Positions 1-64,000 of a stretch of DNA of 64,000 nucleotides are shown here, piece by piece. Each line of letters opens with the position of its first letter. The stretch's first letter is position 1. Source of the stretch: Octopus sinensis (Eukaryota); contig NC_043011.1 of NCBI RefSeq assembly GCF_006345805.1, positions 56,618,464 through 56,682,463 of the forward strand, in the 5' to 3' direction. The notes beneath the pieces were generated by a model. The model was not told the origin of the DNA, ran no database searches, and saw nothing but the letters and a program-made list of their open reading frames with translations. Made by a program: the position numbers and the translations under genes.

Positions 1-647
1 TTCCTGAGCGTCCAATAATACTTTATTTGTTCCACGTCCTCGCGTTGCTGTGTTTTTTTGTGTTTTCTTGTTTGGATTAACTTTATATATATATATTCAT
101 ACGTGTGTGTGTGTGTGTGTGTGTGTGTAACAATGATTTAATCACAGATACCAGTGATTAACTTAGACAAATCAGTAAACTAAATCAAGTGTAATCTTCA
201 TTGTCAGGAAAAGTTTCATTGAAATCATCCATGTTTTGTATTGAAAGTGTGTAATCCAGAAATCATTTGTTGCTTCGTTTTTTTTCTCTAATTTCCTTCT
301 CTTTTCTCTGGTAAAGTCTCACTGAAATAGGGTCGTAGTTATGGTTCAAATGTCAGCCGCAGAGAATAAAAATAGACGACTTAAATTCAGTCGCTAAGTA
401 GTTTTAGATTGTCTCTGTCGGCAAAGAGGATTAGGGTAAAAAGATTACAAATATTTAGGAATAACAACATTTTCTGTTTGGTTCCTGTAAATATTCTTGG
501 AAATCTGCAACGTACACTCTCTTTTACCAACACAGGATGATGAAAGCAGAGAGAGAGAGGAACGAAAGAAAGAAAGCAAAAAAAAGAAAGAAAACCATTC
601 TCATTACTTCTTTGTTTTATATATTTGTATATATATGAATGTGTGAA

Positions 648-694
<47 letters not shown>

Positions 695-1207
695 TATATA
701 TATATATATACATACATGACTTGCAATTTTCTTTTCTAGCCTAAATGAGATTTCTTGTGACTTGTCTGCAAACGATTAAATTTAATATCAACTTGAAAAC
801 CAACGAAGCATAGATTCGGGCAAATATGTATTTGTGTGTTTTATTCTTTTTTACTTCTATTGATTTCAACCCTAAGGCTGTGGCCATGCTGGGGCACCAC
901 CATTAGCATTAATGCTTGTTCATTTTAGACTCATTTCCTGGCTTTGTCTCTGGAATCACTCCTGGTGAAGTAGTGAGATGGACAAAGCCACCTTTCTCTG
1001 CACATCTTTCTGTGAAGTGGGTTCATCTGGTATACCCAGATAAAAATTTGTTTAATTGTTCTTTGAAGAGATCCACACCTATTCCTTGTAGATCCCTGGG
1101 GCCTTTTTGGCAAGGTATTGAAAAATTGTGGGTGTTTGAACCCTAAGGTATTTCAGAATTGTAAATTAATGAACAATCACTGTTATTGTTTCTTTCCCTA
1201 TATTAAG

Positions 1208-1424
1208 AGCTGATATTCCAAAGATTGTGATGGAAACCCCTAAAGAAGAAGTCACTGAAACAGAGGCTCCTCAGGCTGAAGCACCCGAAGTGCCTGAAGT
1301 GGATAAAATAGAATCTGAGGTTGGAGCAGATGCAGAAAAGAAACCTGAAGCCGGAGTTGCAGATAGTGAAGCTCCCAAAAAATATACTCTGAATCAATTG
1401 ATACCAATTGGTGCCATTTTAAAG
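1208..1424 (+). CDS. SPEF2: SPEF2-like internal exon (acidic E/P/A-rich linker ending ...LIPIGAILK); upstream exons lie before the window
   Basis: Pyrimidine tract + TAAG acceptor at 1207, donor AAG|GTGGGT at 1424 (phase 0); splices in frame to exon 15040. Confidence 0.8.
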
Positions 1425-1587
1425 GTGGGTGTATATATGAATTTGTGATCTTTGTGTGTGTGTGTTTATATACACAGACATACCTGCATACATACATACA
1501 TACATACATGATTACACACACACACACACATACATATATTAAAATTTACAAAACAAAAAGATGCAATGAACAGGCTTTACTCACAAG

Positions 1588-1689
1588 TCACAACAATTGT
1601 TTCTGAGCAATGTTGCTGAGTTTTCTATATTATTCTATTATGTAAATGAATATGGTCCAGCAGCTGTGTACCTGCACATCATCAGGTGA
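1588..1689 (-). ncRNA. Degenerate hammerhead-like motif
   Basis: Minus strand: TCAC-CTGATGA-TGTGCAG...TTGCTCA-GAAA-CAATTG-TT-GTGA; palindromic stem III, triplet GTT. Confidence 0.55.
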
Positions 1690-1814
1690 GGAATCCTGCT
1701 GTATGACAGCATATGATAGCTGATAACTGTATAGCAACTTTGAAATGCACACTGTGAGTTTATTACCCAGATGATATTAAATATGTACATATATATATTT
1801 ATATAGAGAAAGGA

Positions 1815-2337
1815 AGCTAGTATGCTTCACTGGATGTCCAATGTCAGTGTGTATGTACAACAGAAGATAAATGTGTTGAGAGAGGATCTGGGCATAAGAG
1901 GCATCAGCTGTGAGAGACAAATGTGCTGGTATGGTCATGTGATGCATATGGATGAGAACAGCTGTATAAAGAAGTGTTGATCTCTAAGTACAGAGGGAAC
2001 CTGTGGAAGAGGTAGGCTCAGAACGACATGGGACAAGGTGGTGAAGCATGATCTTCGACGAATGTTGGACCTCACGGAGGTGAGGACAATTGACCAAGAC
2101 CTTTGGTGATATACTGTGCTTGAGAAGACTCATCAAGCCAAGTGAAGCCATAGTTCTGGCCATTGCCAGTGTCCTGTAAATGGCACCTGTGCCGTGATAC
2201 ATGGCATTAGGAAGGGCATCTAGTTGTACAAACTATGCCAAATCAGACTGGAACTTGGTGCAGTTCTCCAGCTTATCAGTTCCTGTCAAACCGTCTAACC
2301 CTTACCAGCATGGAAGGTGGATGTTAAATGATGATGA
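1815..2337 (+). mobile_element. RTE-clade LINE 3' fragment with (GAT)n tail
   Basis: Remnant translation WYGHVMHMDENSCIKKC...EGTCGRGR...TWDKVVKHDL, typical of an RTE ORF C-terminus. Confidence 0.75.
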
Positions 2338-3433
2338 ATATACCTCTCCCCTTTCTCTCTCTCTCTCCCCTTTCTCTCTCCCCTTTCTCTCTCTCTCCCC
2401 TTTCTCTCTTCCCCTTTTCTCTCTCTCTCTTCCTTTGCTTCTCTTTCTTTTCTTTTCCCTCTTCTCTGTCACGTGACTGTTGGCCGAAATCTGCCTTTCA
2501 GCTCCTGACCCTCGTCGTTTTACATCGTTGTTTTTCGTCCGCCGCTATAAAGGCTTTTTCCAATGCGCCAGAGAAAAATTTGTTTGCTTGTTATCAGTCG
2601 TAAAGACACTTGTTGTTTTCACACGTTAATGCTTCGTATTTCATGTTCTGTATTCATTATTGTTTTTTTGTTTTTTTTGTTTTTATATCTGTCCCTTTTG
2701 CTGTCCTGGTGTTCGTATGCATTCGTCCTTCTTCCAGGAAATCTACGCTTCCAGCTTAGTTTTTCTAATGCTCGTTGCTTAGTTTTTCTTGGAGGCTGGC
2801 CGTGATCTAGTAATCTCAAGATTAATCAGCCGAAATTACTACGATGATCGGTTCTTGACTGAAGACTGAGGGGTTCGAATGTCCTGTCCATGTTTATTGT
2901 TCGTCTTCTAGAGTATACGTTCTTGTCCATGTTGTATTTTTCTACATACCTTAATATATATATATATATATATATGCTTAAATACATATGTACACACAAA
3001 CATACAGACACATATGGGAATAAAAAATACACATGCCTAATGAGGAATATGATGAAGTAAAGGGGAGACTGATAGGTAAATCAAATGGTTGAAAAAAGCA
3101 TAAGTATATGAAATGAAACAATAACAATTTAGGGTCTGTCTGTCTTATCTTCAACATCCTTATGAAATTGTCCATGCATTCTTTTGTTATCATCATCATC
3201 ATCATCGTCATCATTATCATTTGTTACATCCGAAGTGCAACAAGCTAGCAGAACCATTAGCATGCCAGTGACATTTCTTCTGGTTTTATGTCCTGAGTTC
3301 AAGTTCTACTATGGGGAGTTCTGCCTTTCACTCTTTTTGGGCCATTGAAATTAGTACCAGATGAGCCCCTCAGGTTGATGTCAACATCTAACCCTCTCTC
3401 TAGCCCCCCTCTCTCTTTATTTCTTTTCCTATT

Positions 3434-3555
<122 letters not shown>

Positions 3556-4484
3556 AGCTAGCTGTCTCTCAGAATTTCAGGTCTTCTGACTATAGTAGAA
3601 AGAATCGTTATTCTACACCAAATAACCAGAATTACTCTTCAGTTTGTCACAGCTAATCTCAACAGAAGTGCTTAAACACCACACCAAACCATTCCTGTTT
3701 AGCAAGCACCAGAGTCAGTTCTATAAAGCACCAGTCTTTTTATACAAATTCAAGTCTAAATTCTCATTTCTTCATCTCGTTTTTGTCCAACTTCAGGCAA
3801 TTGCTGTGTTTTGTTAATGATATTATTCATTAAAATTTTCTAAAGATGCCTACAGGAACACAAATAACGTGGATTTACCATCTTAAGATTAAATGAAGCC
3901 ACGGAAATATCGAAGAGCATCCAGGAAATAATTTAGCAGTAATGTGTTAATTTGATTAGCATTTATTGATAGTTATTAATATTCTAATCTAAAGGATATG
4001 TGATATATTCTTTAGATATGAAAGAAGTGAATGCAGGATTACACCTCTAAAAGAATGTGTTTGCATGTAATATAATATAATATGATATAATATAATATAC
4101 TATAATGTGATATAATATGATATGATATAATATTTATGTCATTTTGTCTATCAATCGGTATATATCTATCTAATTGTCTATGTGCTCATGGATGCGTATA
4201 TAATATATGTAATACAATATAATGTAACACAGCATTATATCTGTTTATTTGTCAATGTCTGTGTATATCGACGCTTATATAATCTTTAGTATATGTGTGA
4301 GCATGTCTGTGTGTGTGTGTGTCTGTGTAGCTAATAATTCATACAGGTATTACTCAGAGTTTCGTTGGAATATAAGCACAGCCCCAGTTGAAGAAATGTC
4401 TGTAATCAATGAAGTCTTGGTTGCATTCAGCTTGAATCAAGGTTTCTTAATGGTTACTGGTATTTCAAGTTTCCGTTAGATGTA

Positions 4485-4884
4485 GGCGTAGGAGTGGCTG
4501 TGTGGTAAGTAGCTTGCTTACCAACCACATGGTTCCGGGTTCAGTCCCACTGTGTGGTACCTTGGGCAAGTGTCTTCTACTATAGCATCGGGCCAACCAA
4601 AGCCTTGTGAGTGGATTTAGTAGACGGAAACTGAAAGAAACCTGTCGTATATATGTATATGTATGTTTGTGTGTCTGTGTTTGTCCCCCCCAACATCGCT
4701 TGATAAACTGATAGTGGTGTGTTTACGTCCCCGTCACTTAGCAGTTTGGAAAAAGAGACCGATAGAATAAGTACTAAGCTTACAAAAAATAAGTCCTGGG
4801 GTTGATTTCCTCGACTAAAGGTGGTACTCCAACATGGCTTCAGTCAAATGTCTGAAAGAAGTAAAAGAGTAAAAAGAGTAAGAG
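4485..4884 (+). mobile_element. tRNA-derived SINE family A, full length (CORE-like centre). Other copies: ~9745-10040, 13598-13990, 22015-22390, 23610-23955(-), 26500-26755, 36380-36540(-), 41430-41790, 48995-49140(-), 55720-56080(-), 57815-58070, 59850-60100(-), 63660-63830
   Basis: A box TGGCTGTGTGG, B box GGTTCAGTCCC, centre ACCTTGGGCAAGTGTCTTCT, tail (AGTAAAAG)n; many dispersed copies. Confidence 0.85.
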
Positions 4885-5857
4885 ATAATGTTATTAAAAT
4901 CATGAAGGTCTGCTGCATAAGTCACTGTTAGATGATGTTAGATTGTGAAGATGCAAAGGAAGCAACTTCCATCAGTGTTCTGACCCCCGTCTTAAAAACT
5001 GTGAGCAACTACAGGGCACTCTTTATGCAGTCCCTTGATATGCATACTCTGGCAGACAAAACAAAGAACATATATAAACAAGGAGTTGGTTTAAATATAT
5101 CCCTACTAATCTAACAATAGCTAATTTCCTACTCCACTTTATGTTTTAATAAAGATAAATATTATCCCTGTATGAAACCAAATGAGGAAACAGATCTGTA
5201 AGAATTCTCATCGCCCAACACACAGCTATAACTAGGAACCTTTTAGCAAGCATAAATAGGTAGTTGGGTGTCTTATTTATCTTCTGATAGGGAAATTTCT
5301 AATAGGATAAGTACCCCAGTCTACATGAAGCTCTAGTTGAAGTGATGTCTATGAAAAGTTAGACTATATGGATAATCTCCTATTCCCTTGGAACCTGATG
5401 AGATCTAAGAAGAGATTAATCTGGTTTAATCCATCTGCTAATCTACACCTCACTATAAATATTGCTAGGAATTTTCTCTCTCTTAGAAGGTATCACTTTC
5501 CAACTACACATAAAAACCTCAAACTTTACAGGTCCACTATGCCAGCATAGTGAAACTAACACACACACACGTACATGCACCCATGTGCACACACACACAC
5601 ACACACACAAGTGTGTGAGCATCATCTGTCATAAATTTGACAGTCTTTTTTTTTTTTTTTATAGGGAAAAATAAAAAAGAACAGTTCTGATAAATAGTCC
5701 TCTGTTATATAAACATATATCTGTCTGTCAGTAGCTTTTTAGCTTTTATTTCTAGCTATGTAGGTGTCCTAACACTCCAGTCATATCTAGTCACATCTAT
5801 AGCAAAAACATATGTACGAATAGAGAAGCAAGTCCAGAAAAAGCTGAGTTAATTGGT

Positions 5858-5908
5858 CTCTACTAATGAAGCTACAGAATTAGCTGAAACTGACCAAACA
5901 GTATAAGG
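5858..5908 (+). ncRNA. Degenerate hammerhead-like motif between ~70 bp direct repeats
   Basis: CTAATGA (one change from CTGATGA)-AGCTA cagaat TAGCT-GAAA-CTG accaaa CAG-TA. Confidence 0.5.
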
Positions 5909-6174
5909 AATTCTTGACCGGTGCTTTCAGGTGATTACGGTCCCTGTCACTACATATATATACAATTATGTGCTTTAACAACAGCATTAGGCCTTCTTAG
6001 CTCTTATTTCTAGCAGTGTAGGTGTTCTCACATCCTAGTCATATTTAGTAACAGTTATAGTTTTCCTTTTTGGTAAAACATTGCACACTACTGTCCATAT
6101 TAAATTTTATATATATATATATGTATGTGTGTATATATATATATGTATGTATGTATATATGATTAATATGAAGC

Positions 6175-6175
<1 letters not shown>

Positions 6176-6216
<41 letters not shown>

Positions 6217-6266
6217 CATCATTATCATTATTATCATCATTATTATCATTATTATTATTATTGTTA

Positions 6267-6348
<82 letters not shown>

Positions 6349-6400
6349 AAAGAAAGAAAAAAAAATTATTATCATTATTATTATTATCATTATATTATTA

Positions 6401-6436
<36 letters not shown>

Positions 6437-6437
6437 G
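6176..6437. repeat. (TTA/TCA)n trinucleotide microsatellite
   Basis: Direct inspection. Confidence 0.95.
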
Positions 6438-7319
6438 TCTTTGTTGTTCTATTCCCCCTGCTCCCTCCATCGTCACCTTTTGTACCGAGAACTCTTTATG
6501 CTTATGGAGATTAATGATTCACAACATCAGATGCAACAGCTTACATAATGTAATTTATACACTCTTGTAGGATTCTATATTTTTCATTTCAAAGACTGTC
6601 ATTGGACAGATAATGACAAGTTATAGCTTAATTAAATATCAAAATGTCTGAGATGAATTATTGTTAATACAATTATAATTTTTCAAATGATTAACCTCAT
6701 CTCAAGAGATGAATTGTGTTTTAATATTTCTGTCTGCATAGTGTTTCCATTAACATCCGCTGTTTTATTCCTGGCCATCTACAAAGGACCAGATGCAATG
6801 TGAACTTGGAACTTGGAACTTTAAACTAAGCCTAACAATGTTCTTACTCACTTGACCAAAGCTACCAAACTTATGTTTTTTCAGAACCTTTTTCAGATTT
6901 TTCAGAAAATTCATGGAACCAATACATGTTACAAACAATCCCTCAACCCCTAATTTTGATAAAAATAATTAAATGAAATTAAAAATTATATTTGGGAGAG
7001 GATTTATTGCCATGAAAAATATATTTTGCCATTTACTTGTTTCAGTTGGTGGACTGTGCCCATGCTGGAGCACTGCTTTGGTGGGTTTTAGTCAAAGAAC
7101 TCAATCCCAGAACTTAATTTTAAGTCTGGTGTAGTTTTCTACAGCTGGATTCCCCTTCTTAACACCAACCACTCCAAGAGTGTAGTGGGTGCATTTTACA
7201 TGCCATAGGCATTGGGGCCAGTTATGAAACACTGGCATTGGCCATGGCTGCAATCTCACTTGGCTTGACCAATCAAGAGTTCCATAAATCTCTCTATAAA
7301 TGGTAAAGACTCTCTACAG

Positions 7320-7608
7320 TAATGAATGACCATGGGATTGCCCCTAGAAAGTTCCCCTCCAAGGCACAAGTTATGGAATACCAACAGCCCTCCCTCTCCA
7401 TGCCACCGATGTTGTCCAAGGGAAAGGCAAAAGGGGCCGATACAACTTGGCACCAGTGAGACGTCACAACTCATTTCCACAGCTGAGTGAACTGAAACAA
7501 TGTGAAATAAAGTGTCTTGCTCAAGAACACAATACTCAGCCGGGTCTAGGAATTGAACTCACTATATCATGATTAGCCCAACACTCTAACCACTGAGCTA
7601 TGCACCTA
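7320..7608 (-). mobile_element. tRNA-derived SINE with V/CORE-like centre (also ~60640-60790 - and 20540-20630 +)
   Basis: On -: AGCTCAGTGGTTAGAG A box, GTTCAATTCC B box, GTGTTCTTGAGCAAGACACTTTATTTCAC...CACTCAGCTG. Confidence 0.7.
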
Positions 7609-8048
7609 TATCATTAATTAACAAAGAAGATACAAAATGACTCAATTGCTAATTGGTGAGGCTGATGTAATTCCCTGATAATACATTCTGCTAACAAAAC
7701 TCTGTAAAAATGCGGCAATCTCCAAAACTGACTTAGCTCCAGTGAAAGTAACCATTGAATAGAGATCAATAAAATAAGGAGCAGACTGTTGTGTGGCTGG
7801 CATAATCCAATAAAACCTTTGAAAGCAGTGCTCCAGCATGGCAGCTGAACAATAACTGGAACCAGTAAACGACAAAATGTTGGCTCAAAATTGTTTAGAA
7901 ACATGTCTCTATGTATGTGTATATATGTATGTATGTGTATGTGTGTATAAATATATATCTCCCACACACACACATTATAGATAGATAGATACATGTATGC
8001 ACACACAGTAATATATTTTTATTATTTTTCTACACATGTACACACTAG

Positions 8049-8080
<32 letters not shown>

Positions 8081-9490
8081 CACACAAGCACACACACATA
8101 AGCACACTCATACATCAATAAAGACCATTTTAATGTTCATTTTTCCATGCTTCATGGGCTGGACAGGATTTACTGAAGCAGATTTTCTATGGCCAGATGC
8201 TTTCCTTGTTGCCAACCAGTTTCCAATACAATGCCTCCCCATGGCCAGACCTTGTTGCAGAATATTTGAGATGAATGACAAAGCTTGCAATGACAATGGC
8301 AATCTTTTTACATGTATCACACGAGGAAGTCAAAACGGGCAAACACACAGGCTTCTTTCAGTTTCTGTCTACTAAATCCATTCACAAGGCTATAATAGAA
8401 AACACTTACCCAACATGCCACACAGTGGGACTGAACCCAGAACCATGTAGTTTGCATGTGTGTGTGTGTGTTTAAATCCAAATTGATTAAAATATTGAAT
8501 GATGCATGCAGTGGTAAATGACTCTGATCTTTATATTATGCCACACATACATACATCCTTGCATATGCATACATGTATTTTATACTATTATGTGTGTATG
8601 TGTATATACACATATAATATCGAAATATTAGTATATTTTCTAATTATATACCATTTATCTTACAATTAGTATCTTCAAATAACTTTATATGTTGTTTGAT
8701 TTTTTAAAAAAATTTATGAACACATTAAGTTTATCTCAACATTTTTACTGTTTGTATATTAAACATTAAGTTTATATATATCTACTTTTGGAGTTGAACA
8801 GAAAATTTTATTCACCAATTATACTTGGAATTTAGACATGAAAATGAAGAAAACTGCCTGTGATAACAACAAATTATAACTTTCTCTTTTCCTATCAAAA
8901 TGTAAAATCATTCTTACTTTGTAACTTATTTTTAGACTTTATTTATTAATAAGTTTATAATTTCTTTCTTGCGTCTCGTGTTTCATTTTGTTCTTTGCAA
9001 GATAAATCGGAACGTGTTTTTTATTATCATTTGTGTATGTCTTACTATCTTAATTTTGTTTGTTTGGTTTTTTAAATGTCTAAATGTGACTTACATACAA
9101 AATATTTATACAACATAAACCTGTGCTGGCGCCACGACAAAAGCACTCATGTTAATGCTATATAAAAAGCTCCAAGTACACTTTGTAAGGTGGTTGGCAT
9201 CAGGAAGGGCATCCAGCAATAGAAACCATACCAAAACAGACAATCGGAGTCTGGTGCAATTCTCTGGCTTGCGAACTCCTGTCAAAGTGTTCAACCCATG
9301 CCAGCATGGTAAACGGATGTGAAATGACGATGAGGATGCCACTGCCAACGCAGTGTTATGGTTAATAACAATGTTGCATAACGAGATTGGTTGCATGGTG
9401 ACAGAGCTCTTATATACTTAATGTAATTTAACCAAAAGATTTTTTAGTCAATTAAAATTCTACCTGTAATGAAGAGAAATGTCATTAGCA

Positions 9491-9721
9491 TTAACCCTTT
9501 CATTAGCATATATCTGTTGAGAAACAGTACTGTTGTTTTAATTAATTTTGTAAATAATGGAAAATTTAGTCAAATAAATGCCATACTAAGCTGCTGTTTG
9601 GAACAAAAATTAGCATGGAATTTTGATGAAGCATTTTAATTAAGATCAATTTAAAAGGGGAAGTTTGTATCACAGAGCCAGGGGGGAAGTGTTAGATAGT
9701 TAGGTATCAAAAAGGTTCTAA
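9491..9721. mobile_element. TTAA-flanked (piggyBac-like) MITE; related copies ~21578-21700, 24170-24342, 61238-61460, 63130-63285
   Basis: Begins TTAACCCTTT and ends AAAAAGGTT; shared internal AT-rich sequence across copies. Confidence 0.55.
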
Positions 9722-10517
9722 TGAAAATTCTTTGTGAAAAAGACATGGGTAGGTGTCAGCATGTCTGTGAGGGTAAGAAGTTTGCTTCACAGCAATATGG
9801 CTTTGAGATCAATCCCACTGGGTGGCACCTTGGGTAAGTGTCTTGGAACTGACCAATGCCTTATGAGTGAATTTAGGAGATGGAAACTGAATGAAGCCGG
9901 TCATGTATTTATGTCCCCTACCACTGCTTTGCAACTGCTTTTAATGTGTTTACATCCCTATAACTTAGTAGATTGTCAAAAGAGATCGATAGAATAAGTA
10001 ACAGGCTTTAAAAAAAAGCCTGGGGGTTGATTCATTCAACTAATAATTTCTCACTACCTTGAGATACATTTGCGATGCGTGAGTAAACTCGGGATAATCC
10101 ATTAAAGGGTTAAAAATCCTAATAGCTCCATTTATATATTCATAATGTCTCTCACCGGCTCCCTTTGTCTTTGCATAACTTTGTCCATCACATCCTGTAC
10201 ATTTTACTTTATAAAGAACCCAAGTGAATGTTTTGTATTTATCTTTTCAAACCCTTGTGGCTAATAAAAAAAAGATGATCATCATAATCATTGCCATCAT
10301 CATCATCATCATCATCGTCGTCGTCATCATCATCTTCATTGTCATCATCAGTACTATTTTAAATCTATATATCAAATCCTTCATATAAATGCTCTAAATT
10401 TTGTTCTGAAGTGGTCTTAACTAATTCTTTTATACTTTGAATAAAAATGTTTAAATCACTTACTCTTATATATACTATATATATATATAAATAAATATAT
10501 ATACATATATACATGCA

Positions 10518-10588
<71 letters not shown>

Positions 10589-13500
10589 ATACATATATAT
10601 ATATAGAGAGAAAGAGAGAGATCGAGAGAGAGAGGAGCCTTTCAGCTGCTCAGGGGTTTGGTGGATGGAAGTGTATTTGTGGGTGTGTGGGCATATAAAT
10701 TTATGTGCTTTCATCCATACATGCATTATATACTTAACTTCACATAAAAACACATACACACACTTACTTATACATATACACAGCTTCCTCCACATGCACG
10801 CATGCACTTTCGATATATATAGTATTTATTAATTTTTTCTTTACTTTTAATTATATTTTATTACATTTATTTATCGTAATTAAAAGCAATCAATTCTCAC
10901 TCTAAACTCCAAAAGGCCTTCTATTTCAGTTATAATAACATTTATCTTTGCCAAGAAGGATTAAATTGTTTTGCTAATTATAATATATATTATTGCAATT
11001 AATTTAATGTACCATCCAAATTTATATGCTATGGAAGAATTAATTTTCCTCAAATAGGCATTCATTTATATGATGTTTGCTTGTCTGAACTCTCCTCTTT
11101 AAATGTTACTCTTATATTTTGTGATTTCATTACGATTGGGAGACTGGGTGTTGTAGGGTAGGGAGCTGAAAGAGCATAAATCCATGAGGCACAATAATTA
11201 TTACTAATTATAAAATATTGTTAACAAGCCAAATTACCACAAAATGTTTACTCAAACTAACAAAAAATTGTTTACAGTACGCTGGATGTTATGTGGGGAA
11301 GTCACATCATCTCGTTATATCCTTCTTACCCAGCATACATAATCCACACCTGATATATATCTTTCATTATTTAATGACTGGTTTTTGCCTTTAAGAAATA
11401 TTTCTTTAATTATCTTAATGAAAAATTTCCTTAGAAAGATGAAAGGAATGTTAACAAAGTCCCATGTGCTTGTCAGCTAATTGCAGTGGGTGGATGACAA
11501 CAAAGTCATAGCAGTGGTGATGTGCCACCCCTGATGGCCAATAATAGCTACACAAAACATCACAGCCAAAAATAAGAGTTTTACATCTTGTATGGCAATA
11601 CTCTTGACCAAAACATAAACAACCATACAGTTGAACTGAAAAAAGACAAAGTTGAAATACGGTGCTCCTATAACGTAGTTTGTTTCTGATAAATTCATGG
11701 TTTCATACTTTATTCTAGTATATTGTCACAACATTTTACTTACATTCACAGAATCACACATTTTTTCTGAAAAACCAGTTTAAAATATCTTTCATCATCA
11801 CCGTCGTTTAACGTCCGTCTTCCGCGCTAGCACGGGTTGGACGGTTTGACCGGGGTCTGGGAAGCCAGGGGCTGCACCAGGTTCCAGTCTGATCTGGCAG
11901 AGTTTCTACAGCTGGATGCCCTTCCTAACGCCAACCACTCCGTGAGTGTAGTGGGTGCTTTCTACGTGCCACCTGCACAGGTGCCAGGGGGGTCCGGCAT
12001 CGGCCGAGGGGTCCGGCATCATAAAACTTACTAAATTTGTTTTTTCCACAAAATATACTTGTTAAATATGGATATGTCTTAAGCAAAGATACATCATACA
12101 GCTTGACAAAATATGGTACATTCGTACATCCATACATACAGTCGTATATAAATGCAAATATCTTCATGCACATGTATATGCATTCAAAGTTACACATGCA
12201 CATACATCTGCTCTTTTGTACATTCATTCAAACACTCAAGACCCAAGTGTTGTTATGGAAGATTTCTTAAATTGACTGAATCGTTATTTGAGCAAAATGT
12301 TAAAGAAAAGAACTAAAAAAAAAAATACAAATGAAATTATTTAATACATTAAAAAACAATAAGAGGTTCATTTCAAAACAATTAGTGTTTTTCACAAATA
12401 ATAGAAATATGAAATCACAAAATGCACAATGTGTAGAATAATCTTGTAAGAAGATTTTAGGAAAATAAAAAGCGAAAATTTTAGGAAAATAAAAATAAGA
12501 AAAAAGAGTGGAAATTTTACCAGTGAGTGTGTTATATTATAAGGCACAAAAAGAAAATGACTCTCCCCAGACACAACAGAATATGTTTATGTTTGTATAG
12601 CAACTTTTATAAATGAATTAATGCCATATAAAAGTTCTTGTCTGCCGTTTCTCTTTTTATATATGTATCTGTGTGTGAACATTATGATGATGATGATGAT
12701 TTTTATCCACTACACTAACAATTCCCCCCCCCCCTGTTCTGCTTGTCAGCAATACACCACAGCAAAGAGGTTGAGTTCTTTGATTTGTAGAGAAGTAAAT
12801 GGAACCATCAAATATTGCGATAAGTTGAGTAGGGAAATCAATAAGAGTTAGTGTGGCTGCTAGAAGTCAGGATAATGATTCCATTATCACAATGAAGAAT
12901 TACTTCTGGTTTGTGTCGAACTGTTTGAAGTAGCAAGCAGTAAAATCTTTCAAATGTGTATAATTCTTGGAGATAAACATGAATTTTGTGGGATAAATTG
13001 AGTTTGAGCAAACGTAAAGACAATTACGGTAATTCCTTAATCAGGAAAGTGCATAGAACCAGGACTGTAGCTTAACTTTGGTTTGAGTGAATGAAGAAGA
13101 AATGAATATATTCTTTGCAATTCTTCCCTTTATTAGCATTATTCAAGGATAATTGACATTTGCAATTATTACTAACAGGAGGTTGGTGCCACTAGAAAAG
13201 AAAAATTAAAGCAGATTCTGTTAGTTTTTGGCAAATGTGTAGCAGTAGCCAGTTGTGTGTGTGTGTGTGTGTGTCTGTCTCTGCCCGTCTGTCCTTTGTC
13301 ATTGCATTTCAGTGAAAGATGTCAATACTGGCAGGTGTGATATTTGTTCTGCCCAAATTACACAGGTGCTTCCTTATCATTCCCCACCATCCAAAACAAG
13401 TGTTTACTTCATTGAGAACCTGTAAACGATGACAATTTTGTTCAAATATCAAAATGTTGTAGGAAAAATGATAAATAAAAAGTTTGTTACCAGCAAAAAG

Positions 13501-15039
13501 CAGCAGGGTGAAGAGGAGAGTCATAGCTTGCTGTGTCTTGGTTTCCCCAATCAGAGAAAAGGTAAGGCCCTTAAGGACTCCTCTCTGTAGGTACAACAAG
13601 CGTAGCTGTGTGGTTAAGAAGCTCACTTTGTAACTGTGTGATTTGGGTTCAGTCCTACCACATGGCACTTTGACCAATTGCCTTCTACTCTTACCTTGGC
13701 CTGACCAATGCTTTGTGAGTAAATTTGAATGATGGAAACTGTGGAAGCCCATATGTGTATGTGTGTCTTTGTGTTTGTCTCACCCCACCACCACCATCAG
13801 CACCACTTGACAACTGGTGTTGGTTTGTTTAAATCTCCGCAATTTAGCAGTTCAGCAAAAGACACTGATAGAATAAAAGTCAGACTTAATTACATAAACC
13901 ATAAGTACTGGGGTTGATTTCTTCCACTAGACATATTAAGGTGGTGCCCCAGCATGGCCAAACCCTAATGACTGAAACAAGTAAAAGCTAAAACGGCCAT
14001 TGCATATGTGGAATGAAAGTGTACTTTGCATCTGCTTTTGAGGAACCAAAACTGAGTTCTTGGTTGATTCCACACTGAAGAAAGAATTGGCAACGAAAAC
14101 TGGAGCATTCCAAGAATGAAGCACCAGGCTAAAAGACATTCATTTCATCTCAGTTCCCTCAGAGTTTGAATATTATCTAGCGAGGTCGTCGCCAGTGCTG
14201 CTGGACTGGCTCCTGTGCAGGTGGCACGTAAAGAGCACCATTTGGGTGTGGCCGTTGCCAATACCACCAAACTGGCCCTCGTGCCGGTGGCACGTAAAAG
14301 CACCCACTACACACTCGGACTGGTTGGCGTTAGGAAGGACATCCAGCTGTAGAAACTCTGCCAGATCAGATTGAAGCCTGGTGCAGCCATCTGGTTCACC
14401 AGACCTCAGTCAAATCGTCCAACCCATGCTAGCATGGAAAGCAGATGTTAAATGATGATGATGAGGTTTCCTCATTGAGGTATTGATAAAAGAAGGGCTG
14501 TTAATTTGCTGACATTGGCTCAGTTGGCCCTCACAGTGGTTGGCTTTGTTCACAAGTAAATATTAAAACAAAAAAAAATCAACATTGTATTGAATTTGTC
14601 AGATGGAAACTATTTGGAAGCCCATCATATACCTGTATGTGAATGTGTGTGTGTGTGTGTTTGTGTTTCTCCTCCCACCACTTAATGGCCAGTGTTGGTT
14701 TGTTTACATTCATGTAACATAATGGTTCGGCAAAAGACTCATTTTGTAGCAGTGCTCCAGCATGGAGGGCTACTGCAGTCCAATGACAGAAACAAGTAAA
14801 AGATAGAAGATAATATTTTAAATGAAGTCACTGTGGTTTGTGTAAGAGGCTCAAAGTAAATAAGAAAGAAAAAAAATATTTGAAGACAAAACAAATGAAG
14901 GAGACAGGTAAATCAATCATTTTAAAAATAAATAAAATAAAACAAGACAAAAGCGTGAATCTCGTTATTTGTTGATGATTAGAGAGGAAAACATTATGAA
15001 TGCTTGTGAAATTCAAATGTCCATTTTCTATTTTTCTAG

Positions 15040-15111
15040 GTTCTCAATCATGGTGAACCACCTGGCAATAGTTTCATTGAGAAAATTGATTCTTTTGAAG
15101 CAGTTTCCATG
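15040..15111 (+). CDS. SPEF2: SPEF2-like exon VLNHGEPPGNSFIEKIDSFEAVSM
   Basis: ttttctAG acceptor, ATG|GTAAGA donor, 72 nt, phase 0-0, open frame. Confidence 0.8.
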
Positions 15112-15780
15112 GTAAGAGACTTGTTGCCGTGTTTTCCCTGTTACATTTAAGAGTTATCGCTCTATTCATGCTATCGTATCATTTTTCACTCCTCTTCCAT
15201 GGTATCAGGCTTTGCTATCCCACAAGGTTTCAGATTGGATAGTTTTGGCAGAAATGTTGCAAAAAAGCTGCTGCAAGGCACCACTAATTGTCTGCGATTC
15301 CTGTGAAAAGTGCTGAGTCTCAAGAGAGATAATTTTCCTTGTCTTGAAAGCCATGCAGAAATTTACTGATGTGCTTGGTGGCAGAGATAATGGCAGCGGC
15401 GGCGGTGGTGGTGGTGGTGGAGGAGAAGGCAGTGGTGATGGTGGTGGAGGAGGAGGTGGTGGTGATTGGTGTTTAGATCAAGAAGTAGATCCAGGTTCTT
15501 CCTCCCATGACCATCCTGTCTTTTTTGTATATCGGGGACTATATTGTCCAGTAGCATGTCACTATATTGTCACAGTAGCATGTGATTTATGGAAATTTAG
15601 CTGCTATTTCTACTGGGTCAAGCAAATATATAGATGTTCTTTAATTGGCTCAGCAGCTTTAGTTGTGTGTATGTGTGTGTGTGTGTGTGTGAAAGAGACA
15701 GAGAGAACGAGAGGTGTTTCAATTTTGAAGAATCTCCAGGTAAAAAGAGTTCTGATAATTTGTCCATTTTCTGATTGCAG

Positions 15781-15906
15781 AATGAAATATTAGGTGTTTA
15801 TCAAGATGTTGGATCTGTGAATGCTGAACCAATTCCATTTGAAACTCTAATTGCGCATCCTTTCATACAAGATATCATTGCAAAAGGCAACCAATTCTTG
15901 ATGCTG
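15781..15906 (+). CDS. SPEF2: SPEF2-like exon NEILGVYQDVGSVNAEPIPFETLIAHPFIQDIIAKGNQFLML
   Basis: ttgcAG acceptor, CTG|GTAAGA donor, 126 nt; resembles the vertebrate SPEF2 C-terminal FQDLG..EPI...LLKHPFIQDLI motif (recalled, not aligned). Confidence 0.85.
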
Positions 15907-17095
15907 GTAAGATCTCTCTCTTTCTCTATCTCCCTTTCATTCTCTCTTTCTATCTCCTCTTTCTCTTTCATTCTCTCTCCTCTCCTCTCTTATTCTCTCT
16001 TTCTCTCCCTTTCATTCTCTCTCTCTCCTCTTCTCTCTTATTCTCTCGCTTTCTCTTTCTCTCTCTCCCCCTCTTTAAAACTCTACATACACTTTAATTC
16101 TTTTTTTTTTCTGCTTCATTTAGCCATCCTTCTTCCTTTATTTTTTACCTCCTCCTCATCTCTTCATCTCTCTATGCCTCTCTCTCTCTCTCTCTCTCTC
16201 TCCTATGCCTCTCTTTCTCTCTGTCTCCATCTTCCCATTGTCCTCTTTCTTACATTTTGCTTTTATCTTTCTATGTTTCCTTCTCCCTGTGATTCCTCCT
16301 CCCCTTCCGTCCCCTCCTCCCTGTATCCTTCACTCTCTCTTTCGCCACAGACTTCATTCAGATCTACTCTTGCAACAGAATTGCTTCTTCACGTCTTCAC
16401 TATTCATTTCAAATTCAAACTCTCATTCCCACCAAATATTCTCAAGAAATTATTATCTCCCTTGTATTAACCAATCATTAGGTGACACCACATGATGTAA
16501 ATTGTTTGACGATATAAATGGGAGTTGATAACTCTGTGATGTGCTGCACTGACCATTGGTGGCTAGGATGGGTATGTGGCTTGGAAGAAGGTTTCCTTGC
16601 AAACTACAAGGCAAAACCCCATCACGTGTGTGTGTGTGTGCGTGTGTGTGTATTGCTCCACTCTAGCTGACAGCTATATACCATTTTGACAAAGATAGAA
16701 GAGCCTTAGTTCAAGACATTCCATTCCATTATATTTCTTTTCTGAGGAAACGGTTTTGGTTTTTTTATGTCACTGTCTCCAAGAAGTGTCCGTTTGATAT
16801 TTATTGCATTTTAAACTGAAAATTATTAGACAAAAAGAGGACATGTGGAAATGGATCAAAATATGTTTACCTGGCAGAGTTTCACTATGAACGCATGTGT
16901 CTCTTTGGAGAGACTTCAATGTAATGGCTTCTTCTTCTTCTTCTTCTTCTTCTTCTTCTTCTTCTTCTCCTTTTGTCTGTGTGTCCTCGATTCCCATTCC
17001 CCCCATCCCATACCCTTTCATCATATTATTGATTTATCATAAATAGCTGTCTTATAATGTTTATCCAAACAAATCTTATCGCTTATCTATTTCAG

Positions 17096-17164
17096 GACAT
17101 CAAAAATATTTTGTACAACTCTCCAGAAACTTCTGACCTCAATGCAAGCTGCAAATTGAAATAA
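17096..17164 (+). CDS. SPEF2: SPEF2-like terminal exon DIKNILYNSPETSDLNASCKLK*
   Basis: tttcAG acceptor; DIKxIL matches the vertebrate SPEF2 C-terminal DIKIIL; TAA at 17162-17164. Confidence 0.8.
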   Translation, partial: DIKNILYNSPETSDLNASCKLK

Positions 17165-17293
17165 CTTCTCCAAACCAGATTTCAGCTTTTTTGTTTTGTT
17201 TTTTTTTTGTAGATTTTGGATTTTGCCTTCTGTCTTTTATTTATTTTCTTTTTTGTTGTTTTTGTTTCTTTGTTGAATGGAATAGAATGGTTG

Positions 17294-17299
17294 AATAAA
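17294..17299 (+). terminator. Candidate polyadenylation signal of the SPEF2-like gene
   Basis: AATAAA 130 nt after the stop, followed by GT-rich tgtggttttgtgttgg. Confidence 0.55.
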
Positions 17300-17462
17300 A
17301 TTTGAACTGTGGTTTTGTGTTGGAACCTTCTGGAATCTTTCTTTGTGTCTGTTGCTTTATATGGTGGTACTGTTACACATGATAAGGGTGTGTATATATA
17401 TGTGTGTGTGTATGTGTGTCTATATATGCACACACATTTATTTAAGCATACACATATATGTG

Positions 17463-17554
<92 letters not shown>

Positions 17555-17555
17555 C

Positions 17556-17627
<72 letters not shown>

Positions 17628-17714
17628 TATATATATGTATACATATAATTACTCTACCACTGGTATCTGAGTACTCTTTTTTCCACCTTGTTTCACATTT
17701 ATGTGTTTACCCCA

Positions 17715-17751
<37 letters not shown>

Positions 17752-17799
17752 TAAGATATACACACACACATACAGATATACACATAATTCTAAAAGCCG

Positions 17800-18085
17800 A
17801 GATGCTATGAAATGATCATGCTCTTTGGGATGTTTAATATCAGTTCACATGAATGATGGAAATACAAATGAACTGAAGGTGGGGGAGCTGGATGTGAGAG
17901 GAATCAGATGTAAAGTGCAAGGATTACAGCTGCGTAAAGAAGCATTGAGTATGGGAAGTGGATGGCACCTGTGGAGGAGGGAATCCAAGGAAGACAGGAG
18001 CATATAGTAAAGTCTAATCTCAAGAAACTGAACGTCATGAAGGAGATAATGAAGAATCACAACCAATTCTGACAACTTGAGCTGG
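17800..18085 (+). mobile_element. Older RTE LINE C-terminal remnant
   Basis: ELDVRGIRCKVQ...VDGTCG.G.PRKT-like fragments parallel to 1815-2150. Confidence 0.55.
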
Positions 18086-18200
18086 AGAAGATTTGCTTAA
18101 CTCTGTTAAAATGGTTGTTAAAATAATAATGGCGATAAAGTTGGGGTGTAAAATATATAACTACATTTGGTTGTCTTGCTCATTGCATTCTTGTTTGTTT

Positions 18201-18438
18201 TAAGGTGGCGAGCTGACAGAACCGTTAGCACGCCGGGCGAAATGCGTAGCCGTATTTCGTCTGCCGTTATGTTCTGAGTTCAAATTCTGCCAAGGTCGAC
18301 TTTGCCTTTCATCCTTTCGGGGTCGATGAATTATGTACCAGTTACGCACTGGGGGTCGATGTAATCGACTTAATTCGTTTGTCTGTCCTTGTTTGTCCCC
18401 TCTATGTTTAGCCCCTTGTGGGTAATAAAGAAACATAT
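18201..18438 (+). mobile_element. tRNA-derived SINE family B, young copy with 12-bp TSD. Other copies: ~3245-3395, 37353-37568, 44490-44920, 52895-53210, 53445-53660, 54250-54380
   Basis: GAGCTGACAGAACCGTTAG head, GTTCAAATTC B box, centre GGTCGACTTTGCCTTTCATCCTTTCGGGGTCGAT; TSD ATTCTTGTTTGT at 18187-18198 and 18439-18450. Confidence 0.88.
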
Positions 18439-19065
18439 ATTCTTGTTTGTATTCAATCCCCCTCTCTATTCATCATCCATTATTCCCTACCTATATCACT
18501 CCTTGTTAACATCTCTCTCTCTCTCTTACTCTCATCCATCTCCATTGCTTTCCATCACTCACTCTCTCCAAACTACATATAACCTTATCTTCTTGCCACC
18601 AGATTTTGCTCACTGCTCCCTTCCAGACTCCCAGTTTTTATGGCTCTATACACTGTACTGTTCTAGCACAATGCCATCTTCCACTCTGTTGGTATCCTGC
18701 TCTAACCACAGATTTGATCTCCACCTTGAACCATATTGTCTCATAGAAACCCACAAACTGTTTCCTATCTTACATGTCCATATCTCTTTAAAAAAAAAAA
18801 GAAGTTTCTCTCATAGATGTAAGATTTGTCTCAAGTGGGTTTTGGTATCAAAAGAATTAGTATTGGAAAAGTTGCTTCTTTTACTAAGTTTTGTTTATTT
18901 TCAGATTTAATTGAAACACAAGCAGTGGTAGTTTTTATTAGAAATATCTGTTAAGTATTATTTGATTTCATGTTAAGCTACAGTTAAAAATCATTATAAT
19001 AACTGGTTCGCCAGTCCTCAGTCAAATCGTCCAACCCATACTAGCATGGAAAGTGGACGTTAAAC

Positions 19066-19098
<33 letters not shown>

Positions 19099-19889
19099 AC
19101 CAGTGGTCAGAGCTGAAATAATTGTTGTGCAATAGATGTAGAGATCACCACAAGAATCATTTTTTTTTAGATTAGATTTTTAATGAAGTAGGAATAGGGC
19201 TATCCATTTTCTGTGGTTCATTGAATAAAATCTGTTTTTGGAAGTTACTTATTCTATAGTTTATTAATGAGAATGCATTTATAATTTCTTTTTGCAATTT
19301 CTATCCATTATGTTAATTCCTCACCAATATTGAAAGTGATCTGACATTCAGCTGTATCACCTGCCTGCTTACTTTTAACCTTATGTTGTTGAAGATAAAA
19401 ATTTGTTTTTAGTATTACAGGTAAAATACCTGAAGACTGCTGTTTGAAGATTTGATTGTTTAAAGCAACATTTCTGAAATTGTGAAGCAGAGAGACGGAG
19501 ATGCTGGGTGGGGTGGGGTGGTGGTGGGGGAATGTAGAGTTGAGCTAAAGTTGGTGAGTGATTAAATTAGATTCATAGGAGACCAATAAAAAAAGAAAAT
19601 GAGGAAAAAAAAATCCAAACAAAATAGAAGTTGAAAGTAGCAAGATAACTTACAATAAATATTATATTTCTGTTTTATCAAATTATATGGAAACCAAGAA
19701 ATCTTACGAAAATTTATTTTGTACATATTAAAATTAATGTTTTTGAAATATTGGCTTCTAATGTTGAGAGAAGGCGAGGAGTTTGGGAACAGTAATTATG
19801 TCAATGAAATTGATGTCCCAGAATTTAACTGGTACAAGATGTTGAGCTTTGATCAAGTTCTTTGTATAGATTGCTTATTTTTAATTCGG

Positions 19890-20197
19890 CTTCTGTGCCT
19901 GTGGCACATAAAAAGCACCATCCGAACGTTGCCAGCGCCGCCTTGGCTGGCACGTTAAAAGCTCCAACCGATCGTGGCCGATGCCGGACCCCCCCTGGCA
20001 CCTGTGCAGGTGGCACGTAAAAAGCACCCACTACACACGCGGAGTGGTTGGCGTTAGGAAGGGCATCCAGCCGTAGAAACTCTGCCAGATCAGACTGGAG
20101 CCTGGAGCAGCCCCTGGCTTCCCAGACCCCGGTCGAACCGTCCAACCCGTGCTAGCGCGGAAAACGGACGTTAAACGATGATGATGATGATGATGAT
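19890..20197 (+). mobile_element. RTE-tail repeat family C ending in (GAT)n. Other copies: ~9150-9335, 11795-12020(-), 14180-14464, 19003-19098, 27215-27674, 36024-36317(-), 46231-46394, 48260-48445(-), 48792-48960(-), 57263-57422(-), 63900-64000
   Basis: Shared AAAGCACCCACTACAC...GGTTGGCGTTAGGAAGGGCATCCAGC...GGACGTTAAACGATGATGAT, also present at the end of the RTE fragment 1815-2337. Confidence 0.85.
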
Positions 20198-20269
20198 AGA
20201 TTGTTTAATTAACACTTTTAGTTTCTCTAAGTGGCTTTGGAGAAAGGAGCTGTGTCCATGGCCAAGTCC

Positions 20270-20535
20270 ACCTTGACCAATGACAACGTTCTTTTCGAAC
20301 CTTTGTAAGTCAACATCTGAGGGAAAGACATGAATAGAAAGAAGGGCCAACAGTGTGAGAAATGAGGTGGACTGGGGTGTGGTAATTACTGTAGGGTCTG
20401 AGAAATTAGACATAGCAAGGTTGATGAGGTGAGGATGGATGAACGAGTCAGGAACACCTGAATGGTGAAGATGGGTATAAGCTCAACCAGTTCTGTGGAG
20501 CAGAGGCCATTATGGTAGTGGTAGAAAAGGTTCAT
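20270..20535 (-). mobile_element. CR1/L2-group LINE 3' remnant
   Basis: LFYHYHNGLCSTEL...HVFPSDVDLQRFEKNV, a typical ORF2 C-terminus. Confidence 0.6.
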
Positions 20536-23500
20536 GGCCTCCTGGTTAAGGTGTTGCACTCCTGATTGCATGGCTTATGCTTTGGATTCCCAGAAGAGGC
20601 AGTGTGTTGTGTTCTTGAGGAAAACCACTTCATAGGTATGATAAATATGATCATATTTGATCAAGGATGACCTGGGGCTAAACAACATCTACAAATAAAG
20701 AAGTATCTAAAGCACTCCAAGACAAGAAAAGCTTTGAGCCTCTGGGACTTTCACTGATATTTTGGTTTTAAAATTCCTTTGCAATACCTTAAAAGGGAAC
20801 AACTATATGCAAATACTAGAAATAGCAACCAAATTGTGCTCAAATTATATCCTCTTGAACAATGAAGAACACATTGGATGATGTAGTCTTAGATGTACTT
20901 ATTTCTGACTAAAATAGACATGGTCAAAAATATCTTTCTATGATCACCAACCTGGTTGATCATTGCCTGCCCAGGGTTAAACAGCAACTGAATCTGCCAC
21001 AGCTTTTCTAACCCTGTACAAAGCATTGTTTTATTTTTGCTGAAGTGTACTTTGCCTTTCATTTGGTTGAGATTGATAAAATAAAGTACAACTCAAGTAC
21101 CAGTCCCTCTCCACCCACCCCCACTCCACAGATATGGTGCAGTCATGGCTGTGTGATTAAGAAGTTTGCTTCCCAACCAATTGATCCTAGGTTCAAGTGT
21201 ACAACACTGCATCTTGGTAAACCCAGGGCTTTTAGCATAGCCTCAGGTGGATCCATGCACTTTGAAGGAAATTCGGTAGATGGAAACTGTACAGAATCAT
21301 GTTTTGTGTGTGTGTGTGAAAGATGTCCACATCAGTAATAAAGTGTCACTCCCAGTTGCTCTCACTGGCTTCAATGCAATGAACCAGTGATTGGTTCAAC
21401 CTCTTACCAATTATGATGCCACTGTTCAGGCAATAACCATTCATTTATTTATGTTATTGAATCTGTAATCCAAAACTCTCATCTTTTGTCAGATCAGTCA
21501 TTAATTTATAAATAATGAACTACCCAGATGGTAACCACATTCTAATAATGTGTGCTTAAGCAAACAGAGTGAAGTATTTAAACCATTTTGTTACCATATA
21601 TCTGTCAGAATACGCTGACTTTGTTTCAAATAATTTTGAGAATAATGATATATTTAGTAAAATAACTTTGCCTTTATTAAACTGATGTTTGGAAAATAAA
21701 ATAAAATAAAATAAAATAAATGAGAATAAGTTGATAGGCTCTGAGAGTATATTTCAGGACAGACATCTCAACAAAAGAACTTTTGATTTTACTGGTTCTG
21801 TAAAACAAATCAAACAACTTTTGTATTGTTTTGTAATATTTTTTGAAGAAGTCTTCATTTTTTTCATCTTTTTTCTTCAGTTCTGGCTGAATCAAATTTT
21901 CATTTTTCTCAAGATATTATAACATCAGTGAATAAATTTGTCTACAGACAATTGGTTTAGAAACGTCTCATGAATTAAAGTAATTTCTTTTAAACACACA
22001 TCTGCTATGTGAAACAGGCTTGGCTGTGTGTTTAAGAAGCTTGTTGGAGGAAACTACAGGGTTTTGGGTTCTGTCCCACTGCATGATATCATGGGCAAGT
22101 GTCTTCTACTACAGCCCCAAGCCTACCAATCCCTTGTGAGTGAATTTGCTTGATGGAAACTGTGTGGAAGCCCATAGTGTGTGAGTATGTGTCTTTGTGT
22201 TTGTCACACCACCTCTTGACTACTAGTGTGGGTTTGTTTCCATCCCTGAGACTTAACAGATCAACAAAAGCAACTGATAAATTATATACCAGACTTTTAA
22301 AAAAATATAAGTCCTGGGGTTGATTTATTCAAGTAAAATCCTTCAAGGCAGTGCCCCAGCAAGGCCACATTCCACTGACTGAAGCAAAAGTTAGCCCAAA
22401 TCTGGTACAAAATTACCATTTTCTTCAGTTTCCATTGTAAGCTGCGATTACCATGTTTGTGGAACTTTTCACAACAATTGCAGCCACAGAAGAAATTTTC
22501 ACTGAAATCAAAAATAAGGTCTCATGTTTTCGACCCTTTCATCTTTTTTTTTCTTATCTCTGTTGCAACCTGCATAAACTCACCATGATTTTATTGAAGA
22601 AATTGATTGATTCTTGGTGGTGCTTTGATACAACACAGATATCTCTGTGAACGTCTGATTGTTGTAGTTGTTCTATTTTCTATCCATCAAGTTCAACTGA
22701 ACTGCTTCTGCTTCTGCTATCAGATTAAACACTTTATAATTGTCACACAAATACGACTTTGACAGGAAACCTCATATGAAATGTGTAGCTTATCAAGAAT
22801 TGACTGAGATTCGGATTAATGGTTGAAATGCCAAATGTGTTTTTGGTTCCTATTATACGAACATAGCTTCTTAATTCAAAGAGTCAACAAGCCCATCAAA
22901 GAATTTCTAATGATGCTAAGATAAAATATTTGTTTTTCCTTGTCATATTTAAACTTGTGAACTCAAAGTCTGGTTCACTTGGCATTCTAAATGTAATCAT
23001 TTTTATCTCTACAGATTTTCTATAGAATTTAAAGCTAACACTGAAAGTTACAATGTTATGTATACAAATACGTCTCTGTAAATAATGCAACCGAAAGTAG
23101 AAAAGTAGGTAATGGGTGTATATGCATATTTCAGGGGACATTGCCCTTTCGTCAGTGCTACATCCAACCCGTCAGCTATAATAATATAATATCTTTATCT
23201 TCAAAATAAAGAACAAGTGCAGAGAAATGCAGTTGATGAATAAAAGCTGGTGCTGTAAATACCACCGCTTCATGTCCACATGATGTTTTGGTTGAACCAG
23301 ATTCTATTAGAGATGGTTTTGGAATAAATTAATTTTGGAGAAGCATTTAGTTGACAAAAGTAAAAAGTGAAATAAAGACAATGGTTATTGTCAGAGAGGA
23401 TTTTTTTGTTGTTGGTCTTCATCTAAATATTGTGATGTCATCATCGGATTTGTTCTGGAATTAGATGAAAAAAGAGCATGACAGGATAAGTTCCATTGGC

Positions 23501-24479
23501 ACTACCATCTATCAGGATATTTAGAATGGAAGACTGATCTGCTGTTGCTGCAGAAGCAGGAAAATGAAAGAAATTCAGATCAGAAAAAATGGTTTATGGA
23601 TCTTTGTCTCTCTTACTTGTTTCAGTCATTGGACTGTGGCCATGCTGGGGCATTGTCTGGAAGGATTTTATCAAAAAAAAAAAATTGAACCCAGTAGTTA
23701 CTTGTAAGTCTGCTACTTATTCCATTGGTCTCTTTTGCCAAACTTCTAAGTTACATGGATGTAACCAAACCAATACTGGTTGTCAAGTAGTGGGGGTCAG
23801 GAAGGACAAAACATGACAGACTTCTACACAGTTTCTGTCTGTGAAGTCCACACACAAGGCACCGGTTGGCCCAAGGCTATGATAGAAGACACCTGCACAG
23901 TGGAACTGAACTCCAAACCACATAGCTGTGAAGCTTCCAACCCTCTCAGCCATGTTTGAATCTCTGAAATTCAAAACAAGAACGGTTTGTCTGGTGGTGT
24001 GATAGAAAAAGTTTATTGAAAAGCACAAAGAGGTTAGTTTAATGATATATTTAAAGAGTGGTGGTCATGATGGTGGGGTGGGGTGTCACCATTTATGTTA
24101 TTGAATCTGTTATCCAAAACTTTCATCATTCGTCAGATCAACCACTAAACTATCCAGACAATAACCACATTCTAATAATGAAGAATTTACTAAAATAACT
24201 TTGCCTTTATTTAACTGATGTTTGGAAAATGAATAAACATGAAATTTCGATGAAAAGGTTAGAAATTAAATTCGTTTTAAAAGACAAAGTTTGTATTTAT
24301 AGAACCAAGAACAGTCTGGTGGGTTGGAACCAAAATGGTTAAATCCAAATTCTGATGAACACAAGAAAGTCCTGGTATGTGGCATCTTGGGCAAGTGTCT
24401 TCTACATATGCTCTGGGCTGACCAGTGCCATGTGAGTGGATTTGGGAGAAGGAAACTGAAAGAAGCCTGTTTTATCTTT

Positions 24480-24925
24480 TTTTAGCCTTGAAACAAACAA
24501 CATCTTGGATTAACATCTTTAAGATGACCTACACCTTTAATTAGTGCCTTTTGTTGTATGACAAATACCCCAAGGTATGATTCATGTCTTTTGTTGTCCT
24601 CTTGTAATGACCGATGTCTTGGTTTAGTGTATTTTATTGTAGCCATGGAAAACTAATTCCTTTGATTACTGTTTCGTTTAACCTTCAAGAAACCAATTCC
24701 TTTGATTAATGCCCAATACTGTAGTCTTGGATTAGTGCCATGTTTTAGAGTTAGTTATTGTAGCCTTGGGATTATAAATATTTCGGATTAGTGTTTATTA
24801 TTGTAGCCTTGTGATGACCAACACCATTGGCCTGAGGCTTTTCTTTCTTTTAATGTTGGTACAACCAAGAGCTTATATAAGTGTTTTATTTTAGCCTTTG
24901 GATGTCGAAATCTTTGGATTAGTTT
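24480..24925 (+). repeat. Degenerate ~40 bp minisatellite
   Basis: Recurring ATTGTAGCCTTG...CTTGGATTAGTG units. Confidence 0.65.
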
Positions 24926-25419
24926 TCTCCTGGGCGAAGAGTTAGAAATTAGCAGAATTATGGCTTTTGATTACATTAATTATTTAAGTAAATTATGTGC
25001 AAAATTTACTCTGCAACCCATTCAGAATTGGTGGAACAATCTTTGATTGTGAAAATTGGGGAGATTTTTACGAGGTAAAAATATGAAAAAGGTGTGTGTG
25101 TGTGTATTTAATGATTTAAACAATGATTACATATGTATACATATGACCATGTCTGTATTTTTGCACCTGGTTTTGTACCTGTACATATTTTTTCACTTGT
25201 TCCTTATGTATTTTTTCATCACCACATGTGTATATAACGTGTGTGTGTGTGTGCATGTGGTATTCAACAATTGACATTTTACTAGAAAAAAGCACCCTGT
25301 CCTTTTGCCATGTTGGCATTGGAATGGATAGATTTTTCTGAGACAGTGTTTTTTTCTGGCTGGCTGCCTTTCCTGTCAACAATCCCTTTTTCATGTTACC
25401 CCCCAATGATTTAATCTAA

Positions 25420-26290
25420 AACTGAGGTGCACACCCAATCTTATTAAAAGAAAGAAATATAAAGTGAATATTTCTGAAGTAAATTTCACTGAAAACATAA
25501 AAGATTGTTGAAAGCAGTTAAAAAAATATCCTTGTCCAATGAGAAATGTTTATTTTCCTGAATTACTTCTTAATTTTCTGAGGAACACAAGAATAAAAAC
25601 CAAAAATAAGATAACAGAAATACAGCAGAAAATGGTGTGAAATACTGAAATGAAAATGTGAATGGAATATAATCAGGATTGCAGAAATTGGTAAGTTCTA
25701 ACCAGCAAAACATGTCCTTGACCAGAGAAGAATTATTTGCATTCCTGAATTCCTGATTAATTTTCTAAATAATACAAAAAGTGAAACCAAATTGAAAGAA
25801 AATAAACAAAGTAGAAAAGGGTGTAAAATGCTAAAATGAAATTGTGAACAGAATAAAATAGGAATTGCTTTTAGCCATAAACGAACTTCTGTAATGTATA
25901 TTGTAATGGTGAAACATTGAAAACGTTTGTTAGTTGCTGCCATGACTATTGATGTACATGATGCCAATACATTTTTAAATATTGAAAGAATTCTTTACAA
26001 TTCAGCGTTTGCCAGAAACCATAGTCAACGACAATGATATACAATTTGCCCAGAAACTGCTGTCAGGAACAATGATTTCAACTTTACCAGAAACCATAGT
26101 CAGTGACACATCAGAAGAAATTTCCAATTTGTACAAGAGAATTTCAATAACACATTTTGTGTTCTTTACCTAGCATCCATTGGTAAACCAGAATACGTAA
26201 ACTAAAGGATGTTACATCGAGCAATTTAGTGAAAAGGATGCGGTAACTTGATTTAACTCGTTTCTGAATATCTACAACTACACCAAGAGT
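25420..26290 (+). mobile_element. Highly degraded Ty3/Gypsy pol relic (integrase core at ~25980-26200)
   Basis: LKEFF..RLPETIVNDNDIQF and LPETIVSD.SEEISNLYKRISITH....HP resemble GLPETIVSDNGTQFTSEEF...I.H....YHP; 5' boundary uncertain. Confidence 0.55.
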
Positions 26291-29200
26291 TTTTGGTGAA
26301 CAAAGGTTTGTTACAACACTTGCTTGTTTCGAAACTGGAAAAAGATTAATAAGAGAATTTGAACAAAGGCAGTGCTCCAGCATGGCCTCAGCAACTGGCT
26401 GAAACCAATGATAAAAGATAAAAAATATATAATCTCTTCTTCTTGTTCTACTTCTTTTATGGCTGCAGGCAATGTTGAATGGTTCAGATGTTTGCTTTGA
26501 AGTGTATTCTATTATAGCCATGGCTTGACCAATGCCCTGTCAATGAAATTTGGAAGATGGAAACTGAACAGAAGCCCATCATCATTGTCCTCCTCCTCCT
26601 CCTCCTCACTGCAACCACCACCACCACCACCAAATTCTGTGCCTAGAAGAATAAGTACTAGGCTTACAGAGAATAAGTCCTGGGGTCGATTTGTTCGAAT
26701 AAAGGCGGTGCTCCAGCATGGCCACAGTCAAATGGCTGAAACAAGTAAAAGAGAGTATATATAACAGGAGTGAGAAGGATGAAAGGGAACAAGGGAAAAT
26801 AAGGAGTCACATGTTGCTTTGTGTAGGAAAAGGTTTGACTATATACATTTTTGAGTTTTGCAGCTAAAACGGCTTTTTTGTAGATTAGGAAAAACATCAT
26901 ATTTAACTGACCTGGATCCGATTTCATTGATTTGGATTTTTAAAAGTTTTATGTAATTTTTCCATATTTTTCTTCATTTAAAACCATGTGCAGTTTAATG
27001 TAATGATGATGGTGATGATATGCATAAATATAGAACAGTTTCTATTTACCAAATTTTCTCAAATATATAAGTCAATCTGGGCTACAAGAGAAGATACATG
27101 TGTGAGATACTGGTCAACCTGAAGCATCAGTAAAAAGAAAATACTTGCTCAAGGTGTTTTGATCAATAAGGATTGTACTATGAACCTCATCGTTGCAGAG
27201 CAGACTTGCTAACCACAAGTGCCAGCGGCACATAAAAGGCACCATTCGAGTGTGATTGTTACCAGCGTCGCCTTACTGGTACTTGTGCCCGTGCTAGTAG
27301 GGTGCCAAGAGCACCATCCGAGCATGATCGTTGCCAGAGCAGCCAGCTGGCTTCCGTGCCAGTGGCACGTAAAAGGGCACCATTCGAGCATGATCGTTAC
27401 TAATGTTGCCTTACTGGCACCTGTGCCGATGGCATGTGTAAAAAGATTCAAGCAAGGTTGTTGCCAGTACCGCCTGACTGGCCCCGTGCCGGTGGCACGT
27501 AAAAAGCACCCACTACACTCTAGGAGTGGTTGGCATTAGGAAGGGCATCGAGCTGTAGAAACTCTGCCAGATCAAGATTGGAGCCTGGTGCAACCATCTG
27601 GTTCGCCAGCCCTCAGTCAAAATCGTCCAACCCATGCTAGCAGGAAAGCGGACGTTAAACGATGATGATGATGACAACTATATCACTAATAACAAAGAGT
27701 TTCATTTATTTTTAATTCTATCAGTTTTTGTTTGTGTTTTTCTCTTTCATTTCCTAATTAAAATGTTTCAAATTAGTATAATTTTTATATTTTATTTTAC
27801 TTTTATTTATTGTTTTTTTTTTTCATTTTTAACTTCTTTTAGTTCACATTGGTGTATATTTAAAATTTTTTTCCAACATGAGAGATTTCATCTGTAATAT
27901 AACCCTTCAAGCATTAACAGAGATCTTTCTAAAATCATTAAGAAACCCAGATTCATGGTGGGAGCAGGGATTGCAAAACGAAAATGGTTTTCTTTGTTTT
28001 TTTTTTATTTCAGGTGTAACTTAGTTAAGCTTTTTTTTCTATTAATCTGGGTAATACTGAGTACTTGCTGTTAGTATAAAGTCTGCTCTAAGCAATGAAA
28101 CATTACTCTGGAATATTATTATAATTCCAGATTGTAATTATTTCATCCAGATCTTATATATGTACACACACACATGTATATGTGTATATATGTATGTATA
28201 TGTGCAAATGTGTATATATGCATAAATATATATATGCATATATTTATATGCACACACACACACACACACACACATGTGCATACACTCAGTCATATAGCTG
28301 TAGCCATTGTATTAGTAAAAATAACATTTTCAATTAAAGTTTTTAAAATCATTTAAAATTTCTTTTGGTGAATTTTTTTTTATCATAAAATATCAACTTA
28401 CAACTTTTTGCTGCACTGAATTCAAATGATTTAATCAAAGTTTTTTTTTTTTTTTTCTGTGAAAAAATGTTCAGACTATGTTGGGAAATTATTTTGATAT
28501 TTAAAAAATTTTAAATCTGTTAAAGAAAACTTTCTGTATTTACCAGAATCTAAGACATGCTCTTGCATGAGATGCACCCCTATCTTCCAAGAATATTTTG
28601 TGGAAAAAACAAATTTAGTATGTTTTATAATACACACTTATTGAAAGATATTTTAAATTGGTTTTTCAGAGAAAATGTGTGATTCTGTGATTGTAAGTAA
28701 AATGTGACAATATACTGGAATAAGTATGAAACAGTAAATTTATCAGAAATAAAACTACATTATAGGAGCACCATATTTCAACTTTGTCTTTTTTTAGTTC
28801 ACATGGACTCACTGGGTAACTTGTTTTTGTATTTGTGTTGTCTAATTGACTAATAATAAGAAAAGAAGTGAAACAGAACCAGTGTGTGTACATGTGTATT
28901 ACTGTCATAATGACCCACCTGAGAAGCAACAATATCAATATATCATTTGTATAGATTTTACTGAAATAGAATTTGATGTGTTTGCTGACCAATAAGAATT
29001 TAATCATGAAAATTAAATTCACTGAGAACAAAACTATGGATTTCTTTAGTTTTAGGTCAAATTCTGAAGAATTCTAGCCAAATATTTGCTTGACTGACTT
29101 TAGAGCAAGTTATTGTTATATTAGAGATAGATATTTTAGCGTAAAGCAAGAAAGATAGCAAATGAAAGTCTTAGTGAATATTCCATATTAATATCTCCAT

Positions 29201-29962
29201 TTAACCAGCTTAAAACTAATGCTTCAAGCTAATTTAATAAACATTTTCTTCAGCATTTATTTCTGTCCTGGTCTCCAGTTAGTTTCTGTCTTCCACTTGT
29301 TTTAATCTCAGAATGTAATCCACAATATAATGCCGTAGGCTTTTTAAGTTGTGCCTAGAAGAGTGCCGACTATGCTGAAGCATTTTGGTAACGTTACAAT
29401 GTTATAATTGAATATATTCCACTAGAATTCTTTTGGAAATTATATTTCATTCGATTGCTATTGAAAAGGAATTATAACTGGTCGAGTTGAATAACATCTC
29501 AGACTTCCCAACCAGCTGAAAAGAATTATGGTTTTTGCTTCCTTACTGCTGCTGTTGCTCAGTATCCATGGCCAATATTTTGACTGTTTTGCCCAAGACT
29601 AGCTCTGATTGAGCCATCCAAGGATGAAAGACATTCCAAACATAACCATCCTGCCTTTTCCCCCTGGTAGTGTGTATTCAGGATTACATTATCAACTGCA
29701 TCTTTACCCTTCTAAGAGAGTAGGGTGCAACATGAGGGATATATATAGCTGTCGTTTCTGGCACATCAATGCTCTCAATGGTACAGTTCACTCAGCTGGT
29801 GATGTTTAAAGTATGAAACTGGCGTGAAAATAATTGATTCTCTTCAATTCAAACTCTGATGCTTATTTCAAAATAAAATTGTATTACAACGAACTTTATA
29901 AAATAATGCTATTTTGAAGTGAAGATTCATTGTTAATTAAATTTATGTTTTCAAATTTAAAG

Positions 29963-30290
29963 ATGAAAAAAAAAAGTGAATTCAAGTGATTATGGAGCAT
30001 GAGTTCAAAATGGAACCAAAAGCTATGGAAACAGGTCACAACATTAAGCAAGCATTTGCCCAACAGTGTATTTTTCAACTCAACATCGGTTCTAAAACTT
30101 TTGCAGTTGAGACAAGAACCTTGAAAATAAGGAAACTAAACTTGTGGATGATTTTCTTCAATTAGCAACCAGTTTAAGGTTCATTATTGGAGTAGATCCA
30201 TACAAAACAACACAAGAAGTGGTTGAAGAATTAAATGTAAGATAGTCAACTGCTGTTCAACATTTGCATCCCAACAGATAAATGGTTGCA
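29963..30290 (+). mobile_element. Mariner transposase N-terminal (HTH) pseudogene fragment
   Basis: Frameshifted translation HEFKM..KAMET.HNIKQAF...NLENKE...IIGVDPYKTTQEVVEELNV..STAVQHL resembles Hsmar1/Mos1-type N-termini. Confidence 0.75.
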
Positions 30291-30385
30291 TCCCAACAGA
30301 TAATTGGTTTGTCAGCATAAGCTGAAAAGAACCAATGTTGACAAAATCTACTCTATATGTCTTGTGGGCAATAAAAATGGTCAAA

Positions 30386-30861
30386 CGGTCTTACCAGAAC
30401 CAAGAAACAAAACAAAAATAGTGTAATAGCCATGGCCTTTAAACTATAGTGTTTGACCCGAACACAAAAGCAAAAGAAAAATAGATTAATAGGTGTAAAA
30501 CAACTTGCTCTAAACGAATATGAAAAAAAAAATGCGCTCGTGAAAGAGGTGGTGGGGGAGAGGACTCGGAAAATTCACATCGTTGGTCCATGGTCAACCC
30601 CTTTTGCGAGCGCGCATTTTTTTGTTGTCATATTCTTATAGAGCAAGTAGTTTTACACCTATTACACCATTTTTCTTTTGTTTCTTGGCTCTGGTGGGAC
30701 GGCTCGGAACATTCACGATGTGAATTTTCCGACTCCTCTCCCCCACCCCCTTTCGCGACCGCGCATTTATTTTTTTTCATATTCGTTTAGAGCAAGTTGT
30801 TTTACACCTATTACACTATTTTTCTTTTGTTTTTGTGCTCAGGTCAAATGCTTCAGTTTAA
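30386..30861. repeat. Foldback structure with three copies of a ~130-145 bp arm
   Basis: 30439-30583 is the inverse of 30715-30861; a third arm at 30596-30701 also pairs with 30386-30429. Confidence 0.85.
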
Positions 30862-32149
30862 CCATAAAAACGATCCATTTATGAAAATAGATTTTTATTA
30901 TGTTTGACAACTGTGCAGTGTCTAGATCCGTGATTCCCAACGTGGGGCAGGGCAATATTTTGGTGAGGCATACGTAAGGTTATGTACCTTTTGTACACAA
31001 TGTTTTTAGTAAACCAATTGAGAAAGGGGTCAATTCGAGAATGGGTTATAAAAAAAAATAAGAAAAGATTCTTTACATCCCTTCTGAGGACAATTTTATC
31101 AAATTTTGGACACTTCAGAGACGTTTTTATAATATTCATAAGGTCTGATGTCACTAAAGAGGGAATAGATTATTTCCTTCGATTTAGTGGTGTGTGAAAA
31201 CATGTAGGTAATTACGAACGTGTTTGTGTGCTTGTGTGTGCGTACGTGTATGTAGTATAGAAAGTACGGAAAGCGATGACATCTTAATTCCCTCTGCAGG
31301 AATAAACTGGAGACAGACTTAGTTGTACGGGTGTGTCTAAGACTCTTTTATCTCTAGGTACACAAGAAAAATGTGGTACTGTATAGCAATAAATGGTGAT
31401 CGGGATCGAGAGATGAAAGAATTGAATGGTGCGAAATGGGTTGAAATGGAGTGGAAGTAAGAGGTAGTGTCAGTGAAGGAAGAGAAAGGGGCTGAAAGAG
31501 AGAGGGGGAGAGGAGACAGACAGACAGATAGATAGATAGATAGAGAGAGAGAGAAGGAGATAGACAGATAGATATAAAGAGAGAGAGAGGTGAGAAGGAG
31601 ACAGACAGATAGATAGATACATATAAAGAGAGAGAGAGAGGCGAGAAGGAGACAGACAGACAGATAGATAGAGAGAGAAGGAGACAGACAGATAGAGAGA
31701 GAGAGAGGAGAGAATGAGACAGACAGAGAGAGAGAGAGAAGGAGGCAGACAGATAAATAGATAGATACATACATAAAGAGAGAGAAGGAGACAGATAGAT
31801 ATATATATATATAGAGAGAGAGAGAAAAGCAGACGATTGATTTATGGCGCTGGTAACGCACGATACACACGTATATATATATATGAAGAGAGATGAAAAT
31901 TAAAAGGTCATTTTATTTCCACCGGTCAGTTTGTGAATTCAACCAAAAGGTAAGAAAAAACCTTCCATCTTGGATACAAAGACTTTTTCAGCTGAGAAGA
32001 TTCACGGAATATTTTCCGTTTCTTTTTGAGCAGATTTTCCGAAAGGTTTCACTGAAATCTTTTCCAAGAAATTGTTGCCAAAATTTGCTTCAACCGAAAT
32101 TTCTTCGTGGTTTGATTCAAAGGCATAACTACAGATTTCTGCTCCACTC

Positions 32150-33745
32150 ATGACTTTGGACGATAACTTTCAGAAAAATGGATATCTTTTAATGAAATTG
32201 TCTACGAATATGTGTTATATAATGTAGATTCCGAATATACAAAATGTTTTGGGGGAAAATGTTTCAGGAGGCGTTAGGGTGGGGAAATTCGGAAATCGTC
32301 TTAACTTTCAAGAAAATGGATAAATTTTAATGAAATTCTCTAGAAATATACCTCAGACAATGTAGATTCCGAGGACATAGGAATTTTGGGGGAAGGGACC
32401 ATTGGGGTTATTTTAGAGAACTGTTCCCCGCTCGCGGGTGTTTCTGAACAAGTCGTCCATATTTGCTTCGTCTTCTCCGTTTGTGCATCTAAAGATTTCT
32501 ACTGAAGCAACAAAAAAGCAATGAAGGCAAACGAAACCCCCACCAGAAAACTCGTTATGCTTTAAAAAAACAAAAAGCTAAAGGTCTGATACACAGAAAT
32601 ATGTTATTGAGACGAATTATCTGTTGCATACGATTTTTATTCTCTTTAAGTAAATTCCCAGGTAAACGTTTCTAATTGAAAGGCAGAAGACACCAGAAGC
32701 AAAAATTGGGAATATACACGCACAGTTAAATATAGAAGTATAAAGCATAATTTGTGGATCTATTCGATTTGACGTACAGATTTTTTAATTAATTTTTTTA
32801 AAAACTAAATACTTTGAAACTTTGGATACTGGTAGAATGTGTCACATAGAACAGGGTTTGCTCTTAACGTTTTTGACAAAATTTTGTATTTTAGAAGTTA
32901 TTTCGTGTTAAAGTTGTCGTATTTTGGGTAATTTTAACCAATCAATTACGTGTATTCAGCTGAAGAAAATTACTATCCGAAGTTTCAAAATATTTAGTTA
33001 AAATTAATTAAAAAATTTGGCCGTCAAATGGAATAAATCTTAATTTGTTACATAATCTCTATAATAAACATAATATTGAATGGAACAATTCCCTGTTTGA
33101 ACTTCTTAATTCTTTATGTGTGTGTGTGGTAGAAATCTACGGATAGACAATTTCATTAAGAATATCCATTTTTCTCAAAGTTATGATCATCCAAAGTCAG
33201 AAGCGCAGAAATCTGAAGTTATGCTGATTCAAAAATACATCAAATGAGTCGTGCAAGTAAAAAAAGGTTCATCAATATTCAGAGGAATATTTAAAATTTG
33301 GATTTATACCTGCTATCCACGATAAACTGTCACCAAGTTATGGGTTTTCCTACAAATTCCGGTTAATGTTTACATCTTGACTCGAGAATGAAAATCCCAA
33401 ATGGGTATAAAACAATGTGTAGGAAACGAAAAAATGCGTGCAAAGCAACGGCAGGATGAGGAGAGGACCTCGTAACTTTTATGAAAATGGTTTTTTTTTT
33501 CAATGAAATTTGGATGATCATAACTTTCAGAAAAATGGATACTCATAATGAAATTGTCTATCTGTAAATTTCTACCACACACACACATACATACATACAT
33601 ACATGTAATTAAAAAATATCATTTCGTAATGTATGCATTTCAAACGGCATACATTATGATTCTAAAGAAATTTGTGGGGAAAATCTTTTCCAAAGGGGTG
33701 GCGAGAGGACTTCGGAAAATTCCCAAGATCCAAGTTTTTCCCTCA

Positions 33746-33808
<63 letters not shown>

Positions 33809-34185
33809 ATGTATATATAATATATGTATCTATCTATATATATGGAGAAAGTAATAATGAGTCAATGAGAATAACAACAAAAGGTTTAAAAAAACGTTAA
33901 AATAATTGAAAATGAAACAAGATTGAAGCCAAAACACTAAAAAAAATTATTGAAAGTGGGTAGAAATAAACACTACGTGTTTCTGTAGAAAGTTGAATGT
34001 GATTTCGGAATATAACGAGGAAAAATTCAGATCTTGAGAATTTTCCGAAAGTCCTCTCCTCACCCCCTTGGAAAACATTTTCCCCACAAATTTCTTTATA
34101 ATCGTAATGCATGTCATTTCAAAGGTATTTATATAAAATTTCATTGAAAAAAAAAAAACTCCATTTTCCTAAAAGTTATGAGGGA
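32150..34185. repeat. Cluster of modular direct and inverted repeats (TAACTTT..GAAAATGG..AATGAAATT module)
   Basis: Tandem modules at 32150-32400; inverted pairs 33117-33195/33508-33590 and 33630-33745/34017-34125. Confidence 0.75.
32756..33040. mobile_element. MITE with ~70 bp TIRs; related inverted copy at ~54860-55056
   Basis: TATTCGATTTGACG...TTTGAAACTTTGGATA pairs with TATCCGAAGTTTCAAA...CGTCAAATGGAATA. Confidence 0.75.
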
Positions 34186-37100
34186 AACCAAAGTACTAGT
34201 TCTAACAACATTTAGGACAACCAGAAAACCATCCAGAGGGCTGTCTTTCTGCTAGTATATTTAACTAATAAACTTCTTCAGAGATACATTTCCAGGAAGG
34301 GATGATCTGGAACCTCACCAAAAGAGGTTTTGTTTTTAAATTCTATCAAAATAATTGTAAACTACATTATTGAAAACATTTCTGCCATATTTCAGGGGGA
34401 AAAAAATGCATTTTAAAGAAAGTTACAAGGAAATAAAATCAGGATGATGGCACCAAACTACAGTCATGTTGCTGCTTGGCGCATTTCAAATATAAAATTA
34501 TGTAAAATCCAAACTGAAGATAAAATATATTTATCTCAACTACATTCTCACAGAAACATATCCAAAAAAAGAAAAAACACCATTGAGCTTGTGTTTCTCA
34601 TTGATAACCTTTATTGAATAAAGAAGTGCTTGATGATTTCTAGGGCTAAAATTATGGCGGAGTTTCAGAATAATTACTATTTCATGGAGAAGGATATAGC
34701 AAAGAATTGGATGTATTGTTTCTCCAGTTTTTATTTTTTAGATTCCCTCATTTCTTTCTATGTGAATTACAAATCTAAAAGAAATTTTTGGAAAAAAGCT
34801 TCATTTTATTTTTTCGTATTTAATCCACTTCACCTCCTTTATTTCATGTCTGTTTTCTTTCCCCAAGAGTTTGTGAGTTATTGAGCAACAAAATTATTTA
34901 TGTTTATAGACTAAACTGCATAAAAATTTCTTCTTACATACATTTTTTACTTTATGGGTGAAGTGTTATCTAAATATTTTTATTTGTTATAAAATATGTC
35001 ACCAGTAAAAAGTGGCAGTATCTTTGACCGAGCAATGTCTGATTTAACACGAAGAAACTTTCTTTGTCTTGAGAAAATTCTACCATTTGTAAAATCTGTT
35101 TACATTGAAAATACATCATTTTTTTCTTCTTTCTTTTATTTTTAATTCAATTTCTGCTCACAGAACTTATCTGGCTGCACAAAAACAATTGATAAAGCTT
35201 AATTGAGCAATTATTATAGCATTTAACTTTCTTTTCTGGACAGATATAGTTTTTGATCGTGTTCCATAAAACGGAATAAGCCACACCTGTTATATCTTTT
35301 AAATTATTGACAGCTTTAGACTTAATCTTCTCCATTTAGCAGTTATTTTCTTTTTCCTTTGATGCCAATACATTGATACTGTCCAGTGAAATATCTTAAT
35401 TATTTTCATCCATAAATGTTACTCTGTTTTCATCCACTGTGCACATCAAGCCTAGGGTAACCATATTGTTAATGATTCACAAGTTGGGTTTCAGATCCAT
35501 CAAAAATTCCTTCACATTTCTCAGTCCAACAAGGAACTCCCTTGCAGTCACTTCATTGGCTAGAAATGGCAGCCAAATAATACACTCTCCAGATCATGTT
35601 AAATTTCTGTCTGCCACTTGAAGGTTTTCAAATATTCATCAGATTTATTATCAAAAAATTAGTTCTGATGTAGTTTTGCATGGTGATAATGAAAATCACA
35701 TTGATTTTTACTAGAAATTAATAATTCTTTCTATTATTGGCACAATGCCTGAAAATTTGACAGAGAAAATTAGTTAATTATATCAATCCCAGGGTTAAGC
35801 TGGTAATTATTTTGATAAAATATCCTTCAATAAAAACATATTATAATAGCATGAAATTATAACATTAGGGTTATAAGTGAAACCAATTGACTACATAAAT
35901 ATTTTATTTCATAAATATGTATATATATTTTTTTCCAACATAAATTTTCTGAGCATTTTCCTTTTTGCATTCTTTACTACAATTTAACATGTGGAATTTT
36001 TTCTCAAGCTTTTTCACTATATACATCATCATCATCATCATCATCATCATCGTTTAACGTCTGTTCTCCATGCTAGCATGGGTTGGACGGTTCAACCGGG
36101 GTCTGGGAAGCCAGGAGGCTGCACCAGGCTCCAGTCTTATCTGGCAATGTTTCTACAGCTGGATGCCCTTCCTAACACCAACCACTCCGTGAGTGTAGTG
36201 GGTGCTTTTTACGTGCCACCTGCACAGGTGCCAGGCGAGGCTGGCAATGGCCACGGTCGGATTGGTGTATTTTATGTGCCACCGGCACGGAAGCCAGTCG
36301 TGGCGGTGCTGGCATCATATATATATATATATACAAGCACACACATATACACAGCATGCACACGCACACACATTATATAATGGGCTTCCACACAGTTTCC
36401 ATCTCCCAAATTCACTCATAGCATATTGGTCGGCCTGAGGCTATAGTTGAAGACATTTACCCAAGGTTCCACGCAAAAGGACTGAACCTGAAACCGTGTG
36501 GTTGTAAAGCAAACATCTTAACCACTGAGCCAGGCCCAGTAAAAAAAGTGTTTATCCTTTTATGATCTTCAGGAAAGGCATGAAGCTCACAGCTTCCTAC
36601 TTTGTACAAAATGGTTTAAGATGCAGTGCATAAGTTAGATACTAATGCTTGTAAATTAGTGATGGGTACAACGAGGCAAGAGATAAACAAGTCAAAATGT
36701 CAGGATGGTACTGCAGTTTCAATTCTTGGTTGAAACCACTTCACTTCTCTTATACAATTAATATATTTCTAATTAGACTTGTTATGCTTACGGCATTAAA
36801 TACATCAACTCTAATTTAACTGCTGCTTTTCATGGCAGTTGGTATCTCTGAGTACTTAACCACAGAGGTTAATATTCTTTCTTTTAATAATGCCTGAGGA
36901 ATTTACCACAATTCTCATTCACGGAGAAATAGGGGAAACGAAAGCAAAGTTATTCGTGTTCTGTTGGAAAAAAACAACATTTTTTTTTACTGAAGGGAAA
37001 CGTCTGTAAGCACAAAAAACGAATTCTATGAGCATTAGTGCATGTGTGTGTAAGAGTGTGTGTGCGAATATATATGTCTGTGTATGTGTGTGTGTATACG

Positions 37101-37616
37101 TATGTATATGTGTGTGAGTATACATACAAACACACACACATACATATATGTGTATATAGGTGCACATACATACACATATACATTTGTGTACACATATGTC
37201 CATACATTTGCATATGCATGCACACGCACATACATATATGTATGTATATATATATATATATATAAATATATATATACACACACACACCACACACATACAT
37301 AATTCACACATGTGTATATACACACATGTATGTGCACACATATACATATATATGGCAGAATCGTTAGCACGCCGGGCGAAATGCTTATCGGTATTTCGTC
37401 TGCCGCTACGTTCTGAGTTCAAATTCCGCCGAGGTCGACTTTGCCTTTCATCCTTTCGGGGTCGATTAAATAAGTACCAGTTACGTACTGGGGTCGATAT
37501 AATCGACTTAATCTGTTTTGTCTGTCATTGTCCTCTCTGTGTTTAGCCCCTTGTGGGTAGTAAAGAAAGACATATACATATATATAAATATGCACACACA
37601 TGCATATACATATATA

Positions 37617-37670
<54 letters not shown>

Positions 37671-37813
37671 GTGAAATAGACAGATGAATAATCTTGTAGT
37701 AGATTAATCAAAAGTTAACCGATACCTAGTAGCAAAAATCACAGCAGTGAACAGCACGTTGAGGTACAACCATCTGGCGTTGCAAACCGTGCGTTGGTGC
37801 GGATAATTGAAAT

Positions 37814-38250
37814 TAAAACATTATTGGTGAATTGAAGAAATGAGCTGAACGCAGATTGAACAGAAATCGTTTATTTCATTCTAACGTGTTTCGAAAGGCA
37901 CAAATTACCAAAATCCGATTGAATAATGGGACCATATTGTGTCTTTCTCTTCAGGAAGAAAAAGGAAATCCGTTGGAAAAACAAAAACAGAACAGAGGCA
38001 GAGCAAAAAACAAATCGAACTGTGCTCCTAAGAGCCAGGCTCTTAGGAGCACAGTTCGATTTGTTTTTTGTCTGCCCTGTTCTGTTTTTGTTTTTCCAAC
38101 GGATTTCCTTTTTCTTCCTGAAGAGAAAGACACAATATGTCCCATTATTCATCGGATTTTGGTAATTTGTGCCTTTCGAAACACGTGTAGAATGAAATAA
38201 AACGATTTCTGTTCAATCTGCGTTCAGCTCCATTTCTTCAATTCACCAAT

Positions 38251-38259
<9 letters not shown>
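37814..38259. repeat. Near-perfect palindrome, ~222 bp arms, 1-nt spacer at 38037
   Basis: Arms are reverse complements around CTAAGAGCC-A-GGCTCTTAG and differ only by about 7 single-base indels. Confidence 0.97.
38111..38197 (+). ncRNA. Type I hammerhead ribozyme-like motif (Penelope/retrozyme type) with intact core; inverted copy on - at ~37873-37963
   Basis: TTTCTTC-CTGAAGA-stem II (GAAAGACACAA/TTGTGCCTTTC)-GAAA-palindromic stem III ACACGTGT-cleavage triplet GTA-GAA(T)GAAA closing stem I. Confidence 0.7.
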
Positions 38260-38290
<31 letters not shown>

Positions 38291-38473
38291 ACACACACAT
38301 ATGCATACATTTGCATATGCATACACACATTCACATACACACACGTAGCTACACACACGTATCAGATAAACGATAACAGGATTGAGTCTGGTAGAAAGAG
38401 GAACAACTAATCTCTGTTAGATTGCAACTACTAATGCCACTGCATCATATTTACAAAATGACACAATGCTAGA

Positions 38474-38903
38474 CTATATATGTGTGTGTGTGTGTGTATG
38501 TATATGTGTGTGCGTGTATGTATATATGTGTGTGTATATATATGTGTGTGTATATATGTGTGTGTGTATATATGTGTGTGTATATGTGTATGTGTGTGTA
38601 TATATGTGTGTGTGTGTGTGTATATGTGTGTGTGTATATATGTGTGTGTGTATGTATATATGTGTGTGTGTGTGTATATATGTGTGTGTATGTATATATG
38701 TGTGTGTGTATATATGTGTGTGTATGTATATGTGTGTGTATATATGCGTGCGTGTGTGTATATATGTGTGTGTATGTATATATGTATGTGTGTGTGTATA
38801 TATATGTGTGTGTGTGTATGTATGTGTGTGTGTATATATATGTGTGTGTATATGTGTTTGTTTATACACATATATGTATGTATGTATGTATATATATATA
38901 TAT

Positions 38904-38970
<67 letters not shown>

Positions 38971-38988
38971 AACACACACACACACACA
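38474..38988. repeat. Compound (TG)n/(TA)n array; similar tracts at 3438-3553, 10476-10602, 17458-17640, 31500-31830, 49693-49830
   Basis: Direct inspection. Confidence 0.95.
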
Positions 38989-39829
38989 TAACCTCTATTG
39001 ATGCAATTATATATGTAATCCTTATCTTCCTTCTTAATCTTGCTTAAAACTTCAACAATACACTTGTTGTGTAGCAAAATTCTAACTTTATTTCATTTGC
39101 CCCTCAAATGTCAACACAGAAAAGATGTATTTAGTTTTTATTTTTTTAATAAAAATACGAAGGTTTTCACACTAATGTAGAATATATATTTATTTTTTTC
39201 TTCCAAGTCTGCGAGTCAAATGGTTCTTCAAATAAAATTATGCGTTATTAGAAAAAAAGAAAATGGGAAAGACAAAAAAGTGGATGATAAGTTTGAGAAG
39301 AGGAGAAACATAGTCTGTTGCGTATAACACATACATCCATGTGTGTGTGTAAGGATGTATGTGTGTATGTATATGTATATACATGCATACATACATACAT
39401 ATATACATGCTTCTATATGTATATAATGTATAAGATGTATGTATATATGTGGAAATCGACCTGGTGCATGTGTTAAGTAATAAGGCACTAAAAGTGAATG
39501 GCTCACCCCAGACACAATATATATATATATATATATATATGCAGCCACATACACATATACATACAGAAGATTCAAATAGTTGAATACATTTGATGCCATG
39601 AGGAAAAAACAAAGATGCTGAACATGACCTGTCATTGAATAATTCTGAGATTCTATTGTCTTTAATAAAACTAAACCCAGCTATGAGACAACATGGATGA
39701 TGACTTAGATGCATCAAACATCTTGCCAAAAGATTAAAGTTTTGTACCTTGTCACCAGCTCTTGGTTGGTTTGGCCAGGGGCCAGCAAGAACCTGCAGAA
39801 TATCCATGGTCTTTGCAGCCACTTACCAT

Positions 39830-40290
39830 TCCTTATCAAGGTCGGTCAGCTTGAACATAGATGACAAGTTGATGGCTGCAAGAAAAAAATGTGCAAAGAA
39901 GGGTTTTGCAGTGGGTGTACATCCTGGGGAGAAAGGATTGGTGTAACGGTGAGTGTAGGGCCAGGAGAGTGGACACTTTATGTGATGAGGATGAGAGATG
40001 AGTGTGAAAGAGGAGGAGAGAGAGAGAGAGTGCATGAGTGGATGAAGCACGTGACCAATTAACTGTGAAGATCAACGACCTCAGTAGTATTGGTAGGAAG
40101 ACCAAAGAGAGGAGGAGACAGACTGAATGTCTCCAGATCCTGGAATGGATGTGAGCAGAGGTTGAACACAAGAAGGACAAGAGATAGAGATACAAATAGG
40201 TTGAAAGAGCTTGTGTAGAGGCACTTGTAACAATTGGAAATTCACAGCATGTCAGACAGAACAATACTTGGTGGCATTTTGGTTTCATCT
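39830..40290 (-). mobile_element. CR1/L2-group LINE 3' remnant
   Basis: Same degraded C-terminal pattern as 20270-20535. Confidence 0.45.
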
Positions 40291-42210
40291 TGAATTGAAA
40301 TCCTCATGATTTTGCCTTTTTTAAAGTAAAATATAGCCATCTGTCTTTTATACATCACAAAAAGCAAATTTACTGCAGTATTATTCAATTGGAGATAATT
40401 TCTCTTATGGACATTCTTTATTTAAAAGCACAATACATATGAGAAGCAGATGGAAATCTGGACAGTGAGAATGTTAGCTGCATTTCTGTGTCATTTAGCT
40501 TTGTCAGTAGCATGTATTCACAGTACTCACAGCCAGCTCCTATGTTGCAAAGATGAACTCTGTTGTCACCACTGATATGGGAAAACAAGTGAATGAACAA
40601 TTATGGGTGTTACAAATAGTCTTCTGACTGAATAAAAGTCTGGTATACGCAACAGAAGCTGTGGCAGAAATGCAACTATCATTCTCACCAGCTGTTTCTC
40701 AGATGATCTCTGCCTGCCTCTGATTCATATCTTGGTATTATACCTTAAACATAGTACATTCATTAGAGACGTTATATCCAGATGGATTACCACAGAACAT
40801 TTGCTTCTTACAATGTTCCTACATAAAGTATGATTCACACTTGGCAATTTTAATCTAATTCTGCTTCTCTAACGAAAGTAAACTATGTAATAATACAATA
40901 TTCATCAGTTGGCAAAAAGTAGCTTTCCAAAGATATACACACACAGTTTTTTTGTGTATAAGTATGTATTTTCTTAATAAAATACATTGTGGAAGATAGC
41001 AAATTATCTACAGATAAATTTCAAATGTATTTTCTTTTTCAAGGAAGGGAAAAGAGTAAAACAAGAAATGATAAAAAAAAATTACTAAGACGAGGAACAA
41101 AAGTTATTGTAGTAGTCAATGAAAAAGATGAAGAGAGAAGATGGCACTCCTCTGGGCTGGAGGCAAGAATGTCTGAATAATTACAGACAGGCCTGCATTG
41201 AGATCTTCCTTTTGCTTCTGTGTATAAATATATTATATTAAGCTCTTTTTTTTTTAATTGTAAAGTTGAATGGTTCCTGTGCAGTAAGTGCTTAAATATA
41301 TGGTCAGTGTTGGGTGTGAAAAATAAGTAGACATTTAATGGTCATTGAACTAACTGTCAGAACATGGAACATTTCTTTAATCTTTTTGCAAATTCTTCTG
41401 ATTGTTTTGGATAAAATATACTATACAGGCACAGATATGTGTGGTTAAGAAGCTCACTTGGTTTTGGGTTCAGTTCCATAGCACAGTACCTGAGGTAAAT
41501 GCCTTCTACTATAACTCCAGGCCAAGCAATGCCTTGGGAGTGGAGTTTGTAGTCAGAAACTGTATCATATAAAGATGTATGTATGCATTTGTGTGTATGT
41601 GTGTTTGTGTTTGAGCTTGTCCTCCACTACTGCTTAACTGGTGTTGCTTTGTTTATGTCCCTATAAATTAGCAGTTCACCAAAAGAGATTGATAGAATAA
41701 GTAGCAGACTTAAAACTAAGTCCTGGGGTCAGGTTGTTTCTAAACCCTTCAAGTCAGTACTCCAGCATGGCCACAGTTCAATGACTGAAGTAAACAACAA
41801 AGAAGAAGCATTTAACAGAACCATCTAGAACAACTGGATATTTTGCCCTTAAATCTTTAAAATGATGTTCATTAAATATGATCATTCCTTGTAACTTCCA
41901 GTCTTTTTTCCGACCCCAAATTCTGAAGACATTTTGGATAACAGAAATTGTTCCTCCTAACGGAACACTTGTATATTTTACCAGCATAACTTTCTTCACC
42001 TTTTTTTTTATCATAGCATTGGCAGTAGAAACCATCTAAAGTCTGCAAACTGGTTATATGCATGTATATATGTGTGTGTGTGTTTTATATTATATATTTA
42101 GATAGACAGCTCGCTACCTAGCTAGAGGGATATATATGTGTGTGTGTGTGTATATGTATGTCTATCTATCTATCTATCTATCTATCTATATATATATATA
42201 TGTATGTATG

Positions 42211-42270
<60 letters not shown>

Positions 42271-43172
42271 TATGCACATATGTACAGAGATAGATATCTA
42301 TATATCTATATGTATATTTCTGAGTGTGTTTGTGTATATATATATCTACATTTATATTTCTGAGAACTTGTTCTCAGAAAGTTCCTATATACTAAGAATA
42401 AACATAAGCTATAAAAGAAAACAAAACCAAAACAGAGAATAAAAAAAACAATGCAAAATAAAATTTTTGTTTTATTTTAAAGATATTTCATTGTTCTGGC
42501 ATTGAAAATTCTCTTCAGTTTTCTCCATTGCAATTCTTGGAGAAGATTTCAGGAACCAATTTTAAAAAAAAAAAGAAAAAAAAGACTTTATTACATCAAG
42601 CTGAGATGACAGGGAGATAGAATTTTCAAGGATTCAGTTGGGTAATTTGCTATTAACATCTCACACAAGAAAGATTCCAAAGTGAATGCACACACACACA
42701 CTCTCTCTGTGTGCATGTGTTATTTAATTTCTGGTGCAAAATAATACAGAGCTTCTCATATTCATAAGGCCATTGGTGGATAATTTCCTACCTTCTCTGT
42801 TTAGGGTAAATGTCTGTTATACTCTCTCTCTCTCTCTCACACATGCACACAAACACAGAGTCTTCTATGGTTGAATGACACCAGGAAAGATATCCATTTG
42901 TAGAAAAGTGTATTCTAACACTGTGCTGTCTGACCTGACCCATGCAAGAATGGAAATGTAGACACTAAAATGATGGTGATGGTGATGAAGATTTAGTATT
43001 GTATATATATATATATATATACAGAGAGAGAGAGAGAGAGAGCATAGTTGATATACATATATATAGAATTTCCTTTGGGTGTTCAATAAATTGTGGCATG
43101 TATTATTGAATAATATAACAATCTTCATCAGAATAAATTTCAACCATTCTCCTTAGTTATAATTATATAATA

Positions 43173-43982
43173 CAGGGTACAATGGATAAATTGCTGCTAT
43201 TTTATATTTTTAATTTCCGGCATGTGCATTGTTTGGTTTTGATTTTGTCGACTGCACAGCATAGTAGGGTCAGTTGGGCACCATCTATGAGAAAACCAGC
43301 ACCATGACACAATTCACTCTGCCAGAAAACGACATGCTGTACTGCTTGACATTTGTGCTAGAAGCGCCAATATGAACATCTCAGAGTGTTTGGGTGTCAA
43401 GCTGAGGATAGTGCAATCTGAGGACATGTACTGAGAGTGATAAAAATCAAACATCCAGTCAACATCCTCCATTCATCTTCACACACAGCTTCAGACTCAG
43501 CACAGAGGCCTACATCAAGTGCCTGGAGGAGGCAGTGCTGCCTATGTCTGGCAACATGACTCTGCACTATGCCACACATGTAAGAGAACCCAGTCATGTC
43601 CGTCAGACAATTTCTGTGACCACATCACCTCTAACATCTGGCCACCTAACTCCCCCGACTGCAATCCCCTTGATTATTATGTGCAGGGTACAGTTGAGCG
43701 AGAGACCAACAAAACTCCTTGTAACACCAAATATGAACTGAAGGCAAAGATTGTGGCAGCATTCACAAACTTAATCAAGGAGACTGTCCAGACGAGTTGC
43801 AAGAGATTCCAAAGTCTTCTGGAGGCCGTGGTTGAAGCCAATGGCGATTTTATTGAATAAATTTACTCTTTAGTATTTCAAGATATTTTATGTAATTTTG
43901 GTAAATATATCTATTAAAATAAGATGTCAGTGTTATTTTCAGTTCTGTGTAATTTAGACAACAGTTTATTCACTGCTTCCTA
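43173..43982 (+). mobile_element. Internally deleted Tc1/mariner-superfamily DD37D (maT) transposon
   Basis: ORF 43519-43860 has QHDSA...WPPNSPDCNPLDYYV with 37 residues between the 2nd and 3rd catalytic D, ending VEANGDFIE*; degenerate TIRs CAGGGTACAATGGATAAATTG / CAGTTTATTCACTGCTTCCTA flanked by TA. Confidence 0.85.
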
Positions 43983-43995
43983 TATATATATATAA

Positions 43996-44376
43996 CTAGC
44001 AGTATCGCCCGGCGTTGCTCGGATTTGTAAGGGAAATAACTATATAAGCATTTTTAGAGAGTTATAGCCAAAAATAGCAAAAAAATGGAAAAAAAATTAT
44101 GGTAAATTTTTTTTTAAATCGTTGACTCATCGTAGACATTTTTAGAGAGTTACTTCCCTTATATAATAGCGAAAAATGCATTAAAATGGAAAAAAATGAT
44201 GGTAAATTATTTTTTAAATCGTAGACTCATCATAGACGCTAATACCCAGAAGGGCTCGATATGAATCACGACTATAAGATACCCGGTTTTGGTTAAACTG
44301 CACCGCAAAATGTGGGAGTAGTTAGAAATCTAAATCGCAGGAGACAGACACACAACTTCACTTTTATATATAAAGA
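43996..44376 (-). mobile_element. Non-autonomous Helitron, copy 1
   Basis: On -: A|TCTTTATATATAAAA ... CCGAGCAACGCCGGG hairpin ... CTAG|T, i.e. 5'-TC, 3'-CTAG, inserted at A/T without TSD. Confidence 0.85.
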
Positions 44377-47005
44377 TGTGTACATTATATATCTATGTCT
44401 ATTTATCTCTCTCTTTTCCACTATCATTCTATCTATCTAATTATTATTATTATCATCATCATCATCATTATTATTGTTATTGTTATTATTGGTGAGCTGG
44501 CAGAACCATTAGCGTGCCAGGCAAAATGCTTAACAACTTTTCATCTGTCTTTACATTCTGAGTTTAAATTCCACAGGAGTTGACTTTGTCTTTCATCCTT
44601 TCTTAGTCAATAAAATAAGAACTAGCCATGTACTAAGGTAAATGTAATTGTCATATCCTTTTCCCTGGATTTGCTGGCCTTGTGTCAAAATTTGAAACCA
44701 TTATTATTATTATTATCATTAATTAGGCAGTGAGCTGGCAGAATCGTTAGCATGTCGGGCAAAATGCTTAGTAGCACTTTGACTGTCTTTATGTTTTGAG
44801 TTCAAATTCTGCTGGGGTTGACTTTTCCTTTCATCCTTTCAGGGTAATAAAATAAGTACCAGTCTTGTACTGGGGGCCCTCCCCCAAAATTCCAGGCATT
44901 GTATTTTTACTAGAAAGGATTATTATTATTGTTATTAATTAGCATTTGTTACAAAATGACTCAAGTTTTGGGAGTTTTATCATAGTGTATGTGTGTATGC
45001 GTATATATGAATATATATTTCTATATATGGAAAAAGAAAGATTGAATGGTGCAGGAAAATACTAGCTGTTTAACATGAGACTATTTGCCATTTACAGAGT
45101 TTATATTTAATTCCATAACAAATTGGAAATCATTTAGTTTTTAGATTTAATTATTAATATTTATAGTTTTAATCTTGTTATAACCCTAAACATATTTTTA
45201 TAGAGAATTAATGAATTAGTCAATATTCTCTACAGCATGACACATAATTGTCTCATACACCAGCAACCAAACCATCACCATCGAATAATTTATTCATGAT
45301 ATTGTATATTATTGAAAGAGTCTGGCTGAGCACGGATAGTTTTTTTCTGTTTTTGTTTTTTTTACTGTTTTGGAGTTAAATGAGATCAAACATGTCTGGA
45401 ATTGCAATTCTTTTGTTTATTGAACTCATGTTCTTCCCAAAGGATTAAAAAATCTCTAGCATTTTTATTTTAGAATAATTACAGAAATATATTTCAATAT
45501 AGAATTAATTTCTCTATATACCTTGTGATGTGTTACATAATTTTCCAAATGGTGTCTTTCTTTTCTTTACATCCAAGAATATACGTGTCATATTCTTGGT
45601 GCTCCTTTAACTCTGCCATGCTCTGGTTGAGCAGACATATAACCAACAGCAGTCTCTGTCACCACCTTCATCATCATCATCATCAGCATCATCATCATCA
45701 TCACTAATACTTTTAAATCCCTTTTCCATGCTTGCATGAATCAGATAATGGAGTACACCGAGGCAGATTTTCTACAGCTGGATGCCATTCTTGTTGCCAA
45801 CTCTCAACTGTTTCTGAGCAGATTAATATTTCTTTGTGGCAAGAGCCATTTACACTGAAGACTGAAAATAAGAAGACACTGCTTTTATGATGGTGACACT
45901 CACAACAATCATATGATGTCAAGACAAAGAGAGAGAGAGAGAGAGAGACACACACACACACACGCAGTAAACCTTCAGTTTATGAACAGTTTTTTTAACA
46001 TAAAACATCTCAGGTGATGAACGGTGTCTTCAGTTATCAACATGCAAGCCAGCAACAACAGCTGGCATCAAGCTGGGAGTATCTATGAGTGAGTATCAGT
46101 TGGTGCCTAGCTTTTACACATCCCTGATTGAATTTGCCATTACCTTCTCTTGAATTTCCTACAGGGAAAAATAGTTTCAGTTTACAAACATTCTGGATGA
46201 GAGATAGCTTTCAGGAATGAATTAAATTAAAGCACCTACTACACTCTCAGAGTGGTTGGCATTAGGAAGGGCATCCAGCTGTAGAAACTCTGCTAGATCA
46301 GATTGGAGCCTGGTGCAGCCATCTGGTTTGCCAGTACTCAGTCAAATCGTCCAACCCATGCTAGCATGGAAAGCGGATGTTAAATGATGATGATATATAT
46401 TATTCTCTAACAAAGAGTGTTGATAATGACTTCAAAGTTTTGCTCTGCTCACTTTTCATTGGATTGTAGTCCATTTGAGTTTATTTTGGATTGCTGTAGT
46501 CTCTGGGGCAGATGGAGGTCTGTTGAATGCTAATTAGATTGTAGGTTAGGTTCTGATAGAAAGCTATTATGGAGGATGCTTATTGATTAAATTTGGAGTG
46601 TTGTTATCATTCTGATTTCAGTCAGGCATTTAGACCTTTGCAATCATGTGTGTCTATTGAGGTGTTAGCTTCAGGTCTCAGGGTTGTGTTTTGGGGGTTC
46701 ACAAACAACTGTAAGTGCAATGGTTAATTGGTCATCAGATGTGTAACTAGGTTTAGTTGATTTTATTTGGATACTGATGAGAGACTTTGTTTTGGGAATG
46801 TAGAGGTTATAATTCAGAGTTCAGTGCAGAATGTAAAACCTTGTAATCAGGTGTGTTTATTCAAGTGTGTCACCTACCTACAAACTTTTGTGAACCTTGA
46901 AGCACAAGGAAAACAAATTTCCATACTAAAAACACCATGACCTAAAGTTGATACATAAGAGAAACCTTGTCTCTAAGTCTGTTCAGATTTGCCTCCCTTT
47001 GGCAT

Positions 47006-47053
47006 TTGATGCTGATGAGAAGATAACTACTTCAAAATGCATGCACCCATTGA
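47006..47053 (+). ncRNA. Decayed minimal hammerhead-like motif
   Basis: TTGATG-CTGATGA-GAAG ataacta CTTC-AAAA (for GAAA)-TGCATGCA-CC-CATTGA; the deviations fit CpG decay. Confidence 0.45.
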
Positions 47054-47595
47054 TCTGGATAGAGGGTAGTTCAAACTAGCCATGATGTTTACACCTTCTT
47101 GTTTGCAGAAGGAATATTTCTCCATGACAAGCTGCAGTGAAAAGCCTTCTTACATGTTCAAATATCTCTCAAATATATTTGAACTGGTGACAACTTTATA
47201 TTCCTCTCAATCACTACTTTGAGTGTATAATCTGTATCTACACATATATAGCATATATTGAGTTCTACACCAGGTTATTAGTCTTAAAATACCTAAGCTA
47301 TATATATATCATCATCATTACAGATATAGGGTAAAGAATTATTAATTTCATAATTAATAAAATTTTACCAAGTAGTTTCGGTATGGAAAAAAACCATTAT
47401 CATAGAATGTTTGATTTCGTTATTTTATTATTTTTTTTGCCTATGTGAGTTATGAGAGCATTGCTGTTTGTGGAGTTATATTTGTAGTTAAAAGAATTAG
47501 CTGTTTTTGACTGTTATTTCTAAATTTTCGCTATGTGGTGAAGCAACTTGTTGCTAAACCCTAAATTATATATATATACATATATATATATATAA

Positions 47596-47977
47596 CTAGC
47601 AGTATCGCCCGGCGTTGCTTGGGTTTGTAAGGGAAATAACTATATAAGCATTTTTAGAGAGTTATAGCCAAAAAATAGCAAAAAAATGCATTAAAAATGG
47701 GAAAAAAATGATGGTAAATTTTTTTTTAAATCGTTGACTCATCGTAGTCATTTTTAGAGAGTTACTTCCCTTATATAATAGCAAAAAAATGCATTAAAAT
47801 GGAAAAAAATTATGGTAAATTTTTTTTTAAATCGTAGACTCATTGTAGACGCGCGCTAATACCCAGAAGGGCTTGATATGAATCACGACTATAAGATACC
47901 CGGTTTTGGTTAAACTGCACTGCAAAATGTGGGAGGAGTTAGGAATCTGAATCGTAGGAGACAGACACACAACCTTA

Positions 47978-47990
<13 letters not shown>
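47596..47990 (-). mobile_element. Non-autonomous Helitron, copy 2
   Basis: Near-identical to 43996-44376; the 5' end merges into (TA)n. Confidence 0.82.
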
Positions 47991-48013
<23 letters not shown>

Positions 48014-48460
48014 TGCCAGTATGTGTGCATCACTGTCTCCTCACCTTGATATCATGTGACAGTTGTAAATGAATGTCACCATCATTCCAGTGGTGTCCAT
48101 TGCCAGTCTTCAGTGGAAAATATGTCTGACTGCAGGGAAATTTTACCTTATTTGGAAAGAGGCAAGGGTGCATGACAGGAAAGGCATCTGGACATAAAAA
48201 AATTCACCAAAAAATACCACCCAACCCATGTGAGAATGAAAAAGTGGGTGTTAAAATGATGATGATGATGATATCGTCCTTTAATGTCTGTTCTCCATGC
48301 TGGCACGGGTTGAATGGTTTGCAAGGGGCTAGGAGGAAGACTGCAACAGACTTTCCTGTTTGTTTTGGCAGGGCTTTTATGGCTGGATGCTCTTCCTACC
48401 ACCAACCACCTTACAGTGTGGACTGAGTGCATTTTACATGGCATCAATACATATGTGTGT

Positions 48461-48612
48461 GGAGAAATAAATCACAATGAGAAGTGGATCTTTGGTGCTA
48501 TAAAACCATTAATTAATTAGTTAAGATGAGAGTCAACTCTCATTTTAACTAATTAATTAATTAATGGTTTTATAGCACGAAAGACCCACTTCTCATTGTT
48601 ATTTATTTTTCC
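48461..48612. repeat. ~150 bp imperfect palindrome
   Basis: GGAGAAATAAATCACAATGAGAAGTGG...GAGAGT-CA-ACTCTC...CCACTTCTCATTGTTATTTATTTTTCC. Confidence 0.9.
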
Positions 48613-49699
48613 ATTTTCTTATCATCTGTATATACATTAAAGTACGGTTTACTTCTTTAATTACCTACTGCCATATACCTTATACCAAGGACCATACATA
48701 CTGAGGTAATTACCAAGAGTGCCTCTGGATATATCTATCCCTTAGAGGTTTCAACATTTCTAACTTATATCTTATATATGTATATATATATCATCATCAT
48801 TGTTTAACGTTTGTTTTCCATGCTGGCATGGGTTGGACGGTTTAACATGGAACTGGACATCTGGTGGGGAGTTGTCCAAACTGCAATTGTCTGTTGTGGT
48901 ATGGTTTCTACAGCTGGATGCCCTTCCTATGCCAACCATTTAAGAGATGGTGCTGGGGGCCTTTTACATGCCACATACGATTGGATCTCGCCCATAGTTT
49001 TCATCTAATAAATCCACTCGCAAGTCTTTGGTTGGCCCAGGGCTACAATAGAAGCCACTCACCCAAGTTGTTGAACAGTAGAGCTGAACCCAAAACCTCG
49101 TAGTTGTAAAGTGAGCTTCTTAACCACACAACCATGCCCACCTCCTACCAATATAATATTAATTAATAAATAAATAAATAGATTTTTGTAATTAATTAAC
49201 CCTATTAATTAACAACCCTATTTTTAGTATTTTCGTTGCGTCTACTATTTTTGCTTACAATGTGTGAATTTTTATTTTGGATGTTAAAATTGGCATCAAA
49301 CAAGATTTTCTCTTCTGCAAAAATACAAGTTCATCTAACATATCTTTCGATTGAATTGTCATCTGTGTCTTATAGCCATGCGATAACTGAATTAATTGCT
49401 TCATATCTCATTGCTTTGATACAAGCAAGAAAAGCTGAACGTATAATAGTTTGGGGATCCATAAAGACTTCTTATTCTCTCCCATGAATTAACCTCCAGC
49501 AAGCAGGGAAGCTTTCCCTTCTTCTTTGGTTATATCAATATACATACAATACATGCATACATACGTGCATATATGTGTGTGAGTGTGAGTATTTCTTTTA
49601 TCTATGTTATTCTTTTTACTGTATCAACCAGAAAATAATATAGGCCTCAGGAATGCACAGCATATAAAAGTATTTTTATTAGAATACCATTTATGTATG

Positions 49700-49832
<133 letters not shown>

Positions 49833-50115
49833 CACACGCACACATACATATCTGTGTGTGTATATATATAGATATGTGTGTGTGTATATGTATGTATACA
49901 TATACATTCCTATGCACATATACAAAATATATACATCTATGTATGTATGCGTTTATATATATATACACATGCACACACACATAAGTACATAAATATATAT
50001 ACAAAAATATATTCATAAACACACACGTATATACAAACTTTATTTAAATACAAATATATGCACATACATCCACACACGCATATTATATATTTGATATATA
50101 TATATAACTATATTT

Positions 50116-50175
<60 letters not shown>

Positions 50176-50269
50176 TATATATAATGTGCAAGTATGTATA
50201 AGAGAGAGAATAATTACGTAGCTATTTATGTGTTTCTCTCTATCACATATACTTTTGCTTCCATTGCGT

Positions 50270-50303
<34 letters not shown>

Positions 50304-50849
50304 GGAAATAAAACCAAATTCATTTTTTTCATGTGAAGCACCTTGGGAAAGAGGTTGATAAACATGAAATGAATTCATGTTTAGAGCACTAATATAATAT
50401 AATGAAAAATAATGATGGCTAAAATGAAAGACTGCTGGAAACTAAAATTATTTCATTCTTATTAAGGTAAATATACACATATATTTAATATGTCATTTCT
50501 GAATGTCAGCTCATGTTCTTAGCACTCTCAGCAATAAAATAACTGGTGTAAATAATTTCCTCAGAAAATTAGTTCCTTGTTACTGTTTATTTAAGCAGAA
50601 ATTGATTGGTTATAAAACTAGGGAAATGTAAGGATTAACAACAGAAGGGATCATGTTAAGAATTCTAATGAACCCTGCCTGGAAGAAACAAAATGAAGAG
50701 CTTTAATAAGCAAAGGTCGTGTTAAAAAACAATTATAATTAGCTTACAGAAATACCCATTTAATTAATAATAAAAATACTGTATGTACGTATGTATGCAT
50801 GTACATATGACCTTGTATGTGTTTTTATATTTATACACATATATATATT

Positions 50850-51240
50850 GGTCTCACAGAGGCAATGACGAAAGACTGAGATCTCTGGAGATATGCTGTG
50901 ACTGCAAGACCCGACAAATAACTTGAGTTCATGGCTGTTTCCTGCACCAGTTTCGCATAGCAGCCCCTGCCCATCCAAAGTACCTTGGGTTGCAGAACGA
51001 ACTGCTGTGCTTACCTTGGATCATAGGGTGACCGGCTGTGCTTGAAGAGACCTATTGAGTCAAGTACATCAACATCAAAATAAAAATCAAATGGAAATTG
51101 TAGTTGTCATACCTGTGCCGGTGGCATGTAAAAAGCACCATCCAAACGTGGCCGATGCCAGCGCTGCCTTGACTGGCTTCCATGCCGGTGGCACTTGCAA
51201 GCATGGAAAATGGACATTAAACGATGATGATGATGATGAT
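50850..51240 (+). mobile_element. RTE LINE 3' end with (GAT)n tail
   Basis: GLTEAMTKD.DLWRYAV ORF end plus the shared 3' UTR motif GGCATGTAAAAAGCACC...AAACGATGATGAT. Confidence 0.65.
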
Positions 51241-51381
51241 GTATAATGAAAATTATCAAAGATTAGAGTTATCAAATTCTTTTAATATTTTGTTTACAAT
51301 TGTTTCATCTTAACTATGGTCATTTACCCCAATTCACTTACTATATATATATATATGCGTGTGTGTGTATGTACATATATG

Positions 51382-51463
<82 letters not shown>

Positions 51464-51960
51464 GTATTTAGTTTCTCCCTTCTAGAGTCTCAGTTCAGTT
51501 CTTTTTGAGTTTAAATTTACCTTTCACCATTTCTTCCTAACGACATTTGATTTGTGCACTTAAATGAATCGTATATTTAACAGTTATTGATTATCACAGA
51601 TCATAGTTGCTGCTGCTGCTGTGGATAATGATGATGATGATGATAATAGTTGAAATTATTCAGAGAAAGAATTCTCACATTCATATCACTTTTATATTTT
51701 CTGTAAAAAATAGATCCTAGACAGAATCACATCCCATAGTTCAGGCTCTTTTTGCTATAACGCCATGGTTCCATAATGGTTTAATGGAAAAATGGTAAAC
51801 TAGCACAATAGTATGACAGCATAATGGTATAATGACATGAGGTTTTTTTCTTCTTTCTTCCTCTCTTCTTTTCTTTTTCTTTCTTCCTTCTTTTCTTTCT
51901 TTCTTCCTTTCTTTCTTCCCTTTTCTTTTATGTTCTCTAAATAAGATTCCTTGCAACTAC

Positions 51961-52035
51961 TTATGTCTCCCATTCCATTGCTTTTACAAACTCTTCTTCT
52001 GTAAAAGTTAACATTTTTGAAGCTTCGATATGCAT
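51961..52035 (-). CDS. TEX9: TEX9-like terminal exon MHIEASKMLTFTEEEFVKAMEWET*
   Basis: Matches TEX9 C-terminus [22 protein letters not shown]; ttccAG acceptor; TAA stop. Confidence 0.93.
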   Translation of the reverse strand: MHIEASKMLTFTEEEFVKAMEWET

Positions 52036-53230
52036 CTGGAAATAAACGGGAAAATTACTGAAACATGTTATGAAGATATTCACACCACACACACACAAAA
52101 ATAATCCTGTGCCTTTGGCATCACATGTTTAACAGGGTCAACTCAAATTCAGTGATATCTTGGTGTTATTGTTTATCCTCCTCCAAATTAACCCTGAACA
52201 AGCAAATCTATAATTAAACGTAAACTCCACCTTAAACCTCCCATCTTCTTCCTCTTCCCCTCTTACTCTCATCTTCCGTCTCCTCCCCCATTCTCTTCTG
52301 CCTCCCACCAGCTTGCAACCAAGATGCATTTCATCTTAATACACCAAGAATTTCTGATTCTCATTCGCTTTGCTAGTTCCTCAATTTCATGTTAGTGTCT
52401 GCCAATAACATTGATGTGACTGTGTGGTCTTCATCCTCTCTAAAATATAACATCTAGTATGGCCTGATGTCCAGCATGATAGCTGCAGCCAGCAAAGCCT
52501 ACCCCTACTTTGAGCTGCAATAGCAGATGGTGTGTGCATCTTGAAATAGCTTCAAGACAGAATGGTCCCAGCTGGAAGACCTTTCATAGACCAGGACTAA
52601 CCAATACTATGAAAGGTCTTCTAGCTACAACCAGTTGGTCCTTTTTATATCTAGAACTGCATGGTCCAATGCATCCTTCCATTTATAAGATAGTAATATG
52701 TGATTTGAGATATACTTAGCTGTTATTTCTTTCAGATTAAATGGCCAAATTGAGACTCCCAAATTCGCTGAGTTTTTTAAAATATATGATCAAGAGGGTG
52801 AGGTGAGGGTTACATCATTTGTTTTGTGTCTATAAATAGTTGACGATTCCCTAGATTTTTGATTCCAGTTGGCAATATTAGAGGAACTTTATTCAGCTGA
52901 GGTTGACTTTGTCTTTCATCCTTTTGGGGTCAATAAAAGAAATACCAGTTAAAGACTGGAGTCAATGTAATCAACCCAACTCCCTCCCCTGAATGTGCTG
53001 GCCTTGTGCCAAAATTTGAGACTAATATTAGAGGAAGTTTTTTTTTTATTTTGTCAGAAGCAGCATTTCATCTATATTTATGCTCTAAGCTTAAATTCTG
53101 CTGAGATTGACTTTTTCAGGGTTGGTAAAATAAGTATCAGTTAAACACTGCGGTTGATGTGACTAGCCCCTGCTCACAAAATTTCAGGCCTTGTGCCTAT
53201 AATAGAAAGGGTTATTATTATTATTATTAT

Positions 53231-53396
53231 ATGCCCTGATGCAGTACCAGGCAGTGGCTCTCATGGCTTCTGATCTTAACTGATTGGAAGTGTTATCATG
53301 TACATTGTTTTGTCTTGATATAAAAAATGGGCTACAGCAAATATTCTACTCAATACCACATATTTGCTTGTCAGTTAAGTTGCTTGACCTTAACCA

Positions 53397-53446
<50 letters not shown>

Positions 53447-54225
53447 GGTGGTGAGCTGGCAGAATCGTTAGCATGCTGAACAAAATGCTTAGCAGTATTT
53501 CGCCTGTTGCTTCATCCTGAGTTCAAATTCTATTGAGGTTGACTTTGCCTTTCATCTTTTCAGGGTCAATGAATTAAATACCAGTGAAACACTGGGATTG
53601 ATATAATCGACTAGTCCGCCTCCCTAGAATTTCAGGCCTTGTGCCTTTAGTAGAAAGGATTATTATTATTATCATTATTGAATGAGAGTGCAGTGCATGC
53701 CATCAAAGTGACACTAGGGTAGGTAAAAATATATGAAACCCAATATACCCATCATGACTACTCGTCTGATAAGGGTACACCAGGCACATGCATCATAACC
53801 ATATGTTCATGCACAACATTATCTGATATCAAGATAAACAGTGCATGACCTTGCAGGTAAGGCCCAGTTAGAATTTTCTTCAGGTTGAGTAGCCCATTCC
53901 ACTCAAAAGGTCCCTGAATAAGAGTTGTTTAAGGATGTTGAATGAAACACCCATGTTTCCAGAGGTGAATTATTCAAACCCCAAAGAATCCCTCTCAACA
54001 CATGGCTATGATGCTCTCCCACCACTTCTGCTTATGATCAGAGATGCAATCGTCAGCCACCAAGGGACATGCTCAACCAGTTAAAGTCAAACAACTGACA
54101 AACAAATCTAGGGTATTGAGCAGAATATTTGCTGTAGTCCATCTTTTATACCAAGACAAAACAATGTACATGATACCACTTCCAATCAGTTAAGATCAGA
54201 GCCATCAGAGCCTGCTGCATCATCA
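53231..54225. repeat. Inverted pair of one interspersed repeat within the last TEX9 intron
   Basis: 53231-53398 is the reverse complement of ~54075-54225, the end of the longer copy 53680-54225. Confidence 0.85.
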
Positions 54226-54452
54226 TCGCCGCCGTCATTATTATTATTATTAAGCCGTGAGCTGGCTCTTTACCTTTTGAGTTCAAATTCTGTCACAGCC
54301 AACTTTACCTTTCATCTTTCCTGGAGAGATAGAATAAAATTACCAGTCCAAGTCTAGTACTGTGGCCAATGGTACTGACTACCCCATACCATTTCGCCTG
54401 TGTCTGAGGGGAAAGAAAGAAAATGAAAGAAAATTCTTCTGTAAAAACCTAC

Positions 54453-54587
54453 CTTCTGCTTTTTAAGAATATCAATTAATTTCATTTGTTTCCGAAAGCC
54501 AGTCATCAATTCATTTTTTTGCTTCTCGAGCATCCGATTCTCAGCTAGAAGTTGCTCAATCCGTTTTTTGTCATTACTGCTGTGATC
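54453..54587 (-). CDS. TEX9: TEX9-like exon DHSSNDKKRIEQLLAENRMLEKQKNELMTGFRKQMKLIDILKKQK
   Basis: Matches TEX9 [26 protein letters not shown]; aatAG acceptor, AAG|GTAGGT donor, 135 nt. Confidence 0.92.
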
Positions 54588-55518
54588 CTATTGTTCCAAA
54601 ATAAAACTGAGTGTCAGGAACAAAATGACGTGACATTAATTCACAAAATTGGGGAGGAGAAGACGGGGCAGATGGAAAGATCTTGTATTTTAGAACCGAC
54701 CATGCAAGTCTATTTGTTTTGCTGCAGTCTTCCATACATATTCAATTTTGAAAAATTAATTTACAAAATCATCATCATCATCATCATAACAACCACCACC
54801 ATCAGCATCTTCCTCTTCTTCTCTGCAGTCCTTTCATCACAATCATCATCATCACTAATTTTATTCAGCTGAATACACATCATTAATTGGTTGAAATTAC
54901 TTTAAAATGAAATAACTTTGTAAATATAAACTTTTCGCAAAAACGCTAAGAGTAAAAGATGTTTTATATGACACATTCTACTAGTATACGAAGTTTGAAA
55001 GTGTTTAGTTACAAAAAATTATTTTTCTAAATCTACCGGTCAAAAGGTAAAGATCCGTTTTTCTCAGTTGATTATTACATCTTTCACAGCAATGATAAGC
55101 ATATAGTTGAAAGATACACACACATACACACATTATCATCGTAATTGTTTTAACATCCATCTTTCCATGATGATTGCATGGGTCAGACAGAATTTGTTGA
55201 GGCAGATCTTCTATGTCTGGACGTCCTCTTTAGTGCCAACCCTCACTTGTTTCCAAGTAAGGCAATATTTTCCCCTATGGCCAGACATGCTTTCATAGAA
55301 GGTTGAAAAGAAATACCACCATTTGTATGGGGGGTGGGGGTGACACTAGTTTACAACAACAACATGATATCAGGACATGGTGGCACTAACACACACAGTG
55401 GTTATGGGGATGCTTATACAAGAATAAATAGGCACCAAGTTAGTGCTCAAACAGTTCAAATCCTTAGAATCTAACCTGCTTTTATTGTTGGAAATTATTC
55501 CTTCTTTTGCACTTTACC

Positions 55519-55621
55519 CTTCTGAAGATGCATGGGGGTAATGTTGTCTTATGATGTTTTTATCTAAAAGCATGTGTAATGATATTCACTATTCACTGGG
55601 TACAGTGAAACAGCTGTAAAG
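55519..55621 (+). ncRNA. Hammerhead-like motif with eroded stem II
   Basis: CTT-CTGAAGA...GAAA-CAGCTG-TA-AAG; palindromic stem III ACAGCTGT, triplet GTA. Confidence 0.55.
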
Positions 55622-56181
55622 ATCTGATTATTCATGTAATATTAGGTAATAACTTATGTAAATATATTCCATACACCTATGATTGTTTACCCCTTCATAT
55701 ACATGCAAATGCACACAATGGGCTTTGTTCATAACCAGAATATAATAAAAGACACTTGACCAAGGTGCCACACAGTGGGACTGAACCCAAAACCATGTGG
55801 TTGGGAAGTAAACCTCTTAACCACACAGCCATACGTTGATATGTAGCTGTTTTCTATCTGTGTGTGTGTATGTACATGTATGCAAGTGTGTGTGTGTGTG
55901 TGTGTGCATGCATGTATGATATGAAGTGCTTCTGCACAGTTTCCCTCTCCCAAATTCCACTCTCAGCTCATTGTTCATTTCAAGGCTATGATAGAAAACA
56001 CTTATCCAAGATGCCACAAAATGGAAGGAAGTGAGAATCGTCCAGTTCTGGAGTAAATCCTTTGACCATGAGGCCATACCTGCATCCTTAATTGAGATGA
56101 AATAATTCTCGTGCTTCCTACAATTCAATGAGCTGAGAGACTCCCCCAAGTGGAATTGGTTGGTGTGTTGAAAAGATTTAC

Positions 56182-56316
56182 CTTAGCATCAGTTTTGGTC
56201 TTTTGAACTTGTTCTTTATATTTTTCCATTTCCTCAAGTGCTCGGTTCAAACGCACATCTGTGGCTTTATGTAAAGTACCTTCCTTTTTAAAATTTCGTT
56301 TTAAATGTTCCAACTC
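56182..56316 (-). CDS. TEX9: TEX9-like exon ELEHLKRNFKKEGTLHKATDVRLNRALEEMEKYKEQVQKTKTDAK
   Basis: VRLNRALEExEKYK is the TEX9 signature; aacAG acceptor, AAG|GTAAAT donor, 135 nt. Confidence 0.9.
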
Positions 56317-56504
56317 CTGTTCATGCCCAACCAAGGGCAAAAAAAAAATTTAGGAAAATATTATAATGTTTTTACTTCAGGAAATAAGACTTAATTTGCA
56401 TAATTAACAGTTAGTGTGTTTAACAAGACATTTAAGCTATGAACTAAAAATGATAATTTGTTTATGTATCTGGTTTGTAAGATTCTTTATGTGTATTGAA
56501 ACAA

Positions 56505-57543
56505 ATTTTGTGTCTAGGGAAAGTCATTATGCCAATATTATCAACACACACACTGGTTCAATTCCACTCCTCTATCTAACTAATTGATTTGGTTAAACAG
56601 TAAATCATTTTCTGTTGTGTCTGGGGAGAGTCATTTTCTTTTTGTGCCTTATTATTTAACACACTCACCAGGAAAATTTCCACTTTTTTTTCATATTTTT
56701 ATTTTCCTAAAATTTTCATTGCATCTTGCAACCTTTTCAATAGTTTTCACTCTTTGAGAGTCAAAACTATTTTAGGAAAATAAAACTATTAGGAAAATAA
56801 AACTATTTTAGGAAAATAAAAATAAGAAAAAAAAGTGGAAATTTTACCAGTGAGTGTGTTATATTATAAGGCACAAAAAGAAAATGACTCTCCCCAGACA
56901 CAACAGAATATGCTTCAACACACGAACTCACATAAAGAATCTTGCAAACCAAATCCCAAAACGAAGTAAATCATTTGTCTTGTTTTTGTTTGTCAAAGTT
57001 CCTTCATTACTACTTGCAACCCTTCCAATAACAATTGTCTTAGTCCATTACTGAGGTCATGTTTGTCTGCTTGAGATTTTGCTGTGTGTATGTGCATGCC
57101 AGTGTGCGTGTGTGCTTGTATATGTATGTGCACATACACACATTGGCACTTACTAAACAAACACTGCCTCCATAACAGACCAAGACAGAAGTCATGGAAA
57201 AGGTTGCAAGTAGTAATGAAAGAACTTTGACAAACGAAAATAAGACAAATAACTTAATCAGCACCATCATCATCGTTTAACGTCTGTTTTCCGTGCTAGC
57301 ATGGGTTGGACAGTTCGACCGGGGTCTGGGAAGCCAGGAGGCTGCACCAGGCTCCAGTCTGATCTGGCAGTGTTTCTACAGCTGGATGCCCTTCTTAACA
57401 CCAACCACTCCGTGAGTGTAGTAACGTTTAACCAAATCAATTAGCTAGTTGGATATTTAACCTATTGACTAATAATAAAGGAGTGCAATTGAACCAGTGC
57501 ATGTGTTAATAATATTAGCATAATGACTCTCCCTAGACACAAT
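56505..57543. mobile_element. Nested inverted-repeat elements (probably Penelope-like pLTR derivatives); related fragments at 12455-12585 and 39450-39518
   Basis: Outer IR 56505-56598/57425-57543 and 56970-57050/57170-57255; inner IR 56611-56712/56806-56908; TSD AGTAAATCATTT. Confidence 0.7.
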
Positions 57544-58499
57544 AGAAATGATAAACAATATGACAACATGGTCACCAGGTCCAAACTTGCAACAAAAGCC
57601 AGACACTTCTCTGTCTGACAAAATAACAATTTCTCTTTCTACTTCAACAATGAACGATTTAGTGAAACCTGCTGAAAATAAAAGACTTTGTTGTTTATTT
57701 CAAAAGTATTTAAATTTACAAAGTAACATCAAACTTTCTGGCATGGAAAAGGGACAAAAGGGACATAAACAGCATGCAAAGAAAAATATTAACTAAGGTG
57801 CAAATGTGAGAATATGATTAAGAAGCTTTCTTTCCAATTAGGTGATCCAGGTTCAATCCTAGTGTGTGACACCCTGAGCAAGTGTCATCTTCTACAATAG
57901 CCTTCAGTTGACCAAAGCCTTTGTGATGGATTTGGTAGATGGAAACTGTGTGGAAGTCTGTCATATGTGTGTGTGTGTGTGTGTGTGTGCGTGTATTTGT
58001 CCCACTGCTTGACAACTGGTGTTGTTTTATTTACATCCACATAACCTAGTGATTCACCAAAAGAGACCAATATAATTTGTAACCTTTCTTTTCAAATAAT
58101 TACAATTGCTGGACATAACACAACGTTCGTTAATAGTTGCATAATGAACATGTTTTGAATTGTATCTCGAGTCATTAACCGTTTCTATAATTAAGATCCA
58201 GGCAAAGCAGATAATCATTAAATTGTTTCCTTATTAATCAGGAGCCCTTAAGCAGACAGAATTAAATACCAATGCATAGAGTTTAACACTTACAATGCGT
58301 TCCTAAGAATTATTGGTACTCTATCCCTTTTAGAGACACAATGGCTACGAATCCAGGGAGTGGTTGTTGTTTAGCCTTCATTGAGCAGACAGACTTATGA
58401 ACAAAGGCATTCCAACCATGACTGTCCATCTTTTTTTAGGAATACACAGGATTAGAGTCCACAACAGAATCCAGTCTTTGTTACAGCTTATATGCCTCA

Positions 58500-58897
58500 G
58501 TGTGACCCTGAGAGCTCTGTGCCAGTGAAGTGCAAGCTCTTGGTAGGGCCTCCCATGCAGGACAGATCAAAGGATATGGGCCACACTATCATGGGCTACC
58601 TCTTCCCATAATTAAAAATGGGTTTGCATAGGGCCAGTTCACCTACTTACAAAAGCGTTGATGACAATTGAAAAGCAACAAGACCTGGGAAAGAAAGGTC
58701 TTCCCTCAGGGAAACATGAACCCACAAGGGAGGCAGAAGAGATGATGCCCTAAAAATAGATGGAGAGGGGATACAGAGGCAGAGCTGAAAAAGCAGGGAA
58801 CCAACCGGAGAGACACAGAGAAGACATCCCAGAGTCAAGAACAGTGGAGAAGTCATTGATCATTTACAATCCATCAGGAGTGTAGAACTTAAGTAAA
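58500..58897 (+). mobile_element. Internally deleted RTE-like element
   Basis: T*NPQGRQKR..P-like remnant of the RTE WNPQGxRxRGRP motif; ends in AAGTAA. Confidence 0.5.
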
Positions 58898-59066
58898 TTA
58901 GTACTCCACTATTAGAGGACAAAGACCACTCAAACTAGACTGATGTTATAGTTACAGACACATGTGGTGGTGATTGGACATTCCTGGAGCAGCATCATTA
59001 AATGGATCTTGGTTGTGACCATTTGAAGAAGAATCTAATGAAATAATAATCCAAATCTATGCTTAC

Positions 59067-59240
59067 TCTTTTCTGGGTAACTACTTGGGTTTCCAGTCCT
59101 TCAATTCTTTGTTTACCATCGTCAATCAGTTTCTTGTAGTTTTCCAGTTGAGTGAGTTGATTGCTGCTCATGCGCTGCAGTCGGCTACGCTCCTCGTCCA
59201 TTTGCTTCACTTGCTCCTGAAGCTTTGTCCGGTCCTCCTC
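59067..59240 (-). CDS. TEX9: TEX9-like coiled-coil exon EEDRTKLQEQVKQMDEERSRLQR...ETQVVTQKR
   Basis: ttttcAG acceptor, AGA|GTAAGC donor, 174 nt, phase 0-0. Confidence 0.88.
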
Positions 59241-59351
59241 CTGAAAATAACAATTGGAGATTAAATTACTAATTAACTTTTAGTATTATTAATTAATGTA
59301 AAGCGACAAGCTTGTTAACATGTCAGAGAAAAAGCATAGAGGTATTTCTTC

Positions 59352-59574
59352 GGCGAGCTGGCAGAAACGTTAGCACGCCGGGCGAAATGCGTAGCCGTAT
59401 TTCGTCTGCCATTACGTTCTGAGTTCAAATTCTGCCGAGGGCGACTTTGCCTGTCATCCTTTCGGGGTTGATTAAATAAGTACCAGTTACGCACTGGGGT
59501 CGATGTAATCGACTTAATCCTTTTGTCTGTCTTTGTCCTCTCTGTGTTTAGCCCCTTGTGGGTAGTAAAGAAAT
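59352..59574 (+). mobile_element. SINE family B, young copy nested in an older family-B copy
   Basis: TSD AGGTATTTCTTC at 59340-59351 and 59575-59586; flanks rejoin as a decayed SINE B (59313-59745). Confidence 0.85.
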
Positions 59575-62539
59575 AGGTATTTCTTCTGGCTTTGCATTCT
59601 GGGTTCAAATCCTGTCTAGATTGACTCTGCCCGTCATCCTTTTGGGGGTCAATAAAATAAGTACCAGTTGAATACTGGGGTTGGTGTAATTAACCACCCT
59701 TCTCCCACTAAAATTGCTGGCCTTGCACCAAACTATGAAACAATAATTACTAAGTAATCTTTAATTAATAGATACCTCCACCTCCCCACTTCGATGGGGA
59801 GCACTTTACTTCGACATTCTCCATTTTATCTTTGTTATCTTCCATCTTTCATCTTTTACTTGTTTCAGCTATTGGGCTGCGGTCATGCCGGAGCACTATC
59901 TTGAAGGCTTTAGTCAAACCAACTAACCCTTTCTGTTTTTTAAGTCTAGTACTTACTATATTAGTTTCTTTTGCTGAGCTGCTAACTTATGGGGACATAA
60001 ACAAACCAACACCAGTTGTCAAGCAGTGGTGGGGGAATAAATACAACATAACCACAAAGACACACACACACACACACACACAACAAGCTTCTTCTAGTGT
60101 CCATTTCTTTTTCTTTAAATCTTAGAATTACATTGGTATAGTTATAATTCTATAATATATGGATTAGGATTAGACTAATTCCCTCACTGGCTGATGGAAA
60201 CCTACTACAGGTGACCATGAAACTCAGCACCACCTGCTCATGGTCAAGTGGTCAGCCACACAATTGGGCTCTGTACCAGGGTGGCCCAAGTGAAGAGAGA
60301 TTGTGGGCAGCAAGATTAAAAACAACAAAACCTGTCAAAAGCAAAGGAACTCTTTGAGAGTTAATGGCACCAATATCCTGAGGGGTGGGGATGGGCAGGC
60401 ACCATTTGGATTACCAAGGTTCATGAAACACTTTAATGGAAGTTGCACTCATATTTAATTCTGTATCAGACTGGTTGGAACTTGGAATGACGCTCAAAAG
60501 CAAAAAGTGTGGAAAAGCAGTTTGGAAAAGTGTCCTGAGCCCCAGGACCCATAACACTGAAGCTTAACCCAGTTTCCAGGTGTCTGAGTAACACTCCCCC
60601 CACTGAATGGGACGTATGTTCTTTTCAGGGTTAACTTCCCAGTTATTGTTGGAGCACATTTACGGCTGAGTGGACTAGGGTAACATGAAATGAAGGATTT
60701 TGCTCAAGAACACAAACACACCACCCAGTTTGGGAAATGAAACTACGATCTTACAATCATGAACACCCTAACCACAAGGCCATCCACCTTCACATGGAAT
60801 GGTTTGGTGAAAAAATAATCCAGGTGCCCTGATGGCAGAAATGTTCAGGGATAAACTTGTCTTGTATTATGATCCCTTTCATAAATAACCTTTGACCTTT
60901 CTATATCACTGTCATTATAAAGTTCTCTTAAAAAGAAACACATGATATCTAACATCCCTCTCTAAACGCTCCGCCATTTACTGTAAGGCTGAGCTTCAGA
61001 AGTATCTTGGAAATAATACATATGTTTATTATACATATATTTATTTCTAGAATTCTGTTCATCTTTCAGTTTCTCCTCTTCTATTTTGAATCAACAAAGA
61101 AGCTGCAATGCGGCTGCAGGTTACCTTTTCAGCCAATGAGACACTCTTTTGAGCTAACAAAGAGGTGCCTCTATGCAGTCACTCACCTTGCTAGAAATAG
61201 TAGAGAAATATCTCTTGAAATACACCCATGTGTCTTTTAATCCATTTTGATACCAACCCACCTGAGATTGTCCCTGCTTCTAGCATACAATGTTTCCTTT
61301 TTTAAAGTTATCTCAATTGAAATCTTCCATTGTAATTCCATGATAATTTATGTCGTAAGCACCAGCGTAATAAAAAGAATGACAATTATTCACCTAAATT
61401 CTTTATTATTTTCAAATTTAATTGAAATCTTTCTCAAATTAGACCTAATTTTTTCAAAAAAGAACATACTGGAACACTAAAAATGGTAGCCAAATCTTCC
61501 TCAAATAGCACTCCATCATCTGAAAACTGGAGAAATGTTGGACAATGTTTGTCTTAAACAAAAGACAGAATGGTTGGCAATGAGAAGAATATTGTTGATT
61601 GAGATCTGTTTGGCACCCAACAACTTCATTTCTTTTACAATAATTTCTATAGAAAATTCCTCTCTCTTCCAGTTTCATTGAATAGTAATTCCTGAAGCAA
61701 AACTCAGAAAAGTGGTTGAGAACTCAAATGTTGTTCTTTAATGAATAAGAGACAATTGGTTGCCTAGTTGTTTAACCCCAGGTCAACACTGAGCCACTAG
61801 ACCTATGATCAAAAGTGTTCCAACTATGACCATGCAGTTGTCTTTTTTTGGAGTTAATGGTGTACCTGAGATTGCATTCAGCAAGGTTTCCCCTAACCCT
61901 TTCTTTTTCAGACACAAATACATGATTTGAGAGAGATTTAACTGCTATTTTTATTATATCAAGTGACTGCATAGAGACTCCTTCATTATCTTAAAAGTAG
62001 TTTCCAAATGAACTTCTTAGTTTGTATCCCATTATTCAGACATATTTCACTCCATGACTTTGATTAACTCTACAAAATCCAATTTCCAAATTCCATCTGT
62101 AGAGTTGACAGCCTCTCAAACTCAGATCTCTCCACTAAACTTCAGACTACTTCTCTCTCAATAACTTGATCTGAAAATGTTAGTTTGATCACAGACAACC
62201 GAAGGAGAATATTAACTGTATCAACCTAAGCATCCGTTTCACTCCTCTATATCAAGCAATTCTCGACAAGTTTTCAACAAATAACAACCATTTTGGTTTG
62301 GTAAAATCTTAGTTTTTAATTTTAACCATATCATTCAAGGAAATCTAAGTTTTTCTTTTGAGACGTATAAGAAATTACAATGTGTTAAAAAAAAAAAACA
62401 GAAATAAGAATGAAAAGATATGATAATATTCTTCGTACATGTTTCTTTTCAAGAATTCTATCTGCAGGAATATGTTTAATATTCTGATTTTATGGGATTA
62501 AACAGTTTTGTAAAAGACTATAATTACATGTGCACTCAC

Positions 62540-62622
62540 CTTTTTCTCACATTGCTGTGATAGATTTTCTAATTCTTCCTGCATCACTCTTAACTTTGCT
62601 TTTAGAAAACGAATTATGGCTT
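62540..62622 (-). CDS. TEX9: TEX9-like exon (E)AIIRFLKAKLRVMQEELENLSQQCEKK; upstream exons lie beyond the window
   Basis: ctttcAG acceptor, AAG|GTGAGT donor; matches TEX9 EAQIRFLKAKLHVMQEELD motif. Confidence 0.88.
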
Positions 62623-64000
62623 CTGAAAGAGATGCAACCAAATCATTTACAGTAAGCTGTCAATTGTTAACGCCAAAACTAAATGTACATTTTGTTACAT
62701 CAGAGAATGCCTGTATTATGGAAACACAAGAGAATAATTGTGTCACAATAAGTCTGTAGTTGCTTTTTATTTATTCAGGTGAATTACAGCTCACTGGCTT
62801 TTCACTCTCTGTTTCCTGTGTAGCTGCAAGCTGTACTGACAACATAATGGGCTTACCACCGCCTAGCTTACTTATAACACTCACTTTGACTACCTATCGA
62901 TCTGTCTGTCTGCCTGCCTGCCTGTTTGTCTATCTCTGCTTATCTGTCTATTTGTCTGTCTGTCTATCTGTCTATCTGTCTCTGTCTCTCTATCTCTCTC
63001 TCTCTCATACACATCTTCTCTCAGCAATTCTAAATATCTTTGCAAATATTAATTACTTCTGCCAACCACTATGTGCACATCAGGTGGGCACAGAACTGTC
63101 CCCCACCACACACACACACACACACACCTGATTCTAATGATACAAAATTCCCATTTAAAATAACCTAAATTCTAACCGTCCATGAATGACAAAGTTCTTT
63201 CACTAAATTCTTTAATATTTTCAAAATGATTTGCAATGAAGACAAAGTATTTCAATGGAATTATGGTAATAAAAAGGATTTGGAGAACATTTGATAATAA
63301 TTTGATGAAACCAAGTTAAAAAGAACATTTAAAAAAAATTTTTCAAATTTTGGAATTCTGATCTTTAATTTCTTTATTTGTTCCAAAAGCACAGAATGGG
63401 TTATAGTTTGATAAATTCAAATGCAAGAACAGTGATTGATACCCCATTGGAATTGTATTCATGGTGCCAGCATAATAAAAAATTTTCTAGTTTTTGGAGT
63501 CTAGAACCTAATTTCCATAGACAGGAATTTTGAGTGAAAACTCCATGAAGGGTGATATAGCTTGATAAATTCAAATATGAAAATAATGGTTGATACTTTG
63601 ATGGAATCATATTCATGCCAACTTAAAAGAGAAAAATATTCTAAAAACATATTGAAGACACAGGCGTGGGTGAGTGGTTAAGAAGCTTGTTTCACAACCA
63701 GGTGGTCTCGCGTTCAATTCCATTGCATGGTACCTTGGGCAAGAGTCTTTTACTATTGCCTCAGGCTGAACAAAGCTTTGTGAGTAGATTTGGTAGATGG
63801 AAACTGAAAGGATCCCATTTCATATAATGCCTGTATGTTTGTGTATAGCCCTGTCTTGGCATCGTGTAATGGTTGTGTGCCATGAAAAAATATTTTCTTG
63901 CTTAAAAACAGTTGAAGGTTGGTGACAAGAAGGGTATCTGGCTGTAGAAAATCTGCATTAACAAAGTTCATCTGACCCCATTCAAGCATGGAAGAATGGA

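What the first reader, a model, noticed from the sequence alone, without database searches (positions are those of the whole stretch)
37814..38259. ~445 bp palindrome carrying a hammerhead ribozyme in each arm
Seen: two ~222 bp arms around a 1-nt spacer. The right arm has a complete type I hammerhead (CUGAAGA 38118-38124, 11-nt stem II, GAAA 38178-38181, self-complementary ACACGUGU stem III, GUA cleavage site after 38189). The left arm has the same motif on the minus strand, with one base missing in stem III. Known: Penelope-like elements and retrozymes carry hammerheads with short palindromic stem III that act as dimers, and Penelope insertions often have inverted 5' pLTR copies. Inference: this is a young, non-coding Penelope/retrozyme-type unit. 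A read-through transcript from either strand could self-cleave or snap back into a ~220 bp dsRNA (Dicer/ADAR substrate).
Basis: partly seen in the sequence, partly recalled or inferred. Interest (0 to 1): 0.75.

Follow-up and report, generated by a model that had tools for sequence, protein, structure and literature searches.

The report
Two-armed Penelope insertion with twin hammerheads
This palindrome is two back-to-back tail ends of a young, very abundant Penelope-type jumping gene, each with a predicted self-cutting (hammerhead) RNA motif; the spot itself is ordinary, but the family's many copies suggest that both halves were likely copied from one probably capped RNA, which bears on an open question of how these elements insert.

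Summary
The palindrome and the hammerhead motif are real, but they are not a stand-alone non-coding unit. They are the centre of a 591-bp head-to-head insertion (37669-38259) of a young Penelope-like retrotransposon (3.64-kb unit, RT plus C-terminal GIY-YIG, about 3,000 hammerhead copies) in (TA)n. The left arm carries a further 148-nt tail. The fold is backed by compensatory stems in other families of this genome; cleavage is untested and Rfam gives no hit. Inverted ends with a tail are a known Penelope footprint, and this scan saw it before on other DNA (e1-9514361, e1-8807173). The family adds more. One arm ends at a short and one at a long site in 58 of 61 classifiable pairs. At least 124 arms stop at an initiator-like site, mostly with an extra G (likely the cap). 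The partner arm never passes that site (0 of 25 loci; 38% baseline). No excess of arms stops at the ribozyme cut. This favours both target strands priming on one capped sense RNA over the published antisense self-priming idea. The family is Hydra-like but lacks the Hydra linker cysteines and still targets (TA)n.

The parts
37610..37668 (.). (TA)n target tract, left
   Evidence: sequence
37669..37813 (-). 148-nt tail of the element (145 nt here); its outer end is the 'long' end
   Evidence: 95% to the tail of sister copy L033; alignment
37814..38036 (-). left arm: 3' UTR/pLTR of the element, continuous with the tail
37862..37961 (-). left hammerhead motif (CUGAAGA 37954-37948); G16.2 of stem III missing, likely an assembly error
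38032..38043 (.). head-to-head junction; eroded CCATGG palindrome of the element, about 7-12 nt downstream of the inferred start site
38038..38259 (+). right arm: 3' UTR/pLTR of the element, ending at the 'short' end
38053..38057 (+). AGTTC, at +28..+32 from the inferred start site; fits the DPE consensus RGWYV (consensus recalled)
38111..38197 (+). type I hammerhead motif: stem I 38111-38117/38190-38197 (one bulged U), core 38118-38124, stem II 38125-38135/38167-38177, GAAA 38178-38181, palindromic stem III 38181-38188, predicted cut after A38189
   Evidence: covariation between families
38260..38281 (.). (TA)n target tract, right
   Evidence: sequence

Best explanation
The palindrome is the centre of a two-armed, 5'-truncated insertion (37669-38259) of a young Penelope-like retrotransposon in a (TA)n tract, and it was likely made when both cut target strands primed reverse transcription at two fixed sites 148 nt apart on one, probably capped, sense RNA. 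Steps: (1) inferred: a pLTR promoter starts a capped RNA about 12 nt upstream of the palindrome centre, running through the hammerhead, the short site, the tail and the long site; (2) from published work on another PLE: the RT-endonuclease cuts both strands of AT-rich DNA and starts cDNA at two internal RNA sites that bound the tail; (3) shown for this family: one arm ends at each site; (4) inferred: here both cDNAs ran to the RNA's 5' end, their 3' ends annealed through the self-complementary CCATGG, and repair left a near-perfect palindrome; (5) shown: arms do not pile up at the hammerhead cut, so cut linear RNA is not a favoured template. The hammerhead is a passenger of the pLTR, predicted to cut poorly as a monomer and better as a dimer or with protein.
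For: Family identity: unit of 3492 + 148 nt, RT and GIY-YIG motifs, 33-40% identity to 20 unnamed proteins with Hydra-type motifs. One short plus one long end: 41 of 43 classifiable pairs, p 1e-10 against a coin toss; 17 of 18 in a second sample and 9 of 9 classifiable long loci. (TA)n at 87 of 90 outer ends. Start-site stop: 124 arms have a non-C base before AGTTTCGCC against 1,300 that run through; 72 G, 26 A, 2 T in the first 100 listed (my count); 30 of 30 fetched end there, none is a substitution. The partner arm starts upstream of that site in 0 of 25 loci with a mappable partner, against 38% of arms overall; in the unselected sample the two arms are coupled (12/3/4/22, odds ratio 22, p 1.2e-4). 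Two diagnostic positions agree between arms in all 22 pairs where callable; 0.43% substitutions within pairs against 1.7% between. The short-end arm reaches further 5' in 16 pairs and the long-end arm in 15, and 8 long-end arms hold tail sequence only, which a single fold-back cannot give. Cut site: 10 of 20 hits end there against 10 of 28 at a control site 4 nt on (read by eye). Frangieh 2024 (PMC11167929, parts 1-2 of 4 read): two RT start sites bound the tail, both strands are cut and extended, ribozyme cleavage is not needed.
Against: All mechanism is read from genome footprints; no biochemistry and no raw RNA reads. One pair (L052) has an arm starting at the hotspot and a partner far upstream, at a 10-nt microhomology. 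Three pairs break the short/long rule (L050, L061, L211), and 15 of 60 loci show one arm only, some with a tiny partner by eye. Five loci (L032, L037, L081, L086, L226) have arms running further upstream than one start-site transcript allows, so multimeric or circular templates or template jumps also occur. Arm likeness could come from gene conversion or one active source per cell. [quoted passage not shown] The extra G could be non-templated addition at an uncapped end. An earlier scan note (e1-9539494, another genome, unchecked) read two halves as coming from different parent copies.
Confidence: 0.6

Rival explanations
1. Two separate RNA molecules, perhaps held together by the palindromic hammerhead stem III, are each primed once, one at the short and one at the long site.
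For: ACACGUGU self-pairs at -10.3 kcal/mol and is kept in unrelated families (but it was part of the search pattern). The PLE protein is modelled as a dimer in PMC11167929. Two templates avoid one RT having to displace the other's cDNA.
Against: Independent RNAs should mix start-site-bounded and long arms; 0 of 25 do. Naiad elements make the same inverted structures without canonical hammerheads (PMC8557442, section 6 read).
Confidence: 0.2
2. One cDNA or an antisense RNA folds back and primes on itself (the self-priming proposal of Arkhipova 2013), and the endonuclease then trims one arm at the short site.
For: Symmetric junctions are in excess: 5 of 41 outside the start-site zone against 0.47 in permutations (p 5e-5), and 4 of 18 within 10 nt in the second sample. 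They lie on short palindromes. The short site sits beside ATT, the cut preference in PMC11167929.
Against: Most junctions are asymmetric in either direction; arms with tail only are paired with short-end arms that hold no tail to copy from. The extra G at a sense-strand initiator-like site points to a sense template. Annealing of two cDNA ends at a palindrome also gives symmetric joins.
Confidence: 0.1
3. The 445-bp palindrome is itself a mobile non-coding unit (retrozyme or fold-back element) or a selected hairpin RNA gene.
For: 23 palindromes share this centre; short arms keep the DPE-like site and the hammerhead.
Against: The junction position varies from copy to copy and grades into full coding copies; each palindrome has one tail; no head-to-tail short array; the initiator is lost at this locus; no sign of selection on this copy was found or tested.
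Confidence: 0.06
4. The palindrome is a long-read fold-back or assembly artefact.
For: Indel-only differences between the arms look like consensus errors.
Against: The flanks differ, the two ends differ by exactly the tail, and the same layout recurs in dozens of loci.
Confidence: 0.02

Closest known systems
Hydra clade of EN+ Penelope-like elements (Craig et al. 2021, PMC8557442; sections 6 and 11, passages, supplement parts 2 and 58 and term look-ups read)
   Same: RT then C-terminal GIY-YIG; RIRW, DKT and YRDD; CxxC and CxH around the conserved E and N; no CCHH; hammerhead near the 3' end (several have CUGAAGA and cut after GUA or GUU); (TA)n target; inverted 5'-truncated copy.
   Different: The CxCX5C linker is absent; a long Ser/Asn-rich linker is present; unit 3.64 kb against mostly under 3 kb; tail 148 nt against 30-40 nt; long stem II with a 31-35-nt loop. 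It is not the listed Hydra-1_Obim (2,507 bp, other hammerhead stems; compared by eye).
Penelope inverted pLTR plus optional tail (Adineta vaga, PMC3846280, abstract and passages; D. virilis, PMC2377424, passages)
   Same: Head-to-head inverted repeats with palindromes at the junction; tail on one inverted pLTR; promoter with initiator and downstream element inside the pLTR; N-rich inserts between RT and EN.
   Different: PMC3846280 explains the palindromes by self-priming on an antisense template; the footprints here point to a capped sense template and two primings.
PAc (Poseidon from Anolis) in vitro system (Frangieh et al. 2024, PMC11167929, parts 1-2 of 4)
   Same: Two internal RT start sites bounding the tail; both strands extended; hammerhead cleavage dispensable.
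   Different: PAc sites lie inside the ORF and a few tens of bases apart; no coupling of one site per strand was reported.
Metazoan non-LTR retrozymes (PMC7229834, passages; bioRxiv 10.64898/2026.07.22.740005, part 1 of 5)
   Same: Type I hammerhead with a weak palindromic helix III.
   Different: Retrozymes are short head-to-tail non-coding arrays; this is the truncated end of a coding element, head to head.
LINE-1 twin priming (recalled; not read here)
   Same: Both target strands prime on one RNA and the cDNA ends join by microhomology.
   Different: LINE-1 arms cover different, non-overlapping parts and the second site is not fixed; here both sites are fixed and the arms overlap.

Membership tests
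Type I hammerhead ribozyme | Core CUGANGA, GAAA and NUH in type I order, with G10.1-C11.1 | tested here: met
   (right arm); the left arm lacks G16.2 in the assembly
Type I hammerhead ribozyme | Stems I and II kept by compensatory change | tested here: met
   63 hits with another base after the core, control 0. In the 30 fetched, stem I pairs 3-4 of 4 in 29 (L172 fails) and stem II 5-8 of 8, with unrelated sequences in at least three other families. The family itself is too young to covary.
Type I hammerhead ribozyme | Match to an Rfam hammerhead model | tested here: not met
   no hammerhead family among 85 matches at E<=1; the long stem II and loop may explain it (inference)
Type I hammerhead ribozyme | Self-cleavage after H17 | not testable with these tools
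   needs a transcription assay; monomer fold -12.9 against minimum -15.9 kcal/mol
Type I hammerhead ribozyme | Loop 1-loop 2 tertiary contact | not tested
   not examined
EN+ Penelope-like element | Single ORF with RT and C-terminal GIY-YIG | tested here: met
   motifs read in three natural copies across frames; 33-40% identity to 20 full-length relatives. Pfam gave no hit for two fragments. The assembled copies carry one-base frameshifts.
EN+ Penelope-like element | Partial tandems (pLTR), inverted 5'-truncated copy, tail at one end, hammerhead in the pLTR | tested here: met
   77 tail-to-ORF junctions; 45 of 60 loci two-armed
Hydra clade | RWK-like and DKT motifs; no CCHH in the endonuclease; CxxC and CxH around E and N | tested here: met
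   RIRW(L), SDKT, CNLC..E..N..CPH against PMC8557442 section 11 and figure S7 text, by eye
Hydra clade | CxCX5C linker before the endonuclease | tested here: not met
   absent in the ORF frame of all 48 arms examined (5 flagged only in other frames or flanks); present in 17 of 20 relatives by pattern and in the other 3 by eye. Hence filed as Hydra-like, not as a member.
Hydra clade | Insertion into (TA)n | tested here: met
   87 of 90 outer ends
Hydra clade | Placement in the RT tree | not tested
   the named reference proteins were seen only in the paper's supplement
Non-LTR retrozyme | Short (150-450 bp) head-to-tail non-coding units | tested here: not met
   head-to-head arms of a 3.64-kb coding unit
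Non-LTR retrozyme | Circular RNA | not testable with these tools
   only contigs were available

The most novel reading that the evidence does not exclude
Penelope-like elements insert by coupled twin priming: one RT per target strand, at two fixed sites on the same capped sense RNA, so the 'optional tail' is simply the spacing of the two sites and every inverted pLTR is the second cDNA. This family records it in thousands of copies, down to the cap-derived G, and keeps (TA)n targeting without the linker zinc finger thought to confer it.
Probability: 0.45. Interest if true: 0.7.

Novelty: new variant of a known kind. Interest (0 to 1): 0.45.

Why it matters
The locus itself is an ordinary Penelope footprint. 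How these elements make inverted ends and a one-sided tail is still open: one paper proposes antisense self-priming, another found two internal RT start sites in vitro but did not link them to the inverted arm. A young family with about 3,000 near-identical ends gives counts that separate these models and names exact sites (start, short, long, cut) for a direct assay. Loss of the linker cysteines with (TA)n targeting intact tests the proposal that the linker directs microsatellite insertion. I did not find the one-RNA, two-site reading in print in the searches; subscription papers and bioRxiv supplements were not searchable and may hold it.

Tried and rejected
Rfam: no hammerhead hit, only hairpin matches to miRNA models below their cut-offs. 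Pfam: no family for two ORF fragments. Sequencing runs: no RNA holder on record; 14 of 23 rows were guessed RNA holders and all were contigs. Contigs of guessed RNA runs X1 and X7 cover all 30 bins of the unit, and one X7 contig crosses the tail-to-ORF junction; this is family-level, may be DNA, and is not used as evidence of expression. Hammerhead-cut RNA as a favoured template: rejected, no excess of ends at the cut; this does not exclude circles. Symmetric junctions as proof of one RNA: rejected, because they fall on short palindromes where two cDNA ends could anneal. A conserved start site in the second hammerhead family: its upstream region was too decayed to read. Homodimer prediction: no result, no verdict. 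No host gene or tRNA was seen in the window. Target-site duplications cannot be read in (TA)n.

Full report
Observation. The arms 37814-38036 and 38038-38259 align over 226 columns with no substitution and seven one-base gaps. The right arm holds a complete type I hammerhead motif: stem I of 3 + 4 pairs around a bulged U, CUGAAGA 38118-38124, stem II of 10 pairs and one A.C mismatch, GAAA, the palindrome ACACGUGU, and a predicted cut after A38189. The monomer fold is 3 kcal/mol above the minimum, and stem I has a pairing probability of 0.03; two copies of stem III pair at -10.3 kcal/mol. Cervera and de la Pena (PMC4209133, passages) describe such weak palindromic helices as working in dimers. 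Rfam gave no hammerhead hit. The left arm lacks G16.2; its other differences from a sister copy are mostly one-base deletions and short-read contigs carry the base, so an assembly error is likely but not shown for this locus.

Is the fold more than chance? The family is too uniform to covary (42 of 45 cores identical in the first 30 loci). I searched the genome for the same core with another base at the start of stem II: 63 hits, reversed control 0. A few are variants of this family; the rest fall into at least three other families with unrelated stems. In the 30 fetched, stem I pairs 3-4 of 4 positions in 29 and stem II 5-8 of 8; one family switches GAC/GUC to AAC/GUU in stem I. Stem III was part of the pattern, so its conservation is not independent.

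What it belongs to. A search with one arm gave 46 matches among 40 scored of 352 candidates, the full-length ones 97-98% identical; a 25-mer of the core occurs 2,983 times. Long copies define a unit of 3,492 nt plus a 148-nt tail. The window's left arm continues through that tail to 37669, so the insertion is 37669-38259, between (TA)n tracts. Three natural copies, read across their one-base frameshifts, show RIRW, DKT, FDIASFYP, YRDD and a C-terminal VYQ...YIG endonuclease with CNLC, E, N and CPH. These are the marks listed for the Hydra clade (PMC8557442; compared by eye). Twenty unnamed relatives are 33-40% identical. Contigs of public runs hold one more base at several places in the ORF of L047, so many frameshifts are likely assembly errors. 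The tail runs directly into the ORF's 5' UTR at 77 places, the partial-tandem pLTR arrangement.

One Hydra feature fails. The CxCX5C linker is in all 20 relatives (17 by pattern, 3 by eye) but in none of 48 arms of this family, where a long Ser/Asn-rich stretch ends in GCRSRNEY; a related family in L180 (52% identity in the endonuclease) lacks it too. (TA)n targeting persists (87 of 90 outer ends). I therefore call the family Hydra-like; no tree was made.

Insertion anatomy. I fetched 60 loci around the listed core hits on contig C1 up to 79 Mb, leaving out two fetched earlier. Forty-five are two-armed and head to head; 41 have one short and one long end, 2 have two short ends, 2 are unclassifiable. 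Eighteen further pairs, picked as opposed hits, gave 17 short/long and 1 long/long; ten long loci gave 9 short/long and 1 cut off. Either arm can reach further 5' (16 against 15, 10 level), and 8 long-end arms hold tail only. A single fold-back cannot give a tail-only arm beside a partner that has no tail.

A start site in the truncation record. Fifteen of 82 arms begin within 16 nt around unit position 3256. Genome-wide, 124 arms have a base other than the element's C before AGTTTCGCC, against 1,300 that run through. The base is G in 72, A in 26 and T in 2 of the first 100 listed, and all 30 fetched end there. The site reads CAGTT, initiator-like, with AGTTC at +28..+32, a fit to the DPE consensus (both consensuses recalled). 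An extra G at an RNA's 5' end is the known trace of copying the cap (recalled). D. virilis Penelope has its promoter, with initiator and DPE, in the pLTR (PMC2377424, passages). In several junctions the G is also templated by the partner, as expected if a cap-derived C pairs there.

Both arms from one RNA. The 30 hits are 27 loci; 25 have a mappable partner, and none of these partners starts upstream of the site, whereas 38% of arms in the unselected sample do. In that sample the arms are coupled (both upstream 12, one 7, neither 22; odds ratio 22, p 1.2e-4). Two diagnostic positions agree within all 22 pairs where callable. Against: L052 breaks the pattern at a 10-nt microhomology; five loci have arms longer than one start-site transcript allows, so multimeric or circular templates or jumps exist; gene conversion or one source per cell could explain arm likeness.

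The hammerhead leaves no footprint. Twenty arms have a base other than A before the cut; 10 end there. At a control site 4 nt on, 28 hits include 10 ends (read by eye). Cut linear RNA is thus not a favoured template, in line with Frangieh 2024, where ribozyme mutants inserted normally. Circles would leave no such mark and are not excluded.

This locus. Twenty-three palindromes in the genome share this centre; 18 of the other 22 keep CATG there, 8 as a perfect GAGCCCATGGGCTC. The window's single A is the eroded form. Most likely both cDNAs reached the RNA's 5' end and annealed through CCATGG (inference).

Comparison and verdict. Inverted pLTRs with a tail on one side are described (PMC8557442 figure 2 legend; PMC3846280), and earlier notes of this scan reached the same class for other loci (unchecked notes). 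The locus is ordinary. The family's statistics argue for two primings on one capped sense RNA rather than the antisense self-priming proposed in PMC3846280, and show (TA)n targeting without the linker cysteines. These are inferences from footprints and need the assays listed.

Noticed in passing
window 37353-37518, also 18214, 44498, 44736, 53457, 59359: A 166-nt dispersed repeat in six copies (63-92%, family D14), SINE-like by its look; unrelated to the palindrome.
   Followed up: no
window 43444-43860: Open frame with WPPNSPDCNPLDY, a Tc1/mariner transposase motif (recalled).
   Followed up: no
window 11792-11992 and 19990-20190: 201-nt inverted pair, 95% complementary, 8 kb apart; probably two copies of a common repeat.
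   Followed up: no
L151-L180: At least three other hammerhead families with the same core and stem III but unrelated stems I and II; the largest is AT-rich, older and ends in (TA)n. Their coding partners were not found.
   Followed up: partly
L180: Two other Hydra-type endonuclease fragments; one is 52% identical to this family and also lacks the linker cysteines.
   Followed up: partly
L047:4134-4145; window centre: GCCATGG GC TCT TAG: an ATG in good context 9 nt after the inferred start site opens a three-codon upstream frame (Met-Gly-Ser-stop).
   Followed up: no
L031, L033, L035, between RT thumb and endonuclease: A Ser/Asn-rich in-frame stretch of over 100 residues, like the N-rich inserts of Adineta Penelope elements (PMC3846280).
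   Followed up: partly
L069, L072, L077, L079, L087, L108, L125: Long-end arms that stop at tail positions about 59-64, a possible second RNA 5' end or stall site.
   Followed up: no
L226, L032, L037: Arms of up to 7.7 kb, more than two units, which need a multimeric or circular template or repeated jumps.
   Followed up: partly
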